Positions 1-64,000 of a stretch of 64,000 nucleotides of DNA are shown here, in pieces (positions within the stretch are counted from its first letter, which is position 1; each line of letters starts with the position of its first letter). The stretch is taken from assembly GCA_963705245.1 (NCBI GenBank), contig OY970062.1:557421-621420 (forward strand). The letters are read 5' to 3'. Origin of the DNA: an uncultured Solirubrobacterales bacterium. Its GTDB lineage: Bacteria > Actinomycetota > Thermoleophilia > Solirubrobacterales > Solirubrobacteraceae. The notes beneath the pieces are model-generated. The model had not been told where the DNA came from, did no database searches, and saw only the letters and a list, made by a program, of their open reading frames with translations. Both the position numbers and the translations under genes were made by a program.

Positions 1-930
1 GCGGCGGTGATCGACATCGGTACTAACAGCACCAGGCTGTTGATCGCTGACGTGGACGCGGACAGGCGGGTGACGGAGGTCGTGCGCCGCTCGGTCGTGA
101 CGAGACTGGGCGCAGGGGTCGATGCCGGGGGCGAGCTGTCCGAGGAAGGCTGCGAGCGGGTATTGGCCGCGGTGAAAGAGTTCAGACAGGAGATCGACGA
201 GCACCCGGACGAGCGCGGCGAGTCTTATCCCAACCTGGCGGTCATGACTTCGGCGGTTAGGGACGCGCGTAATGGCAAAGAGTTCGCCGAGAGGATCGAG
301 TCCGAATACAAGCTCAACACGAGGATCCTCACGGGCGAGGATGAGGCGAGGTTGACGTTTCTTGGTGCGATGTCAGGTCGTATTGCTCCTGACGAGTCGA
401 CTGTCGTCGTGGATATCGGGGGAGGATCGACCGAGTTCATTATCGGTATGGGCCATAAAGCGGGCCAGCACGTGTCGCTGCCCGCGGGTGTTGTGAGAAT
501 GAGCGAGCGACACATCCACAGCGATCCGCCCAAGCCGGGTGAGCTGCAAGAGCTCGCGGCAGACACGCGCGCCATATACCTCGCCGGTCTGTCTCACATT
601 GAGAGCCGGGCGATAAAGCACGGTATTGCGGTCGCCGGGACCGCAACGTCGGCGGCCGCGATCGACCAAGAGCTTGACCCTTATGACCCAGAGCGCGTGC
701 ACGGGTATCGGTTGCTGCTTGCCACGGTCGAGATGCTGCTCGCGCGGTTGGCCGACATGGACGAAGCGCGACGCCGGAGGCTCGTCGGTTTGCATCCGGA
801 CCGTGCCCCGACGATCGTCGCCGGTCTGATCCTGCTGTCAGAGGCGATGAAAGCATGTGATCTCGACGAGGTGGAGGTCTCCGAGCACGACATCCTGCAT
901 GGTGGCGCGCTATCTATCGTCGAGAGCTGA
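1..930 (+). CDS. ppx: Ppx/GppA family exopolyphosphatase (5' end probably just outside the window)
   Basis: IDIGTNSTRLLI, ILTGEDEARLTF, VDIGGGSTE and SEHDILHG motifs; frame is open from base 1. Confidence 0.92.
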   Translation, partial: AAVIDIGTNSTRLLIADVDADRRVTEVVRRSVVTRLGAGVDAGGELSEEGCERVLAAVKEFRQEIDEHPDERGESYPNLAVMTSAVRDARNGKEFAERIESEYKLNTRILTGEDEARLTFLGAMSGRIAPDESTVVVDIGGGSTEFIIGMGHKAGQHVSLPAGVVRMSERHIHSDPPKPGELQELAADTRAIYLAGLSHIESRAIKHGIAVAGTATSAAAIDQELDPYDPERVHGYRLLLATVEMLLARLADMDEARRRRLVGLHPDRAPTIVAGLILLSEAMKACDLDEVEVSEHDILHGGALSIVES

Positions 931-989
931 ATGCGTCGGGAGCTGAATTCAGTTCTCCACGGTAGTTCAAACATCTGATACTCTTGTCA

Positions 990-1154
990 GGAGAGACGCG
1001 TGCATGCCACACGTCCCCAAAGCTGGTTCATAGGTTTGGACGGTGCCGAGCGAATCCTTGGCACTCCTGCTGTCCAGATCGCCCACCCCGAGACACGTAC
1101 CCCTGCCTGTTCCTCGGGGTCCCTGAGGAAGCCGTCCATCGGGCGGCTTCCTCA
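990..1154 (+). ncRNA. Candidate structured non-coding RNA, family unassigned
   Basis: Extended -10 TGATACTCT at 976-984, then stems 995-1002/1008-1015, 1037-1043/1070-1076 enclosing 1043-1050/1057-1064, 1086-1092/1113-1119 and 1124-1134/1144-1154; no convincing ORF. Confidence 0.35.
1124..1154. terminator. 11-bp GC-rich hairpin between convergent ppx and ilvG-like genes
   Basis: TGAGGAAGCCG-N9-CGGCTTCCTCA; no U tract. Confidence 0.5.
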
Positions 1155-1206
1155 CGTTACGCGAGAGCCACCAGCTCGCCGGTCCGACGGCCGGCGTGAG
1201 CGAGCG

Positions 1207-2910
1207 TCAAGCCAGGTTGGACTTGCGCGGGTAGATGACCTCGGGGTCGGTGAGGACATTGACGAGCGCGGGGACACCGGCGGAGAACGCGCGCTCCAGC
1301 GCGGGCACGACATCGTTGGGGTGCTCAACCAGCTCGCCGTTGCAGCCGAGGGCCTCTACGACCTTGTCGTATCGTGTTCCGGGGCGCAGCTCGGCCGCGA
1401 CGGAGTATCCGTACAAGAACTCCATCGGATGCTTCTCCAGGGCCCAAATGCCGTTATTGCCCATTACGCCGACGACGTTGACTCCGTGGCGCGCAAGCGT
1501 ATCGAACTCCATCCCGGAAAACCCGAACGCGCCATCGCCGAGGAGCAGCACGACTTGGCGGTCAGGATGGGCGAGCTTGGCCGCGAGTGCGTAGCCGGGG
1601 CCCGCGCCGAGGCAGCCGAACGGGCCCGGATCAAGCCAGCAGCCGGGCTGATAGGAGTCGATCACGCGACCGGCGTAGGAGACGTAGTCGCCGCCGTCGC
1701 CGATCACGATCGCGTCGCGGTCGAGGACGCGGGCGAGCTCGGCATACAGCCGCATCGGGTGAAGCGGGGAGCGGTCATCCTCGATCTCTGCGCGCTCGGC
1801 GGTACGACGCTCGGTCTCGGTGGCACGCAGGTCTTCGATCCAACGCTCGCTCTGCGACGCCTGCCCTCCGGCCCCGGCCCCGGCCCCGGCCCCGGCGTCA
1901 GCCCCAGCACCAGTGCGGGCGACCGCGCTGCGCAGGTCCGCGAGCGTGGCCGGGAGCGATCCATACAGCTCAGCCGCGACCGTCCGCGGATGGCGGCGCT
2001 CGGGTTCGGCGGTGTCGATTACGAGGATCTCGGTGTCATCCCCGAACGAGCTTCCGAAGCCGAGCCGGAAGTCCATTGGCACTCCGATCACCAGCGCGAC
2101 GTCAGCTCCCTTGAGCGCGTGCGAACGGGCGCGAGAGAAGAACAGCTCATGGTCGGCGGGGACACAGCCGCGAGCGAGGCCGTTCAAGAAAACGGGGATG
2201 CGCAATGCCTCGGCGAGCGCGAGCAGCTCGGACTCGCCATGCCCCCAGTACAGGTCGGTCCCAGCCATGATCACCGGGCGCTCGGCGGTGCGCAGCCGCT
2301 CGGCGGCACGTTCGATCGCGGCGTCATCGGCGCCGCGGCTCGCACGAGGGGGCAGACCCTCCAGCACGCTATCCGGCTCGGGGGCCTCCATGAAAACGTA
2401 GTCCAGGGGAAAGTCCACGAATGTCGGGCCACCGTGGGGAGCGAGTGCGACAGTGAATGCTTCGTCGACGAGGCCGGGGATCTCGGCTGTGCTCTCGGGC
2501 GTGACCGCGAGCTTGGTCAGAGGGCGGACGAACGGGATGTGATCGATCTCCTGGAGCGAGCCCATGCCCCAACGTCCGGCAGGCGCGCGCCCACCGAGGA
2601 TGACCATTGGCGAGTGGTTGGCCTGGGCAGAGCCCATCGCGCTCATGCCGTTGGTGACACCCGGACCGGCCGTGAGCGCGCACACACCGGGCTCGCGCGT
2701 GACCTTCGCCCAGCCCTCGGCGGCGAACGCTGCCGTGGACTCATGACGGACGTCGACGATCTCGATCCCCTCATCGCGGCAACCGTCATAGATCGAGAAC
2801 AGGTGTCCACCGGACAGCGTGAACAGCTTGCTGACGCCATGAGCGCGCAACCGCCGGGCGACCAAGCGCCCGCCGTGGAAGGTCTCGGTGGTCTCCTCGA
2901 CAGTGGCCAT
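1207..2910 (-). CDS. ilvG: ThDP-dependent enzyme, acetolactate synthase/2-hydroxyacyl-CoA lyase family (IlvG-like)
   Basis: [26 protein letters not shown] and [11 protein letters not shown]...NN ThDP motifs; internal (CGGCCC)4 repeat at 1869-1896 encodes a GAGAGA loop. Confidence 0.85.
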
Positions 2911-3100
2911 CGGGGCGCGACTCTATCCGCTGAGGCGCGCGACTGCCACCGTCGATGTGAGAGGGGATGCCGAGACCGAGCGCGAGACAGGACGAGCGCG
3001 TTCCGACCGCGGCCGCACGCGTGCGGGTGATGGGGCGCTTTCGATATGAGTCTCATCCCCCCGGACGAGGAACGCGCGTGCCGGAGACGCCAGGGAGAGG

Positions 3101-3721
3101 CTAGCCCGAGGTATCGTCGGTGTCGGCGGCCAAGCGCGACCAAAAGCGGACGGACTCGCGCTCGTGGCCGATGCCCGAGTCCAGCGCCAGCCGCCAGCCG
3201 GAGGGTGCGTCGGGCAGCTGCTCGAACAGCTCCTCGAAGGCGTGCAACCGGCGGGTGTGGGCGGCGAGCTGGGCCGCGGCAAGCCGAGCAGGGTCGCCGC
3301 CGAAGAAGAGCTTCAACGTGGCGGGATCGCGAACTTCCTCGAAGTCTTCCGTCGGCTCGCGCAGCCACTGCTCGAGCGCGGTACGCCCGAGGGTTGTCAG
3401 GCGATAGACCCGTCGCCGCCGGCCGGTCTCCTCGCGCTGCTCGGACAGCAGCCCCTCGCCGGCGAGCCGCGCGCACTCGGTGTAGAGCTGGGTATGAGGG
3501 ACGGCCCAGAAGTTGAATGTGCTGATCTGGGCCATCCGCTTCAGGTCATACGGCGTGGCGGGACCCAGTTGCTCGATCAAGCCAAGGACGATGTAGGAGG
3601 TCTCGGTCAGGCGCGCAGCGGGGGCGGTCTCGGCGGAGGTCCCCGTCGCGAGGATCGTCTTCGCAGGGGTGTTCTTCACGGGAAGTGCCTTCGCGGGCTT
3701 GCTCATCGTGGACCTGCTCAT
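3101..3721 (-). CDS. PadR family transcriptional regulator
   Basis: LGLIEQLGPATPYDL...QLYTECARLAGEGLL...RRRVYRLTTLGR winged helix plus C-terminal dimerisation helices; start uncertain. Confidence 0.88.
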   Translation of the reverse strand: MSRSTMSKPAKALPVKNTPAKTILATGTSAETAPAARLTETSYIVLGLIEQLGPATPYDLKRMAQISTFNFWAVPHTQLYTECARLAGEGLLSEQREETGRRRRVYRLTTLGRTALEQWLREPTEDFEEVRDPATLKLFFGGDPARLAAAQLAAHTRRLHAFEELFEQLPDAPSGWRLALDSGIGHERESVRFWSRLAADTDDTSG

Positions 3722-4066
3722 CGCGGGCTTGACCGTCGAAGGCCTGCTCGTCGCGGGCCGTTCATCGCGGTTCTAACCGCGTCGCGGGCTCGGTCGCAGC
3801 GGGCCTGACCGTCGGGGGCTTGCTCATCGTGGACCGGACCGTCGCGGGCTTGGTCGCAGCGGGCCTGACCGTCGGGGGCTTGGTCATCGTGGACCTGACC
3901 GTCGCGGGCTTGGTCGCAGCGGGCCTGACCGTCGCGGGCTTGGTCATCGTGGACCTGACCGTCGCGGGCTTGGTCGCAGCGGGCCTGACCGTCGCGGGCT
4001 TGGTCATCGTGGACCTGACCGTCGCAGTTCTAACCGTCGCGGGCTTGGTCGTTGCGGGCTTGCTCA
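3691..4066. repeat. Hierarchical 15/30/60-bp tandem repeat array
   Basis: Four 60-bp copies at 3781-4020 (copies 3 and 4 identical, copy 1 most diverged) with degenerate 15-bp units on both sides. Confidence 0.95.
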
Positions 4067-4079
4067 TCGGAGTTGACAT
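3762..4079 (-). CDS. Repeat-encoded K/P/A/T/R-rich peptide, or frameshifted N-terminus of PadR
   Basis: ATG at 4079 lies 7 nt downstream of TACTCT (4087-4092); encodes (TKPATVRPAA/TKPATVRSTM)n; different frame from padR. Confidence 0.4.
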   Translation of the reverse strand: MSTPMSKPATTKPATVRTATVRSTMTKPATVRPAATKPATVRSTMTKPATVRPAATKPATVRSTMTKPPTVRPAATKPATVRSTMSKPPTVRPAATEPATRLEPR

Positions 4080-4101
4080 CGTCGGCAGAGTAGCGTACGG
4101 T
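4073..4101 (+). promoter_or_regulatory. SigA-type promoter of the carotenoid oxygenase gene
   Basis: TTGACA-17 nt-TACGGT; AAGGA SD before ATG 4140; overlaps the divergent -10 of the padR transcript. Confidence 0.7.
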
Positions 4102-4139
4102 GTGGATCGTTCGGATCGAACCATACGAAAGGAAGCGTT

Positions 4140-5576
4140 ATGTCCGTCAGCGCAGTGCCCGCGATCGCCCCCTCCACGATGGGCTCATCCGCACTTGGGT
4201 TCACGACGCTCGAGCGCGAGGTGGTCGCGGACGAGCTGGAGTGCAGTGGCGAGCTGCCGGGCTGGCTGAGCGGTTCGCTGCTACGCACCGGCCCGGCCAA
4301 GTTTGAGGTGGGTGAGCAGCGCATGCGACACTGGTTCGACGGACTGGCGATGCTCCACCGGTTCACGATCGACGAGGGGCGGGTCTCCTACGGCAATCGC
4401 TTCCTGGAAAGCCGCTCATACAAGGCCGCGCGCGAGCAGGGCAGGATGGTGTACGGGGAGTTCGCCACCGATCCGTGCCGCTCGCTGTATAAGCGTGTGC
4501 AGACGCTGTTCTCGCCGGGAAATGTGCTGCCGGACAACGCGAACATCAACGTAACGAGGCTGGGCGAGCGGTTCGTCGCGATGACCGAGACCCCGCTGCC
4601 GGTTCAGTTCGACCCGCACACGCTGCAGACAGCTGGAGTGCGTCCGTATGAGGTCCCAGGCCAGCTCTCGACCGCCCACCCCCATCTGGATCGAGCGAGC
4701 GGCGGGATGCTCAACTACGCGGCCAAGCTGGGAGCGCGCAGCAGCTACCGGTTCTTTCATGTCGCCCCGAATGAGCGCAAGCCTCGCGCGATCGCATCGC
4801 TGCCGGTGAAGGAGCCCGCATACATGCACTCGTTCGGGCTCACCGAGCATTGGCTGGTGCTGGCAGAGTTCCCGTTTGTCGTCAACCCGCTGGCGCTGGC
4901 CCTGTCGGGACGCCCGTACATCGAGAACTACCGCTGGCGTCCCGAGCTCGGCACGCGCATCACGCTCATCGATCGCGCGACGGGCAAGGCGAGAGAGGGG
5001 TTTCAGACCGACGCAATGTTCGCGTTCCACCACGTGAACGCCTACGAGGACGGCGGCGAGGTTGTCGTGGACCTGTGCGCATTTCCAGACGCGAGCGTGA
5101 TCGAGGATCTGTATCTCGATCGCCTGCGCGCCGGCAAGCCGATCCAATCCGCGGCGCTGACCCGGCTGCGCCTGCGCCTAGCCGACCGATCGGTGCGCCG
5201 CGAACAGCTCACCGAGGAGTACGTGGAGCTGCCGCGGATCAACTATGGGCGCTGCAACGAGCGCCCATACCGGTACGTCTGGGCCACCGGCGACGGGCCG
5301 AGCGGGTGGCTCGAGCGGATCGTCAAGATCGATACGACCGACGGGACCACGCGGTCGTGGTCCCAGCCGGGACACTACCCCGGGGAGCCGGTCTTCGTTG
5401 CCCACCCCGAAGCCGAGGATGAGGACGACGGAGTGCTGCTGTCGGTCGTGCTCGACGCGCAAGAGGGCAAGTCATACATGCTCGTGCTGGATGCCGCCGA
5501 CTTGAGCGAGCTGGCACGAGCCCAAGCGCCACACCACATCCCGTTCGGATTCCACGGCCAGTTCGCACGGGCATGA
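4140..5576 (+). CDS. Carotenoid cleavage oxygenase family (RPE65/BCO-like)
   Basis: HWFDGLAMLHRF, TAHPH, YMHSF, FHHVNAYE, EPVFV, EDDGVLL and PFGFHG (four-His iron ligands). Confidence 0.92.
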   Translation: MSVSAVPAIAPSTMGSSALGFTTLEREVVADELECSGELPGWLSGSLLRTGPAKFEVGEQRMRHWFDGLAMLHRFTIDEGRVSYGNRFLESRSYKAAREQGRMVYGEFATDPCRSLYKRVQTLFSPGNVLPDNANINVTRLGERFVAMTETPLPVQFDPHTLQTAGVRPYEVPGQLSTAHPHLDRASGGMLNYAAKLGARSSYRFFHVAPNERKPRAIASLPVKEPAYMHSFGLTEHWLVLAEFPFVVNPLALALSGRPYIENYRWRPELGTRITLIDRATGKAREGFQTDAMFAFHHVNAYEDGGEVVVDLCAFPDASVIEDLYLDRLRAGKPIQSAALTRLRLRLADRSVRREQLTEEYVELPRINYGRCNERPYRYVWATGDGPSGWLERIVKIDTTDGTTRSWSQPGHYPGEPVFVAHPEAEDEDDGVLLSVVLDAQEGKSYMLVLDAADLSELARAQAPHHIPFGFHGQFARA

Positions 5577-6106
5577 GCGAGTACCGGCCATATCCACGCG
5601 AGCAGCCGCACAACCCGCTGATCCAGGGCAACACGACTGTGCTCGGCGTGAGCTTCCACGGCGGGCGGGTCCTCAGCGCGATGCAGCTGCCCTGGTTCAG
5701 GCTGATGCCGCCCAAGGGCTTCGGCGTGCTCACCACGACCGGGCGCCGGACTGGCAGGACACGGCGCAAATGCGTGCGCGCGATACTGCGCGGCGAGAAC
5801 GTGTACATCGTGTCGATCGGCGGCCCGAGGGCGGCTTGGATGAAGAACATCCGGGCCAATCCCGACGTCACGGTCCGCATACGAGGTGGAACGTTCAGGG
5901 GCAAGGCGCGCGAGCTGGAGGACCCGACGGAAGTCGAACTGGCCGTGACGGCCTACTGCGGGACGGTCAACGCGTTCGACTACGCCGAGTGCGCGATGTG
6001 GCGGACCGGACGCCCGACCCGCGCGAAGATCGAGGACCTGCACCGTGGCTGGTTCAGAGAGGGCACCCCGCTGGTGGTCGAACTGGACGCCCCGGCACGG
6101 AGCTAG
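5573..6106 (+). CDS. Deazaflavin (F420)-dependent nitroreductase family protein (DDN-like)
   Basis: LTTTGRRTGRTR and AWMKNIRANPDVTV motifs; ATGA overlap with the upstream gene. Confidence 0.8.
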   Translation: MSEYRPYPREQPHNPLIQGNTTVLGVSFHGGRVLSAMQLPWFRLMPPKGFGVLTTTGRRTGRTRRKCVRAILRGENVYIVSIGGPRAAWMKNIRANPDVTVRIRGGTFRGKARELEDPTEVELAVTAYCGTVNAFDYAECAMWRTGRPTRAKIEDLHRGWFREGTPLVVELDAPARS

Positions 6107-6230
6107 ACGCAGGCACCAGTTCCACCCGTCACCGCCTGACGACGACGCCACACCAGCCGCACCGCGCTAGACGCAGGCACCGTTCCACCCGTCACCGCCT
6201 GACGGCGACGCCACACACCGACCACACCGC
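6102..6230. repeat. Tandem duplication of a ~64-bp unit that includes the stop codon of the upstream gene
   Basis: gctagacgcaggcacc(a)gttccacccgtcaccgcctgac... at 6102 and 6166. Confidence 0.9.
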
Positions 6231-6290
6231 GCTGCTCAGGGGGGATGAGCTGCATATCGCGATCGCTCTCGCCGAACGCACGCGCGCGGC

Positions 6291-6398
6291 CGCGGTCTCC
6301 ACGCAATCGTCCTGCCTCGCGCCTGGTCTCGGCCCAAAGGCGACCGCGGTCTCCACGCAATCGTCCCACCTCACGCCCGGTCTCGGGCCAAAGAGAGA
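6291..6398. repeat. Tandem duplication of a 54-bp unit next to the tRNA-Leu 3' end
   Basis: cgcggtctccacgcaatcgtcc... at 6291 and 6345. Confidence 0.9.
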
Positions 6399-6407
6399 CG
6401 ACTTACA

Positions 6408-6491
6408 TGCCCGGGACGGGAGTCGAACCCGCAAGCTCGTGAGAGCAGCAGATTTTAAGTCCGCCGACTTTGCCAGTTTGTCCACCCGGGC
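6408..6491 (-). tRNA. tRNA-Leu (TAA)
   Basis: Acceptor GCCCGGG/CCCGGGC+A, anticodon arm GCGGA-CTTAAAA-TCTGC, long variable arm, GGTTCGACTCC T arm; CCA not encoded. Confidence 0.95.
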
Positions 6492-6598
6492 GCTGCGATC
6501 GTATCTGCCGGCGGGGATCTTGCGCGCGGGAACGCAACTTTGGCGTTGCTACGGTGTATTTGGAGTAGACAGCAGCCAGCCGAAGGGGACCATACGCC

Positions 6599-8179
6599 GT
6601 GGAGGTCTCAGCACTAACGCACAAGAGCATGCCGGGCCTCAGCGGTCCGTCTGCGTTGCTGCGGCTGCAATCAGACGAGCGTCTGATCGCGATGACCCGC
6701 CGCGGACAGCATGCTGCGTTCGAGGTCCTGTTCTCGCGCTATCAATCGCGCTTGCTCGCGTTCTGCCGGCACATGCTGAGCTCGCGCGAGGACGCCGAGG
6801 ACGTGCTCCAGGAGGTGTTCACGGCGGCCTTCAACGCGGTGCTCGCCGACGAGCGCGAGATCAACGTCAGGCCGTGGCTGTACCGGATCGCGCGCAACCG
6901 CTCGCTCAACCACTTGCGCCGCGCGTCGGCGATCGGGGTCGACTCGATGGACGTGCACTACGCGGATAACGGCCTGTCCACCGGCGAGCGCGTGCTGAAG
7001 CGGGAGAGCTTCAGGCAACTTCTCGGCGACGTCAAGGAATTGCCCGAGACGCAGCGCACCGCCCTGCTGCTGCGCGAGATCGATGCGCTTTCCTACGAGC
7101 AGATCGCGGACGCGATGGAGACGACCGTGCCATCGGTCAAGTCCCTGCTCGTGCGCGCACGCATCTCTCTCGCCGAGGCCGCCGAGGCGCGCCAGCTGAG
7201 CTGCGAGGAAGTACGGGCCCAGCTCGGGGAGATGGCGGAGGGCCTCACCAAGCTGGGCGCTCCCGCGCGTAGGCATGTGCGCGGATGCGAGCGCTGCCGT
7301 TCGTTCAAGAAGCAGCTGAAGGAGAACAACCACGCGCTTGCCGCGATCTTCCCCGTCGGGCCGCTCCTGCTGGCCAAGAAGCTGCTGTTGACCAAGCTGG
7401 GCTCGACCGCCTCTGCGGGCCATGTCGGCGCAGGTGCGAGCGCAACTGCCGGCGCCACGGCGAGCGCGGCTGCCGGCGGGGGAGCGAGCGTCTCCGGCGG
7501 CTTGCTCACGGCTGGCGCAGGCGCGGTCGCGACTAAGGCTGTCGCTGGCCTTGCCGCCGCCGCGATCGTCACCGCCGGCGCAGTCGCAGCCGAACACGTC
7601 GGACGCCCCGCACATCATCATCACGCCGCGGTTGCGACTACCGCTTACGTACCTGCCGTGCATGGGAGCTCGAGCGAACCGATCGTCGTGCATAACAGCG
7701 TCCAGCCGGTCAGCTCTTCGTCTCGCGGATTCGCGGCAAGGTCCGCGGCACGGCGGTCTGCCTCTGACGCCCATCGCCATGCCGCCGTGAAGACGGTCAA
7801 GATCGCCCCCGTGAGCGCGACGCTCGCACCCGGAGCGAGCACACCCGCAGCAGTCCTCCCGGCCGTCAAACCGCTCACGCCACCGAAGCCTTCTCCGCCT
7901 CAGGTGACCGAGGTCACGACCGTTACCACGGCCCTGCCGACAGCCGCGACCGACACACCTCCAACCCCGCCGGTCGCCTCGACTGCACCGACCGCCGAAA
8001 CGGGTGGCACTCCTTCACCGCCGTCTACCGAAGCGCCGCCCGCAGAATCGGCCGCGCCTGTCGAGACGACACCCCCTCCAGCGGAAACGCCGCCGGCGGA
8101 AACAACGTCCCACGCGACGTCCCCCGCCGGTAGTGGGAGTGCGCCAGAATCGCCGCCAGCAGCCGCGACAACTCCTTGA
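6599..8179 (+). CDS. ECF sigma-70 factor fused to a zinc-finger (ZAS-like) domain, a hydrophobic segment and a Pro/Thr-rich tail
   Basis: DAEDVLQEVF and WLYRIARN (region 2), LPETQRTALLLRE...SYEQIA (region 4), then C...HVRGCERC. Confidence 0.85.
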   Translation: MEVSALTHKSMPGLSGPSALLRLQSDERLIAMTRRGQHAAFEVLFSRYQSRLLAFCRHMLSSREDAEDVLQEVFTAAFNAVLADEREINVRPWLYRIARNRSLNHLRRASAIGVDSMDVHYADNGLSTGERVLKRESFRQLLGDVKELPETQRTALLLREIDALSYEQIADAMETTVPSVKSLLVRARISLAEAAEARQLSCEEVRAQLGEMAEGLTKLGAPARRHVRGCERCRSFKKQLKENNHALAAIFPVGPLLLAKKLLLTKLGSTASAGHVGAGASATAGATASAAAGGGASVSGGLLTAGAGAVATKAVAGLAAAAIVTAGAVAAEHVGRPAHHHHAAVATTAYVPAVHGSSSEPIVVHNSVQPVSSSSRGFAARSAARRSASDAHRHAAVKTVKIAPVSATLAPGASTPAAVLPAVKPLTPPKPSPPQVTEVTTVTTALPTAATDTPPTPPVASTAPTAETGGTPSPPSTEAPPAESAAPVETTPPPAETPPAETTSHATSPAGSGSAPESPPAAATTP

Positions 8180-8197
8180 GAGCTCGCATCAGAGCAA

Positions 8198-8398
8198 GCT
8201 TCGGTCCCACGACGACTCCGGTTTCGGCCTCCGTTTTCGGCCCCGACTCCGTCTCGGCCCCGACTTCGGCTTCGGCTCCGTCTCGGCCCCGACTTCGGCC
8301 CCGGTTTCGGCTTTCGGCCCCGACTTCGGCTTCGGCTCCGTCTCGGCCCCGACTTCGGCCCCGGTTTCGGCTTTCGGCCCCGACTTCGGCTTCGGCTA
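8198..8398. repeat. Intergenic array of TTCGGC/CCCCGA units with a 60-bp period
   Basis: 8281-8337 identical to 8341-8397; recurrent CCGACTTCGGC. Confidence 0.92.
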
Positions 8399-9043
8399 AC
8401 TGAACGTAAACGTCTCGAGCGGCCGTTCGAGCACGCCGGTTGTACCGACGAGCAGTGGCGAGGTCACCTGCGAGTCAGCCGCGGGCGAGGTGAGCATCAC
8501 GATGTGGACACCAGCCCGAGCCCCGGGCTGTTCGGGCAACAGCAGAATGTCCCGCCCGTAGACCGTCCGACCGGCGATCAGAGCCGTGTAGACGATGTCG
8601 TAGCCGGGCACGGTGTTGACCCGCGTCTTGCCCTCTCCGCGCAGGACGAACCCCCTGCGGCGCTGGCGCAGCCCGTCGATGTAGGTCGCCGCGTAGAGCG
8701 GCAACTCAGCGCTGAGCCCGCCCGTATATGGCGGCAGCTCGAGTGGGCCGACTGCAAAGGAGTCCTTCAGCGGGCCGTGGGCGGGACGCTGGATGCGCAC
8801 ATACTCGCCTGGGCCGGGAGCGGTCCGGTAGAGGGAGCGGTAGCTGAAGGAGAACGGCGCCGGTCCACCGTGGGAGTAGTGGGCGTTCTCGAGCGTGAAT
8901 GCAGCCCCGACGACGAGCGCGAGCAGACCCAAGCCGGCCGTGACGAGGATGGCGCGGGCAAGCGAGGACGCAGCATGCCAGCGGGGCGCGAGCAGGCGCC
9001 CCAGGGTGGGCCCATACTCTGGCTTCAGCGGGATTGCGGCCAT
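8396..9043 (-). CDS. Hypothetical single-pass membrane protein
   Basis: 215 aa; hydrophobic segment ILVTAGLGLLALVVGAAF; operon position after the Lrp/AsnC gene. Confidence 0.65.
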   Translation of the reverse strand: MAAIPLKPEYGPTLGRLLAPRWHAASSLARAILVTAGLGLLALVVGAAFTLENAHYSHGGPAPFSFSYRSLYRTAPGPGEYVRIQRPAHGPLKDSFAVGPLELPPYTGGLSAELPLYAATYIDGLRQRRRGFVLRGEGKTRVNTVPGYDIVYTALIAGRTVYGRDILLLPEQPGARAGVHIVMLTSPAADSQVTSPLLVGTTGVLERPLETFTFS

Positions 9044-9051
9044 CGTGGGCC

Positions 9052-9333
9052 TTACTCACCGAGTGAGAAGAGAGCTTCCAGGTCATGACGAGAGAACGCC
9101 GCGAACGCGACCATCGTCTGGGTTCGCGCCACGCCTGGCAGGCCGCCGATCTCGCCAGTGACGACCTGCGCCAATTGCTCGTGATCGGGGATGCGGACGA
9201 TCGCGACAAAGTCCCACTCGCCGGTCACCGAGTAGGCCTCGGCGACCCCCTCGATATCGGCGAGCGCGCCACCGAGCGTCGAAAGCGCGTCGCGCTCGGC
9301 CTCGATCAGAACGACGGCATTGGTCATCGTCAT
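9052..9333 (-). CDS. Stand-alone Lrp/AsnC ligand-binding (RAM) domain protein
   Basis: IEGVAEAYSVTGEWDFVAIV...GVARTQTMVAF; ATG overlaps the TGA of the upstream hydrolase. Confidence 0.85.
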   Translation of the reverse strand: MTMTNAVVLIEAERDALSTLGGALADIEGVAEAYSVTGEWDFVAIVRIPDHEQLAQVVTGEIGGLPGVARTQTMVAFAAFSRHDLEALFSLGE

Positions 9334-10016
9334 GGCGAGCTGTGGTGGCTCTCTCCGGGCGCGAGCACGACCACCTCGGAACTGCCGTCCGCCTCGACAT
9401 CGGACTTGAACGCTTGGACGTCTGTCTCGATCGGCGGGAACGTGTCGTAGTGACAGGGAATGATCTGCTTTGCGCCGATCAGCTTGGCGGCCTGCACCGC
9501 GTCGTGGCGATCCATCGTGTAATGGCCGCCGATGCACATCAGTGCGATGTCGATCGGGCCATTGCTCTCGGCGATCAGCTGCAGATCGGAGAACAGGGCG
9601 GTGTCGCCGAGGTGATAGATCGTAGTGCCAGCGAATCGGACGATCAGCCCAGCAGGCACGTTTGCTGTGCCTTTGGGTGTCGTCGAGGTGTGCCAAGCGG
9701 GCACGAGCTTCACCGAACCCCAGCTGAACGAGACGGTCCCTCCGAGATTGGGATCGTAGACATGCTCGACACCGTCCTCGGAAAGCTCGTTCGCAATCTC
9801 CACGATCGCCACCACATCCGACCCGGCCCGAGTCGCGATCGAGACCGTGTCGCCAATGTGGTCGCCATGGCCATGCGTCAGCAGAATCGCCTGCGGGCTG
9901 AGCTCCTCCGCGGAAACGGCCGCCTTTGGATTGCCCGTCAGGAACGGGTCGATCAGCACGGATACAGATCCGTCGCTTAGCTCGAATGCCGCATGGCCTA
10001 GGAAGCGGATCTCCAT
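9330..10016 (-). CDS. Metallo-beta-lactamase-fold hydrolase (UPF0173)
   Basis: LGHA, IDPFLTGNP, THGHGDH, HLGDT, IGGHYTM and PCHYDTF. Confidence 0.9.
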   Translation of the reverse strand: MEIRFLGHAAFELSDGSVSVLIDPFLTGNPKAAVSAEELSPQAILLTHGHGDHIGDTVSIATRAGSDVVAIVEIANELSEDGVEHVYDPNLGGTVSFSWGSVKLVPAWHTSTTPKGTANVPAGLIVRFAGTTIYHLGDTALFSDLQLIAESNGPIDIALMCIGGHYTMDRHDAVQAAKLIGAKQIIPCHYDTFPPIETDVQAFKSDVEADGSSEVVVLAPGESHHSSP

Positions 10017-10143
10017 AGTGCTCGCTCTCCTGTGTCGTGGGTGATGGCGTCGGGTAGATGACTGCGTCAGACAACATCATGATAAGAGCCACTGCGGGGA
10101 CGGTGGGTCGATCGTCTGAAACCGGCCCGGAGCTTGGGGTCGG

Positions 10144-10959
10144 CTACAGCTCGGGCGGGTCGATCAGGTGCATGCCCAGCCCCAGGATCAGGCCCACGAT
10201 CCCTCCTACGACCCCCGCCGTCCAGCTGGCCTCGGGCCGAGCGTAGGGCACCAGCAGCAGGGTTGCGGCGATGGCGCCGGCGCCGAGCAAGTCCCCGTCG
10301 TAGTAGTACCCACGACGCGCCGCTTCGAGATCCGGGATCGCCCAAGCGGCGATCAGCGCGAGCGCCGCCCCGTTAGCCCCGCTGACGATCGGCTCGACGT
10401 AGAGAGCGCTCGCCGCCAATGCGCCGGTGACGGCGCCACCAAAGAACACGGCAAGCACAACCGCCGGTCCCCGGCGGCGCTCGAGCAACCAGCCAAAGAT
10501 CGCGATCGCGAGGAAGCAGACAAACGCATAGAGGCCGTCGAGATAGGCGAACGGGCTCGAGAACAGCTTCCACCAGTCGCCATGCAGCGGGCCGAGGATT
10601 GCGAGCTTGTAGAAGCCTGTATATCCACCGCGGACAGCCACCCAGCCAGCGCAGCCGATCGCTACGAGAGCGATCGTCGCGTATGGGGATGAGTCGATCC
10701 GGATGGATGCCCGCCGCCGGGGAGTGCGCCCACGGCGCGCGTGCGTATGGGCGGAGGACGGCGTGCGAGCAAAGCGACCAAATGTCCCCAGGCGCGCGAG
10801 CCGCCGCAGAGCCGAGCCTCGACTCTTGACCCGCGGCAACTTGGGCGCACGGCTGCGCAACCGCCCGCCGCAATAGGGGCACTCGGTTATGTACGGGCTG
10901 ACCTCCGACCCGCACTGCTTGCACACGACGAACAGGTCGGGGCCGGGAGGCATCGTCAT
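10144..10959 (-). CDS. Zinc-ribbon plus rhomboid-family membrane protein, catalytic residues absent
   Basis: CKQC...CPYC at the N-terminus; WWKLFSSPF and FGWLLERRRG rhomboid pattern; GANG where GxSG is expected. Confidence 0.75.
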   Translation of the reverse strand: MTMPPGPDLFVVCKQCGSEVSPYITECPYCGGRLRSRAPKLPRVKSRGSALRRLARLGTFGRFARTPSSAHTHARRGRTPRRRASIRIDSSPYATIALVAIGCAGWVAVRGGYTGFYKLAILGPLHGDWWKLFSSPFAYLDGLYAFVCFLAIAIFGWLLERRRGPAVVLAVFFGGAVTGALAASALYVEPIVSGANGAALALIAAWAIPDLEAARRGYYYDGDLLGAGAIAATLLLVPYARPEASWTAGVVGGIVGLILGLGMHLIDPPEL

Positions 10960-11052
10960 CTCATTCTAAGGACCCCGCCGCCGTGGTCCGTACTCCCCGC
11001 CCGATCGGCAGGTTCGAGACCGGCACGAGCCCGCCCGTGAAATACTCAGGCA

Positions 11053-11982
11053 ATGAAACCAGGATATGACCAGAAGCTGTACATACTCGCGTTCGACCAT
11101 CGTGGATCGTTCCAGAAGAAGTTCTTCGGCATCGAGGGGAACCCGGACGCCGAGCAGACGGCGATGATCGCCGACGCCAAGCACCTGATCTTCGAGGGTC
11201 TCTCGCAAGCCGTCCTAGCGGGAGCTGACCCGTCGGTGACGGGAGTGCTCGTGGACGAGCAGTTCGGCTCGACTGTGCCCGAGGAGACGCACGCCGGTGG
11301 CTTGAAGCTGGCGATGCCCGCCGAGCGCTCGGGTCAGAACATGTTCGACTTCCAGTACGGAGACGAGTTCGGCAAGCACATCGAGCGGTTCGACCCTGAT
11401 TTCACAAAGGTCCTCGTGCGCTACAACCCCGATGGGGACGCCGCTGGCAACCGCGATCAGCTGGCCAAGCTCAAGCGGCTGTCCGACTGGCTTGTGGAGC
11501 ACGAGCGCAAGTTCCTATTCGAGCTGCTCGTACCCGCCGAGGATGCCCAGCTGCAAGCGGTCGGGGGCGACACCGACCGTTACGACGCCGAGCTGCGTCC
11601 GGAGCTGATGAGGCGCACGATCGCCGAGATCCAGGACGCCGGGATCGAGGTGGACATCTGGAAGATCGAGGGCGTGGACGCGCGTTCGGACTGTGAGATG
11701 CTCGTAGCCCAAGCTCGCACGGGCGAAGATCGCGAGGACGTGGTGTGCGTAGTGCTGGGCCGTGGCGCCAACGACGCCAAGGTCGATCACTGGCTGGCAC
11801 AAGCCGCAGCAGTGGAGGGGTTCGTCGGCTTCGCGATCGGTCGCTCGATCTGGTGGGATCCGCTGAAAGCGTATGTCGAGGGCAAGATCGAACGCTCGGC
11901 AGGCGCTCGACAGATCGCCGAGAACTACTTGCGGTTCATCAAGGTCTACGAGCGCGCTGAGACAGAGGCTCCGGTCGGCTGA
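11053..11982 (+). CDS. DUF2090/IolC C-terminal-like class I aldolase domain protein
   Basis: LAFDHRGSF, KVLVRYNP, FLFELLVP, IWKIEG, VLGRG and GFAIGRSIW. Confidence 0.8.
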   Translation: MKPGYDQKLYILAFDHRGSFQKKFFGIEGNPDAEQTAMIADAKHLIFEGLSQAVLAGADPSVTGVLVDEQFGSTVPEETHAGGLKLAMPAERSGQNMFDFQYGDEFGKHIERFDPDFTKVLVRYNPDGDAAGNRDQLAKLKRLSDWLVEHERKFLFELLVPAEDAQLQAVGGDTDRYDAELRPELMRRTIAEIQDAGIEVDIWKIEGVDARSDCEMLVAQARTGEDREDVVCVVLGRGANDAKVDHWLAQAAAVEGFVGFAIGRSIWWDPLKAYVEGKIERSAGARQIAENYLRFIKVYERAETEAPVG

Positions 11983-12022
11983 GCATGACGGCAGCCAGCC
12001 AAGCAGCGGTCGGGGTGGACTC

Positions 12023-12262
12023 ATGAAAATGCGCCAGAGTCTGGCTGAGCTCGAGCATGCTTTCGCAAAAGAGATCTCGCTCGACCGTCATCGTCGTGCA
12101 TCCCTGCGACGCACGACCGAGCAGCGCGCGGCCAAACGCGAGGTCGATCGCCGTCACAAGCGCGGCTCAGTCCGGTTTGTGCTGCTCGTGCTGACACTGA
12201 TCATGACCGCAGCGATCGTCACCGTGATTATGTTTCGCACGCTCTACCTGCTGCTCGGTTAG
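12023..12262 (+). CDS. Small hypothetical membrane protein
   Basis: 79 aa; basic helix plus C-terminal hydrophobic segment; GGGGTGG SD-like sequence upstream. Confidence 0.6.
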   Translation: MKMRQSLAELEHAFAKEISLDRHRRASLRRTTEQRAAKREVDRRHKRGSVRFVLLVLTLIMTAAIVTVIMFRTLYLLLG

Positions 12263-12287
12263 AGCTCGAGAAGCCGCTGAGCGGGCT

Positions 12288-12400
12288 CGATCCCTTCGTC
12301 CTCAGACCCGATCGCTTCGCCCTAGCAGATTGACTTCGTCCTAACGATCGCCTCGTCCTCAAGCCCGATCGCTTCGTCCTAACGATCGCTTCGTCCTAAG
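12288..12400 (-). repeat. Six 17-21-bp repeats, minus-strand consensus AGGACGAAGCGATCG, downstream of csrA
   Basis: AGGA at plus positions 12299, 12339, 12356, 12377 and 12394; AGGG variant at 12320; CGATCG at 12309, 12345, 12366 and 12383. Confidence 0.9.
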
Positions 12401-12436
12401 TTGCTCGCGTGCGCAGCACGCCATGAGGGGCGGTCA

Positions 12437-12476
12437 GGCGTCTCAACATGGAGGAGCAGGGGGGCGTCTCAACATG
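12437..12476. repeat. Direct repeat GGCGTCTCAACATG, two copies 26 bp apart
   Basis: 12437-12450 and 12463-12476. Confidence 0.8.
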
Positions 12477-12529
12477 AGGGGTAGGCGAGCATCTCAAACC
12501 TTGCCTCGCTTGCCCATCGACAGCCCGGT

Positions 12530-12793
12530 TCAGCTGTCCCCGAGCTCATGCAGCGCGTCGCCCACCTCGGTCCGGGGGTCCTTGTTCGGTGCAGTTGCAG
12601 GAACACCGCCCGCGGGACGATGCTCGGCATCGTCGCGGTGGATCTCAAGGTAGATCTCTGTGCGAAAAACTGGGATGTCCTGGGGCGCCTGGATGCCAAT
12701 ACGTACCTTGTCGCCCATCACGGACAGCACCGATACCTCGATGTCGTCCCCGATCATGATGCTTTGGTTGGACTTGCGTGTCAGCACCAACAT
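12530..12793 (-). CDS. csrA: Carbon storage regulator CsrA
   Basis: MLVLTRKSNQSIMIGDDIEVSV...KVRIGIQAP...VFRTEIY; AGGAAGG SD; start at ATG 12793. Confidence 0.95.
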   Translation of the reverse strand: MLVLTRKSNQSIMIGDDIEVSVLSVMGDKVRIGIQAPQDIPVFRTEIYLEIHRDDAEHRPAGGVPATAPNKDPRTEVGDALHELGDS

Positions 12794-12946
12794 GGTGCAC
12801 ACCTTCCTCTTGGCCGGCGGGCATTTGACGGGATTGGGCCCCGGCAACGCCGGTCAGGCAAGCATAGTCGTAGGGACGGTCGAAAGCGAGTCCGACGCGT
12901 CCCGTCTCGCCGCGGGTACGTCATGCGCTAGTCTCCCGGACCGTCC

Positions 12947-13501
12947 ATGGCTCGCAAATCTCTGCGCCCACACCTGAACCAGATTCGTGCATGGGTACGG
13001 CAAGGCCGTACCGATGCCTGGGTCGCGCACCAGCTCGAGGTCACCGTCCGTGACATCGAGCAGTTCAAGCGCCAGAACGAGCTTGTCAGCGACGGCGAGC
13101 CCACCGAGGGAGCGGCCGCAGCAGGGTACCCCGACGAAGTCGATCTCAGAGCCGAGGACGATGCGCTGATCGCGGCTGAGCTGGAAGCCGCTGAAGCCAA
13201 GGCTGCCCAAGAGGAGGCCGATCGCGGTAAGACCGAGGACGAAGCGCAGGAGGACGAGGCCTCGCCCGCTCCTACTCGTCGCCGAGGGCGGCGCGGAGGG
13301 CGTAGACGCGGCTCTGCACGGAGCAGCGCCGGCCCTCTGGAGGGCACGTTCGACCACGGCGAGGAGGGGTACGGCCTATGGTTGGATCCCGCAATCCAGG
13401 ACAACCCGGTATATGCCGAGCACTGGGCCGGTCATCGGCCGGTCGAGGTGACGATCGAAGAGGATCGCATCGTGATTCGCCGCACGGGCGAGGACGACTA
13501 A
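12947..13501 (+). CDS. Hypothetical protein with HTH-like N-terminus, acidic linker and RRRGRRGGRRR patch
   Basis: 184 aa; typical coding composition; divergent from csrA. Confidence 0.7.
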   Translation: MARKSLRPHLNQIRAWVRQGRTDAWVAHQLEVTVRDIEQFKRQNELVSDGEPTEGAAAAGYPDEVDLRAEDDALIAAELEAAEAKAAQEEADRGKTEDEAQEDEASPAPTRRRGRRGGRRRGSARSSAGPLEGTFDHGEEGYGLWLDPAIQDNPVYAEHWAGHRPVEVTIEEDRIVIRRTGEDD

Positions 13502-13548
13502 GCGGATTGGCCAAATCCATCGGGGTGGTGGTGGTTGGCAGTGCCCCT

Positions 13549-13872
13549 CTAGGCCTTGACCTCACGGCGCCCTCCGGCATAGTCGGAGGCCTCGCGCAGA
13601 TAGCGGGCGAACGCGGCATCGACCACCACGCTGGAATCCCACGCCCAGGGATCATCAGGAGCGGCCTGCATGGCAGTCTGCATGCACCAGCCAGTTCCGG
13701 CTTCGTACAAGTCGGCAAGCTCTTGCGCCGAGAATCTGCCGCCGAGTCGCCGACGCAGCTCTGAGACGAGTACCGCGACGACGTGCTCGAGCAGTTGGGT
13801 GCGCTCGGATGAGGCATCGCGCAGGCGGCGCTCGCCTCGGCGCCACTGATAGATCGCGTTCTCGAACGACAC
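13549..13872 (-). CDS. Hypothetical protein
   Basis: 107 aa; TAGCCT -10-like hexamer just before the GTG start. Confidence 0.65.
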   Translation of the reverse strand: MSFENAIYQWRRGERRLRDASSERTQLLEHVVAVLVSELRRRLGGRFSAQELADLYEAGTGWCMQTAMQAAPDDPWAWDSSVVVDAAFARYLREASDYAGGRREVKA

Positions 13873-14016
13873 CGGCCGAGGCTAGCAGCGGTACAGCAAC
13901 AGGCTCAGCGTAAGGAGTCTGCCTGTGGCGGTCCTGGGTCGAGCGAAACTGGTCTTGCTCAACTGCCCGATGTTGCGTGCCGCCGCTGCCCGGCGATACA
14001 TGCCGGGGCAATCGAA

Positions 14017-14042
14017 ATCCTGCGATCTCCGATCGTCAGGAT
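14017..14042 (-). terminator. Hairpin downstream of ftsB
   Basis: ATCCTG-CGATC-tcc-GATCG-t-CAGGAT. Confidence 0.4.
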
Positions 14043-14074
14043 AAGCACCCGTAAAGCGCCGTCGGCTACCCCGG

Positions 14075-14416
14075 TCAGTTCTCGGGTAGGCCGGTCACTA
14101 CATAAGGCTGCTCGCCCGCGTGCATCAGGCCCAGCCTGCGTGCCTCCTCTTCGACGGTCCCACGCCGGCCGAGCGCTTCGTGCTGACGTTGCAGCAGCGC
14201 ATGTTCGCGCTCCAGCACCGCGACCTGAGCGCTGTCGCTGCGCGCCTCGCGCCACGTGGAGAAGATGCGGATGCCTGCGCTCAGGTAAAGGTAAGCAAGC
14301 GCAATCAACAGACACAGCATCGCGATACGTCCAAGCCTGTCCCAGCGTACGCGTGCGACAGGACTCCTCGCGTTGACCGACCGAGGACGTGCCGTGGATG
14401 CGGGAGCACTTGCCAT
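14075..14416 (-). CDS. ftsB: Septum formation initiator FtsB/DivIC
   Basis: Transmembrane helix, coiled coil and EEEARRLGLMHAGEQPY; canonical position after eno; GGAG SD before ATG 14416. Confidence 0.85.
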   Translation of the reverse strand: MASAPASTARPRSVNARSPVARVRWDRLGRIAMLCLLIALAYLYLSAGIRIFSTWREARSDSAQVAVLEREHALLQRQHEALGRRGTVEEEARRLGLMHAGEQPYVVTGLPEN

Positions 14417-14487
14417 CTGCTCCCGCATTCGCCTCCGCTCGTACGATCCCTGCACACTGCGTCATCACGCTGACATCTGCAAAGGAA

Positions 14488-14700
14488 TATGCCCACCATC
14501 GGCACGCCTGCCTACCCACCACCGGCTCGGCGCGCTCTGCCCACCACCAGCACGCTCTCTGCCCACCACCAGCACGCTCTCTGCCCACCACCAGCACGCT
14601 CTCTGCCCACCACCAGCACGCCCTGCCAACCACCAGGCACGGCACGCTCCCGCCCATCATCGGCACGGCACGCTCCCGCCTACCACCAGCACGCTCCCGC
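14488..14700. repeat. 22-bp tandem repeat array between eno and ftsB
   Basis: GCCCACCACCAGCACGCTCTCT x3 exact at 14539-14604, with degenerate copies on both sides. Confidence 0.92.
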
Positions 14701-14705
14701 AGCGG

Positions 14706-16082
<1,377 letters not shown>

Positions 16083-16097
16083 TCATACCAGCCGGTG

Positions 16098-17303
16098 CTA
16101 TTTGGTCGTCGTCGTGGCAGGCGTAGAGGTCGTCTGCTGTGGCGGCGTGCTTGTCTGCGGCGGGGATTCAGTTCCCGGGGTTGCCGTGGAGGTCGTCTTT
16201 GGTTTTTTGTAACCCTCGCAGTCCTGCACGACATAGCCACTACGGCATTCGGTTTTGCCTTCCCACTTTTTGCGGAATTCTTTGACGAACTTGCTCAGTG
16301 CCTGTTGCTGTTGCTGGGCCGTCAGCTGCTGCCTGATCGAGGCCTGCGCCTGCGCCAACGTCTGCTGACTCCCGGTGGTGGTGCCAGTCACTTCGTAGAT
16401 GTAGTAGCCAAACGGCGTCTTCACGGGCCCGCTGAGCACATTCTTCTGGGCCGAGAAGATGGCTTCGTCGAGTGCCTTCTCCTCCTGGCCCTTGACCACG
16501 CCTGTAAGTACGCCACCTTTGGCCTTGCTCGTCGGGTCGATCGAGACGCTCTTAGCTACAGACGCAAAGCTCTTGCCCGATTCGATTTCCTGCTTGGCCT
16601 TCTTTGCCTCGGCTTCGGTCTTGGTGAGGATGATCTTCACGTTGCGCTTTTCGGGCGTCCCGAACTGTGACTTGTGTTCGTTGAAGTACTTGTTGATCTG
16701 CGCCTGGGTGACGGTGCCTTTCTGTTTGGCGACCTTCTGCTGAATTTTCGAGGACAGCAGGTTGAGCTTGACGCGCAGCAGCAGATCCGAGACGGTCTGA
16801 CCGGATGTAGCAAGAAATTTCTGGAATTCAGCTGGCTTGGGGAACTGCTGGTTCTTGATCTGTTCGAACTGCTTCTTGACTTCCGCGTCGCTCACTTTGA
16901 CGCCTTGGCTTTCGGCTTCGCCGAGGACCCACGCCGAAGAGATCAAGAAGCCAAGCACCTCTTGCTGGAGCGACTGATACTGCTGTTCGCACTGAGCCTT
17001 CAGCTGGGCCGTGGTGGGCTTGGACTGGCCCTTGGCCGGTTTCGCCGTGGTGGCTTCCAGATGGGCGATGCACGCGGAATAGGTGGGCGGGTCGGGAGCG
17101 ACCGGTTTGGCCCCGCTCGTTCCAGTCGTGGCACTCGAGGCGGCGGCAACCGACAGCCAGTGTTCGAACGTAGATTTGGTGATCGGATTGCCGCCGACCT
17201 GCACGACCGCGTTGCTGGGGATGCCCCCACCACACGCGGACAGGCCGACGATGGCAAAGAAAACGGCGCCGAGCGCCGAGATAAAGCGGAAGTGCTTGGA
17301 CAC
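16098..17303 (-). CDS. prsA: PrsA-like foldase lipoprotein (parvulin PPIase)
   Basis: Lipobox LSAC; FASVAKSVSID...GG and GPVKTPFGYYI. Confidence 0.85.
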   Translation of the reverse strand: MSKHFRFISALGAVFFAIVGLSACGGGIPSNAVVQVGGNPITKSTFEHWLSVAAASSATTGTSGAKPVAPDPPTYSACIAHLEATTAKPAKGQSKPTTAQLKAQCEQQYQSLQQEVLGFLISSAWVLGEAESQGVKVSDAEVKKQFEQIKNQQFPKPAEFQKFLATSGQTVSDLLLRVKLNLLSSKIQQKVAKQKGTVTQAQINKYFNEHKSQFGTPEKRNVKIILTKTEAEAKKAKQEIESGKSFASVAKSVSIDPTSKAKGGVLTGVVKGQEEKALDEAIFSAQKNVLSGPVKTPFGYYIYEVTGTTTGSQQTLAQAQASIRQQLTAQQQQQALSKFVKEFRKKWEGKTECRSGYVVQDCEGYKKPKTTSTATPGTESPPQTSTPPQQTTSTPATTTTK

Positions 17304-17410
17304 GACGCGGGCACTCTAGCGGAAAGTGCGACTCCCGTGTTTAAGGAGTTCCTGAAGACGCCCCGACCGTCGCTCTTGTCAGAGCCAAAACCTATCCCTG
17401 CGGGCCATCC

Positions 17411-20400
17411 TCACGTGGCCTCGCGCGTGAGCGAGAGCAGCACGTCGGCGACCTTGATGACCGTCGGAAAGCGCGCGGGGCCCTCGTGGGGCACACGGAT
17501 CGAGACCTGTGAGCGCCCTGACTCATACAGCGCCTCTGGGATCTCCTCACGCAACCGGCGAGCACACACCGAGTCAAGCTCGATCGGCGTGACGGCGAGA
17601 CGATCGCCACGAAAGCTCACCACCGAGGCGCCTGCCTGGCCGAACTTGATCCGTGCCCGTTGCAGTGCCAGCAGGTTCTCGAGCGGCTCGGGCACAGGCC
17701 CAAAACGATCCTCGAGCTCGTCGCGGAGCTGCTGCACCTCGGCAACCTCCAACGCGCCGGCGACACGCCGGTGGATCTCGATCTTGGCCTGCTCGTAGGG
17801 AACGTAGTCAGGTGGGATGTAAGCGTCGACGTTCACGTCCAGACGCACCGGCTCTGGGAGCTCCTCATCCTCACCTCCGGCGGTCGGCGGGCCCGCACTG
17901 CGTACCGCCTCGTCGAGCATCTGCATATACAGCTCGAAGCCAAGCGCCGCGACATGTCCGGACTGCTCGTCACCGAGCAGGTTCCCGGCGCCGCGCAGCT
18001 CAAGGTCACGCATCGCGACCTTGAATCCTGCACCGAGCTCGGTGTAGTCCGAGAGCGCCGCCAACCGCTGCGCGGCATCCGGCGTGAGGGCGGCTGCAGA
18101 GTCGTACATCAGGTAGGAGTAAGCCCGCTCGCGGCTGCGTCCGACACGGCCGCGGATCTGGTAGAGCTGGGCCAAGCCGAACGCGTCGGCGTGCTCCACG
18201 ATCAGCGTGTTCGCCTGCGGGATATCGATGCCGGACTCGATGATCGAAGTGCATACGAGCACATCGGAGTCGCCACGCAGATAGTCCATCATCACAGTCT
18301 CCAACTCACCCTCCGCCATCTGACCGTGGGCTACGACGAAGTTGACGCCCGGGCACAGAGCACGCAGCCGCTCGGCGGTCTCGTCGATCGACTCGACCCG
18401 GTTGTGCAGGAAGAACGCTTGGCCGTCACGTTCGCGCTCGCGCAGGATCGCACGCTTCACGAGCTCCTCCTCATACTCGCCGACGTAGGTCTTGACCGGT
18501 CGGCGTCCTTCCGGTGGCGTCTCGATCACCGAGATCTCGCGCAAGCCCGCCAACGACATTTGCAGCGTGCGTGGGATCGGGGTGGCCGACATCGAGATCA
18601 CGTCCATTTTCAGCTTCAGCTGACGCAGCAGCTCCTTTTGCTTGACCCCAAATCGCTGCTCCTCGTCGACGATCAGCAGGCCCAGATCCTTCGCACGCAC
18701 GTCGCGCGAGAGCACGCGATGTGTGCCGATCAGGATGTCCACGCGCCCCTCGGCGAAACCCTTGATTGCCACCTTCTGCTCAGCTGCCGAGCGAAACCGC
18801 GAGACGTGCTCGACATTGATCGGGTAGTCGGCAAGACGCTCCGAAAACGTGCCGTAGTGCTGCTGTGCGAGGATCGTGGTCGGAGCCAGCACCAGCACCT
18901 GCTTGCCTTGACTGGCCGCCTTGAACGCGGCCCGCAGTGCCACCTCGGTCTTGCCATAGCCGACATCGCCGCAGATCAACCTGTCCATCGGTCGCGGCGA
19001 TTCCATGTCTGCCTTGACCAGTTCGATCGCCTCCATTTGGTCGGCGGTCTCGTTGAACGGAAATCGCATCTCGAATTCTCGCTGCCAATCGGAGTCGGGC
19101 TCAAATGCGTGCCCCGTCCGCCGCCGACGCTCGGCGTACAGGCTCAGCAGCTCGCCCGCCAGCTCCTGTGCAGCGCGGCGGGCGCGTGCCTTCATCGCCT
19201 CCCAGCGTGTGCCGCCGAGCTTGGACAATGGCGGATGCTCGCCACCCGCTCCGACATAGCGCGAGATCTTCGCGAGCTGCTCGGTAGGCACGAAGACACG
19301 GTCATCGCCTTGATATTCGAGGTAGAGGTAGTCGCGCGTAACGTCCGCGACCGTACGTGTCTCAAAGCCGGCGAAGCGGGCCAGTCCGTGGTCCTCGTGC
19401 ACCACGATGTCGCCGGTTCTCAGTTCGGTGAACGAGCGCAGAGCGCCCCGACGAACGCCTCCCGAAGACCCATGATCGGGCGTAGCAGTGCTGCCGGGGC
19501 GCCCAGCGCGACGACGGCGCAGAAGGCGATGCTCGGGGAAGATCGCGAGCTTCAGTTGGGGTGCGACGAAGCCATCTCGCAGCGAGGCGGTCGCGAATCT
19601 CAGTGACGGCTCGAGCACCTGGGGGTGGGCGGGCATCCGATCACCGTCCTCCCCCAGCCACGTGACTTTCATCCGCCCAAGGTTGTACGCCGCTCGCTCG
19701 CCCTCGCCACGGCGAGGGAACGCGACGACCGTGCGATAGCCCGAGCGCACGAGCTTCTCGAGCTCGGGCTCGGCCTCGGCCAGCGAGCGCGCGACGGTGT
19801 CTGCGGCCTGGGCACGCAGCTGCAGCTGCTGATCTCCGGAGATCGCCGACAGCCAGATCCGAGCCCGTCCGATAAGCGCCGCTTGAATGTCATCGGGACT
19901 CACGTACAAGTGGTGCGCATCCTCGTCCGCAAATGCCGCACACACATCGGTCCAGTGGTCGCTGAGGGCCGGCTTCAGCTCCTCCTCGGCGGCAACGACA
20001 AGCTCGGTGTCGACATCAAGGAGATCCAGCAGCGCGCCAAAGCGCTCGACCGGCAGCAGCTCGGCGATGTCCGGGCGGTCCGAGACGTTTTCGGAGGCCG
20101 CGATCTCCGCCAGCTCGCGGTGCTCGATCGCCAGCTCTGCTGCGGGCGCGATCTCGACCTCGGCGACATCCCCAAGTGAGCGCTGGGTGAAGGTCGAGAA
20201 CCAACGCAAGGACTCGATCTCGATGTCAAACATGTCGACGCGAACCGCTCGGTCCTCGGTCGCGGGAAACACATCCAGCAGACCTCCACGCAGTGCGAAT
20301 TGCCCGCGCTCTTGCACCTGGTCGACGTGCTCATACCCTGCCGCAACCAGCTCGTTCGCACACTCCTCGAGATCCAGCAACTCCCCTACACGCAACTTGA

Positions 20401-20833
20401 ACGAGTGCGGGCGCAGAGCAGGGTCTGGAACCTTCTCCGACAGCGCAACGGCGCTGACCACAACCACCGGCGGCGACGATCCCTCCCCTGGCGCGGCGAG
20501 CAACGCGTCGAGAGCAGCAACGCGCAGACCGACCAGATGTGGCGGCGGCGCGAGATGAGACTCATAGGCAACTCCCCTGGAGGGGTAGTAGCGAACTCGG
20601 CGGGGCGCCAACCACGCACTCAGGTCGGCCGCGAGGTCGCGTGCAGCACGGTCGTCGCCAACCACGACCAGCGTGGGCCGCAACGCTGCGTCTCCGGAGG
20701 GTTCGCGATCAGCCAGAGCGGCGATCAAGTACGGTCGCAACGAAGCCGACACGAAGGCGTGGCCGCCTTCGCGGGCGAGCGTGGTCGCGACGGGATCATC
20801 CTCGATCAGTCCAAGCAGCGAGCGCAGCGACAC
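17411..20833 (-). CDS. mfd: Transcription-repair coupling factor
   Basis: VVHEDHG, CGDVGYGKT, DEEQRFG, MSATPIPRTL, QIRGRVGRS and TRCF C-terminus. Confidence 0.98.
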   Translation of the reverse strand: MSLRSLLGLIEDDPVATTLAREGGHAFVSASLRPYLIAALADREPSGDAALRPTLVVVGDDRAARDLAADLSAWLAPRRVRYYPSRGVAYESHLAPPPHLVGLRVAALDALLAAPGEGSSPPVVVVSAVALSEKVPDPALRPHSFKLRVGELLDLEECANELVAAGYEHVDQVQERGQFALRGGLLDVFPATEDRAVRVDMFDIEIESLRWFSTFTQRSLGDVAEVEIAPAAELAIEHRELAEIAASENVSDRPDIAELLPVERFGALLDLLDVDTELVVAAEEELKPALSDHWTDVCAAFADEDAHHLYVSPDDIQAALIGRARIWLSAISGDQQLQLRAQAADTVARSLAEAEPELEKLVRSGYRTVVAFPRRGEGERAAYNLGRMKVTWLGEDGDRMPAHPQVLEPSLRFATASLRDGFVAPQLKLAIFPEHRLLRRRRAGRPGSTATPDHGSSGGVRRGALRSFTELRTGDIVVHEDHGLARFAGFETRTVADVTRDYLYLEYQGDDRVFVPTEQLAKISRYVGAGGEHPPLSKLGGTRWEAMKARARRAAQELAGELLSLYAERRRRTGHAFEPDSDWQREFEMRFPFNETADQMEAIELVKADMESPRPMDRLICGDVGYGKTEVALRAAFKAASQGKQVLVLAPTTILAQQHYGTFSERLADYPINVEHVSRFRSAAEQKVAIKGFAEGRVDILIGTHRVLSRDVRAKDLGLLIVDEEQRFGVKQKELLRQLKLKMDVISMSATPIPRTLQMSLAGLREISVIETPPEGRRPVKTYVGEYEEELVKRAILRERERDGQAFFLHNRVESIDETAERLRALCPGVNFVVAHGQMAEGELETVMMDYLRGDSDVLVCTSIIESGIDIPQANTLIVEHADAFGLAQLYQIRGRVGRSRERAYSYLMYDSAAALTPDAAQRLAALSDYTELGAGFKVAMRDLELRGAGNLLGDEQSGHVAALGFELYMQMLDEAVRSAGPPTAGGEDEELPEPVRLDVNVDAYIPPDYVPYEQAKIEIHRRVAGALEVAEVQQLRDELEDRFGPVPEPLENLLALQRARIKFGQAGASVVSFRGDRLAVTPIELDSVCARRLREEIPEALYESGRSQVSIRVPHEGPARFPTVIKVADVLLSLTREAT

Positions 20834-21540
20834 TAGGCCAGCTCCTCACCAAGCACAATGCGCTGCACGCTGTCGGCCGCATGCTCTACGAGCTCGCGCA
20901 CCTGCACCGGGTCCTCGCGGAAGCGTCCGAGCACATACGCGGAGACGATCTCCGGATCGCTGGAGGCCGGACGTCCGACACCGACGCGTACGCGTACGAA
21001 ATCGAGTCCGCCGAGCTCACGTCGAAGCGACTTCAGGCCGTTGTGTCCCGCCAGTCCCCCACCGAGACGCGCGCGGACGTCACCGAACGGAATGTCAATC
21101 TCGTCATGCACGACCAGGATCCGATCGAGCGGAAGCTTCAGGGCTCCCCGCGCCGGGCCGACCGAGCGTCCGACGTCGTTCATGTACGTCTGCGGCCACA
21201 ACACCGCCACGCGCGGCCGCGCCTGGGCGATCACGTCGCTCGTGCCGCCCATATCACCGTCGGCGATCACCTCGCTGAAGTCGCTGCCACCAGATCCGTC
21301 CAACTCAGGTCCGACGCCTGGGAGACCTCCCACGCGGCCCTCGGCGATGCGTCCGCGAAAACGCTCTTTCGGACGCGCCAGCCCCCAGCGCCTGGCCAGA
21401 ACGTCGGCGACCATGAAGCCGACGTTGTGCCGAGTATCGGCATGCTCGCGTCCGGGGTTCCCCAGCCCGACGATCAGCCAGTCGCAGTGCGCGGCCGCGC
21501 GGCCGCCATCTGCGCCACCGCGACGAAACGGTCGCCGCAG
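20833..21540 (-). CDS. pth: Peptidyl-tRNA hydrolase, start probably CTG 21540
   Basis: LIVGLGNPG...TRHNVGF lies upstream of ATG 21414; PQTYMN, HDEID and GHNGLKS motifs. Confidence 0.9.
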   Translation of the reverse strand: MRRPFRRGGADGGRAAAHCDWLIVGLGNPGREHADTRHNVGFMVADVLARRWGLARPKERFRGRIAEGRVGGLPGVGPELDGSGGSDFSEVIADGDMGGTSDVIAQARPRVAVLWPQTYMNDVGRSVGPARGALKLPLDRILVVHDEIDIPFGDVRARLGGGLAGHNGLKSLRRELGGLDFVRVRVGVGRPASSDPEIVSAYVLGRFREDPVQVRELVEHAADSVQRIVLGEELA

Positions 21541-21546
21541 AGGCCG

Positions 21547-22227
21547 CTACTCCCCGCCGGCGGCGCCCTCGGAGTCGGCGCCCTCCGCAGCCTCGCCCTG
21601 CTCCGCAGCGTCGCCCTCGCCGACGAGCTCTGTCTCGGCCTCGATCTCATCCTCCGCCTCGGTCTGCAACCGCGGTGGGGACAGCGTCGCCAGGACCGTC
21701 TCGGGATCGTCCAGCAGCGTGACGCCCTCCGGCGCCGAAAGCATCTCCAGGGCGATCGTGTCGCCAATCTGCATCTCGCCGATGTCTTGAATGATCGACT
21801 CGGGGATCGCGGTCGGGAGCGCCTGGACGTTCAGCTCGCGCGTGATCTGCTCGAGCACCCCGCCTTCCTTGACACCCGGCGCATCCTCGGTGCCGGTCAG
21901 TTCCAGTGGCACAACCGCGTGGATCGCCTCGTCCAGGCGCACTCGCAGGAGGTCGACGTGCACGGTCTCACCGCGCACTGGATCGCGCTGAGCCTCCTTG
22001 AGGACGACCGGCGTGGCTTTCTCTCCGTCAATGCTGAGGTCCAGCACCGCGCCCGACCTAGCCAGCGCAAGGCGCAATTCGCGCGCGTCGGCGTCGAAGC
22101 CCACGGACTCTCCACCGCCGCCATACACGATGCCGGGCACCCGCCCGGAGCGACGCAGGCGTCGGACGGCGCGCGAGCCTTCGGCGGCGCGGCTGTTGAC
22201 TGCAAGCTTGGTCGTTGCATCTGCCAT
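21547..22227 (-). CDS. rplY: 50S ribosomal protein L25/Ctc
   Basis: RRLRRSGRVPGIVYGG, HVDL, GVKEGG and PTAIPE; acidic tail. Confidence 0.96.
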   Translation of the reverse strand: MADATTKLAVNSRAAEGSRAVRRLRRSGRVPGIVYGGGGESVGFDADARELRLALARSGAVLDLSIDGEKATPVVLKEAQRDPVRGETVHVDLLRVRLDEAIHAVVPLELTGTEDAPGVKEGGVLEQITRELNVQALPTAIPESIIQDIGEMQIGDTIALEMLSAPEGVTLLDDPETVLATLSPPRLQTEAEDEIEAETELVGEGDAAEQGEAAEGADSEGAAGGE

Positions 22228-22358
22228 TGCGGCGGCAGACTCTAGCAGCGCAGGATCGGCATTCTCATCCAGCCCGAAAGGCCGCTTCGTGGGCCGGGCC
22301 GAGACGAGAATGTCCGCCCCGCCTAGTCGATCTGATCGCTGGGATCAGTCATCATGTG

Positions 22359-22895
22359 CTAGCAGCTGGCTTCGTTTTCGATCGCTGCGCTCAGCGACAG
22401 CAGCGAGATGTCGATCCCGTTCAGGAAGTTGCCGGTGCGGCGCACCACTACGCATTGCACGATTGGGAGCTTGCCGATCACCGTCCAGGCCACGCGCGAG
22501 GTTCCTGTCGCACCGGTCAGCGAGCCCGCAGTGGGCGATTTGATCGACAGGATCTTGATCGCGCCAGGCCGCTTCAGCCTGCTTGCGCTCATACGGACGG
22601 TCGCGGCGCAGGACGGGCGCGAACGACACCCGCCCAACAGCAAGAGCTCACGGGAGGCATCGCCCTTGGCTTGAGCCTGCAATACCGCCAGGATGTCGTT
22701 GCGTTCGGCGTTTTCGGCCGACAGATATCGCGCGAGCAGGATGCTGATAGCCACGAATACGACGACTCCGACAAGGATGATCGCGATACGTCGTCCCGGC
22801 GAGATCTGCCGCCACCATGAGCGCGGTGTCCGGTCGGGAGAGACGGTCTGTGACGAGAGATCAGCGGGTTCTGGGCGCATGTCGCTGTCGTTCAC
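22359..22895 (-). CDS. Hypothetical single-pass membrane protein
   Basis: IAIILVGVVVFVAISILLA hydrophobic segment; in the operon between prs and rplY. Confidence 0.65.
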   Translation of the reverse strand: MNDSDMRPEPADLSSQTVSPDRTPRSWWRQISPGRRIAIILVGVVVFVAISILLARYLSAENAERNDILAVLQAQAKGDASRELLLLGGCRSRPSCAATVRMSASRLKRPGAIKILSIKSPTAGSLTGATGTSRVAWTVIGKLPIVQCVVVRRTGNFLNGIDISLLSLSAAIENEASC

Positions 22896-22965
22896 CTTGC
22901 GCCTACGTCACACCGGGTGTCGGGATATACGCAGGCGCCAGACGTATAGCGGGACTCGAGCTCAT

Positions 22966-22998
22966 GCTCGCCGCGTTTGGCTGCTCGCCGCGTTTGGC
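22966..22998. repeat. 16-bp tandem duplication GCTCGCCGCGTTTGGC
   Basis: Two adjacent copies just downstream of prs. Confidence 0.75.
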
Positions 22999-23014
22999 GA
23001 AAGCAAGACTGAGC

Positions 23015-24046
23015 CTAAAACAGCTGGTTCTCGCCACCGAACACTTCGCTGACGGAATCGTCCACGAAGATGCGCCGGATGGATTCGGTCAGCAGCTCTG
23101 CGCAAGGCAGCACCCGGATGTTTTGCGGGCGGTCAGGACTCACCGGGATCGTGTCCGTCACTACGATCTCCTCGAGGCCCGAGGTCTTCAGGTTCTCAAA
23201 CGCGTTCCCGGAGAACACGGCGTGCGTGGCAGCCGCATACACCCGTGCGGCGCCCTCCTCGCTGACCGTCTTGGCTGCCGCCTTCAGCGTTCCCGCAGTG
23301 TCGATCATGTCGTCGACGATCACCGCCGTCTTGCCCTTCACGTCCCCGATCACATACCCGATCTCCGCCACCTGTTGCGCCGGGCGCTCCTTGTCCAGGA
23401 TCGCCAGCTCAGCGCCTATCTTCGACGCGAATTTCTTGTTCAGCTTCACCCGTCCCGCGTCTGGCGCGACCACAACGAGATCCGACAGGCCAAGGTCACC
23501 GAAGTACTGGGTCAGCATGAACAGCGCTGTCATGTGATCCACCGGCTTCTGGAAGAAGCCTTGGATCTGGCCTGCGTGAAGATCCATCGTCAGAACCCTG
23601 TCGGCTCCTGCCGCCTCCAGCATGCGCGCGACCAGCCGCGCCGAGATCGGCTCGCGTGGCGCGGACTTCTTGTCCTGACGTGAGTATCCAAACCACGGCG
23701 TCACGGCGATCACCCTGTGAGCCGAGGCCCCCACAGCCGCATCGATCATGAACAGCAGCTCCATCAGCGAGTCGTTCGCAGTCACGCCGGTCTGGGAATT
23801 TCCGCAGGTCGACTGGACGATGAATACATCAGCCCCGCGAATCGACTCCTCATAGCGGCAGTACACCTCGCCGTTCGAGAACGTCCTCAGGGTGACAGGC
23901 CCCAGATCCACGCCCAGCTTGTCGGCGATGTCCACCGCCAGCTGCGGGTTCGCGCGCCCGCTGAACAGCATCAACCGCTTGTTGTAGTCGATCGGCAGGC
24001 TCGTCTGCGCGGACTGCTGCGCGCGCGTATCCATCGCGCTGCTCAT
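23015..24046 (-). CDS. prs: Ribose-phosphate pyrophosphokinase
   Basis: FSNGE, YSRQDKK, MDLHAGQIQGFF, VAPDAG and VDDMIDTAGT. Confidence 0.97.
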   Translation of the reverse strand: MSSAMDTRAQQSAQTSLPIDYNKRLMLFSGRANPQLAVDIADKLGVDLGPVTLRTFSNGEVYCRYEESIRGADVFIVQSTCGNSQTGVTANDSLMELLFMIDAAVGASAHRVIAVTPWFGYSRQDKKSAPREPISARLVARMLEAAGADRVLTMDLHAGQIQGFFQKPVDHMTALFMLTQYFGDLGLSDLVVVAPDAGRVKLNKKFASKIGAELAILDKERPAQQVAEIGYVIGDVKGKTAVIVDDMIDTAGTLKAAAKTVSEEGAARVYAAATHAVFSGNAFENLKTSGLEEIVVTDTIPVSPDRPQNIRVLPCAELLTESIRRIFVDDSVSEVFGGENQLF

Positions 24047-24104
24047 CGTGCCTTGAAGTGTAAAGGGCCGACGCGACGGGTCCGCCGGCCGCGCTCCGGG
24101 AGGC

Positions 24105-25463
24105 TCACGACTTCTCCTGCGGCAGCTGTCCCGCTCGCTGCTTGGCATACCCCTCTTTGTTGGTCTGGCGCGCACGGGCGATGCCCAGCGCACCCGAGGG
24201 CACGTCCTCGTGGATGACCGAGCCGGCACCCGTATACGCGTCGTCGCCGACGGTCACCGGCGCCACGAACGAGACGTGCACGCTGCTGCGCACTTGCTTG
24301 CCAATCGTCGTGCGGTGCTTGTTGGCGCCGTCGTAGTTAGCAGTGATCGTGCTCGCCCCGAGGTTGGTTCCCTCACCCACGTCGGCATCACCGATATAGG
24401 AGAGGTGCGGAACCTTCGCGCCGACGCCCAGATCTGAGTTCTTGACCTCCACGAACGTCCCTACCTTCGCCCCCGCGCGCAGCACCGTGCCTGGGCGCAG
24501 ATAGGCGAACGGACCCACGGTCGCACCGTCCTCGAGCTCGCAATCGACCAGATAGGAGTGCCGCACAAGACAGCCCTCACCGATTCGGGTACGGCCCTTG
24601 ATCGTCGTGAACGGCTCGATCGTGGTGTCCTGACCGATTTCGACATCGACGTCGATCACGGTCGCGCGCGGGTCCACGATGCTGACCCCTGCCGCCATGT
24701 GCCAGGCGTGGATCCCCTGCTGCGCCAGCTTGCGCACCTGCGCAAGCGCCGCCCGATCATTGACGCCGAGCACCAGCCGTTGATCGGCAACAGCATGTGC
24801 CGCGACCGTTGCGCCGTCGGCGCGGATCAGATCCAGCACCTGCGGCAGATACAGCTCGCCTTGGGCGTTGTCAGCGCTCAGCCGCGGCAGCCCCTCGCGC
24901 AGGACATCCCCCGTGAACACGTAGATGCCGGTGTTCACCTCGCGTATCTGCATCTGCTCAGGCGCAGCGTCCCCAGCGGTCTTGGTCTCGACCACGCGCT
25001 CGAAGGCGCCATCCGCGTCGCGCACTACCCGCCCATAGCCACTCGGATCGTCTAGGAACGTACTCGCCATCGTCGCGCCTGCGCCGCTCGCTTCGTGTGC
25101 GCGCACGAGCTCTTCGATCGTCTCAGCACTCACGAGGGGAACATCCCCGCTGAGTACGACCACCGGCGCGTCAGTGTCAGGGCCGGTTGCGTCCAGCTGC
25201 GCGATGGCTGCCGCGACCGCCCCCCCAGTGCCGTCCGAGCGTGGCTGCACCGCAAGCTCGACTCCCTCAGGCAACACACTCTCAAGCGCCCGCTCAGGCG
25301 AGTCGACGACCACGACCCGGGCTGCTCCAGCGCCCAGCGCGGCCCGCACGGGCCACAGGACCATCGGGATGCCACATAGCTCGTGCAGCACCTTCGGCGT
25401 GCGCGAACGCATCCGCGTGCCCCTGCCCGCGGCAAGGATCAAGACCGTCGGAGCCGGAGTCAC
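24105..25463 (-). CDS. glmU: Bifunctional GlmU
   Basis: LAAGRGTRMRS...PKVLH, GYGRVVRD, VGPFAYLRP, FVEVKNS and HLSYIGDA. Confidence 0.97.
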   Translation of the reverse strand: MTPAPTVLILAAGRGTRMRSRTPKVLHELCGIPMVLWPVRAALGAGAARVVVVDSPERALESVLPEGVELAVQPRSDGTGGAVAAAIAQLDATGPDTDAPVVVLSGDVPLVSAETIEELVRAHEASGAGATMASTFLDDPSGYGRVVRDADGAFERVVETKTAGDAAPEQMQIREVNTGIYVFTGDVLREGLPRLSADNAQGELYLPQVLDLIRADGATVAAHAVADQRLVLGVNDRAALAQVRKLAQQGIHAWHMAAGVSIVDPRATVIDVDVEIGQDTTIEPFTTIKGRTRIGEGCLVRHSYLVDCELEDGATVGPFAYLRPGTVLRAGAKVGTFVEVKNSDLGVGAKVPHLSYIGDADVGEGTNLGASTITANYDGANKHRTTIGKQVRSSVHVSFVAPVTVGDDAYTGAGSVIHEDVPSGALGIARARQTNKEGYAKQRAGQLPQEKS

Positions 25464-25513
25464 TCCGAGGATGCTAGCTATTTGCGGTTGGGATGCGGGG
25501 GCTCTCTACCAAG

Positions 25514-26035
25514 CTATGGACTCGCCGGGGCAGGGTTCGGGCTGGTATTGGCAGTCGAAGGTGCAGCGGAAGTCGCCGTCGGCGTAGTTGGTGGAGAGGG
25601 TGTGGTGACCGTCGTCGTCTTGGTGGGCGTCGTCACGGTGGTTGTTGGTGCCGTGATCGTCGTATGGTTTGTAACGGTCGTGGCTGGCGCGACCGTCGTG
25701 GTATGTCCGATGCTGAGCGATTGGCTGGGGACGGTCGAGGTGCTCTTGGAGCCACTTTTGGATGCGAGCAGGATGACCACCACGATCAACAGGATCACAA
25801 GCGCCGCGCCACCGGCGATCGCCAGCCCGCTGGCCCCGGAGCGCCCGTTCCCGGGTGGCGGAGCTCCGCCACCGCGCGAAGGATCGCTGGGATCCTGGCC
25901 GGGATACGGAGTCCCACCGGGGGGAGTGCCGGGGGGAGCACCACCGGGGGGCGGCGGATAGCCGGGTCCCCCACCCGCGGGCGGAGTGCCACCGGGGGGC
26001 GGCGGATAGCCTGGCTGGTCATAGCCGTCGGTCAT
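25514..26035 (-). CDS. Hypothetical membrane protein with Pro/Gly-rich N-terminus and Thr-rich C-terminus
   Basis: GYPPPPGG repeats, one transmembrane helix, TTV repeats; AGGAG SD. Confidence 0.7.
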   Translation of the reverse strand: MTDGYDQPGYPPPPGGTPPAGGGPGYPPPPGGAPPGTPPGGTPYPGQDPSDPSRGGGAPPPGNGRSGASGLAIAGGAALVILLIVVVILLASKSGSKSTSTVPSQSLSIGHTTTVAPATTVTNHTTITAPTTTVTTPTKTTTVTTPSPPTTPTATSAAPSTANTSPNPAPASP

Positions 26036-26071
26036 CGCTGACTCTCCTTGATCTGAGGGTGAGGTGACGAG

Positions 26072-26111
26072 CGCAGCAACTCAGACTATCGCGCAGCAAC
26101 TCAGACTATTG
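26072..26111. repeat. 21-bp-period tandem duplication
   Basis: GCGCAGCAACTCAGACTAT twice. Confidence 0.8.
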
Positions 26112-26209
26112 CTCAAGCTCCCATCGGGGACCTGGCGTCTGTGACCCGCGTGGGCCTCAACACCCGTATGACGCCTAGCGACAGAAGCTATGACATCGCG
26201 CCAGCGCTA

Positions 26210-26280
26210 CTGGGGAGCCTGGATTCGAACCAGGACTTGAAGAGTCAAAGTCTTCCGGGCTGCCCTTACCCCACTCCCCA
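26210..26280 (-). tRNA. tRNA-Gln (TTG)
   Basis: Acceptor TGGGGAG/CTCCCCA+G, anticodon arm GAAGA-CTTTGAC-TCTTC, GGTTCGAATCC; canonical position upstream of glmU. Confidence 0.96.
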
Positions 26281-26438
26281 AGGCTCAGCACATCGTCGCA
26301 CGAGCGCCCACGTTCTGGATGAACGAGTGCCGATCCGAGACCGATCCCGCAAACTGCGACGCTCATAACGTCGTGGTGACACGCACGACTCCTGCTTCTG
26401 CAAGGATGCGTGCGCTCGTGCAGGGGGAGAATCTGAGA

Positions 26439-27050
26439 ATGCAGCCGTACATCGGTGCTGCGCTCGTCGTCGCAGTGCTTACGCTTGCGTTCTGCGCGAA
26501 TCTCGCTCGGCCCGGAACGACTTCGGCCAGCGCTGCTTCGGGCTCCTGCACGGGAACAAACCTGCGTCCAAGCGGCGCAAACGCCGCGCAGGTCGACGCC
26601 GCCACACTATGTCTGATCGACCAGGTGCGTATCGCGCACGGTCTGCGCCCGCTGAAGACGAATCGCGAACTGCAGGCGGTGGCGGTGTCTCAGGTCAGGA
26701 GCATGGTCCGTCTGGACTATTTCGCCGACAACCGCCCGTCGGGAGCCACCCCGGCAGCCCTGATCGCAGCCAAGCCTTACGGGCAGCACGCAAGGAGCCT
26801 GTCTACAGGAGAGAACATCGGCTGGGCTACTGGAAGCTATGCAACGCCCACCGAGATGGTCGCGGCCTGGCTGCAGTCCCCGCCCCACCGCGAAATCATC
26901 CTGACCGGCGAATTCAGCGAAGCAGGCGTCGGGACGACCGCCGCGGCGCCATCGCATCTAGCCGAAGGCCAGACCGGCGCCACATACGCACTTGAGCTGG
27001 CAAAGCGCGCTGATCCGGCCAAGCGTGCCAAGCTCAACAAGCACGCCTGA
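26439..27050 (+). CDS. Secreted CAP/SCP domain protein
   Basis: Signal peptide; LIDQVRIAHGL, GENIGW and WLQSPPHREII. Confidence 0.88.
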   Translation: MQPYIGAALVVAVLTLAFCANLARPGTTSASAASGSCTGTNLRPSGANAAQVDAATLCLIDQVRIAHGLRPLKTNRELQAVAVSQVRSMVRLDYFADNRPSGATPAALIAAKPYGQHARSLSTGENIGWATGSYATPTEMVAAWLQSPPHREIILTGEFSEAGVGTTAAAPSHLAEGQTGATYALELAKRADPAKRAKLNKHA

Positions 27051-27123
27051 GACAGCCGCCCCCGAGCCAGCCAAGCATGCTTAGGCCCGGGGCAAGCAGC
27101 AGATGCATGACGCGAACCTCTGC

Positions 27124-28386
27124 TCAGCGGGTGCGTCGGCCGGAGCGACCCGGCACGCGGCCGCCTTCCGTGCCGGCCTCGGAGGCAGGGCCGCCCGCGG
27201 CGGAAATCCCGAGCACGCGCATCGCCTTCAGCCCGAGGCTGAGCTTCTCGCGACCGTCGCTGGAGCTGACGTCCAAACCTGATAGCTCGCGTACTCGCTC
27301 CAGGCGGTAGTAGATCGTGTGACGGTGCGTGAATAGTCGCTGGGCCGTACCGGCGACGTTGCCGTCAGCCTCCAGGAAGGTCGCAAGCGTGCGCACCAGC
27401 TCGGTCTCGTACTGCTCGTCATAGGCGAGCAGCGGCTCAACCGTCTCCGCATAGAAGCGTTGCAGCTCGGAAGGGTTCTCGCTCATCGCGCTCAGCAGCA
27501 GCCGGTAGGCGCCCGTTTGCTCGAAAGCCAGCGCTACCCCGTCAGAGCCCCCCTGCGCCACGTTCGCCGCAAGCAGCGCCTCGCTGGCAGCGCGCGGCAG
27601 ATCAGCGGGGTTCTCAGCGATGCGGCTGCGCCCGAGCGCGAATGTATAGCCCGCAAGGCCAGCCTCCATCTCCCGCAGCACGGCCTCCGCAGCGCGCGCG
27701 GCCGTCGCCTCGTCGCCTCCTGGCACCAACAGCAAGACCTCAGCGCCCAGGACCGTGCCGGCGCCGTCGCGCTCGGACAACGCGGCGATCGAGCGACTGA
27801 CTGCAGCGCGGGCGCCGCGCTCGGCGACAGCGCGTACGCGCGCGCGCCACCCCTCGTCGGTCGGCGCTTGCGGATGGGCGCGCGCGACGATCATGCTCGC
27901 GCCGTCTTGAACGTCGAGCGACAGCTCGTTCGCACGCGCGAGCAGCTCATCACGCTCAGTCAGCTCGTGTCGCAAGATCGCCCTCAGGAAGTCGGCCGCC
28001 GCCATCTCCGAGGCGCGCTCCGGAGCACGCACCCGCTCGACCTCTGAAGCGATCATCGTCACCAGCAGACGCTTCATCTGCGCGCTCGGCTCGGCTGACT
28101 CGAGATCGCTGGCGGTGTCACCGGAGGCGGTGGTCGCACGCATGTGCAACGTACCCACAACAGTGTCTCCGACGCGCAACGGAGTACTGCTTACACCTCT
28201 GCCCTGAGACAGCAGCGCGCGCTCCTCCGCGGGGGATCGCGCGGCGACGGCAAGTGTGGCGCCCCATGCATCGGCTACGGCCAAGCTCGCGTCCAGGGCT
28301 TTTGCTGCCGCGCGCACAACTTCAGGCAATCCGGCGCCGGACTCGACCGCCTCGGTTACGGCTTCAAGAGCCGCGAACTCGGACAT
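27124..28386 (-). CDS. PucR/CdaR family transcriptional regulator
   Basis: C-terminal LLAYD...ELVRTLATFL...TAQRLFTHRHTIYYRLERVREL HTH. Confidence 0.88.
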   Translation of the reverse strand: MSEFAALEAVTEAVESGAGLPEVVRAAAKALDASLAVADAWGATLAVAARSPAEERALLSQGRGVSSTPLRVGDTVVGTLHMRATTASGDTASDLESAEPSAQMKRLLVTMIASEVERVRAPERASEMAAADFLRAILRHELTERDELLARANELSLDVQDGASMIVARAHPQAPTDEGWRARVRAVAERGARAAVSRSIAALSERDGAGTVLGAEVLLLVPGGDEATAARAAEAVLREMEAGLAGYTFALGRSRIAENPADLPRAASEALLAANVAQGGSDGVALAFEQTGAYRLLLSAMSENPSELQRFYAETVEPLLAYDEQYETELVRTLATFLEADGNVAGTAQRLFTHRHTIYYRLERVRELSGLDVSSSDGREKLSLGLKAMRVLGISAAGGPASEAGTEGGRVPGRSGRRTR

Positions 28387-28394
28387 GAGTCCCG

Positions 28395-28607
28395 TCAACC
28401 CCAGAAGTAGATGACGGCGAGCGCTCCCGCCACGCCGATGCCGACGAGCACAGCGAGCACGTACAGGGACAGGATGCTCGCCGCTACCCGCTCCCAGAGG
28501 CGCGAGTAGCTGGTCCAGGCAGGTGCAAGGATCAGGCCGGCATACAGCGCCACACCGAACACGCCCGCGCAGACGGCTACCAGATCGTTGACCGCTGTCC
28601 TGCTCAT
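28395..28607 (-). CDS. Small two-TM hypothetical protein
   Basis: 70 aa with two hydrophobic helices; in the operon after ispE. Confidence 0.6.
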   Translation of the reverse strand: MSRTAVNDLVAVCAGVFGVALYAGLILAPAWTSYSRLWERVAASILSLYVLAVLVGIGVAGALAVIYFWG

Positions 28608-28697
28608 CGAGCGTGATTGTGACGCATAGGGCTGTCGGTGGATAGCGCGACATCGCGCTATCCAACCGGCCAATACCATCGGCCGCCGTCTCCAGTG

Positions 28698-29648
28698 TCA
28701 CTCTGACCGCGCGAATGTCGCGTCCACCGGCACAGCGCAGATCGGCGCGGGGTCTCGCCCAGCCAGGCCGGCCGCCGCACGCTCGGCTCGCCCGGGACCG
28801 TTGGCGCGCAGGAACAAGCCCACGACGGTCGGGCCCGACCCGCTCACGAAGGCCGCGTCGGCTCCCGCTTCCAGTGCCTGCTCGAGCGATTGCTCGATCT
28901 GAGGACACAGCGAGATCGCCGCGGCTTGCAGGTCGTTGTGCAACAGCTCCCGCTCGGCGGGCGCCGCTGCGCCGAGCTCAAACGCGACGCTCAGCGCGTC
29001 AACGATGTCTCGCAACGCCTGCGATGTCCGCTGGAGGCCAAGCTCGTCCGCAAGCCCGTCCGCCCGCTCATACACAGCGGCGGTCGACAGCCCGACCGCA
29101 ATTGGCAACACGAGCACACCGAAGGGACGGCTCGGCGGGACCAGCTCACGCAGACGCTCACCCGCACCTGTCGCCAGCCAGCGTCCAGGAGCGATTTGCG
29201 CCGAGACGTCGGCCCCCAGCCGCGCTCCCAGCTCGAGCAGCAGCTCATCCGAACCGAGCCCCGATGCTTGCCTGGCCAGACGCAGCGTTGCCGCCGCGTC
29301 CGCCGACCCACCTCCCAGGCCGGCGGCGACCGGAATCCGCTTGGTGATGCTCAGTCGCAGCGGCCCAACGTCCCAGCCGGTCTCCTGGCGAAACAGGCGA
29401 AGCGCCATCGCCGCCAGGTTTTCGCCGGGGGCTCCCGGCACCCCAGGACAGACGAGCTCATCTTCCTCGGTGGGAACGGAGCGAAGCGACTCCAAGGTCA
29501 GCTCGTCGGCAAGCGAGATCGACTGCATCACGCTCGCCAGCTCGTGCTTGCCATCTTCGCGCACGGGTCCCATAAACAAGCCGAGGTTGATCTTCGCGGG
29601 CGCGCTGGCGCGCAGGCGCACGTGCAGGGACTCCGACGCGGGGGTCAT
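28698..29648 (-). CDS. ispE: 4-diphosphocytidyl-2-C-methyl-D-erythritol kinase
   Basis: PAKINLGL, KRIPVAAGLGGGSADAA, LGADV and VSGSGPTV. Confidence 0.96.
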   Translation of the reverse strand: MTPASESLHVRLRASAPAKINLGLFMGPVREDGKHELASVMQSISLADELTLESLRSVPTEEDELVCPGVPGAPGENLAAMALRLFRQETGWDVGPLRLSITKRIPVAAGLGGGSADAAATLRLARQASGLGSDELLLELGARLGADVSAQIAPGRWLATGAGERLRELVPPSRPFGVLVLPIAVGLSTAAVYERADGLADELGLQRTSQALRDIVDALSVAFELGAAAPAERELLHNDLQAAAISLCPQIEQSLEQALEAGADAAFVSGSGPTVVGLFLRANGPGRAERAAAGLAGRDPAPICAVPVDATFARSE

Positions 29649-30625
29649 ATCTCGAGCAGACGTCCCAGCTCGCGAAAATCCTCGGGCGACAGCCGCTCCG
29701 CGCGCACGTTCTCGGGATGGCCGAGCTCGGTCAAAGCAAAGCGGATCTCCTCGCGTGAGTGCCCACCGACGAAAGCTCCACCTGCGAAGGCCTCTGGGAC
29801 GCGCCCGCGAGCCGGCTCGCCGTCCCGTCCACTGGCGCCTTTGGTGGATGGCCCGGAGGATCCCCGACCCACGAGTGCGAGCGAACCGGCCAGGGTCTTG
29901 CGCCGGTGGGCGAACGCGCCACGCACGAGTGCGCGCAATGCAGGCGAAGGGGCCGCTCGGATCCGACTCATCCTGACCAGCACCGAATCGACGTTCGGCT
30001 CCGGATAGAAGACCGTGCGTGGGATCGCCCGCATAACCTTTACTTCGCAGGCGAGCTGGGCGATCACCGAGCTGACGCCGTACTCACCACCTCCGGGCGC
30101 TGCCGCAAGCCGCTCCCCGACCTCCCGCTGGACCATTGCCACCCATAGTTGAACATCTCCCAGCTCCTCGATCGTGCGCAGCAACGCTCCTGCCGCAATT
30201 CCGTAAGGGAGGTTCGCGACGACCTTGCCGGGCGCGGGGCTCAATCCTGCGAGGTCAATTTTCATCGCGTCGCCCCAATGCACGCTCACGTTCGGATGTG
30301 GGTCGGTCGCGTCGAGCAGCGCCTCGCGCAGGCGCGTGTCGATCTCAATGACGTGCACGTGCTCGGCACGCTCAGCCAGATGCTCGGACAACACCCCCAA
30401 GCCGCCACCGATCTCCAGGATGACGTCGTGCTCGTTGCACTCCGCCGCACGGTCGATCACACCCAGGATGTTCGAGTCGATCAGGAAGTTCTGCCCCAGC
30501 TCTCGATCGGGGCGGATGTCGAAGCGATGCATACGCCGCAAGGTCGGCTGGGCCGGCTCAGACGCCTCGATGCTCGGCGGCGGCGAGACCCAGCCCGGCG
30601 GTCGGGCTTCGCCCACTATCTTCAT
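29645..30625 (-). CDS. rsmA: 16S rRNA m6,2A dimethyltransferase KsgA
   Basis: LGQNFL, EIGGGLG, VVANLPY, MVQREV and P.VDS; Gly/Ser-rich insertion near the C-terminus; ATGA overlap with tatD. Confidence 0.95.
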   Translation of the reverse strand: MKIVGEARPPGWVSPPPSIEASEPAQPTLRRMHRFDIRPDRELGQNFLIDSNILGVIDRAAECNEHDVILEIGGGLGVLSEHLAERAEHVHVIEIDTRLREALLDATDPHPNVSVHWGDAMKIDLAGLSPAPGKVVANLPYGIAAGALLRTIEELGDVQLWVAMVQREVGERLAAAPGGGEYGVSSVIAQLACEVKVMRAIPRTVFYPEPNVDSVLVRMSRIRAAPSPALRALVRGAFAHRRKTLAGSLALVGRGSSGPSTKGASGRDGEPARGRVPEAFAGGAFVGGHSREEIRFALTELGHPENVRAERLSPEDFRELGRLLEI

Positions 30626-31374
30626 CCCCAGCCGAACACACGCGCCGCGTTACGCTCGACGACCGTGTCGAGCTCGGCCAGGCTCACTCCCCGAAGCGCC
30701 GCCACGAACTCAGCCGTGTGCGTGACGAATGCCGGCTGGTTGCGCTGCTTGCGCACGACCTGCGGAGTCAGGTATGGCGCGTCGGTCTCAACCAGCAGCT
30801 GCTCGTCAGGCACCTGACGCGCCGCGGCAGCGAGATCGGCGGCACTTTTGTAGGTGACGTTGCCTGCAAAGGAGATCGTGTAGCCACGGTCCAGGCACTC
30901 CCGCAGATGGTCGGGCATCGAGAAGCAGTGGATCACGACGCTCAGTCCCTGCGCTTCGGCAGCGAGCTGTGCAAGCGTCTCGTCGGCAGCCTCGCGCGAG
31001 TGGATCACGAGCGGTAGGCCCGTCGCACGCGCGAGTCTGATGTGCGCAGCGAACGCACGCTCCTGGTCGGAACGGGGCGCGCCGTCGCGGTAGAAGTCCA
31101 GCCCCGTCTCCCCGATCGCAAGGCAGCGCTCATGTGCAGCCAGCGCGCTCAGCTCCGCCAGGTCGGCATCGTCGAATCCCTTCGCAGCGTTCGGATGGCG
31201 CCCAACCGCCGCGTATACCTGGGGAAACGCCTCGGCTGCTGCCAGCGCCGCTTGGCAGGACGCGCTTTCGGTGCCGACCGTCAGCATCCGGGTCACCCCT
31301 GCCGCATCCGCCGCCGTGACCAACTCCGTGTCGGGCGGCTCGCACAAATCGAGGTGCGTGTGACTATCAATCAT
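30622..31374 (-). CDS. tatD: TatD family nuclease/hydrolase
   Basis: DSHTH, IGETGLD, IHSRE, HCFS and VETDAPYL. Confidence 0.95.
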   Translation of the reverse strand: MIDSHTHLDLCEPPDTELVTAADAAGVTRMLTVGTESASCQAALAAAEAFPQVYAAVGRHPNAAKGFDDADLAELSALAAHERCLAIGETGLDFYRDGAPRSDQERAFAAHIRLARATGLPLVIHSREAADETLAQLAAEAQGLSVVIHCFSMPDHLRECLDRGYTISFAGNVTYKSAADLAAAARQVPDEQLLVETDAPYLTPQVVRKQRNQPAFVTHTAEFVAALRGVSLAELDTVVERNAARVFGWG

Positions 31375-31428
31375 GCCGCCACCCCGCTTCGCCGCGACGG
31401 CATCTATCGAGGTGTGTATCGCTCACGA

Positions 31429-32973
31429 TCATGCCGTTACGCCACCCGCTACGTCGCCTCGAGTATCTGCGCTCTTGGGGAACAACGGCTCGATCGGCGT
31501 CACCCGCCCGACGGAGCCAGCGCCGAGTCGCGCCCCGGCGAGCGTCACGTCCTGAGCGCCGAGCGCCGCCAGCAACCTGCTGGTGCTCGCCGGCAAGTAG
31601 GGGTGCAGCAGCACCGAGACGACTCGCAACCCCTCGATGAGCGTGCCCAGCACGCGGTCCAGCTCGCTTGCTTGGTCCTCGTCCTTTGCGAGCCGCCAGG
31701 GTGCCTGCTCCTCGACATAGCGATTCAACCGCCGGACGCGTTGCCAGATCTCCTCGAGTGCGACCGTCAACTCGCAGCGGTCGATCAGCTGCGCGACGCG
31801 CTCGCTCAGACCCGCGAAGTCGGCTGCGAGGACCGCATCGGGTTCAACCGTCGGCACGACTCCATCCCGATAGCGCCCGACCATCGCGAGCGTACGGCTG
31901 GCGAGATTGCCGAGCTCGTTGGCCAACTCGCTCTCATACCGCTGCTCGAACGAGGATGTCGACACTGAGCCATCCTGGCCAAAAGACACGTCGCGCAGCA
32001 GGTAGAAGCGCAGCGGGTCAGCGCCGAATCGCTCGATCACCGCGAACGGGTCGAGCACGTTGCCCAGCGACTTCGACATCTTCTCGCCGTCCATCAGCAG
32101 GTATCCATGGACGAACACACGCCCGGGCAACTCCAATCCTGCGGCCATCAGCAGTGCTGGCCAGTACACGGCGTGAAACCGCAGGATGTCCTTCGCGATC
32201 ACATGACAGTCGGCGGGCCAGTACGTATCCGTCAGGTCAGCGCCGGGCTGGGCGTAGGAGAGTGCTGAGTAATAGTTCAACAGCGCATCGAACCAGACGT
32301 AGAACACGTGCTCGGTATCCCACGGCACCTGCACTCCCCAGGTCAGCTTGTGCCGTGTCAGTGGCACGTCGCGCAGACCCGAGCGGATGAATGACAGCGC
32401 CTCGTTGTAACGCGTTTGCGGCGCGACGAAGTCCTTGCGCTCGCTGTACAGCCGTTCGAGGGGCTCCTGAAACGAGGACAGCTTGAAGAAATAGCTGTCC
32501 TCCTGCTCGCGCGTCAGCTCGATGTGATGGATCGGGCAACGAGTGCCCTCGTCGATCTCGTTCTCGGCCTTGAAGTCCGCACACCGCGGGCAGTACCAGC
32601 CTTCGTAGGAGCCCTCGTACACGAATCCGTTCTCGCGCACGCGCGCAAGCACCTCCTGCACCTTCGCCATGTGCTGGGGGTCGGTGGTGCGAATGAAGAA
32701 GTCGTTTGACGCCTCGATCTGCGGCGCGAGCGCTATGAACCGCTCGGCATTGCGATCCGCGAGCGCTTGCGGCTCGATCCCGAGCGCATGCGCTGCGTCG
32801 GCGACCGGCTCGCCATGCTCGTCGGTTCCGGTCAAGAAAAACACCTCTTCGCCGCGTTGGCGATGATGCCGGGCCATCACGTCGGCGGCAATCGTCGTAT
32901 ACGCGTGCCCGAGATGGGGAGCGGCGTTTACGTAGTAGATCGGAGTTGTGACGTAGAAGGACTTACGAGACAT
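31429..32973 (-). CDS. metG: Methionyl-tRNA synthetase, short form
   Basis: YVTTPIYY, HLGH, GTDEHG, YVWFDAL and KMSKS; start at ATG 32973. Confidence 0.97.
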   Translation of the reverse strand: MSRKSFYVTTPIYYVNAAPHLGHAYTTIAADVMARHHRQRGEEVFFLTGTDEHGEPVADAAHALGIEPQALADRNAERFIALAPQIEASNDFFIRTTDPQHMAKVQEVLARVRENGFVYEGSYEGWYCPRCADFKAENEIDEGTRCPIHHIELTREQEDSYFFKLSSFQEPLERLYSERKDFVAPQTRYNEALSFIRSGLRDVPLTRHKLTWGVQVPWDTEHVFYVWFDALLNYYSALSYAQPGADLTDTYWPADCHVIAKDILRFHAVYWPALLMAAGLELPGRVFVHGYLLMDGEKMSKSLGNVLDPFAVIERFGADPLRFYLLRDVSFGQDGSVSTSSFEQRYESELANELGNLASRTLAMVGRYRDGVVPTVEPDAVLAADFAGLSERVAQLIDRCELTVALEEIWQRVRRLNRYVEEQAPWRLAKDEDQASELDRVLGTLIEGLRVVSVLLHPYLPASTSRLLAALGAQDVTLAGARLGAGSVGRVTPIEPLFPKSADTRGDVAGGVTA

Positions 32974-32984
32974 ACGCGTCCAGG

Positions 32985-33836
32985 CTACTGTCCTGCGCGC
33001 ACGAGCTCCCGGTACAGCTCGTTTGCGCCCAGCCCGGTCAGCTTCGCGACCGCCGTGGCCGCCGGCCGCGGCTTCGCGCCGGCGTCGATCAGCTCGCGCA
33101 GGATGACCAGCGCCCTCTCGCGAGAAACCTGGCCCGGTGGGGCGGCGCCGCACACCAGCACTATCTCGCCGCGGGGCGGGCTCTCGCTGCAGACGGCAGC
33201 CAGCTCGGCGGCGCTGCCACGGCGGACTTCCTCGTGGAGCTTGGTCAGCTCTCTGCATACCGCCACCGGGCGCTCCGGGTCATGCGCAGCCAGCAGCGCC
33301 AGCGTGGCGGCCAGGCGTCGTGGCGACTCGAACGCGACGAGCGTCTCGGTCGTGTCCCCCAGAAGAGTCTCGAGCTCACCGCGAGCGCGTGGCAGGAATC
33401 CGACGAAACGCCAGCGCTCGACGGGCAAGCCCGAAGCGACCAGCGCAGCGATCGCCGCGCTTGGGCCGGGTAGGACGATCACCGGCAATCCCTGCTCAAT
33501 GCAGGCCCGTACAAGCGCGAACCCCGGGTCGGAGATCAGCGGCGTGCCCGCGTCGCTGACAAGCGCCACAGTCTCCCCGACTCGAACTCGCGCCACCAGC
33601 TCCTGAGCGCGAGCGCGTTCGTTGTGCTCGTGCAGACTCACCAGCCGCCCAACGGCGATGCCATGGCGGTCGAGCAAGATCTGTGTATGGCGCGTGTCCT
33701 CGCACGCGACCACATCGGCGTCTCTGAGCGCATCGAGCACGCGCAGCGTCACGTCACCGAGGTTCCCGATCGGGGTCGCGCATACAAGCAATCTCCCATG
33801 CGTCTCCGGTTCAACCGGAGGGTTCTCGGCGCTCAT
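32985..33836 (-). CDS. rsmI: 16S rRNA C1402 2'-O-methyltransferase
   Basis: ATPIGNLGD, ACEDTR, SDAGTPLISDPG, FESPRR and RELTKLHEE. Confidence 0.96.
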   Translation of the reverse strand: MSAENPPVEPETHGRLLVCATPIGNLGDVTLRVLDALRDADVVACEDTRHTQILLDRHGIAVGRLVSLHEHNERARAQELVARVRVGETVALVSDAGTPLISDPGFALVRACIEQGLPVIVLPGPSAAIAALVASGLPVERWRFVGFLPRARGELETLLGDTTETLVAFESPRRLAATLALLAAHDPERPVAVCRELTKLHEEVRRGSAAELAAVCSESPPRGEIVLVCGAAPPGQVSRERALVILRELIDAGAKPRPAATAVAKLTGLGANELYRELVRAGQ

Positions 33837-33992
33837 CTCGCAACTATAGGTTCGTCACGACAGAGACTGAGTTGAGTGGTCGGGCCATGGATGGCGGACA
33901 TCGCATCTCGATCGGGCAGCGAGGGACTCTCGTAAACGGCGCCGAACCACCACCAACCACTCAGCATCCACAGGACCCACAGGACTGAACCC

Positions 33993-35081
33993 GTGTCCAC
34001 CCCACCCGACCAGCCACCCCAGTACACCCGCTACCGCGCCGGGCGCCGTCTGCGACCGCGACGCGAGGACGAGAGCCTGGTCGACCCACTGAGTAGTGCC
34101 GCCCGCACTCGTGAGGGGGAGGCCCGCGGTGAATGGCGAGCGCGGATCACTCCGCAACGCGTAGTCCTTGGTCTGCTCGGCCTGATCGTGGGCTGGCTGA
34201 TCCTGTCGCTTGTGCTGTTCCTGATCAGCTCCCATTTCGAGCGCACCTCCCCACCGTCAGACGTCGCGAGCGTGCTCGATCCCGCAGGCTATCCGCTGAC
34301 CTCGGCCAACAACATCCTCGTGCTCGGCTCCGATCGTCGCCAGAAGAACAGCCGCGAACCGGGCGCCGAAACCACGGGCCCGGGCCGCTCGGACTCGATC
34401 ATGTTGATCCGGACCGGCGGCGGACATGCGGCGCGTCTGTCGATCCCGCGCGACACCGTCGTGGAGATTCCTGGTCATGGCCTGCAAAAGATCAACGCGG
34501 CACACGAGTTCGGCGGACCCGCGCTGTCGATCTCGGTGATCAAGAGCTGGCTGGACATCCCGATCAACCACATGGTGGAAGTCAACTTCGAAAACTTCCC
34601 TGCCCTGATCGACGCGATGGGCGGCGTCACCTACACCGGAGGCTGCATCGTCTCGCGCCTTGACGGCGGGTTCAGCCAGGGCGGCTACACACTGCGCCTG
34701 AGCGCCGGCACCCACCACCTCGACGGGAAGCAGGCGCTCGCGCTGTCGCGCACCCGCGAGAACCTGTGCGCTCCCAACGAGACCGACATCCAGCGCGAGG
34801 AACATCAGCAAGCGCTGTTTACCGATATGAAGTCCCAGCTGCTCTCCCCATCGAGCTTCCCGCGCCTCCCGTGGATCGCCTGGAATGCGCCGCCGACGAT
34901 CATCTCCGACATGAGCGGTCCGACGCTGATCGGGCTGTTCGGAGCGCTTGCCATCTCAGGAACGCCCCCGACACGCGTGCTTACGCCGTCTGGGACCGTC
35001 ACGCTACCCGACGGGGAGCAGGGCCTGACCGTCTCGGAATCTGAGCGCCGCGCGGCAGTCGCGCGGTTCATGGCCGGCTGA
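33993..35081 (+). CDS. LytR-CpsA-Psr (LCP) family phosphotransferase
   Basis: Transmembrane helix; ILVLGSD, RSDSIM, SIPRDT, KINAA and ALALSRTR. Confidence 0.93.
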   Translation: MSTPPDQPPQYTRYRAGRRLRPRREDESLVDPLSSAARTREGEARGEWRARITPQRVVLGLLGLIVGWLILSLVLFLISSHFERTSPPSDVASVLDPAGYPLTSANNILVLGSDRRQKNSREPGAETTGPGRSDSIMLIRTGGGHAARLSIPRDTVVEIPGHGLQKINAAHEFGGPALSISVIKSWLDIPINHMVEVNFENFPALIDAMGGVTYTGGCIVSRLDGGFSQGGYTLRLSAGTHHLDGKQALALSRTRENLCAPNETDIQREEHQQALFTDMKSQLLSPSSFPRLPWIAWNAPPTIISDMSGPTLIGLFGALAISGTPPTRVLTPSGTVTLPDGEQGLTVSESERRAAVARFMAG

Positions 35082-35102
35082 AAGGCGAACTGAGCGCGAG
35101 CG

Positions 35103-35159
35103 ACAGCGGCAGTCCGACTTCAGCCCTAGCCGACTTCGAGCGGCAGCCCGACTTCAGCT
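35103..35159. repeat. Short repeats containing CCGACTTC between convergent genes
   Basis: AGCGGCAG(T/C)CCGACTTCAGC twice, with a third CCGACTTC between them. Confidence 0.65.
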
Positions 35160-35501
35160 CTTCGCCGCTACCGGCTTGGGCTTCTCAGGCTTGCTCGACG
35201 AGTCCTTTGCGGTCGACTCGGGCTTTGCTTTCGTCTCCGATCCAGATGAGTCTTTGCTCTCCGAGGAGCTGCCGGCAGACGCCTTCGATCCCTCCGCCGC
35301 GGCAGCGTTCTCACGCTGGCGTTTGCGGGTGCCGTAGTCGGTGTTGTAAAAGCCCTTGCCCTTGAAGTGGACCGCCGGAGCGTGCAGCACGCGCTCGACC
35401 GGCACACCCGTGTCGGGGTCATGTGTCAAGGAATCGTCGCTGAAGGACTGCACCAGCTCGAAGGTGCTCCCGTCAGGTCGTCTGTACTCGTAGATCGGCA
35501 C
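35154..35501 (-). CDS. FmdB-family small regulatory protein, cysteine-free variant
   Basis: MPIYEY...FELVQSFSDD...PVERVLHAPAVHFKGKGFYNTDY; TATAAT 10 nt upstream of GTG 35501. Confidence 0.85.
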   Translation of the reverse strand: MPIYEYRRPDGSTFELVQSFSDDSLTHDPDTGVPVERVLHAPAVHFKGKGFYNTDYGTRKRQRENAAAAEGSKASAGSSSESKDSSGSETKAKPESTAKDSSSKPEKPKPVAAKS

Positions 35502-35619
35502 TGGCAGTCCGATTATAGGAGTGCCGCCGAACGCAACCACACCTCGAACGCGCGGCCAGATCTCGACGCGACGTCCCCATCCTCTGTAAAAGTCCGATCA
35601 GTGATATTGTCCCGTGATT

Positions 35620-38600
35620 ATGGAGAAGGGGGACGGATCGGCGTCGGTCGACGCGGCGTTCGAAGCTCTCGGCGAGGAACGGCGCTTCGATCGGGCGTGG
35701 AGTCGACTGGAGCAGGAGCGACAATCCGATCGAGGAATCGAGCCTGAGACCGAGCTGCTCGTCGCCGATTTGATGCGTGCCTGTGGCAGGAATCGCCGAG
35801 CGCTGAGTGTCTACGAGCGACTCGAACAAAGCCATATATGGGCATGGGTCTGGCGGCGCGGGCTTTGGCCCCCACAAGAGCCACGCGAGCGCGAGGCGCT
35901 GGAACGCGAAATCGAGCAAAAGCTGCTGGATTGCAAGGACCCTGTCGATCGCGTCGCCGTGCTGTGGCTGCAGGCGGAAACCAGGACGGGACGGGACCTG
36001 GACGACTGGGTCACCGACGAGGATCTGGCAGCGGCCGGGAGCCTGCTCGGAGAGGCGCGCGAGCTGGCCAGGGATGCCGCATGGCTTCTACCCGAGATCG
36101 CACGGGTCGTGCGGTTTCGGGCCGGGCGCGACGAGAACCACGCGATGGCGATGCGCTGCTCGCAGGCGAGGATCAACGAGCTCAGGAGCGAGCTCGAGCC
36201 GGCAGGTAAGACCCCTGTCGGTGTGCCGCTGCGCGAACCGGCGCGGGGACTGGACTACGAGGAAGGACGCCTCGCTCTGCTGAATCGTGAATGGGGACGT
36301 GCAGCCACGATCTTCGCGCAGATCGTCGAGCGGGACCACAGCCATCAGCACGCTCGTGTATGGCGCATCTACGCTCTGCGCCTGTCGCAGAACTCGAACG
36401 ATGAGCTGCTCGAACAGATCGACACCCTGCTGGACTCGTCGCTCTCCCGTGAAGCAGTAGCCATGGGAGAAGTCCCGGGAGAGCTCGACGGAGAGCTCGT
36501 CTACGGCGATCCATACCCACGCGTGTGCCAGCGCGAGCTGGTCGCGATGCTGCTCTCCGAGCGCGCGGCGATCCTCGAGCCGACCCACTCAGAAGAGGCG
36601 CTGCGCAACTACGAGCTCGCACTCGAGCTGCGACCGGCGATGCTGCTCGCCAAGCGCGGACTCCTTCGCTGCCTTGATGCCGCAGGCGAGCGATCTCGGT
36701 CCCAGCGCGCAGCGCATCAGCTTCTAGACGAAGCGCGTGCGGACGAGACGTTCAGCGCGGTTGCCGCGGAGCTGTTCGTAGAGGTCGGCCGGTTCGAGCT
36801 CGCACGGTGGCGACTTTCGACCGCGTTAGAGCATTTCGAGCAGGCGATCGAGATCTTTCCGATCTACGGATATGCATATGAGCGCAAGCTTGTCGTGCTC
36901 GCGATGAAAGGCGAACACGAACGCGCAAGGCAGGCTGGCGAAGCCGCGCTCACCGACAGCGGCAAGCTGCGGGGTGAGACCGGCGTGCGCATCGAGCTGG
37001 CCAACGCGCTGCTGGAATTGGGCGAGACGAGCGCTGCGCTGGATCTGTACAGCTGTCATACCTGCGACGCGACAAATTCGATTCGCGACCGCGCCAGCGC
37101 CGGGTGCGTTCACGCTCATCGATATGCACGTAACTACGACCTGGCACAACAGGCGATCGACGCCGCTCACCGAGAGGACGACAAGGTGGGGTTTCGCTTG
37201 TGGAACGCGTCGGGGCGGCTCGCTTGCGACCTCGGAGACTTCTCCACCGCGCTCGATCATTTCGAGCGCGGGCTCGAGCTGCGCCCACGCGAGCCCGTGC
37301 TGATCTCCAGCGTCGCGCGAGCTCTCCGGTTGCTGGGCCGTCCCAGCGATGCATACAAGTTCCTGCAGCAGCGCCGGAGCACGATGGGGGTGTTCAAGGG
37401 CGAGACCAGCGCCGACCTCGGCTGGGCTGAGCTCGAGTGCGCACGCCCCGAAGATGCGCTCGCGCATTTCAAGCAGGCACGCGCACGGAACAAGCGCGAC
37501 GAGATCGCGCTGCGAGGCATCATTTTCGTCGAAAGTCACAGCTGGACGCACGCAATTTCCCAGCGGCATGAAGTCGAGCGGCTGCGCCGGACGCTCGGCC
37601 TCGGGGATGACGCCTCAGGCGCGGCGCTCACCGAGCTTGGCTGTCGCTGCGCGGCGCGGGGCGCACTGGTCGACGCGCGTCTTCTGTTCGCGGAAGCCAA
37701 CGAGCGCTGTGCGAGCGCGAGCCAGATGATCACACAGATGCTCACCCAAGGACACGCCTGCATCGAGGCTCATGCCCTGGGCGAAGCCGAGTTCACACTG
37801 GAGAAACTCGAGACCATGGAAGGCGCTCGCTACCGTGACGAGCCGAACGTTCGCCTGTTGCGCGCCAAGTGGCACCTTGCCCAGAGTGAAAGCGAGACGG
37901 CCGCCCGCATCTTCGCCGAGGTGGGCAAGCTCTGGCCGCGTTCGCATTTGGCCGTCTTCGGACACGCGGCTGCGGCGTCGCGGCGTGGCGACGGTCAGGG
38001 AGCGTTGCGCGACCTCAAGCGCCTCATCGAGCGTCTGCGACGCGAATGCGATGCTCAACCTGCGCGTGCGCGTGTGTGTCGCGACAACGACAGCATTCTC
38101 GCGCGCGAGCTGCTGGTTCGTATTCGGCTCCATGCCTCTCGCGAAGGCGACGAGGAGGCGCGTGCGGAATGCCAGCAAATTCTCGCGATGGAGCCGCGCA
38201 GCTCCCAGGCCTACCTCGGGCTTGGCGTGATCGCCGCTCGCCATGACGAGACCAGGCAGGCCCAGCTCTATGTCGCTCAGGCCGCGGCGGTCGCGCCAAC
38301 CCGGATCGAGCCGATACGCGAGCGCGGCTGGATCGCGCTGCTGGGAGGCGATCATGCGAGCGCAGAGAGCGCCCTGGAGAGCGCAGATCGGCTGGACCCT
38401 CATGACTCCAGACTGCATCTTCTGCGTGGTCTGCTGTATCTGCAACGCGACGAGCGGACCGATGCGATCCTCACACTGCGCAGAGCCGCTGCGCTTGACC
38501 CATCCAACCCCGACTGCGCCGCGGCGCTGGCAGATGCGCTGGATCGCGACGGAGAGCGCGAGGAGGCGCTGCAAATCCTGAGTGCGGCATCAGCCCGGTT

Positions 38601-39279
38601 GCCGCCTCGTGACACGTTGCTTCTGCGCCTGGCATCCGCTCGCATCAACCACGCCGCAGCGATCAACGAGAAGCGTCAGCTGCGCAACCGGCTGCTGGAG
38701 GAGGCCGCACAGGAGGCGCGCTCCGCGACGGCACTCGCGCGCGACTTCATCGATAAAGCCGAGGTTCACTACCACACAGGCGTGATATGCCACGCTCGGG
38801 GCCAGCGGCGGGAGGCGCAACGCGAGCTGAAGCGATGCTTGCAAAGCAATCCGAGTCACTTCCAAGCTCAGCGCGCGCAAGCGATCATCGGCTCTGATCG
38901 GGAAGACGACGGCACTGATCTGCATGCCCGCATGTGGGCGAACCTGCTGGGAGCTACGGGGCTCGTGTTGCTTGTCCTGCTGGGCGTCGATGTGACTCTC
39001 CACGCCACCCACTCCAACCCGCCTCTCGCCCAGAGGATGGTCGGCCCTATAGGGATCGCGGCGTTGGTATCCCTGGTCGTCGCGGCGCTGATCCCCCGCC
39101 TCACCTCGCTGAACGTCCGCGGCGTCGGCAGCCTCACGGTCACGCCCTCGCTGGAGGAGAGCGCGAAAGCGGCGCCTGAGATCCTGTTCCGCCGGCTTCC
39201 GCTCAACACGTTGTCAGCGCCCGGAACCGGTCAGCTGAGCCCGATTACACCCGACACGGCCGGACTCGCGTCCTCCTGA
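35620..39279 (+). CDS. Large TPR-repeat protein with two C-terminal transmembrane helices
   Basis: ~1220 aa of A/L/E/R-rich helical repeats (e.g. ALRNYELALELRP, FEQAIEIFP); extended -10 TGATATTGT at 35602-35610. Confidence 0.8.
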   Translation: MEKGDGSASVDAAFEALGEERRFDRAWSRLEQERQSDRGIEPETELLVADLMRACGRNRRALSVYERLEQSHIWAWVWRRGLWPPQEPREREALEREIEQKLLDCKDPVDRVAVLWLQAETRTGRDLDDWVTDEDLAAAGSLLGEARELARDAAWLLPEIARVVRFRAGRDENHAMAMRCSQARINELRSELEPAGKTPVGVPLREPARGLDYEEGRLALLNREWGRAATIFAQIVERDHSHQHARVWRIYALRLSQNSNDELLEQIDTLLDSSLSREAVAMGEVPGELDGELVYGDPYPRVCQRELVAMLLSERAAILEPTHSEEALRNYELALELRPAMLLAKRGLLRCLDAAGERSRSQRAAHQLLDEARADETFSAVAAELFVEVGRFELARWRLSTALEHFEQAIEIFPIYGYAYERKLVVLAMKGEHERARQAGEAALTDSGKLRGETGVRIELANALLELGETSAALDLYSCHTCDATNSIRDRASAGCVHAHRYARNYDLAQQAIDAAHREDDKVGFRLWNASGRLACDLGDFSTALDHFERGLELRPREPVLISSVARALRLLGRPSDAYKFLQQRRSTMGVFKGETSADLGWAELECARPEDALAHFKQARARNKRDEIALRGIIFVESHSWTHAISQRHEVERLRRTLGLGDDASGAALTELGCRCAARGALVDARLLFAEANERCASASQMITQMLTQGHACIEAHALGEAEFTLEKLETMEGARYRDEPNVRLLRAKWHLAQSESETAARIFAEVGKLWPRSHLAVFGHAAAASRRGDGQGALRDLKRLIERLRRECDAQPARARVCRDNDSILARELLVRIRLHASREGDEEARAECQQILAMEPRSSQAYLGLGVIAARHDETRQAQLYVAQAAAVAPTRIEPIRERGWIALLGGDHASAESALESADRLDPHDSRLHLLRGLLYLQRDERTDAILTLRRAAALDPSNPDCAAALADALDRDGEREEALQILSAASARLPPRDTLLLRLASARINHAAAINEKRQLRNRLLEEAAQEARSATALARDFIDKAEVHYHTGVICHARGQRREAQRELKRCLQSNPSHFQAQRAQAIIGSDREDDGTDLHARMWANLLGATGLVLLVLLGVDVTLHATHSNPPLAQRMVGPIGIAALVSLVVAALIPRLTSLNVRGVGSLTVTPSLEESAKAAPEILFRRLPLNTLSAPGTGQLSPITPDTAGLASS

Positions 39280-39333
39280 ACGCATGCCAGAGCCGAGGGC
39301 GGTCCGATCAGCTAACGGCGGCTGAGATCAAGG

Positions 39334-40089
39334 TCAGTCCGCGAGGAGGGCCCGCGCACAGACGATCCCAGCACGCACGGTCGCGGTGAAATCGCGCTCG
39401 GGCTCGGTCAACATTCGCAGCGCGAACCCGTCGCCGAGCGAGAACAGGATCTCGGCGACCGCTTCCGGTTCGGCGTGCAGCCGCACGACGCCATCCCGCT
39501 GGGCGGTGGCGAGCATGCCTGCGACCTGCTTGCGGGTGCGTCGCATCAGCTCCGCGTACTCGACCGCGATGTCCGAGTTGCGACGCGACAAGGTGAACAG
39601 CTCGAACACAAGCGTCACGAAGTCCGGATCGTCGCGGACCGTCTGCTGCAGGTTCTGGGCCATCAGGCCGATGAAGTCCTCCGCCGTGCGCGCGCCCGCG
39701 AGCTGCTGCTCGAGCAACTCCATGCGCAGCTCACAATCGCGGCGGACCGCCTCGACCAGCAGCTGCTCCTTCGTGCCGAAGTAATAGTGGAGCAATCCCC
39801 GCGACACGCCCGCCTCGCGGGCGACGTGGTCGAACGTCGAGGCGGCTGTGCCACGTCGCGCGACGCTGCGACGCATCGCCTCGATGATCCGCTGCGCCTT
39901 CTCGCCTTCGGTGATCCTGCCCGACTTCGACCCCGCGATCGTCTTGCCGGGCTTCGACCCCGCGGCGATCTTGCCCGGCTTGGACCCCGCGGCGATCTTG
40001 CCCGGCTTGGATCCCGCGGCGAGCCCACTGCTCGGCTTCGACCCCGCGGCAATCCCGCGCGACTTTGTGCTCTCGGCGGTCGCGGACAT
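39334..40089 (-). CDS. TetR/AcrR family regulator with repeat-expanded N-terminus
   Basis: TFDHVAREAGVSRGLLHYYFGTKEQL; (KIAAGSKPG)n N-terminal repeats. Confidence 0.92.
   Translation of the reverse strand: MSATAESTKSRGIAAGSKPSSGLAAGSKPGKIAAGSKPGKIAAGSKPGKTIAGSKSGRITEGEKAQRIIEAMRRSVARRGTAASTFDHVAREAGVSRGLLHYYFGTKEQLLVEAVRRDCELRMELLEQQLAGARTAEDFIGLMAQNLQQTVRDDPDFVTLVFELFTLSRRNSDIAVEYAELMRRTRKQVAGMLATAQRDGVVRLHAEPEAVAEILFSLGDGFALRMLTEPERDFTATVRAGIVCARALLAD
39913..40056. repeat. 27-bp in-frame tandem repeat, about 5 copies
   Basis: cttgcccggcttggaccccgcggcgat-type units. Confidence 0.88.
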
Positions 40090-40135
40090 CGCTCGTGAGT
40101 CCGTCGCTCGCCGTCGCGCTCAGCAGCTCAGGTGC

Positions 40136-40612
40136 TCAGGAGGCTGGCGCAGACGCTGGCGCCGGCTCGGCTGGGGCGGTGGTCGAGCTGTACTCGAACT
40201 CGTCCTCGGCGCCGAACAGCAGGTCGAGCACCTTGCTGCGCAGATCCTCGCTGAGGGCCAGCGCAAGTACGCCGGCTAGCGCGAGCAGCGCCAGCTTGCG
40301 GCCGAGCCCGCCACGACGACGGCGCGGCTTGGGCGGGGGCTCACGGAGCGTGACCGCCGCATCGCGCAGCGCGTTCGCCGCCTCGCGGAGCTCCTTCTGG
40401 AGCTTTCGATCCTCGAACAACGCCTTGCTCGCGGGCTTGCCGTTGCTCATGCGCCCGTAGGCGCTGCGCGCAGAGCCATACGCGGCGAGCAGACTCCCAC
40501 GCAAGTCCTCGTCCTCCATCAACCGTTCTATGTACCGGTTGCGCCGCGCAGCTCGCGCCGCCTCACCGGCCTTGCTGAACCTGCTGGCACTACTACTGTC
40601 CTTCGCCGCCAT
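40136..40612 (-). CDS. Hypothetical membrane-associated protein
   Basis: AGGAGG SD; helical N-terminus and one hydrophobic segment. Confidence 0.7.
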   Translation of the reverse strand: MAAKDSSSASRFSKAGEAARAARRNRYIERLMEDEDLRGSLLAAYGSARSAYGRMSNGKPASKALFEDRKLQKELREAANALRDAAVTLREPPPKPRRRRGGLGRKLALLALAGVLALALSEDLRSKVLDLLFGAEDEFEYSSTTAPAEPAPASAPAS

Positions 40613-40740
40613 CTGGGCCACCGCCTCCTGGGGAGAGCTTGCAGTTTTCTGCACCCAATATACGCCCCTCCGGGTTCGCGTAACGGGAGATGGCGGGATA
40701 TCGGGACGCGGAGTGCTCGCGGTCACGTGAGAATGGGCAT

Positions 40741-42033
40741 GTGCCCACGTTCCAGGCGACCGCCACCGTGCTTGGCCTGCTGCTGATCGTCGGCGCGCTC
40801 GCCTCGGGCCTCGCGCAGCGCTCGTTTCTGTCACTTACCGCCCTGTTCGTGCTCGCCGGGTTCGTGCTCGGGCCCGGGGGCTTTGGCTGGATCGACTTCC
40901 GTGCTCGCTCCGGGTTCGTCGAGGATCTCGCGTTCGCCGCGCTGATCGTGATCCTGTTTCGGGACGGCCTCGAGGTCGAGGGCGAGATGCTCCAGCGCGC
41001 TTGGCATCTGCCCGCGCGCAAGCTCGTGCTGGCGATGCCGATCACGGCCGGGATCGTCGCCTATGCCGCGCACACGCTGATCGGGTTCACCTGGACGGAG
41101 TCTTTTCTCGTCGGAGCCTTGCTGTCACCGACCGACCCCGTGCTGACCTCGAGCATCGTCACCAACTCGCGCGTGCCTCGCCTCATACGCCACTCGCTGA
41201 ACCTCGAGTCCGGACTGAATGACGGCCTCGCGTTGCCGGCCGTGCTCGCGCTGCTAGCCGCGCTCAGCGTCGAATCCGGTCAGTTTCAGTGGTGGCGGTT
41301 CGTGATCCAGGACATCGGCCTTGGCTTTCTCTACGGGCTTGCCTGCGGGTGGTTCGCATCGCTGCTGATGCCGCGCGCGGGAGCCCGTCCGCTGGAGCAC
41401 TCGATCCCCTCCCACCAAAAGTCGCTGTTCGCGCTTGGGGTCGCATTTGCGACGTACGGCCTCACCGTGCTCGAGCCCAAAGGCAACGGCTTCATCGCTG
41501 TGTTCGTCGCGGCGATCGTTCTAGGCGTGCGCCGCCCTGACCTGCGTGTGCACTTCGAGCGACGCGCGGATGAGATCGTCGAGATCGTCAAGCTCGGGAT
41601 CTTCCTCGTGTTCGGCTCACTGCTCACCCTGCACGCGCTCACTCGCGAGGGCTGGGTCGCACTCGTGTTCGTCGCCGTCGTGTTCCTGCTGGCGCGCCCC
41701 CTCGCGGTGTGGCTCGCCCTGCTCGGCACGCGTACCGATCCGGCCACGCGCCTGTTCATGGGCTGGTTCGGACCGAAGGGTGTCGCCACGATGACGTTCG
41801 CCCTGCTCGTGCTCGACCGTAACATCGCATCGGGGGAACGCATCTTCGACCTGGTCGCGCTCGTCGTCTTCTGCTCGATCATCGCCCACGGCCTGTCCGA
41901 CACGCCGGGCGCCAACTGGATCGCCCGGCATGCCGAACGCGCTGACGCCGACGCCAACCGCGCCGACGCCACGCGCGCCGAGCCAGAGCACGCCGAGAGC
42001 GACAGCCAGCACGCGCCGACTCGAGGCGCCTGA
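40741..42033 (+). CDS. Cation:proton antiporter (CPA1/NhaP family)
   Basis: LSPTDPVL, ESGLNDG and WFGPKG; about 12 transmembrane segments. Confidence 0.92.
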   Translation: MPTFQATATVLGLLLIVGALASGLAQRSFLSLTALFVLAGFVLGPGGFGWIDFRARSGFVEDLAFAALIVILFRDGLEVEGEMLQRAWHLPARKLVLAMPITAGIVAYAAHTLIGFTWTESFLVGALLSPTDPVLTSSIVTNSRVPRLIRHSLNLESGLNDGLALPAVLALLAALSVESGQFQWWRFVIQDIGLGFLYGLACGWFASLLMPRAGARPLEHSIPSHQKSLFALGVAFATYGLTVLEPKGNGFIAVFVAAIVLGVRRPDLRVHFERRADEIVEIVKLGIFLVFGSLLTLHALTREGWVALVFVAVVFLLARPLAVWLALLGTRTDPATRLFMGWFGPKGVATMTFALLVLDRNIASGERIFDLVALVVFCSIIAHGLSDTPGANWIARHAERADADANRADATRAEPEHAESDSQHAPTRGA

Positions 42034-42041
42034 GCGATCGA

Positions 42042-42329
42042 CTACATGTGCAGAGCGGCCTGCTCCTGGGCCGACGGGAATGCCCAGGCCGCCCGTGTGC
42101 GACGCTCTTGGCGGAACACGAACCGCAGCTGTTGGGGCGGTTTCAACTGGGCCTCGTTGGGACGGAACGTCGCGCAGGGCTCGTCGAGATCCAGTGCGCA
42201 CAGCAAATTGCGACGAAAGAAGCAGTCCTCGCAAGTGACTGCCTTGGTGACGCGCCTGCTGCTGCTGCTACTGCCTTGCTTTCTCTGCAACGTGCCCCCG
42301 ACAGGTTGGGTTGAACGGACGGCGACCAT
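42042..42329 (-). CDS. Small four-Cys hypothetical protein
   Basis: CEDC-x7-C-x7-C; GAGG-like SD before ATG 42329. Confidence 0.65.
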   Translation of the reverse strand: MVAVRSTQPVGGTLQRKQGSSSSSRRVTKAVTCEDCFFRRNLLCALDLDEPCATFRPNEAQLKPPQQLRFVFRQERRTRAAWAFPSAQEQAALHM

Positions 42330-42495
42330 CCTCGCATGGTCAGACCGAGGCGCGCGGGACACAATCCGCAAATCGCAGAGAAAACGATTTCTACCCGGAT
42401 AGAGCTGATTTCACGTCACTTTCCTGTGAGTTCTTCTCGCTTGCTTTGCGCAGTTTGCGGTGATAAGGACGCGTCTCGGTCATCATCTGGATGAC

Positions 42496-43767
42496 ATGCA
42501 CATCCTCGTCACCGGCGCGAGTGGCTTCGTCGGCTCACGGCTCATCCCTCGGTTGCGCTCTGACGGGCATCGTGTGCGCGCACTCGCGCGAGACCCCGCC
42601 CGGGTCGACCTCGCGGGAATGATGACTGACTCTTTGCAGGCGTCCTCGCGCGCACCTGCCTCAGCGCCCACACTTGGCGCGCCCACACGGGGGCTCGCCC
42701 CGCGCCCGGCTTCAGGCGCACGTACGAGCCCGGGGAGCCCGGGGAGCCCGGGGAGCGCAGGCGAATACGAGAACGAAAATGTGGAGGTCCTCACCGCAGA
42801 CGTGCTCACCGGCGAGGGACTCCAGCGGGCTCTGCATGAAGTCGAGGTCGCCTACTACCTGATCCACTCGATGGAGCGCTCGCCCACGAGCAGCGATGAC
42901 AGCAAACTCGCAAGTGGCCGGGCCATTCCATTTCCCGAGCGCGAGCGGATCGCCGCGGAGAACTTCGCCGCAGCAGCAACCACGGCTGGCGTACGGCGGA
43001 TCGTCTACCTCGGGGGGCCGACCGCCGGCTGGAGCGTCGCCGGCGAGCACGCGGGTGAGAAAACGAAAGCGAACGAACCGAGAGCGGGTGAGCGCATGGC
43101 CTCTCGTGTGAGTAGGGGTCGGGGGCAAAACAAGCGCAAGCAAGCAAGCACGCACGCACGGGAGGTCACCGATGAGCAGCTCTCACCCCACTTGAGCAGC
43201 CGCCAAGCGGTCGAGCACATCCTCGGTGACGCGATCTCCGACACGATCGTGTTGCGTGCTTCGATCGTGATCGGCGCACGCTCGCGTTCGCTGCGATTTC
43301 TCGTCCGGCTCGTCGAGCGCATGCCCGTGCTTGCATTGCCCGCTTGGCACTCCTATCGCACACGTCCGATCGATGCGCGAGACGTCACGGACATGCTCGC
43401 CGCCGCTGCGACACTGCCCGGCACGTCGGGCCGCTCGCTGGACGTGGGCGGACCAGAGATTCTCAGCTATGGCGAGATGATCCAGCGAATCGCCGATCTG
43501 ATGCTTCTTTCACGCCCGAGCTTCAGGGTGGGTGTGAGTGCCACACCGCTCGTCGCGCCTCTCGCTGCCGCGCTCGTCAACGAGGATCCCGAGCTGGTGA
43601 GCGCCTTGATGGAGAGCCTGCAAGGTGACCTCCTCCCCGGCGGCCCTGACGGTCAATCCCATCTGCTTGCCGCGCAACTGCTCGGGGTCGATCTGCACTC
43701 TTTCGACTCAGCCGTCGAGCGCTCACTGCGCGAATGGGAGGCAGTCGAACCGCTCGCTGCGCGGTGA
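42496..43767 (+). CDS. NAD(P)-binding atypical SDR/epimerase (YbjT-like) with two low-complexity insertions
   Basis: ILVTGASGFVG, YYLIHSM, LRASIVIG and PIDARDV. Confidence 0.85.
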   Translation: MHILVTGASGFVGSRLIPRLRSDGHRVRALARDPARVDLAGMMTDSLQASSRAPASAPTLGAPTRGLAPRPASGARTSPGSPGSPGSAGEYENENVEVLTADVLTGEGLQRALHEVEVAYYLIHSMERSPTSSDDSKLASGRAIPFPERERIAAENFAAAATTAGVRRIVYLGGPTAGWSVAGEHAGEKTKANEPRAGERMASRVSRGRGQNKRKQASTHAREVTDEQLSPHLSSRQAVEHILGDAISDTIVLRASIVIGARSRSLRFLVRLVERMPVLALPAWHSYRTRPIDARDVTDMLAAAATLPGTSGRSLDVGGPEILSYGEMIQRIADLMLLSRPSFRVGVSATPLVAPLAAALVNEDPELVSALMESLQGDLLPGGPDGQSHLLAAQLLGVDLHSFDSAVERSLREWEAVEPLAAR

Positions 43768-43849
43768 AGCCATACGGTTCACCACATGTTCGCCTGCCTG
43801 GGACAAGCCTTCTGCACACACACAGTCCGCTCCTGACCCCGCGCATGTC

Positions 43850-44302
43850 ATGAGCCTCGTCACTGCTTCCATCCATATCGACGCGCCTGCAGAGGAGGTG
43901 TGGCAGCTGGTCATGGACCCGAACAGGTTGGGCGACTGGGTGACGATCCACCGCGGCTTGGGACATGCGGACGCAGGCCCTCCGCGTGTCGGCTACCGGA
44001 TGGACCAGCACGTCCATCTGCGCGGTGCAAGTGTTGACATTCGTTGGAAGCTCGTCGAGTGTCACCCGCGCAAGCTGGCCATCTGGGAGGGTCGCGGACC
44101 GGCTCGCTCTCGCGCGCGCACGGAGTACGCATTGAAACCCGAGGGCGATGGCGGTACTCGCTTCGATTACCGTAACGAGTTCCATGTCCCGTTCGGACCG
44201 ATCGGCGCGGTCCTCAGCAGAGCGCTCGTCGGGGGCATACCTGAACGTGAGGCCGAGCACACGCTCGAGCGTTTGCAAGCCCAGCTGGAGCAGGTCTCTT
44301 GA
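43850..44302 (+). CDS. SRPBCC/polyketide cyclase family protein
   Basis: SIHIDAPAEEVWQLVMD...W and GGTRF motifs. Confidence 0.85.
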   Translation: MSLVTASIHIDAPAEEVWQLVMDPNRLGDWVTIHRGLGHADAGPPRVGYRMDQHVHLRGASVDIRWKLVECHPRKLAIWEGRGPARSRARTEYALKPEGDGGTRFDYRNEFHVPFGPIGAVLSRALVGGIPEREAEHTLERLQAQLEQVS

Positions 44303-44431
44303 CACTTCCCCCTCCTCAGCCATTCCTTTCGCCTGAGCTCTCGACAGCGTCCGGACCTCACCTCACCGGGGCTGCTCGCTCTTTTCTTTCGCGGATATCC
44401 CACAACCCACAAGCCCAAGAGTCTAAGAGCC

Positions 44432-44530
44432 GGCTTAAGCGACTGTCGCTAAAGGCTTAAGTGGTTTACGAAACAGGTTTCCGTGGAGGAATGCTGTAAG
44501 GTGACGGAACCGGAGTGTGACATGCTCACA
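44432..44530. promoter_or_regulatory. AT-enriched upstream region with palindromic boxes
   Basis: GGCTTAAG at 44432 and 44454, AGCGAC-T-GTCGCT at 44438-44450, TGTGA-N5-TCACA at 44516-44530. Confidence 0.4.
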
Positions 44531-44556
44531 TTCACACTAGTGAAAAGGACTGGATC

Positions 44557-45111
44557 GTGACCGACTTTCTTGACGAGAAGCGCCGAGAGATCACCGACCG
44601 GCTGACTGAGCTGGGCCCACTGGTGGAGGAGTATCGCCGCTTGGAGGCTGCTGCTTCGGCACTGGACGGAATCGGCGGGACGACCGCCGGCGCGGCTGCT
44701 CCTCGCCGGCGTGGACCCGGACGTCCGCCTGGCTCGGCCGGCAAAGCCGCCACTTCGACCACCGCCAAAAAAGGACCTGGTCGTCCTAAAAAAGGACCAG
44801 GTCGTCCCAAAAAGGTGGGTAGGCCCAAAAAAGTAGGACGTCCTGCGGGCAGCACGACCAAAGCCACGGCCGAGTCCTCTGCGGCTTCCCCCGCTGCGCC
44901 TTCCACGAAACGTCGCGCCGGACGGCGCAAAGGCAGTGGCACACGTGCCGCACAGGCGCTGTCATTCGTGCAGGGACAGCCCGGGATCACCATCCCTGAG
45001 CTCGCTGCGAAGATGGGAATCAAGCAGAACTATCTGTACCGCGTGCTTCCCAGCCTCGAACAGGAAGGGAAGCTCGCAAAGCAGGGTCGCGGTTGGCATC
45101 CCAAAGGCTAG
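44557..45111 (+). CDS. Basic DNA-binding protein: coiled coil, GRP(KK) repeats, winged helix
   Basis: AAGGA SD; GITIPELAAKMGIKQNYLYRVLPSLEQEGKL wHTH; five GRP motifs. Confidence 0.85.
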   Translation: MTDFLDEKRREITDRLTELGPLVEEYRRLEAAASALDGIGGTTAGAAAPRRRGPGRPPGSAGKAATSTTAKKGPGRPKKGPGRPKKVGRPKKVGRPAGSTTKATAESSAASPAAPSTKRRAGRRKGSGTRAAQALSFVQGQPGITIPELAAKMGIKQNYLYRVLPSLEQEGKLAKQGRGWHPKG

Positions 45112-45132
45112 TCGCCTGACAGGCATCCTCAC

Positions 45133-45164
45133 AAAAAGGGCGCGGCATATGCCGCGCCCTTTTT
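45133..45164. terminator. Bidirectional intrinsic terminator
   Basis: Perfect 32-nt palindrome AAAAAGGGCGCGGCAT-ATGCCGCGCCCTTTTT between convergent genes. Confidence 0.9.
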
Positions 45165-45246
45165 TCGCTCTCCCCGCCCTGCTCTCCGGCCCTGCTACCC
45201 CGTCCTGCTATCAGGACGTTGGCCGGGCAGGCGGCCCGGCAAACTT

Positions 45247-46230
45247 TCAAATAAGACCTTGGTCTTTGACGGTATCCCGCTCAACCGTGAGCTCGGCTAC
45301 CGAGGCGTCGACGCGGGCACGTGAGAACTCGTCGAGCTCCAGTCCCTGCACGATCGTGTACTCACCGCCCGAGCAGGTGCACGGAAACCCGCAAATGAGA
45401 CCCTCGGGGATTCCGTAGGAGCCATCGGAGGGAACCCCCATCGAGACCCACCCTCCGTCCGTGCCGGAGACCCAGTCGTTGACATGGTCAATTGCAGCGT
45501 TCGCCGCCGACGCTGCGCTGGAGGCGCCACGCGCCTCGATGATCGCCGCGCCGCGTTTACCGACGTTCGGCAGGAAGTCGTTCTCGAGCCATGCCTGATC
45601 GTCGACGACGCCTGCGGCCTGCTCGTCGCGAACCTTGGCATGGAACAGATCGGGATACATCGTCGGAGAGTGATTTCCCCATACGCCCATATGCGAGATA
45701 TCGCTCACCGGCGCTCCGATCTTCGCAGCCAGCTGCGCGACGGCTCGGTTATGGTCGAGACGCATCATCGAGGTGAACCGCTCACGGGGGATGTCAGGCG
45801 CGCTGGACATCGCGATCAGGCAGTTCGTGTTCGCCGGATTGCCGACGACCAGCACCTTCACCTGAGCGGCGGCATGCTCGTTCAGCGCGCGACCTTGGAC
45901 GGTGAAGATCTTGCCGTTCTCTGAGAGCAGCTCGGCGCGCTCCATGCCCTTGGTTCGCGGACGCGAGCCGACGAGCAACGCGATCTCGACACCGTCGAAC
46001 GCGTCGTTCGGGTCCTCGTGCAGATCAAGCCCTGCGAGCAGCGGAAACGCGCAGTCGACGATCTCCATCGCCACGCCCTCCAGCGCGCCCATCGCAGGCG
46101 GTATCTCCAGCAGCCGCAGATCGACGGGCTGGTCGGGGCCGAGCAGCTGCCCGGAGGCGATGCGAAACACGAGGCTGTATCCGATCTGCCCGGCGGCGCC
46201 GGTGACGGTTACTCGTACTGGTTTGCTCAC
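45247..46230 (-). CDS. mdh: Malate dehydrogenase (type 2)
   Basis: [34 protein letters not shown] and WGNHS; AGGAG SD before GTG 46230. Confidence 0.97.
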
Positions 46231-46288
46231 TGATTCATCTCCTGGCTGAGGTGGGTAACGATTTCGCTTTGGTCGGCGCGGCGCAGGC

Positions 46289-47506
46289 TCATGCCATCGC
46301 CCGCCTGAGGTTCTCGTCGATCGAGGCAAGGAGCTCCTGCGTCGTCTGCCACTCTTGATCCGGGCCGACAAGCAGTGCCAGGTCCTTCGTCATACGGCCG
46401 GACTCGACGGTCTCGATGCACACGCGCTCGAGCGTCTCGGCGAACTCGCTCAGCTCGGGCGTGCCGTCCATCCGCCCGCGCGCCGACAGCCCGCGCGTCC
46501 ACGCGAATATCGAGGCGATCGGGTTCGTGGAAGTGGGCTTGCCCTGCTGATGCAACCGGTAGTGACGCGTGACGGTCCCGTGCGCGGCCTCGGCCTCGAC
46601 CGTGCTGCCATCGGCGCTCATCAGCACGCTGGTCATCAGTCCGAGCGAGCCGAACCCCTGCGCGACCGTGTCCGATTGCACATCGCCGTCGTAGTTCTTG
46701 CAAGCCCACACGTAACCACCTTCCCACTTCAGCGCCGCGGCGACCATGTCGTCTATCAGTCGGTGTTCGTAGGTGAGCCCTGCGGACTCGAACTCGTCCT
46801 GGAACTCATCGGCGTAGACCTCGGCGAATAGATCCTTGAACCTGCCGTCATAGCGCTTGAGGATCGTGTTCTTGGTTGACAGATAAACCGGCAGCCCGTG
46901 GTCGAGGCCGTATCGCAGCGAGGCGCGAGCAAAGTCGCGGATCGAGGAGTCGAGGTTGTACATCGCCATCGCGATGCCCGGACCCGGGAAGTCATACACG
47001 TCGAGCTCGATCGGCTCGCTGCCATCCTTCGGCGTATAGGTGAGCGTGAGCGTCCCCTCGCCGGGAACGACGAGGTCGGTCGCGCGGTACTGGTCGGCGA
47101 ACGCATGACGGCCGATCACGATCGGCTTCGTCCAACCGGGTACCAGCCGCGGGATGTTGGAGATCACGATCGGCTCGCGAAATATGACCCCGCCGAGAAT
47201 GTTGCGGATCGTCCCGTTCGGCGAGCGATACATCTCGTGCAGTCCGAACTCCTGCACGCGCGCCTCGTCAGGGGTGATCGTCGCGCACTTGACGCCGACC
47301 CCATGCTGCTTGATCGCTTCGGCGGCTTGCACGGTGATCTGATCGCGGGTCGCGTCGCGGGACTCGATGCTCAAGTCGTAGCGCCGCAGATCGATGTCCA
47401 GGTAGGGAACGATCAGCTGGTCACGGATGAACGACCAGATGACGCGCGTCATCTCATCGCCGTCGAGCTCGACTACGGGGTTGCGCACCTTGATCTTGCT
47501 GGCCAT
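46289..47506 (-). CDS. icd: NADP-dependent isocitrate dehydrogenase
   Basis: [34 protein letters not shown] and [11 protein letters not shown]. Confidence 0.97.
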
Positions 47507-47708
47507 GGGTCGGTCCTTGCGGGAGATGGAAAGGGTTCGCCGGGGCGGCGATGCTATCTGGCGGGGAGATTTGGTGGGTAAGCCGATAGCCGGCTCTGTC
47601 ATCGGTTGCTGTTGGCGCCGCTTACCACACCGGTTGGCGTCGCGGGAGCGGGACGACGGCTCGGAGCAGCCCGGCGGGGAGGTGATGACATCTGCTTCAC
47701 TGTCATCC

Positions 47709-49454
47709 ATGGCCACGATGCCGAGGACAGCGACGGAGCTGAGAGGCGGCGCGCCGTGGCATACGCATGAGGTCTTCAACCAAGCGCCGCCGTTGGAAGG
47801 GCGCGACGTGTTCGGCGATAACACGCCTCTCGTCGAGGCCACCGAGCGCGAGGGCGCATCCTGGGTGCTCGAGCGCGCGAGCGAGCTGGGCGAGCTGATC
47901 GGCGGCGAGCCTCAGCAGGTTTGGGGTCGGCTCGCGAACGAGAACAAGCCTGTGCTGCGCACGCACGATCGCTACGGCCACCGCATCGACGAGGTCGAGT
48001 TTCATCCCGCTTGGCATCAGCTGATGAAACTGGGTGTCGAGCACGAGCTGCACGCCCTGCCCTGGCGTGAGCAGAACCGACCCGCTGCGCACGTCGCGCG
48101 GGCGGCTATGTACATGACGGCGATGCAGGCCGAGGCGGGGTATGCCTGCCCGATCACGATGACGTTCGCGGTCGTGCCCGCGCTGCGCGCCCAGCCCGAG
48201 CTCGCGGCCGAGTGGGAGCCGTTGGTGACAGCGACCACATATGACCCGCGGTCGATCCCCGCGGCGGAAAAGGGCTCGGCGATCGCGGGCATGGCGATGA
48301 CCGAGAAGCAGGGCGGCTCGGATGTGCGCGCGAACACGACCGTCGCCCGCCCATGCAACGGCGGCGGCGCGGGCGCGGAGTATGAGATCACCGGCCACAA
48401 GTGGTTCTGCTCGGCGCCGATGTCCGACATCTTCCTCGTGCTCGCCCAGGCGAAGTCCTCGGGCGGCGAGGACGAGGGGCTGTCATGCTTCTTGATGCCG
48501 CGCGTGCTGCCTGACGGCTCGCGCAACGCGATGCACATCCAGCGCCTGAAGGACAAGCTCGGCAACCACTCCAACGCGTCCAGCGAGATCGAGCTGCACG
48601 GCGCGTGGGCGCGCATGGTCGGCGAGCCGGGCAGGGGCGTGCCGACGATCATCGAGATGGTCGGCCACACGCGCCTGGACTGCGTGATCGGCGCCGCGGC
48701 GGGCATGCGCGCGGCGGTGGTCAACGCCACCCACCATGCGGCGCATCGCTCGGCGTTCGGCAAGCGGCTGATCGACCAGCCGTTGATGCGCAACGTGCTC
48801 GCGGACCTGTGCTTGGAGGCCGAGGCGAGCACCGCCCTGGCGATGCGCCTCGCGCGCGCATACGACGAGGCGGCTGTCGACGTAGAAATAGGTGCCCACC
48901 CGCCCGAGGACTCAAGTGACGAGCAGCTGTTCAAGCGCCTGGCGACAGCGGTCGGCAAGTACTGGGCGTGCAAGCGCGCCCCGAACCACGCGTTCGAGGC
49001 GATGGAGTGCCTCGGCGGCGCGGGCTATGTCGAGGAGTCGGGGATGCCCCGGCTGTATCGCGAGGCGCCGTTGGCCTCGATCTGGGAGGGCTCGGGAAAC
49101 GTGATCAGCCTCGACGTCCTGCGCGCGCTCGTGCGGACGCCACGCTCACTGGAGGTCTTTCTCGCAGAGGTGAAGCAGGCCGAGGGCGCCGACTCTCGTC
49201 TGGACGCTCGCGTACGCGAGCTGGAGTCCCAGTTCAAGGATCCGACGACGCTGGAGCAGCGCGCGCGGCGAGTGGTCGAAAGCATGGCGCTGTGCTTGCA
49301 GGGCTCGCTGCTCGTACGCCACGGTCCGCCTGCTGTCGCAGACGCCTTCTGCGCTGCGCGCTTGACAGGGGAGGGCGGTCTGGAGTACGGGACGTTGCCG
49401 GCTGGTACGGACTTCGAGACGATCATCGCGCGCGGGCGCCCTGAGACCGCCTGA
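47709..49454 (+). CDS. aidB: AidB-like acyl-CoA dehydrogenase
   Basis: [44 protein letters not shown] and IWEGSGN. Confidence 0.88.
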
Positions 49455-49499
49455 CGCTCCGACGGGGTGAAGCGCGGCCACAGCCCTACCATTGAAGGC

Positions 49500-50648
49500 A
49501 TGGCGCCGCGCACGAACTTCCAGCTCGCCCGCGTATTCGGGATCAGGATCGGCGTGGGCATCAGCTGGTTCGTCGTGCTGTTTCTGTTCGTGATCGTGTT
49601 CACGCCTTACTTTCACGAAGTGCTCGGGGGCTCGCACACGACCGCGTACCTGGTTGCAGTCGCGGTCGTGCTGTCGTTCTTCGTGTCGGTGATCCTGCAC
49701 GAGCTCGGGCACGCCCTCGTCGCGCGACGAAACGGCCTGTCGGTGGCTGGGATCGACCTGTGGGCGTTCGGCGGGCTGACGCGCATGCGCGAGCTGCCAC
49801 GCACGCCCGGATCGCAGCTTCAGGTGGCGATCGCCGGGCCGGCGGTGACGTTCGCGGTAATCGTCTTCGCCACCGTGGCCGCCCATCTGGCGGTCCCGAG
49901 CGGTCATTTCACCGAAGTGGCGACCGGTGGGAGCAGTGTGCAAGCGACGCCGGTGTTCGTATGGCTCAGCTGGCTGGCGACAGTCAACCTGTTCGTGCTC
50001 CTGTTCAACCTGATCCCCGCCTTTCCACTCGACGGCGGCCAGATCGCCCAGGCGCTGATCTGGTGGCGCACCGGCGACCGTAATCGCGCGACCCGCTGGA
50101 CGGGTCGTGCCGGCCAGGGGTTCGCGCTCGCGCTGGGGGCTCTCGGACTGGCCGGGCTGGCGTACGGCGACTCGTTCGGGGTGTTCACGATGGTGCTCGC
50201 GTTCATCCTCTACCAGGCGGCGAGCGGCGCGGTGGCACAAGGGACGTTCGGGCAGAGCATCCAGGGCGTGACGGTCGCCGACATCATGGATCGCGAGCCC
50301 GTGACGATCCCCGCGGGGCTCAGCTTGCTCGACGCTCAAGAGCAGTTCTTCCTGCGCTATCGCTGGCCGTGGTTCGCGGTGGTCGACCCGGCGCGCCATT
50401 TCCTGGGAGTAGTGCGCGAGCAGCGCGTGGACGCAGAGATCGAGGCCGGACGACCGGCGCTGCCGGTGGTGGACGTGCTCGAGGAGGACCTGCCGGTGCG
50501 GATCACCGAGGATCAGCCGGTGGAATCGTTGCTGCGCAGCGAGGGATTGGGGCGCCTGGGCGCGATGGTCGCCGTCGACGATCAAGGTGTGCTGCAGGGG
50601 GTTGTGACCGTCGGACAGCTGCGCAAGGCGCTGCGCCCGGCCACGTAG
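49500..50648 (+). CDS. Site-2 protease (M50) with CBS domains
   Basis: HELGH, AGP, FNLIPAFPLDGG and a C-terminal CBS pair; TACCAT 7 nt upstream of the ATG. Confidence 0.92.
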   Translation: MAPRTNFQLARVFGIRIGVGISWFVVLFLFVIVFTPYFHEVLGGSHTTAYLVAVAVVLSFFVSVILHELGHALVARRNGLSVAGIDLWAFGGLTRMRELPRTPGSQLQVAIAGPAVTFAVIVFATVAAHLAVPSGHFTEVATGGSSVQATPVFVWLSWLATVNLFVLLFNLIPAFPLDGGQIAQALIWWRTGDRNRATRWTGRAGQGFALALGALGLAGLAYGDSFGVFTMVLAFILYQAASGAVAQGTFGQSIQGVTVADIMDREPVTIPAGLSLLDAQEQFFLRYRWPWFAVVDPARHFLGVVREQRVDAEIEAGRPALPVVDVLEEDLPVRITEDQPVESLLRSEGLGRLGAMVAVDDQGVLQGVVTVGQLRKALRPAT

Positions 50649-50715
50649 GCAAACCGCGAACACGGGCGTGTGAGAGTAAGCCGATCGAAGCGGCCGGACG
50701 ATCCCTGGCCTGGGG

Positions 50716-50782
50716 CTTTCAAAGCTAAAGGCTTTTGGTTTAAAAGCGTTTGGAGCTTCTAAAACGCACTTGCAAAGCCGAT
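50716..50782. repeat. AT-rich direct repeat, copy downstream of the fic gene
   Basis: 67 bp; 56 of 68 aligned positions match 51960-52027. Confidence 0.88.
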
Positions 50783-50792
50783 GGGATCCGAG

Positions 50793-51950
50793 TTAGACCT
50801 CGTCGTGACCTCGAAGCGCTGCCAGAAGCTCGGCCGCGAGGAACAGCTTTCCCCACTTGCGTCCAGAGACCTCAACGAGAACGTCATCTCTGATGAGGTC
50901 GGAAATCGCAGCCCGCGCCGTGGGGTCGCTCACGCCGAGTCGCTCAGCGGCCTCCTTCGCGGTGATGTAAGGGTTCTCAAACAGGCGATCAAGCAACCGG
51001 ACCGCAGTTGGCCTCGCTTTCGAAGCCACGAGCACAGCTCTGCAGCGCTCGCGGAGTCCAAGCAGCCGCTGCGCGTCCTCACCTGCCTCGACGGCTTGGT
51101 TGCGCACCCCCTCCAGGAAGTAGCGCACCCAGGAGTCCCAGTCGCCGTGGGTGCTCACGCGCAACAAGAGGTCGTAGTAGTCGCTGCGAGTGCGCTCGAA
51201 ATAGGCGGAGAGATAGAGCAGCGGCTGTGGCAGCAGGCCCCGCTCGCACAGAAACATCGATACGAGCAGGCGACCAACTCGACCGTTGCCGTCTCGAAAA
51301 GGATGAATCGCCTCGAACTGATAGTGCACAAGCGCGATCTGAACCAGCGGTGGCAGCGTCTGATCGTGGAGGAACCGCTCGAGGTCGTGGAGCCCCCGCT
51401 GCATCTCCGGCAGTGGCGGGGGCACGTACGTCGCATCTGCGATCGTCGCTCCGGGAGGGGCAATGAAGTTCTGGCTCCTGCGAAACCGCCCGGGCGTCTG
51501 GTCGGCACCGCGGACTCCCCGCATCAGGTGCTCATGCAGCTCACGGATCAGCCGCAGACTGAGAGGGAGCTCGGAGATGCGGCGCAGACCAAACTCATGT
51601 GCCCCCACGTAGTTCTGAACCTCGCGGACATCCGTCGTGGCGCCGAAGAGCTGCGTCTGCCCGGCCTCCGCCGCGTAGACGTCGGCAATCGTGCTCTGCG
51701 TTCCCTCGATACGAGAACTGAGCACTGCCTCGCGCCGCAGATATGGAGAGACGAGAAGATGTGGATTCGGTAGCAGGCGACCGACACCGCTGAGCATGCC
51801 GAGCGCGTTCGAGGCTTGGTCAAGCAGGCGCACGGCAGCGGGGGAGATCTCGAACGTTGGCTGCAACGGCGCCGGCACGAACGCGACGGTCCCTCCCGCA
51901 GTCGGGACCAGTTGTCCGGGCGCATGCTCTGTGAATTGATCCCGCTTCAT
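50793..51950 (-). CDS. Fic-domain protein (AMPylase motif) with inhibitory helix and C-terminal winged helix
   Basis: HPFRDGNGRVGR, SSRIEG and PYITAKEAAERLGVSDPTARAAISDL. Confidence 0.93.
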   Translation of the reverse strand: MKRDQFTEHAPGQLVPTAGGTVAFVPAPLQPTFEISPAAVRLLDQASNALGMLSGVGRLLPNPHLLVSPYLRREAVLSSRIEGTQSTIADVYAAEAGQTQLFGATTDVREVQNYVGAHEFGLRRISELPLSLRLIRELHEHLMRGVRGADQTPGRFRRSQNFIAPPGATIADATYVPPPLPEMQRGLHDLERFLHDQTLPPLVQIALVHYQFEAIHPFRDGNGRVGRLLVSMFLCERGLLPQPLLYLSAYFERTRSDYYDLLLRVSTHGDWDSWVRYFLEGVRNQAVEAGEDAQRLLGLRERCRAVLVASKARPTAVRLLDRLFENPYITAKEAAERLGVSDPTARAAISDLIRDDVLVEVSGRKWGKLFLAAELLAALRGHDEV

Positions 51951-51959
51951 GGACCCAGT

Positions 51960-52027
51960 CTTTCAAAGTCAAGGGACGTTTTGTTTTAAAGCACTTGCAG
52001 CTTCTAAAGCGCACTTGCAAACCCGAT
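51960..52027. repeat. AT-rich direct repeat, copy upstream of the fic gene (promoter region)
   Basis: 68 bp; contains GCACTTGCA twice, 20 bp apart. Confidence 0.88.
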
Positions 52028-52244
52028 CTCCCAGGAGAGGCGCGGCAGCGGATATTTGAGGTCGGTGATGCCTGCCGAGTCGAGCCCGTCGAGCCCCAGG
52101 GCCACGTGGACGAACCCACGAACGCCCGGAGCTTGAGACTTCCCTGACGGGAGCGAGCCGCCTCGGGAGATTCGTCCTTATAGAGTCCCACCGGCAATCG
52201 ATCGCAACTATGCATCCGACGACGACACGACAGCACAGGGAGCC

Positions 52245-53945
52245 ATGCCAGCACACGACGTTTTGATCATCGGAGCCGGCCTCGCCGGGCAGCGCGCGGC
52301 GCTGGCCGCCGCCCAGGAGGGCGCGAGCGTCGCGATCATGAGCAAGGTCCATCCCGTGCGCTCGCACTCGGTGGCCGCCGCAGGCGGGATCAACGCGGCG
52401 ATCAACGTCGCCGACGACTGGCGCTCCCATGCTTATGACACGGTCAAGGGCTCGGACTTCCTAGGCGATCAGGACGCGATCGAGATCATGTGCTCAGAGG
52501 CGCCTCATGAGGTTATGCACCTCGAGCACATCGGCGTCACGTTCCACCGCAACGAGCGGGGCGAGCTGGATCTGCGCGCGTTCGGTGGAGCCTCGATGAA
52601 GCGCACCGCCTACGTGGCGGACATCACCGGCCAGGCGATCCTGCACGTGCTGTATGAGCAGTTGATGAAGCACCATGAAACGGTCGACCGTTACGAGGAG
52701 TGGTTCACGACCTCGCTCGTCCAGGATGAGCAGGGCGAGTGCTGCGGCGTGATCGCCCGGGACGTGCGCAGCGGCCAGATGGAGACCTTCCACGCCAAGA
52801 ACGTGATCCTCGCGTGCGGCGGGGCGGGGCAGGTGTACAGCCCGACGACCAACGCGCTGATCGTGACCGGGGACGGCATCGCCCAGGCCTACCGGATCGG
52901 CGCGCCGCTGATGGACATGGAGATGGTCCAGTACCACCCGACGACACTGGTGGAGAACGGGCTGCTGATAACCGAGGGCGCGCGCGGTGAGGGCGCGGTG
53001 CTGCTGAACTCCCAGGGCGAGCGGTTCATGGAGAAATACGCCCCCAACAAGATGGAGCTGGCCTCGCGTGACGTCGTCTCCCGCGCCGAGCAGACCGAGA
53101 TCCTCGAGGGTCGCGGCGTCGGGTCCAACGGCGAAGGCATCTACCTGGACATCACAAAGGTCCCGCGCAAGCGCACGTTGGAGGCATTGCGCGAGATCGT
53201 GAACATCGGCAAAGACTTCGCCGGCGTGGACATCACACGTGAGCCGATCATGATCCGGCCGGGGCAGCACTACATCATGGGCGGCGTGAAGACCGACATC
53301 TATGGCGCCACCTCGGTGCAGGGGCTGTACGCGGCCGGCGAGGTCGCCTGCGTGTCCGTGCACGGCGGCAACCGTCTGGGGGCCAACTCGCTGCTGGACA
53401 CGCTGATCTTCGGTCGCCGTGCGGGCGAGCATGCAGCCAACCGCGCACAGACGATGGCGATGCCCAACGTCAGCGACGCGCGGCTGCGCGAGGACGTGGC
53501 GATGATCGATGCGATCGTGGCACGCGAGCGCGGAGCCGGCAGGCGCGTGTCGGAGATCAAGCAGGAGCTCGGCTCCACGATGAACCAGCACGTCGCGGTC
53601 TACCGTGACGAGGCCGGCCTGCAGCAGGCGCACGAGATCGTGATGCGTCTGAAAGAGGAGGCCGAGAGCGCCTATATCGACGATCGCGGGACTGTGTTCA
53701 ACCAGGACGTGCTCGGGGCGATCGAGCTCGGCTATATGCTCGACTGCGCCGAGGCGACCGTGCTTGGGGCGATCGAGCGCAAGGAGTCACGCGGTGCGCA
53801 GTTCCGGACCGACTACCCCGAGCGCAACGACGAGGAGTGGCTCAAGCACATCGATGTCTCGCTGAACGGAGACGGGACCGGGGCGCAAATCAGTTACTCG
53901 CCGGTCACGATCACCCAGTGGCAGCCAGAGGAGAGGAAGTACTAG
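52245..53945 (+). CDS. sdhA: Succinate dehydrogenase/fumarate reductase flavoprotein
   Basis: IIGAGLAG, RSHSVAAAGG, QYHPT, ELASRDVV, HYIMGG, HGGNRLGANSL and ESRGAQ. Confidence 0.95.
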   Translation: MPAHDVLIIGAGLAGQRAALAAAQEGASVAIMSKVHPVRSHSVAAAGGINAAINVADDWRSHAYDTVKGSDFLGDQDAIEIMCSEAPHEVMHLEHIGVTFHRNERGELDLRAFGGASMKRTAYVADITGQAILHVLYEQLMKHHETVDRYEEWFTTSLVQDEQGECCGVIARDVRSGQMETFHAKNVILACGGAGQVYSPTTNALIVTGDGIAQAYRIGAPLMDMEMVQYHPTTLVENGLLITEGARGEGAVLLNSQGERFMEKYAPNKMELASRDVVSRAEQTEILEGRGVGSNGEGIYLDITKVPRKRTLEALREIVNIGKDFAGVDITREPIMIRPGQHYIMGGVKTDIYGATSVQGLYAAGEVACVSVHGGNRLGANSLLDTLIFGRRAGEHAANRAQTMAMPNVSDARLREDVAMIDAIVARERGAGRRVSEIKQELGSTMNQHVAVYRDEAGLQQAHEIVMRLKEEAESAYIDDRGTVFNQDVLGAIELGYMLDCAEATVLGAIERKESRGAQFRTDYPERNDEEWLKHIDVSLNGDGTGAQISYSPVTITQWQPEERKY

Positions 53946-53947
53946 TC

Positions 53948-55153
53948 ATGGCCGAAACGCACAAGCCGCCGGAGACGTTCAAGCTGCGCATGCGCCGCTA
54001 TGACCCCGAGTCGGGCGAGGCGCCCTACTGGGACGAGCACACCGTGGAGCTCGAGCCCCACCGCTCGGTGCTGGAGGGCATCCTGCAGGCCAAGGCCAAG
54101 TTCGACGGCTCGATCGGGATTCGCTGCTCCTGTCGCGCCGCCATCTGCGGCTCGTGCGGCGTGCGTGTCAACGGCGAACCGGGCCTTGCCTGTCATACGC
54201 ACCTCGACCACGCGCGCGAGTCCTCGACCGACGGCGTGATCGAGATCGAGCCGATGGGCAACATGCCGGTGATCAAGGACCTGATCGTCGACATGGACGC
54301 GGTCCACTGGAAGAAGGTCCAGCGGGTCTCACCATGGCTGATCGCCAAGCAGCCGGTGCCGGAGCGCGAGTACATCGTTCCGAAAGAGAGCATGACCGAC
54401 ATCACCCAGTCGATGGCCTGCATCCAGTGCGGGGCATGCGTATCGGACTGCCTGGCGATGGAGGTCGACCCGGGCTTCATCGGACCTGCCGCGCTCGCCA
54501 AGGCCTACCGGTTCGTCGGCGACCCGCGCGACGATCAGCAGGACATCCGTCTGCGCGATCTGGCCGAAGACCCGCAAGGGATCTATGACTGCACGCACTG
54601 CTTCAAGTGTGTCGAGGCCTGCCCGAAGGACGTCAACCCGATGGGTCAGATCATGCGCTTGCGCAGGATCGCCGGCTCTGACCAGCACATCGTCGATCGC
54701 AACAACGGCGAGCGCCACGAGCAGGCGCTGACGACGTTGATCCGCGACTACGGGCTGCTGCACGAGGCCGAGCTGTTGCCGCGCTCCTACGGCGGGAACT
54801 CGTGGTTCGGCAAGTTTCATCCCGCCGCAGGCAAAGAGCTGCTCAGCTCGCTGCCGACTGTCATCAAAGGCGTGTTGCGCCGCAAAGTCAACCCGAAGAT
54901 CGCGATCTTCGGGCACAAGATCCCCAAGAACGACTTGAAGGCCGTGCAGGCCATATACGACAAGGTCGAGAGCCGCCCGGAGCGGTATGAGCTGAACCTG
55001 TATGTGACCGGCTATGACGAGGACGACGCCGATCCGGTACCGGTCGGCATAGCGGCAAGCGGCGGCGATCCGACGGATGGCGGCTCGGTGGACACGACGA
55101 CACAGACGGACGGCCCTCCGGCGCCGTCCGCCGGCGAAGGGAGCGCAGCATGA
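53948..55153 (+). CDS. sdhB: Succinate dehydrogenase/fumarate reductase iron-sulfur subunit with C-terminal extension
   Basis: SCRAAICGSC, CIQCGACVSDC and CTHCFKCVEACP. Confidence 0.93.
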   Translation: MAETHKPPETFKLRMRRYDPESGEAPYWDEHTVELEPHRSVLEGILQAKAKFDGSIGIRCSCRAAICGSCGVRVNGEPGLACHTHLDHARESSTDGVIEIEPMGNMPVIKDLIVDMDAVHWKKVQRVSPWLIAKQPVPEREYIVPKESMTDITQSMACIQCGACVSDCLAMEVDPGFIGPAALAKAYRFVGDPRDDQQDIRLRDLAEDPQGIYDCTHCFKCVEACPKDVNPMGQIMRLRRIAGSDQHIVDRNNGERHEQALTTLIRDYGLLHEAELLPRSYGGNSWFGKFHPAAGKELLSSLPTVIKGVLRRKVNPKIAIFGHKIPKNDLKAVQAIYDKVESRPERYELNLYVTGYDEDDADPVPVGIAASGGDPTDGGSVDTTTQTDGPPAPSAGEGSAA

Positions 55154-56064
55154 AGGTCGCCTACTGGCCCGGATGCGTCAGCCGCGGGTTCACTCCCGAG
55201 CTGCACGGCTCGATGGCGCAGGTTGCCCCGCTGCTGGACATCGAGCTGGTCGAGCTGAACCGCGCCAACTGCACTGGCTGCGGGGTGATCGCCGAGCACA
55301 ACCAGGAGCTGGCGGACACGCTCAACGCGCGCACGTTCGCGCTCGCCCAGCAGGTGGAGGGCGCGGAGCTGATGATGAACATCTGTTCCACCTGTCAGGG
55401 CGCCCAGGGCGAGTGCCAGGAACGGTTGGACGCGAACGCCGAGTACCGCGCGCACGTCAACGAGACACTGGCCGGCGAGGGGCTCAGTTATGAAAAGGAT
55501 CCCGCCCACCCCTTCACGAACAAGAACTTCCTGTGGCTGCTCGTCGAGGAGATCGGCTTGGACGAGCTGCGCTCCCGAGTGAAGCGCCCCCTCACGAACC
55601 TCAAAGTGGGGCCGTTCTACGGCTGCTACATCGTGCGCCCCCGCGCCCGGCTGGGCATCGACGCAGAGCACCCGCGCGATCACTACTTGCACCAAGTGAT
55701 CGAGGCGCTCGGTGGCACCGTGATCGAGTACGCCGGGATGCGCAAGTGCTGCGGGTTCCCGGTCATCACGATGAACAAGGAGGCTTCGCTCAAGCAGGCC
55801 GGACGCCATCTCGGCGACGCGGTCGACGCGGAGGCCGACTGCCTGGTGACGCCGTGTCCGCTATGCCATCTGAACCTCGATTTCCAGCAGCCGATCGCCG
55901 AAGGCGTGGTCGGGCGGGAGCTGAACATGCCGGTCCTGCACCTGCCCCAGCTCGTCGGGCTCGCGCTCGGCCTGGAGCCCAAGGAGCTTGGCCTGCAGCG
56001 CCACGTCGTGCGACCCACGTCGGTGATCGACTGGTCGACGTCAGTGGTGGGCGCAGCGGCGTAG
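55150..56064 (+). CDS. HdrB-like CCG-domain subunit
   Basis: YWPGC...NCTGC...ICSTC and FYGC...KCCG...TPCPLC; ATGA overlap with sdhB. Confidence 0.9.
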   Translation: MKVAYWPGCVSRGFTPELHGSMAQVAPLLDIELVELNRANCTGCGVIAEHNQELADTLNARTFALAQQVEGAELMMNICSTCQGAQGECQERLDANAEYRAHVNETLAGEGLSYEKDPAHPFTNKNFLWLLVEEIGLDELRSRVKRPLTNLKVGPFYGCYIVRPRARLGIDAEHPRDHYLHQVIEALGGTVIEYAGMRKCCGFPVITMNKEASLKQAGRHLGDAVDAEADCLVTPCPLCHLNLDFQQPIAEGVVGRELNMPVLHLPQLVGLALGLEPKELGLQRHVVRPTSVIDWSTSVVGAAA

Positions 56065-56092
56065 ACTTCGGTTACCCCCTAAAGGAGCCGCC

Positions 56093-57454
56093 GTGAAAAC
56101 CCAGCTGCCGCCCGGCCCCCGCATGCCGGCCACGTTCCAGACCCTTGGCCAGTGGAGCAGGCCTACCGCCTTCCTCGAGCGCTGCCGAGCGCGCTACGGT
56201 CCGCGCTTCACCTTGCGCACACTGGGTCAGCCGCCATTCGTGGTGATCTCCACGCCCGACGAGATCAAGGAGATGTTCACGGCCCCACCCGATGTCCTGC
56301 ACCCCGGTGAGGGAGCGCGCATACTGAAGCCGATCGTGGGTTCCAACTCGGTGATCCTGCTCGACGAGGGCCCACACCTGGAGCAGCGCAAGCTGATGCT
56401 CCCCGCCTTTCAGGGCGAGCGCACGCAACGCCTGACGGGCGTGATGGAAGAGCTGATCGAGCGCGAGGTGAGCTCATGGCCGCTGGAGCAGCCACTGGCG
56501 CTGCACCCCCATCTGCAGAACCTGACGCTGGAGATCATCCTGCGAGCCGTCTTCGGCCTGGAGCAGGGCGCCGATCTGGATGAGCTGCGCACGCTGCTGA
56601 CGGAGATCCTGGCGTTTGGCGAAAGCCCGCTCTCGCTGATCCCGTTCGCCCACCGCACATACGCAGGGCGCGGTCCCTACGCTCGCCTGCAACGATCGCG
56701 CACCCGTGCCGATGAGCTCATATTCGAGCTGATCGAGCAGCGCCGGGCTGGAGAGGGCGAGGGCGAGGGCGAGGACGTGCTGGCGATGCTGCTCGGCGCC
56801 CGTCACGAGGACGGTTCGCCGATGAGCCGTGACGAGCTCCGCGACGAGCTGATGACAGTGCTGGTTGCGGGACACGAGACCACGGCCTCACAGCTTGCTT
56901 GGGGCTTTGAGCGCCTCGTGAGAGAGCCTCGCGTGCTCGCTCGCTTGGCCGATGAGCTCGACGGCGATTCGGATGAGGCGTACCTGACGGCCACCATCCA
57001 GGAGATCATGCGCTGCCGTCCCGTGCTGATCAACGCCGAGCCGCGCCTCGTCAAGCAGCCGATTGAGATCGGAGGCTTCACTTACCCGGTCGAGGTGATT
57101 CTGTTCGCGAACGCTTACCTGCTGCACCATGATCCGCAGATCTATCCGAACCCCTACGCGTTCAGACCCGAGCGCTTCCTGGAGAATCCCCCCGGCACGT
57201 ACACGTGGATTCCCTTCGGCGGAGGCCGTCGACGCTGCCTGGGCGCCAACTTCGCCCTGCTGGAGATGAAGCTGGTGCTGCGCGCGGTGCTCGAGCGCGT
57301 GCAGCCGCAACCGGCGAGCGCAGGCTTTGAGCGAGCTCGCCGCCGGGGCATCGCCGTCAGCCCGGCGCACGGGGCACGGATCGTCCTGCACAAGCGACAG
57401 ATTGCCCACAAGCCCCTGAGCGAGACCCCGGGACCCGTCCCGGTGGCCGCCTGA
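56093..57454 (+). CDS. Cytochrome P450
   Basis: AGHETTA (I helix), EIMR (ExxR), FRPERF and FGGGRRRCLG. Confidence 0.95.
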   Translation: MKTQLPPGPRMPATFQTLGQWSRPTAFLERCRARYGPRFTLRTLGQPPFVVISTPDEIKEMFTAPPDVLHPGEGARILKPIVGSNSVILLDEGPHLEQRKLMLPAFQGERTQRLTGVMEELIEREVSSWPLEQPLALHPHLQNLTLEIILRAVFGLEQGADLDELRTLLTEILAFGESPLSLIPFAHRTYAGRGPYARLQRSRTRADELIFELIEQRRAGEGEGEGEDVLAMLLGARHEDGSPMSRDELRDELMTVLVAGHETTASQLAWGFERLVREPRVLARLADELDGDSDEAYLTATIQEIMRCRPVLINAEPRLVKQPIEIGGFTYPVEVILFANAYLLHHDPQIYPNPYAFRPERFLENPPGTYTWIPFGGGRRRCLGANFALLEMKLVLRAVLERVQPQPASAGFERARRRGIAVSPAHGARIVLHKRQIAHKPLSETPGPVPVAA

Positions 57455-57498
57455 GTGCCACGGCCCGTCCCACGCTCGGCGTGGTCTGAGCTGCCTCG

Positions 57499-58581
57499 GT
57501 GAAGATCCTCACTGTCGTCGGCAACCGTCCGCAGTTCATCAAGGCTGCGGCCGTGTCGGGGCTGCTTCGTGAGCAGCACGAGGAGGTGCTGGTGCATACC
57601 GGCCAGCATTACGACGACGCGCTGTCGAAGGTGTTCTTCGCCGAGCTGGGGCTCGCCAAGCCAGAGTGGGAGCTGGGGATCGGCGGTGGGACGAACACCT
57701 CCCAGACGGCCCGTATGCTGAGCGCTCTGGAGCCCCTGCTGAATGAGTGCAAACCCGATGCAGTGCTCGTGTACGGCGACACCAACTCGACGCTCGCGGG
57801 AGGCCTGGCTGCGGCGCAGGCGCAGGTTCCGGTCGTGCATGTCGAGGCCGGTATGCGCTCGTTCGACAGGACGATGCCCGAGGAGCTGAACCGCGTGCTC
57901 ACCGACCATCTCAGCGAGCTGCTGCTGTGTCCGTCTGAGGTGTCCGCGGCGAACCTGAGGGCGGAGTCGGCCGCCGGCAGGATCGAGGTGGTGGGCGATG
58001 TGATGGTCGACGTCGCGCTGCGCCGCCAGCCGGGGGCGCGGATCGACACGAGGACGCTGCGCAAACATGGGGTGCAGCCAAGCGAGTATCTGTTGTGCAC
58101 CGCGCATCGCGCGGGAAACGTCGATGACCCGGCGCGGCTGCGCAAGCTCGTGAAGCTGTTGCAAGCATTGCCTGGAACAGTCCTGTTCCCCCTGCACCCC
58201 CGCACGCGCGCACGCCTGCAAGAATCTGGCCTGCTGGACGAGCTGGCAAGCACGGACGGCATGAAGCTGGTCGAGCCGCTCGGGTATGTCGAGCTCAGTG
58301 CACTGCTGTGTCAAGCTCGGGCGATCGTGACCGACTCGGGAGGCGTCCAGAAGGAGGCGTATCTTGCCGGGGTGCCCTGCGTGACGTTGCGAGCAAACAC
58401 CGAGTGGGTCGAGACGGTCGAGGCCGGCTGGAACACGCTCGTGGACCTCGACGCGGAAGCGGCGCTCACAGCGCTGGCACGCAGGCCACCGGCGGAGCGT
58501 CCTGCGCTCTACGGCGACGGGCACGCGGCGGAGCGCTGTGTCGCGGCGATCGGGTCGGTCGGGTTGGTCGGAGCGTCGTGA
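57499..58581 (+). CDS. wecB: Non-hydrolysing UDP-GlcNAc 2-epimerase
   Basis: GNRPQFIK, HTGQHY, GDTNST, HVEAGMRS and TDSGGVQKEA. Confidence 0.95.
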   Translation: MKILTVVGNRPQFIKAAAVSGLLREQHEEVLVHTGQHYDDALSKVFFAELGLAKPEWELGIGGGTNTSQTARMLSALEPLLNECKPDAVLVYGDTNSTLAGGLAAAQAQVPVVHVEAGMRSFDRTMPEELNRVLTDHLSELLLCPSEVSAANLRAESAAGRIEVVGDVMVDVALRRQPGARIDTRTLRKHGVQPSEYLLCTAHRAGNVDDPARLRKLVKLLQALPGTVLFPLHPRTRARLQESGLLDELASTDGMKLVEPLGYVELSALLCQARAIVTDSGGVQKEAYLAGVPCVTLRANTEWVETVEAGWNTLVDLDAEAALTALARRPPAERPALYGDGHAAERCVAAIGSVGLVGAS

Positions 58582-59573
58582 GCGTGGATGAGCAGTCACT
58601 GATCAAGGTCGGAGTCGCGGGACTCGGGTATTGGGGGCCGAACCTCGCGCGTAACTTCGCCGCGATCGGCGGCTGTGAGCTGGCGTGGCTGTGCGACGCC
58701 TCGCAGGCTGCCTGCGAGAAGCTGGCCAGAGCCCTTCCAAGTGCGCGTGTCACTGCGGACCTGCAGGACCTGCTGGAGGACCCCGAGCTCGACGCCGTCG
58801 TGCTGGCTACACCCGTGCCGACACATGCCGAGCTCGCCGTGCGTGTGGTGAGCGCAGGCAAGCATTGCTTCGTGGAGAAGCCACTGGCGACGACCGCGGC
58901 CGATGCCGAACGGGCCGTGGCGGCGGCTGAGCGGGCGGGAAAGATACTGATGGTCGGCCACCTGCTCGAGTACCACCCGGCGGTGGACCGTCTGAAGGAG
59001 CTGCTCGACGCAGGCGAGCTGGGAGATCTGTACTACGTGTACGGCAACCGGCTGAACCTCGGCAAGCTGCGTGCCGACGAGAACGCGCTGTGGAGCCTGG
59101 GAGCCCATGACGTATCGGTGGTGCTTGCGCTGATCGGCGAGGAGCCGGTCGAGTGCCTCGCACATGGTTCGTCGTTCGTTCGCGACGGGGTCGAGGACGT
59201 CGTGTTCTGCTACCTGCGGTTTGCATCGGGCGCGGTCGCGCACCTGCACCTGTCATGGCTTGATCCGCACAAGGAGCGGCGCCTGACGATCGTTGGCTCC
59301 AAGCGGATGGCGACGTTCGACGACATGCAGATCGAGGGCAAGCTGACGGTCTACGACAAGGGCTTTGACGAGGACTCGCGCTCATGGGGCGAGTACATCG
59401 CCCGCTCGGGCGACACGTTCTCCCCCAGCGTCGGGAACGTCGAGCCGCTGCGACTGGAGTGCGAGCACTTCGTGCAGTGCGTACGCACGGACCAGACCCC
59501 GCGCTCGGACGGGCACAGCGGCCTGCGCGTCGTACGAGTGCTGGAGCAGCTGCAGCGTTCGCTTGAGGGGTGA
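58578..59573 (+). CDS. Gfo/Idh/MocA family oxidoreductase (sugar-nucleotide dehydrogenase-like)
   Basis: GLGYWG, HCFVEKP and MVGH; GTGA overlap with wecB. Confidence 0.9.
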   Translation: MSVDEQSLIKVGVAGLGYWGPNLARNFAAIGGCELAWLCDASQAACEKLARALPSARVTADLQDLLEDPELDAVVLATPVPTHAELAVRVVSAGKHCFVEKPLATTAADAERAVAAAERAGKILMVGHLLEYHPAVDRLKELLDAGELGDLYYVYGNRLNLGKLRADENALWSLGAHDVSVVLALIGEEPVECLAHGSSFVRDGVEDVVFCYLRFASGAVAHLHLSWLDPHKERRLTIVGSKRMATFDDMQIEGKLTVYDKGFDEDSRSWGEYIARSGDTFSPSVGNVEPLRLECEHFVQCVRTDQTPRSDGHSGLRVVRVLEQLQRSLEG

Positions 59574-59575
59574 GC

Positions 59576-59785
59576 CTACGCCGCCTGGGTACGGCGGCGA
59601 TCGGTCCCCTCGAACGACTGGCGACGACGACGACGGCGGCGATCGGGCCGCAGCACAGGTCCGTTTGAGTTGCCGACGGCGCGCAGCACGTAAGCGTCAC
59701 GGGTGGCGCTGTAGCGCAACGCGGGCCTCATGATCATGAGCCAATGCCTTGCGATGTATCGTCGTGGCCGTGTCGATGAGCGCAT
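59576..59785 (-). CDS. Small basic hypothetical protein
   Basis: 69 aa; GGAAGGA SD before ATG 59785. Confidence 0.45.
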   Translation of the reverse strand: MRSSTRPRRYIARHWLMIMRPALRYSATRDAYVLRAVGNSNGPVLRPDRRRRRRRQSFEGTDRRRTQAA

Positions 59786-59973
59786 GATGGATTTCCTTCC
59801 ACTCACGCCTCCCTGCGGTATCTCGGCCCGCCCTGGCCTGGGGTGTTGGATCATGCCTCGATTCGCGAGATGATGACCGGCAGACCCTGGTCCCTATCCC
59901 TTAGTACGAGCACGGGCCGATATTTCCGACCCATTCGTCTGAATATCTCGCCAGCCGTGTCTCGCCGGCCTGC

Positions 59974-60027
59974 GATCTATCTGGCGCGGCCGTGGGATCT
60001 ATCTCGCAAGTCGTGCGATCTATCTCG
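59974..60027. repeat. Three GATCTATCT direct repeats spaced 22 and 21 bp
   Basis: At 59974, 59996 and 60017; degenerate ATCTCGCC units upstream. Confidence 0.75.
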
Positions 60028-60073
60028 CCGCCTGTCCGATCCAAGCAGCGTAGGAAACCGCCGAAAGCAGCTC

Positions 60074-61075
60074 TCAGCGGACGAGAATCGGCTCGCTGTA
60101 GTTCGAGACGTGCGCGCCATCGGAGACCTTGACCAGAGCCCGGTACAGGCCGGGGTGGCGGATCCGCACGATGCGGCTGAACTGCGAGACCGTGGAAGTG
60201 GCGGCTTTGACGACGGTGCCGCCCTCGTTGACGGACTTGCCGGGCTGCAGCAGCTGGAAGCCGACCAGTGCTCCGACCTCCGCAGGAGCGACCGCCCCAT
60301 ACAAGCGCACGAAACCACGACGGCGGGTGCGGCGCGCGTGGAAGCTCACGCGTACGGCGACGTTCTCGACAACCACGGGGCTCGTAACTACCGAGCCACC
60401 GACCGTCACGACTCGCAGCTGGGCGTTTTCGAGCAGGCCGAGGAACGGAAACGAGAAGCCCCCCACGGAGTTCGTTATCTCAGGGTTACCGACGTTAAGA
60501 AAGCCGCCGAGGTAAGGAAACGTGTTTGCCTGCAGCACGACCTCGTGATTGGCGGCGCCCGTCCCGGACAGGTGACCCTCGACGAGGAATGAGTTGCCGA
60601 ACACGACCGGGTTGGGCACGCCGGCGATCTGCACCGACAAGGGGACGCTCGCCGTTTTGAAGGTGCGATCCCCACCGTTGGAAGTACCCGCGCCGTTGAC
60701 CGCGACGATCCGGTAGTGGTAGGTAGTACCGGGCTGCAAGCCCAAGACGGTCTGGCTCAGCTTGATCGAGATCGTCCCGTTGCCGGCCGGAGCGAGCGGC
60801 GTCTGCCCACCGTAGCCGCTGGTAGTGCCGTACTGGAAGACGTAGTTGGCAGCCAGCCCGTGCGCGTTGACGTAGCCGTAGAGGATGACCGAGGAGAAGG
60901 TCGCGTTGGATGAGCCAGACGTGGCAACGGCCGGCGGGGAAGCGGCGGCCAGGGCACTGGGGGCGGGCAAGGCGACCGCGAGGGCGAGCGCTGCAAGCAG
61001 GACGGCGGGGAGGACGGCGGGCAGACGCAACCCTCGTGAAAGGCGTCGGGGGCGCTTGTATGGGCGAGTGTTCAT
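60074..61075 (-). CDS. Secreted protein with fibronectin type III/Ig-like domains
   Basis: Signal peptide; YVFQYGTT and LGLQPGTTYHYRIVAVN. Confidence 0.8.
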   Translation of the reverse strand: MNTRPYKRPRRLSRGLRLPAVLPAVLLAALALAVALPAPSALAAASPPAVATSGSSNATFSSVILYGYVNAHGLAANYVFQYGTTSGYGGQTPLAPAGNGTISIKLSQTVLGLQPGTTYHYRIVAVNGAGTSNGGDRTFKTASVPLSVQIAGVPNPVVFGNSFLVEGHLSGTGAANHEVVLQANTFPYLGGFLNVGNPEITNSVGGFSFPFLGLLENAQLRVVTVGGSVVTSPVVVENVAVRVSFHARRTRRRGFVRLYGAVAPAEVGALVGFQLLQPGKSVNEGGTVVKAATSTVSQFSRIVRIRHPGLYRALVKVSDGAHVSNYSEPILVR

Positions 61076-61157
61076 ACCCGCTATATACCCGTTTGCCGAT
61101 CAAAAGTCGCGGTCAAGGCGCCAACGCGGCTGCCGGTGAGCACAAGCCACACCACAT

Positions 61158-63689
61158 TTACTCCCCGAGGACCGGGAGAGGTTGACGCAGTGAGAGGACT
61201 TCGGCAAACAGGTCTCCGTGCTCACGGACACGATCCAGCACTTCCACTGGATGAAACGCCAGCGGCGCGGCATCCTGCGTGTCGCGGCATGTCTGCACCT
61301 CATCCCAGGTCACGGGCGTGGAGACCGCTGGAGAAGCATTCGCTCGCAGCGAGTAGACCGAGACGGTCGTCTTGCGCCGATCGTTCTGGCTCCAGTCGAT
61401 CAGCACCCGGCCCGGTCGCTGCGCCTTCGCCATGCTCGAAACGACGAGCTCGGGACGGCGGTGTGCGAAGAGATCGGCCACCGCATGGGCAAAGGGCTTT
61501 GTCTGCTCGTATGTCACATCGTCATCGTTGAGCGGCACGTAGACCTGCAGTCCAGTCGATCCGGACGTCTTGGCAAATGCGTGCATCCCGAGCTCCGCGA
61601 ACATCTCGCGCAGCTCCAGCGCAACCGCACAGCACTCAACGATGCTCGCCGGATCGCCGGGGTCCAGATCGAAGGCGAGCGTGCGCGGACGCTCGATCGC
61701 CTCCGCGCACGAGAGGGAGGGGTGCAGCTCGATGTCGGCGAGGTTCGCCAGCCATACGAGCGTCGGGAGGTCCTCGCACAGGCAGTAGTCGATCTCGCGC
61801 TCGGTGCTCTCACTCCAGACCGCGGTCGTCCGCACCCAATCCGGACGGTGATCGGGGCATTGCTTCTCATAGAAATGCTCACGCTCGACACCATTGGGAT
61901 AGCGCTTGAGCGTCAGCGGCCGGCCACGCAGGTGCCCCAGCAGCACGGGTGCGATTGCCGCGTAGTAGCCGATCAGATCCCCCTTCGTGAATCCGGTCTT
62001 CGGGTAGAGCACCTTGTCGAGATTCGTCAGCCTCAGCGTTCGCCCGTCCACCTCGACCTCCACGCCGCCACGCACCCGATGCCCGCCGGCGATCGCCGTC
62101 CGGATGTCGGGAGCCTCGTTCGTCGTGGAAGCGAGACTCTCCCGCGGGGAGCGCACGCGCTCGCGAACCACCGACTTGGCCGGCTTGTCATCGCGCAGGC
62201 CCTTGTATGAAGGATGGCGCAGCAAGCCGGCTTGTGTCCACTCCGTGAACTCGACCTCACACACGAGCAGCGGCTCGACGAAGTGAGCGCCGCGCGGCGG
62301 CTGGCGCTTGGCGAACGGCGAGCTCTCTCGCGCGAGTGGATGCAGCAGGCCCGCCAGGCGCTCGAGCTCATCCTCGCCAAAGCCGGTCCCGACCCGCCCG
62401 GCATAGCGCAACAGCCCCTGCTCGTCGTAGACGCCCATATGGAGAGCGCCGATCCGAGCCGATCGCGAGCCCTTGCCTTCCGTCCAACCGCCGATCACGA
62501 CCTCCTGGCGCTGGGAGTGCTTGATCTTCAACCAGTTGTCGTCTCGCCGGCCTGGCGCGTAACGCGAGTCCAGGCGCTTGGCGATCACGCCCTCCAAACC
62601 CTGCTCGCGCGTGGCTGCGAGCAGCGCCGAGCCTTCGCCAGCTTGAAACGCGGGGACGCGCCAGCGCTCGCCGTCGAGCTGCAGATCATCCAGTCGGGCG
62701 CGGCGCTCTGAATATGGAAGGCCCATGAGGCTGTGCCCATCGAGCCACAGCAGATCGAAGAGGACATAGGTCACGGGCGTGGTCTGCGCAAGGCGGCGCA
62801 CTGCGGCCGCGCCGCGCAGATGCATGCGGGGCTGCAATGCCTCGAAGGTCAGACGACCGGTCTCGTCAAAGGCGACGATCTCCCCGTCGAGGATCGCGGC
62901 GTGCGAGCTGAGCGCACGATTGAGCGCGCGCAGCTCCGGATAGGCGCCCGTCACGTCGTTGCCGTTACGACTCAACAGCCGGATCCGCCCGGGCTGGGAG
63001 TGTGCGATCGCGCGTACCCCGTCCCACTTGACCTCGAACGCCCAGTTGGACTCATCCGCCGGCAAAGCAGAGGGTCTCGCGAGCATCGGCTCCACGAAGT
63101 CGGGGATCTCCTGCGCCGTCGGATCCAGTGGGGGGTCCATCCGGTGGATCATCCAATCCTTCTCGGTCGAGCCGGCGTGAAACAGCGCATAGCGTCCACG
63201 CAAACGCTCACCCTGGAAGACGACGATGATCTTGCCCTCCCGCCCTTTGCCGTCCCGCTCCTTGCCGTCCCGCTCCTTGCCGTCCCGCTCCTTGCCGTCC
63301 TGCTCCTTGCCGTCCCGCCACTTCTCGCATGTGTACGTGCCTCGATCCCAGACCGTCACCTCACCTGCCCCGTAGTTGCCGGCCGGGATCGTGCCCTCGA
63401 AGTCGATATAGCTCAGGGGGTGGTCCTCGACGTGGATCGCCTTGCGATTGTGCTCGGGATCCTCGGGGATCCCGTTGGGGATGGCCCACGAGGCGAGCGC
63501 CCCATCGTGCTCGAGGCGCAGGTCCCAGTGCAATCGCGTCGCATGATGCTCATGCACCACGAAACGGGCGCTCACGACGCCGCTATCGCCGTCCAGATGA
63601 TCTGACTCCGGCTCAGGCGTCGCGTCGAAGCGGCGCTTGCGCCGATACTCGCCGAGCCTCGGAGACCCCGCTTTTGCTCGCGCGCTCAT
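61158..63689 (-). CDS. ligD: NHEJ DNA ligase D (phosphoesterase-ligase-polymerase)
   Basis: HHATRLHWDLRLE (PE), FEVKWDG, EGVIAK and WLKIK (LIG), LTLKRYPNG, FDLDP, KTSGSTGLQ and IDWSQN (POL). Confidence 0.95.
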   Translation of the reverse strand: MSARAKAGSPRLGEYRRKRRFDATPEPESDHLDGDSGVVSARFVVHEHHATRLHWDLRLEHDGALASWAIPNGIPEDPEHNRKAIHVEDHPLSYIDFEGTIPAGNYGAGEVTVWDRGTYTCEKWRDGKEQDGKERDGKERDGKERDGKGREGKIIVVFQGERLRGRYALFHAGSTEKDWMIHRMDPPLDPTAQEIPDFVEPMLARPSALPADESNWAFEVKWDGVRAIAHSQPGRIRLLSRNGNDVTGAYPELRALNRALSSHAAILDGEIVAFDETGRLTFEALQPRMHLRGAAAVRRLAQTTPVTYVLFDLLWLDGHSLMGLPYSERRARLDDLQLDGERWRVPAFQAGEGSALLAATREQGLEGVIAKRLDSRYAPGRRDDNWLKIKHSQRQEVVIGGWTEGKGSRSARIGALHMGVYDEQGLLRYAGRVGTGFGEDELERLAGLLHPLARESSPFAKRQPPRGAHFVEPLLVCEVEFTEWTQAGLLRHPSYKGLRDDKPAKSVVRERVRSPRESLASTTNEAPDIRTAIAGGHRVRGGVEVEVDGRTLRLTNLDKVLYPKTGFTKGDLIGYYAAIAPVLLGHLRGRPLTLKRYPNGVEREHFYEKQCPDHRPDWVRTTAVWSESTEREIDYCLCEDLPTLVWLANLADIELHPSLSCAEAIERPRTLAFDLDPGDPASIVECCAVALELREMFAELGMHAFAKTSGSTGLQVYVPLNDDDVTYEQTKPFAHAVADLFAHRRPELVVSSMAKAQRPGRVLIDWSQNDRRKTTVSVYSLRANASPAVSTPVTWDEVQTCRDTQDAAPLAFHPVEVLDRVREHGDLFAEVLSLRQPLPVLGE
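63231..63318. repeat. 15-bp in-frame tandem repeat (DGKER)n inside ligD
   Basis: About six CTTGCCGTCCCGCTC-type units. Confidence 0.92.
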
Positions 63690-63760
63690 GACACCCGAGC
63701 ACTTATACCCGAGACTGACCTCTCTGACACCCGAGGACGGTCATCCTCCAGGCGTTCTAT

Positions 63761-64000
63761 TCAGCCGCTGACAGCGAACGAGGGATCCACAGAAGTCTCC
63801 CGTGCCCGCCACTCCTGGAGGGCGAGCAGCGATCCGTCGATGATCCGGTTGAGGAACTCGGTACGGTCGTTGACATGCGGAAAGGACTCCTGCGGGACGG
63901 GGAGCTCGAGGAACTCACACAGGGGCTCCCAGCCTTCGGTGACGCTCCAGACGAGCAGCCGCTCTGGCGGGACGGTGCTCTTGACTGTCTCGACGTGGCG
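63761..64000 (-). CDS. Sulfotransferase-family protein, 3' part only
   Basis: PPERLLVW...EGWEPLCEFLELPVP...FPHVND motif; TGA at 63761-63763. Confidence 0.8.
   Translation of the reverse strand, partial: RHVETVKSTVPPERLLVWSVTEGWEPLCEFLELPVPQESFPHVNDRTEFLNRIIDGSLLALQEWRARETSVDPSFAVSG

Follow-up and report, generated by a model that had tools for sequence, protein, structure and literature searches.

The 64,000-nt stretch of DNA analysed here (the window) carries a stand-alone gene at positions 990-1160 of its plus strand; the predicted product, a structured small RNA, is ~170 nt long. The RNA represents an uncatalogued family that is confined, as far as sampled, to the order Solirubrobacterales. 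The support computed here consists of a gene-like anatomy, the single copy, synteny, a structure backed by covariation, the lack of coding potential and lineage-specific loss; transcription of the RNA is predicted. An earlier note on this DNA had proposed a novel structured sRNA at this place, and the proposal is borne out against Rfam 15 and the searchable literature. The family is new, but belongs to a general type of sRNA that is already known.

The Locus and its Signals

The gene lies in the spacer between two convergent genes (window 931-1206; the features are collected in Table 1). The upstream neighbor, ppx, is on the same strand as the RNA and adjoins it at almost every homologous locus. 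The 3′-end of the other neighbor, an acetolactate-synthase-like (ALS-like) gene, faces the terminator of the RNA, and this synteny is also kept in nearly all loci. There is one copy of the RNA in its own genome (2.88 Mb, one contig).

The RNA has its own predicted promoter. The earlier note had described an extended -10 element pointing into the RNA. The start that follows from it (~989-991) can be kept, but the reading of the element as TG plus TACTCT is not conserved, the hexamer of the family being GATACT. Many relatives have a full TTGNNN-17-GATACT promoter after the ppx stop codon, 100-300 nt downstream of ppx. A simple sigma-70 promoter and terminator scanner, which requires a good -35 and a long T run, called neither a promoter nor a terminator in the window; the promoter was not called because the -35 of the window is poor. 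A palindrome-like sequence, TCAAACATCTGA, is found just before the -10 in the clade of the window. It has no second occurrence in the genome, and hence no regulon can be deduced from it.

At the other end of the gene, H4 is a strong hairpin on either strand. In other families the sequence of its stem is entirely different, yet the stem stays paired and is followed by 3-7 U on the plus strand. H4 is thus the intrinsic terminator of the plus-strand transcript.

The neighboring genes have signals of their own. Upstream of the ALS-like gene (window 2911-2935, minus strand) and at the homologous loci, TAGAGT is followed after 6-9 nt by ATG in most genomes. The start of ppx, just upstream of the window, has TACGAT followed after 7-8 nt by ATG, again in most genomes. 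A -10-like hexamer directly before the start codon suggests that the ppx and ALS-like mRNAs are leaderless. The ALS-like gene also contains a run of GGCCCC hexanucleotides (window 1869-1899, minus strand), which encodes an (Ala-Gly)n linker between the TPP-enzyme domains and is probably a slippage-prone insertion.

Table 1. Features of the sRNA gene, its neighbors and the motif found upstream of homologues (window positions unless a locus is named)
Feature	Position	Strand	Basis or remark
ppx, 3′ part (Ppx/GppA exopolyphosphatase family)	1-930	+	Pfam PF02541, E 2e-49; TIGR03706, E 6e-66
-10 hexamer GATACT	977-982	+	NATACT/GATACT kept at the matching position upstream of the RNA across families
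Predicted transcription start	989-991	+	Inferred: 7-9 nt after the -10; covariance-model match begins at 984-986
sRNA gene, ~170 nt	990-1160	+	Covariance model R1 match 984-1158, 134 bits, E 9e-33
H1, sequence-variable hairpin	990-1018; core 995-1002/1008-1015, loop 1003-1007	+	MFE fold; 9/9 pairs compensatory in 62 sequences
CAUAG junction motif, directly 5′ of H2	1029-1033	+	>90% conserved in 86 sequences; in 18/19 full-length homologues from other genera/families
H2	1033-1080; outer stem 1033-1041/1072-1080	+	MFE fold; 8/8 outer pairs covary, 97% of cells paired
H2 nested 9-bp hairpin	1042-1050/1057-1065	+	MFE fold
H2 3′ internal loop, pyrimidine-rich, UCCUGCU	1065-1071	+	Unpaired in MFE structure
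H3, bears the conserved apical region	1085-1120; stem 1086-1092/1113-1119	+	MFE fold and RNAalifold; basal pairs covary
H3 loop ACGUACCCCUGCCUGU, candidate seed	1095-1110; C-rich core 1099-1107	+	
H4, Rho-independent terminator hairpin, 13-14 bp	1124-1154; loop 1138-1140	+	MFE fold; 12/13 pairs compensatory
Weak U tail (CGUUAC) after H4	1155-1160	+	
ALS-like TPP enzyme gene, convergent	1207-2910	-	NF004516, 876 bits, above cut-off
TGGACGnnTGTYCGA, examples	Locus L076, ~5434-5448; also L099, L049, L115 and others		Upstream of the RNA in other families

Structure, Covariation and Coding Potential

The four consecutive helices described in the earlier note are the same four that minimum free energy (MFE) folding of 985-1160 (plus strand) recovers. 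The energy of the fold is -79.2 kcal/mol, as compared to -60.3 ± 4.2 for 200 dinucleotide shuffles (z = -4.47), none of which folds as well. The fold of the minus strand is less exceptional (z = -2.99).

RNAalifold, applied to a plain MAFFT alignment of 14 sequences, gave the same helices with 12 pairs compensatory, and the covariance model R1 was built from this alignment. When 86 sequences were aligned, 94.4% of the cells were paired vs. 39-49% in slid alignments, and double changes were present in 29 of the 45 pairs. It should be noted that the set of 86 is biased by the search pattern, in which the terminator and a portion of the H3 loop were fixed. For this reason, 19 homologues from other genera and families of the order, found by the model only, were added. 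The resulting alignment of 62 sequences has 93.7% of the cells paired and 39 of 45 pairs compensatory; slid controls reach 36-48%, and none of 500 shuffles attains the observed values. Fitting an alignment to a model favors the structure, but the independent RNAalifold result and the slid controls argue against an artefact of this kind. The earlier note had held that homologues without compensatory base changes would refute its proposal; such changes are present in every helix. The apical pairs drawn in the H3 loop never vary, and pairing there is therefore neither supported nor refuted.

The region lacks coding potential. All six frames through the conserved loop are closed in one homologue or another, the minimum being 7-13 open codons. 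The length of the RNA ranges from 157 to 198 nt across homologues, and the differences are often not multiples of three. With no frame conserved and the lengths out of phase, the earlier statement that the region holds no credible ORF stands.

Distribution and Loss

By blastn against 60 relatives, 13 congeneric genomes match, all 13 between ppx and the ALS-like gene. The spacers of these congeners are ~240-740 bp long and have one block in common. A pattern scan with one genome per species returned records mostly from Solirubrobacterales, the carriers including Solirubrobacteraceae, Conexibacter, Baekduia, Candidatus Siliceabacter and the cultured Paraconexibacter antarcticus. In P. antarcticus 02-257, the RNA occupies ~3,861,493-3,861,670 of NZ_CP098502.1 (locus L076, 5493-5670). 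At about 70 retrieved loci the order is the same: ppx, then the RNA in the same direction, then the ALS-like gene in the opposite direction. The retrieved loci contain about 85 full-length matches to model R1, in records named by their depositors as Solirubrobacterales. Homologues, on which the earlier note had made its proposal depend, are thus many, with more than 80 Solirubrobacterales genomes carrying one.

Of the Solirubrobacterales genomes sampled, 86/151 match the covariance model, with one full-length copy each. By family the matches are 38/39, 15/18, 23/39, 7/38, 1/15 and 1/1, the sole match in the fifth family (1/15) looking false. These tallies take in an unpublished genome (G093), and the order-wide pattern tallies for the 11-mer and 20-mer of the H3 loop take in G072 as well; no claim depends on either. 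A broader covariance model (R2) had no match among 125 genomes of families of the class Thermoleophilia outside the order. Weak homologues were also sought in genomes without a covariance-model match, and the 11-mer sites there were coincidences in coding sequence. In metagenomes, at least 120 contigs, all longer than 1 kb, carry the 20-mer of the H3 loop.

The RNA shows presence/absence polymorphism within one genus. Five genomes of the genus of the window (G014, G008, G104, G158 and G152; loci L243-L247), 92-97% complete, have no match to the RNA. In four of these, ppx and the ALS-like gene are ~30-60 bp apart, a spacer too short to hold the RNA; in the fifth the distance is ~150 bp, and again there is no match. 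It follows that the RNA was lost in these congeners and is dispensable there.

The variable parts of the spacer contain species-specific tandem repeats. Locus L020 has four units of ~42 nt between the sRNA terminator and the ALS-like gene, the L019 spacer has CGCCTCCT repeats, and that of L016 has repeated GAGCGCTCGCGGGACTCGG-like units. A separate observation concerns genome G169, where four identical copies of TGGGACGGGCAGGGATACGT are found (contig C1, at 1232267, 1255274, 1661184 and 2207247). They are presumably part of a dispersed repeat and are unrelated to the sRNA gene of that genome at 1297548-1297730.

Conserved Unpaired Segments and Base Pairing in Trans

Conservation of sequence is concentrated in segments that the fold leaves unpaired, H1 being free in sequence. 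Besides the CAUAG junction, these are the internal loop of H2 and the loop of H3. The H2 internal loop reads GCCUCCCGC in most other families and contains there the anti-Shine-Dalgarno core CCUCC; GCGCCUCCCGC of this loop is kept in 18 of the 19 full-length homologues from other genera and families. In H3, the apical ACGUACCCCUGCC is nearly invariant and ACCCCUGCC is >90% conserved (86 sequences). Most carriers in four families have the order-consensus 20-mer of this loop in their RNA gene, either exactly or with one or two differences.

The most likely mechanism, and one to which we would give slightly more belief than doubt, is base pairing in trans, with the loop of H3 and the internal loop of H2 as the pairing segments. 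The covarying hairpins H1-H3 hold two C- or pyrimidine-rich segments and the CAUAG junction unpaired, and the RNA would act in trans without Hfq. The C-rich loops may pair with G-rich single-stranded sites, for example the Shine-Dalgarno regions of leadered mRNAs, and the pairing would block translation or alter the stability of the mRNA, as for the mycobacterial 6C RNA. We infer that the RNA acts in trans, and likewise which regions are its seeds and in which direction it regulates. Pairing in trans is favored because of the sRNA-like anatomy (C-rich single strands on stable hairpins, in a phylum that is not known to have Hfq) and because of the 6C precedent.

The searches for targets gave no signal above background. 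When the four unpaired segments were matched by RNAduplex to ~2100 predicted start regions of this genome, the result was no better than that of internal controls. Exact 9-11-mer complements of the loops are few and scattered in this genome. Across the order, 11-mer and 20-mer complements of the H3 loop occur at background frequency, the RNA gene itself aside, and the extra loop-complement sites retrieved are unrelated coding sequence. The neighboring ppx and ALS-like genes are unlikely targets, since both look leaderless and would offer no Shine-Dalgarno site.

Other Readings of the RNA

A loop of ~20 nt that is near-invariant across families is more than a typical seed has to be, and may instead point to a protein or an RNP as the partner. 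The RNA might then bind protein or form an RNP as a sponge, a scaffold or a ligand of RNA polymerase or the ribosome, in the manner of 6S/Ms1 or CsrB, with the invariant H3 loop and CAUAG as protein contacts. We regard this as the main rival reading, unlikely though by no means far-fetched. In several families, where the ppx protein is only 50-57% identical, the RNA gene of most genomes has the loop 20-mer without a single change, and the lack of an mRNA target signal points the same way. Neither 6S nor 6C was detected in this genome, so that their niche could be open, but the control lines show that the searches with these two models are of limited sensitivity in Actinomycetota. The fold backed by covariation consists of four separate hairpins rather than the long rod with a central bubble of 6S, and the congeners can dispense with the RNA, both of which argue against such a partner. 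Repeated GGA loop motifs of the kind that bind CsrA were not seen on inspection of the homologue sequences. A sponge of the CsrB/Rsm type was rejected as an identity: the conserved unpaired segments are C-rich and, by inspection only, no GGA is conserved in a loop.

Action in cis on the neighbors, as a structured or processed 3′ UTR of ppx or as a bidirectional terminator or insulator between the convergent genes, would explain why the RNA is almost invariably located directly behind ppx and next to the 3′-end of the ALS-like gene. In some genomes the stop codon of the latter is only 1-14 nt from the 3′-end of the RNA, and the strength of H4 on both strands would also suit a shared terminator. 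We nevertheless hold this to be quite improbable. The stretch from the ppx stop codon to the RNA contains a conserved -10; a terminator needs H4 alone, yet H1-H3 covary and carry near-invariant loops; and the congeners without the RNA keep both genes, which hence do not require it. The suggestion in the earlier note that the region might be merely stacked terminators fails on similar grounds: H1-H3 covary, follow a conserved -10 and hold near-invariant unpaired loops, and only H4 is a terminator. A ligand-sensing (riboswitch-like) orphan or a ribozyme, with H1-H3 as the aptamer or catalytic core, has a very small chance of being correct. Conserved unpaired nucleotides in the junction and loops of a covarying multi-helix fold are what such an RNA would have, but no gene follows on the same strand (the next one is convergent), no alternative terminator/antiterminator pairing is evident, and H1-H4 are consecutive hairpins, not a multi-way junction, without a match in Rfam. 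The chance is negligible for the other alternative of the earlier note, in which the region is a bridge-RNA-like, non-coding end of an IS110-type element, and likewise for any other mobile or repeat element. Its sole support is the size and multi-loop look of the RNA. The note had suggested a search for further genomic copies, especially beside transposases; the RNA is single-copy, each matching genome of the order has one full-length match, always at the same chromosomal site between two housekeeping-type genes, and no transposase or other recombinase gene is adjacent. Single copy and synteny together exclude this alternative.

In the search against Rfam 15, no family matched the window at gathering scores, and at E ≤ 10 the region 880-1260 gave only chance matches to eukaryotic miRNAs and lncRNAs. 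The search agrees with the earlier note, which could not place the RNA with 6S, SRP, tmRNA, RNase P or a riboswitch. A search of the literature for small RNAs or RNA motifs of Solirubrobacterales or Conexibacter found nothing relevant.

A LexA-Like Motif in Relatives

The operator-like sequence TGGACGnnTGTYCGA is found directly next to the -35 of the sRNA promoter in 21 of 62 homologues, and always lies 38-40 nt upstream of the -10. In five genomes it is 2.3-11 times commoner than its reversed control. The motif resembles CGAACAnAYGTTCG, the LexA box that precedes lexA and recA in the order, except that GAAC is replaced by GGAC. It is absent from the window and its clade.

The regions upstream of recA were also compared in five Solirubrobacterales genomes (L192-L196, including G000:C1 at ~2405850). 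All five have TTCCGTCCG and four have GTTCCGTCCG. A TAnnnT hexamer lies ~10 nt after TTCCGTCCG in four of the five, with or without a canonical LexA box. The pattern is reminiscent of the LexA-independent DNA-damage promoters of other Actinomycetota.

A broader reading is that the RNA is a functional counterpart of 6C of independent origin: a global regulator under the control of stress, possibly of DNA damage, whose 20-nt loop and anti-Shine-Dalgarno-like loop engage a conserved partner (ribosome-binding sites or a protein) in an undescribed way. We regard this as decidedly unlikely. If true, the repeated loss of the RNA within one genus would mark a switch in the regulatory circuit.

Significance

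The Solirubrobacterales, Actinomycetota that abound in soil, have hardly been studied by experimental genetics, and the literature searched described no regulatory RNA of the order. An sRNA that is order-wide, single-copy and strongly structured, and whose C-rich loops hardly vary, is a good entry point to post-transcriptional control in these bacteria. The family could enter RNA databases and allow annotation of a locus that is otherwise blank, and the presence of the RNA in at least one cultured species, Paraconexibacter antarcticus, makes experiments possible.

Comparison with Known RNAs

The RsaE/RoxS-type sRNAs of Firmicutes are independent of Hfq, and their unpaired CCCC/UCCC motifs pair with G-rich Shine-Dalgarno regions. 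They belong to another phylum and are shorter than the RNA described here, with which they share no sequence or structural homology (no Rfam match). The RNA-polymerase-binding 6S and Ms1 RNAs are alike in length (~170-190 nt) and in having their own promoter and terminator, and are abundant RNAs of a housekeeping type. Identity with 6S (RF00013) was rejected: Rfam gave no match at the locus or genome-wide, and the fold is one of four hairpins, not a rod with a central bubble. The bridge RNA of IS110 elements is likewise structured and non-coding, of roughly similar size and with internal loops, whereas the present RNA is single-copy and syntenic, with no recombinase beside it.

The closest comparison is to 6C RNA (RF01066; B11/6C of Mycobacterium tuberculosis and cgb_03605 of Corynebacterium glutamicum). 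Both RNAs are stand-alone, come from high-GC Actinomycetota and present C-rich loops on stable hairpins before an intrinsic terminator. In 6C, these loops need no chaperone to bind G-rich ribosome-binding regions, and do so on several mRNAs (PMC6486639). The promoter of 6C in C. glutamicum has a LexA site near its -35, and 6C plays a part in the SOS response (PMC5014011); the putative LexA-box-like motif lies at the same place near the -35 in many homologues of the RNA described here.

The two RNAs differ in build. 6C has ~75 model positions and two adjacent C-loop hairpins, each loop with a run of six or more C, whereas the RNA here is ~170-195 nt long and has four hairpins, with one internal and one apical C-rich loop carrying CUCCU/CCUCCC and CCCC. 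The genomic context (ppx/ALS-like) is also different, and the RNA is known in one order only. Membership in the 6C family was considered and rejected: RF01066 (gathering score 47 bits) gave no match at E ≤ 10 on 880-1260, at the gathering score in the window or at E ≤ 1 genome-wide, in searches that the control line indicates to be of limited sensitivity. In sum, on present evidence the RNA would work like 6C without being a member of its family, and it offers a second, independent example of the chaperone-free strategy of C-rich loops known from 6C.

Follow-up and report, generated by a model that had tools for sequence, protein, structure and literature searches.

A four-box AT-rich array upstream of a SoFic/CccR-type fic gene and its copy behind the gene

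The fic locus and its AT-rich direct repeat

The fic gene (positions 50793–51950, minus strand) was analyzed within a window of 64,000 nt, which denotes here the whole stretch of DNA under study, from a complete genome (G000) assembled as a single contig of 2,875,956 bp. Its left neighbor, convergent with it, encodes an M50 site-2 protease with CBS domains (49467–50648, plus strand; Pfam Peptidase_M50 and CBS), and sdhA follows on the right. The third-position GC content of fic is 0.74, compared to 0.86–0.89 in these two neighbors. The 385-residue product is identified by its Pfam, PADLOC and PDB matches as a class II Fic-wHTH protein of the SoFic/CccR type. It contains the Pfam domains Fic_N (5.7e-25), Fic (4.1e-21) and, at the C-terminus, HTH_24 (7e-7; winged helix-turn-helix residues 317–358). 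The PADLOC SoFic model matches over its full length (3.1e-116, residues 22–380). The PDB matches are the SoFic structures 3EQX and 9TCH (∼1e-33), whose chains align as far as residue 373, and, more distantly, CccR (7XUX, 7e-18). The active-site motif HxFx(D/E)GNGRxxR is present as HPFRDGNGRVGR and the inhibitory helix (S/T)xxxE(G/N) as SSRIEG. Thus, the active-site motif, the inhibitory helix and the wHTH that had been recognized in a sequence-only reading of the window are all confirmed.

The gene is bracketed by two copies of a direct repeat. The downstream copy (repD, 50716–50782, minus strand) begins 10 nt past the fic stop codon and falls within the interval that separates the stop codons of the convergent fic and M50 genes. 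The upstream copy (repU, 51960–52027, minus strand) ends 9 nt ahead of the fic start codon. The two copies are identical in 56 of 68 alignment columns, with a single 1-nt gap, by both MAFFT and local alignment. A repeat search returned a core pair (50734–50782 and 51979–52027) with 86% identity, which extends to the full 68 columns once the gap is allowed. Local alignment of the sequences on either side of fic scores 73, while shuffled flanks reached 29 at most. The copies have GC contents of 40% and 43% (∼41% overall), compared to 66% for the window. The pairing, the distances to the gene and the strong AT-richness in a high-GC context agree with the earlier description, and the pair was also recovered by BLAST. 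A search of the complete genome with BLAST and with a 22-nt core pattern located exactly two copies, both at fic, which rules out a genome-wide repeat or MITE. The 12 differences among 68 positions make an assembly artefact, which had been considered as a possible source of the duplication, unlikely.

The palindromes listed in the sequence-only reading were all found, and they resolve into four ordered boxes per copy. In the direction of fic, these are box 1 (G/C)TTTGCAAG, box 2 CTTTAGAAG, box 3 CTTTCAAAC and box 4 (G/C)TTTGAAAG. All four are 9-bp near-palindromes and variants of CTTTSAAAG; a GCACTTGCA motif noted previously is a portion of box 1. On the plus strand, boxes 4 to 1 of repU occupy 51960–51968, 51983–51991, 52001–52009 and 52014–52022, respectively, and the boxes of repD occupy 50716–50724, 50738–50746, 50756–50764 and 50769–50777.

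The array in orthologous loci and putative self-repression

To place the repeat in an evolutionary context, close orthologues of fic (68–92% amino acid identity) were traced to their own contigs and to five genomes of the same genus. The four boxes precede the start codon in identical order and spacing in all 15 non-redundant orthologue loci, and the neighboring genes differ in every one of them. The array is followed in these loci by ACT-N6-ATG/GTG, again at a fixed spacing. A profile built from ten orthologue arrays, with the studied genome left out, matched only repU (E=1.3e-17) and repD (E=2.7e-12) in that genome. Over 222 Fic loci (1.0 Mb), the same profile detected a single array at each orthologue locus, in every case ahead of fic and never with a second copy. 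The perfect 9-mer occurs six times in the genome (∼5 expected), and two of the six are inside the repeats. Since the profile matches nothing but repU and repD and the perfect 9-mer is at chance level, the array is an element of fic and not part of a host regulon, and no other gene is constantly linked to it. In a more distant clade of the same genus (∼60% identity), CTTTC/GAAAG half-sites are present in a different arrangement, and the predicted recognition helix, PTARAAI, is almost unchanged between the two clades. The collections of genomes and metagenome contigs yielded only homologues of at most 59% identity, none with the array.

The second array is not a conserved feature of the family. 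The sequence-only reading had called for a comparison of the flanks of fic homologues; the upstream array was found in the 15 loci, and a second copy was absent from all 14 non-redundant loci whose downstream sequence was long enough. The contig of the nearest relative (L060, with an orthologue of 92% identity) ends 30 nt past the fic stop and is outside these 14.

Two related proteins offer a functional precedent. CccR, a class II Fic protein with a C-terminal HTH, represses its own promoter via inverted repeats at the −35 and −10 regions, as demonstrated by lacZ fusions, EMSA, footprinting and ITC (PMC9755527). The SoFic dimer binds specifically to the AT-rich stretch of 100 bp that immediately precedes its start codon (bioRxiv 10.64898/2026.07.09.737422), and SoFic is described as a toxic single-gene anti-phage system (PMC12249575). 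Given the analogy with CccR and SoFic, and the constant linkage of the boxes to fic and to no other gene, self-repression of fic through the four-box array is likely. A Fic-wHTH dimer would bind the boxes via its C-terminal winged helix and, when bound at repU, would repress its own transcription, a mode of action demonstrated in CccR and indicated in SoFic. The upstream copy is likely to be the native promoter-operator region of fic. The earlier suggestion that the repeats are operators for the protein's own wHTH is therefore supported for the upstream copy, a conserved array travelling with the gene in a family whose members CccR and SoFic bind their own promoters. It is plausible for the second copy, which keeps all four boxes and could bind the protein, but which is not conserved among orthologues.

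The comparison with CccR from Yersinia pseudotuberculosis (PDB 7XUX; PMC9755527) also reveals differences. Both are class II Fic proteins of ∼380 residues with an N-terminal inhibitory helix (SxxxEG) and a C-terminal HTH, although the sequence similarity is limited to the Fic core (E=7e-18) and T6SS secretion is not indicated for the Fic protein studied here. CccR is a dimer that represses its own promoter at AT-rich inverted repeats, a behavior that we would expect of the present protein. The CccR operator consists of one pair of 10-bp inverted repeats 26 bp apart, whereas the array described here has four 9-bp near-palindromes and is accompanied by a second array behind the gene. The Fic_N-Fic-wHTH architecture is shared with SoFic (Shewanella oneidensis, and Sofic anti-phage defence in E. 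coli; 3EQX, 9TCH; PMC12249575). The AT-rich 100 bp bound by the SoFic dimer upstream of its own start have a comparable AT-rich counterpart here, a presumptive binding site. For SoFic, however, the operator sequence is not defined and a downstream copy is not described. A further difference is that a search downstream of fic detected no convincing ORF for an AS1-like small antitoxin.

A conserved TGnAAGACT sequence overlaps box 4, exactly 6 nt ahead of the start codon. Judged from its conservation, it may represent the extended −10 element of a leaderless transcript, for which the fixed 6-nt distance would account. Half of the orthologues lack a Shine-Dalgarno-like sequence ahead of the start. 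A consensus scan of the locus found neither a sigma-70-type promoter nor a terminator.

As toxic single-gene anti-phage or toxin modules, Fic proteins of the SoFic type must have their expression held down tightly. The locus supplies a precise candidate operator, four boxes of the CTTTSAAAG type, for a whole clade of these proteins.

Insertion of the module and a proposed origin of the downstream copy

The M50 gene is followed directly by sdhA, and the repeat is absent, in 26 of 28 relatives of the same genus (M50 protein 61–87% identical); the other two had no sdhA match inside the flank examined. Eleven of the junctions were read base by base. Their spacers measure 57–220 nt and contain neither fic nor an AT-rich element, and a DNA search with the repeat gave no match in 40 relatives. 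An empty M50–sdhA junction carrying one copy of the repeat, which the sequence-only reading had proposed to look for, is thus not what the relatives display. A target-site or att duplication of resident sequence is ruled out by these empty sites. Homology with the relatives' spacers resumes near 52150, and its return is marked by a conserved TTATAGAGTCCC box (52178–52189, plus strand). The 1.35-kb unit consisting of repD, fic and repU is a horizontally inserted single-gene module. The metagenome contig L060 (1.4 kb; a Logan contig of SRR28003141), which encodes the Fic protein of 92% identity, abuts the same sdhA-side junction; thus, one or more close lineages have the insertion too.

An outer repeat surrounds this unit. 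Its left copy (50591–50696, plus strand) comprises the last ∼58 nt of the M50 gene and 48 nt downstream. Its right copy (52042–52160, plus strand) is a degenerate pseudo-copy of the M50 3′ region, and this right-copy segment is common to L060. The copies align with a score of 42, which 0 of 1000 shuffles and 6 of 1000 random genome pieces attained, so that their status as a real duplication is suggestive only. The right copy is probably a duplication left by, or used for, the insertion of the module. The module would then sit within a degenerate duplication of the M50 3′ region, a likely insertion scar. The sequence-only reading had envisaged a single-gene cassette delimited by the AT-rich repeats; the horizontal insertion of a single gene stands, while the likely scar is the outer degenerate repeat and not the AT-rich arrays.

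The TTATAGAGTCCC box is located ∼55 nt upstream of sdhA and is kept in nearly all 28 relatives despite their variable spacers. It is probably the −10 region of the sdhA promoter.

The downstream copy extends from 5 nt before box 1 to the final base of box 4. The ACT-N6-ATG part found after box 4 in repU is missing from this copy, as are a −10 and a start region. No plausible small ORF was found at repD, and the sequence following it has no homology to the 5′ end of fic. A remnant of a truncated second fic copy was considered and rejected for lack of such homology, an argument that fails if the deletion was clean. As the array alone was duplicated, repD has no gene to control and most likely arose as a side product when a rearrangement installed or remodelled the fic module. 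With its boxes intact, it is probably still a binding site for the protein and may serve as an auxiliary or decoy operator. The view that it forms half of an att/res pair is not supported. On balance, we lean towards the interpretation that repU is the native self-repression operator and that repD is a lineage-specific rearrangement duplicate, probably still bound by the protein.

The age and constraint of the duplicate can be gauged from its divergence. The two arrays are ∼80% identical, and the fic genes of the studied genome and L060 are 78.8% identical at third codon positions; if repD is neutral, the duplication is about as old as the split between these two lineages. The differences between repU and repD fall at 3 of 36 box positions and 9 of 32 spacer positions (Fisher p=0.054), and the arrays are more alike than the copies of the outer repeat (∼65%). 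The spacer bias and the higher likeness give a weak hint that repD is under selection and is not a neutral relic.

A decayed locus in another species of the genus (G255; L260:1489–1631, on G255:C5) provides a comparison. It contains a four-box array and, within 0–5 nt of box 4, an inverted 76-nt scrap of fic (codons ∼99–127); an intact fic is absent from the locus. This shows that arrays can outlive their own gene. In both repD and the independent G255 scrap, array homology stops 0–5 nt from the 3′ edge of box 4. Recombination activity at the edge of the array could explain this shared stop.

Possible looping and mobility, and repeats at other Fic loci

An alternative to a rearrangement duplicate is that the two arrays are selected paired operators. 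In this case, Fic-wHTH oligomers bound at both, 1245 bp apart, would loop out the gene and achieve tighter or bistable self-repression; in a variant, the downstream array would block read-through from the convergent M50 gene. Two clusters with the same recognition motif do exist, all four boxes being kept in repD (orthologue profile, E=2.7e-12, against 1.3e-17 for repU). The duplicate covers exactly the binding array, its differences from repU are concentrated in the spacers, and SoFic and CccR are dimers with widely spaced DNA-binding domains. However, the box-versus-spacer statistic is marginal, and no second array accompanies the orthologues. Since none of the 14 loci carries one, looping is not part of a conserved mechanism of the family. 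The auxiliary operators of the lac (O1/O2/O3), gal, deo and lambda CI (OL-OR) systems are conserved and experimentally required. Two operator clusters of the same motif, ∼1.2 kb apart, bracket a gene here as in those systems, but the second cluster is lineage-specific and the Fic protein is known by analogy as a dimer only. Paired operators are a plausible reading of the downstream copy, and the lack of conservation makes looping less likely; taken together, looping and the read-through variant appear rather unlikely to us. Whatever its origin, the second array behind fic is a natural variant for asking about looping, titration and roadblocking.

A recombinase-mobilized cassette with att- or res-like sites had been the other proposal of the sequence-only reading. 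The arrays would then be the recombination sites of a mobile single-gene cassette, on which a recombinase encoded elsewhere, or host recombination, acts between repU and repD; an excised circle with fic and one array could reinsert. That fic was clearly inserted, and has a lower GC3, is in keeping with this proposal, as are the end of array homology at the same edge in two independent rearrangements and the frequency of direct repeats around SoFic-type genes (17 of 165 loci, see below). The distribution of the arrays argues against it. The empty sites of 26 relatives have no copy, the orthologues in 14 other contexts carry the upstream copy only, and a pattern scan of 400 genomes of the genus returned one scrap and no solo intact array. 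In addition, the repeats that flank Fic genes elsewhere are not arrays but duplicated 3′ ends of neighboring genes, specific to each locus. The absence of a nearby recombinase, as noted earlier, was confirmed; the tyrosine type is at least ∼53 kb away and the serine type at least ∼350 kb away.

Integron attC sites form imperfect hairpins with R″/L″ and L′/R′ boxes (RYYYAAC/GTTRRRY). The repeat has neither an attC-like fold, its folding being no better than that of shuffled sequences, nor an R″/R′ pair of core and inverse core. No integron integrase or further attC sites were found nearby, and the repeat itself occurs only twice in the genome. The arrangement of one cargo gene between two similar short sites, with no recombinase gene close by, does resemble recombinase-less modules such as the Acinetobacter pdif modules, cis-mobilisable elements and integron cassettes. 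In contrast to these, the sites described here are absent from empty loci and do not occur as pairs around orthologues, they neither fold like attC nor resemble dif, and in every orthologue the element precedes the ORF. We consider it improbable that the arrays are the recombination sites of such a cassette.

The least probable explanation, which we give very little weight, is that the array is a structured RNA (a leader or terminator) or is bound by a global regulator of the host with no relation to Fic: one can draw short hairpins, and the upstream copy would join the 5′ leader if transcription started further upstream, but no Rfam match (E≤1) or terminator-like site was obtained, the folding of both strands of both copies (z-scores −0.5 to +0.4) is indistinguishable from that of shuffles, and the array is found nowhere else in the genome and accompanies fic into unrelated genomes and contexts.

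Direct repeats are a recurrent feature around other SoFic-type genes. Flanking repeats with a score of at least 45 were detected in direct orientation at 17 of 165 Fic loci and in inverted orientation at 2 of 165, compared to 0 of 28 M50 control loci and ∼0.8% of random segments of the studied genome. In about half of these repeats, a neighboring gene's 3′ end is included. The layout of the outer repeat at fic is clearly seen at two other SoFic-type genes. A paralogue in the same genome (ficB; G000:C1, 419529–420734) has on either side a copy of the 3′ end of a Bcp/AhpC-TSA peroxiredoxin gene (122 nt, 76% identity), and the orthologue in contig L240 is bracketed by copies of the last 68 nt of its convergent neighbor (88% identity). 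A few Fic loci are multi-copy cassette arrays. These findings support a broader view of SoFic-type genes as mobile single-gene modules, but the repeats concerned are locus-specific target duplications and not operator arrays. Insertion could proceed by integrase-type att reconstitution followed by decay, by homology-facilitated illegitimate recombination, or by Campbell-type integration of a circle. These observations bear on how defence genes spread without a recombinase of their own: the direct repeats are ∼10 times commoner than in controls and are often duplicated 3′ ends of neighbors.

A more far-reaching proposal would treat SoFic-type genes and their arrays as undescribed, self-contained mobile modules. 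They would insert at the 3′ ends of resident genes with target duplications of 30–120 nt, use the array edges as preferred breakpoints, and be promoted by the Fic-wHTH protein or a recruited host enzyme; the two arrays at the present locus would be a frozen intermediate. We regard this proposal as speculative and doubtful.

Several additional features were observed at Fic loci. In the ficB region (G000:C1:419307–420954), the peroxiredoxin sequence on the right represents the genuine end of the gene, and that on the left is a stray fragment. Genes of the AhpC-TSA type are also found next to orthologues of the studied fic, in contigs L058 and L221. In the metagenome contig Ga0334722_10025776 (L154:196–3052), a distant Fic homologue is located among at least three copies of a ∼105-nt repeat, 1.0–1.4 kb apart, which form an integron-like cassette array. 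Multi-copy repeats surround fic in L088 and L094 as well. A third paralogue, ficC, is flanked by two copies of a ∼205-nt repeat (G000:C1:240907–241113 and 242819–243023). This repeat ends in (GA)n and ATG and is dispersed in at least nine full copies in the genome (443114, 454448, 769335, 777411, 786115, 786355 and 1906250 among them), which rules it out as a gene-specific flanking repeat. Other Fic-wHTH paralogues have their own, different AT-rich palindromes just upstream (G000:C1:241494–241550 and 297250–297330), the one ahead of ficC being CTTTGTAAGGAT-N8-ATCCTTACAAAG, suggesting a private operator for every paralogue. A (GA)n microsatellite of ∼50 nt is present at G000:C1:867296–867344.
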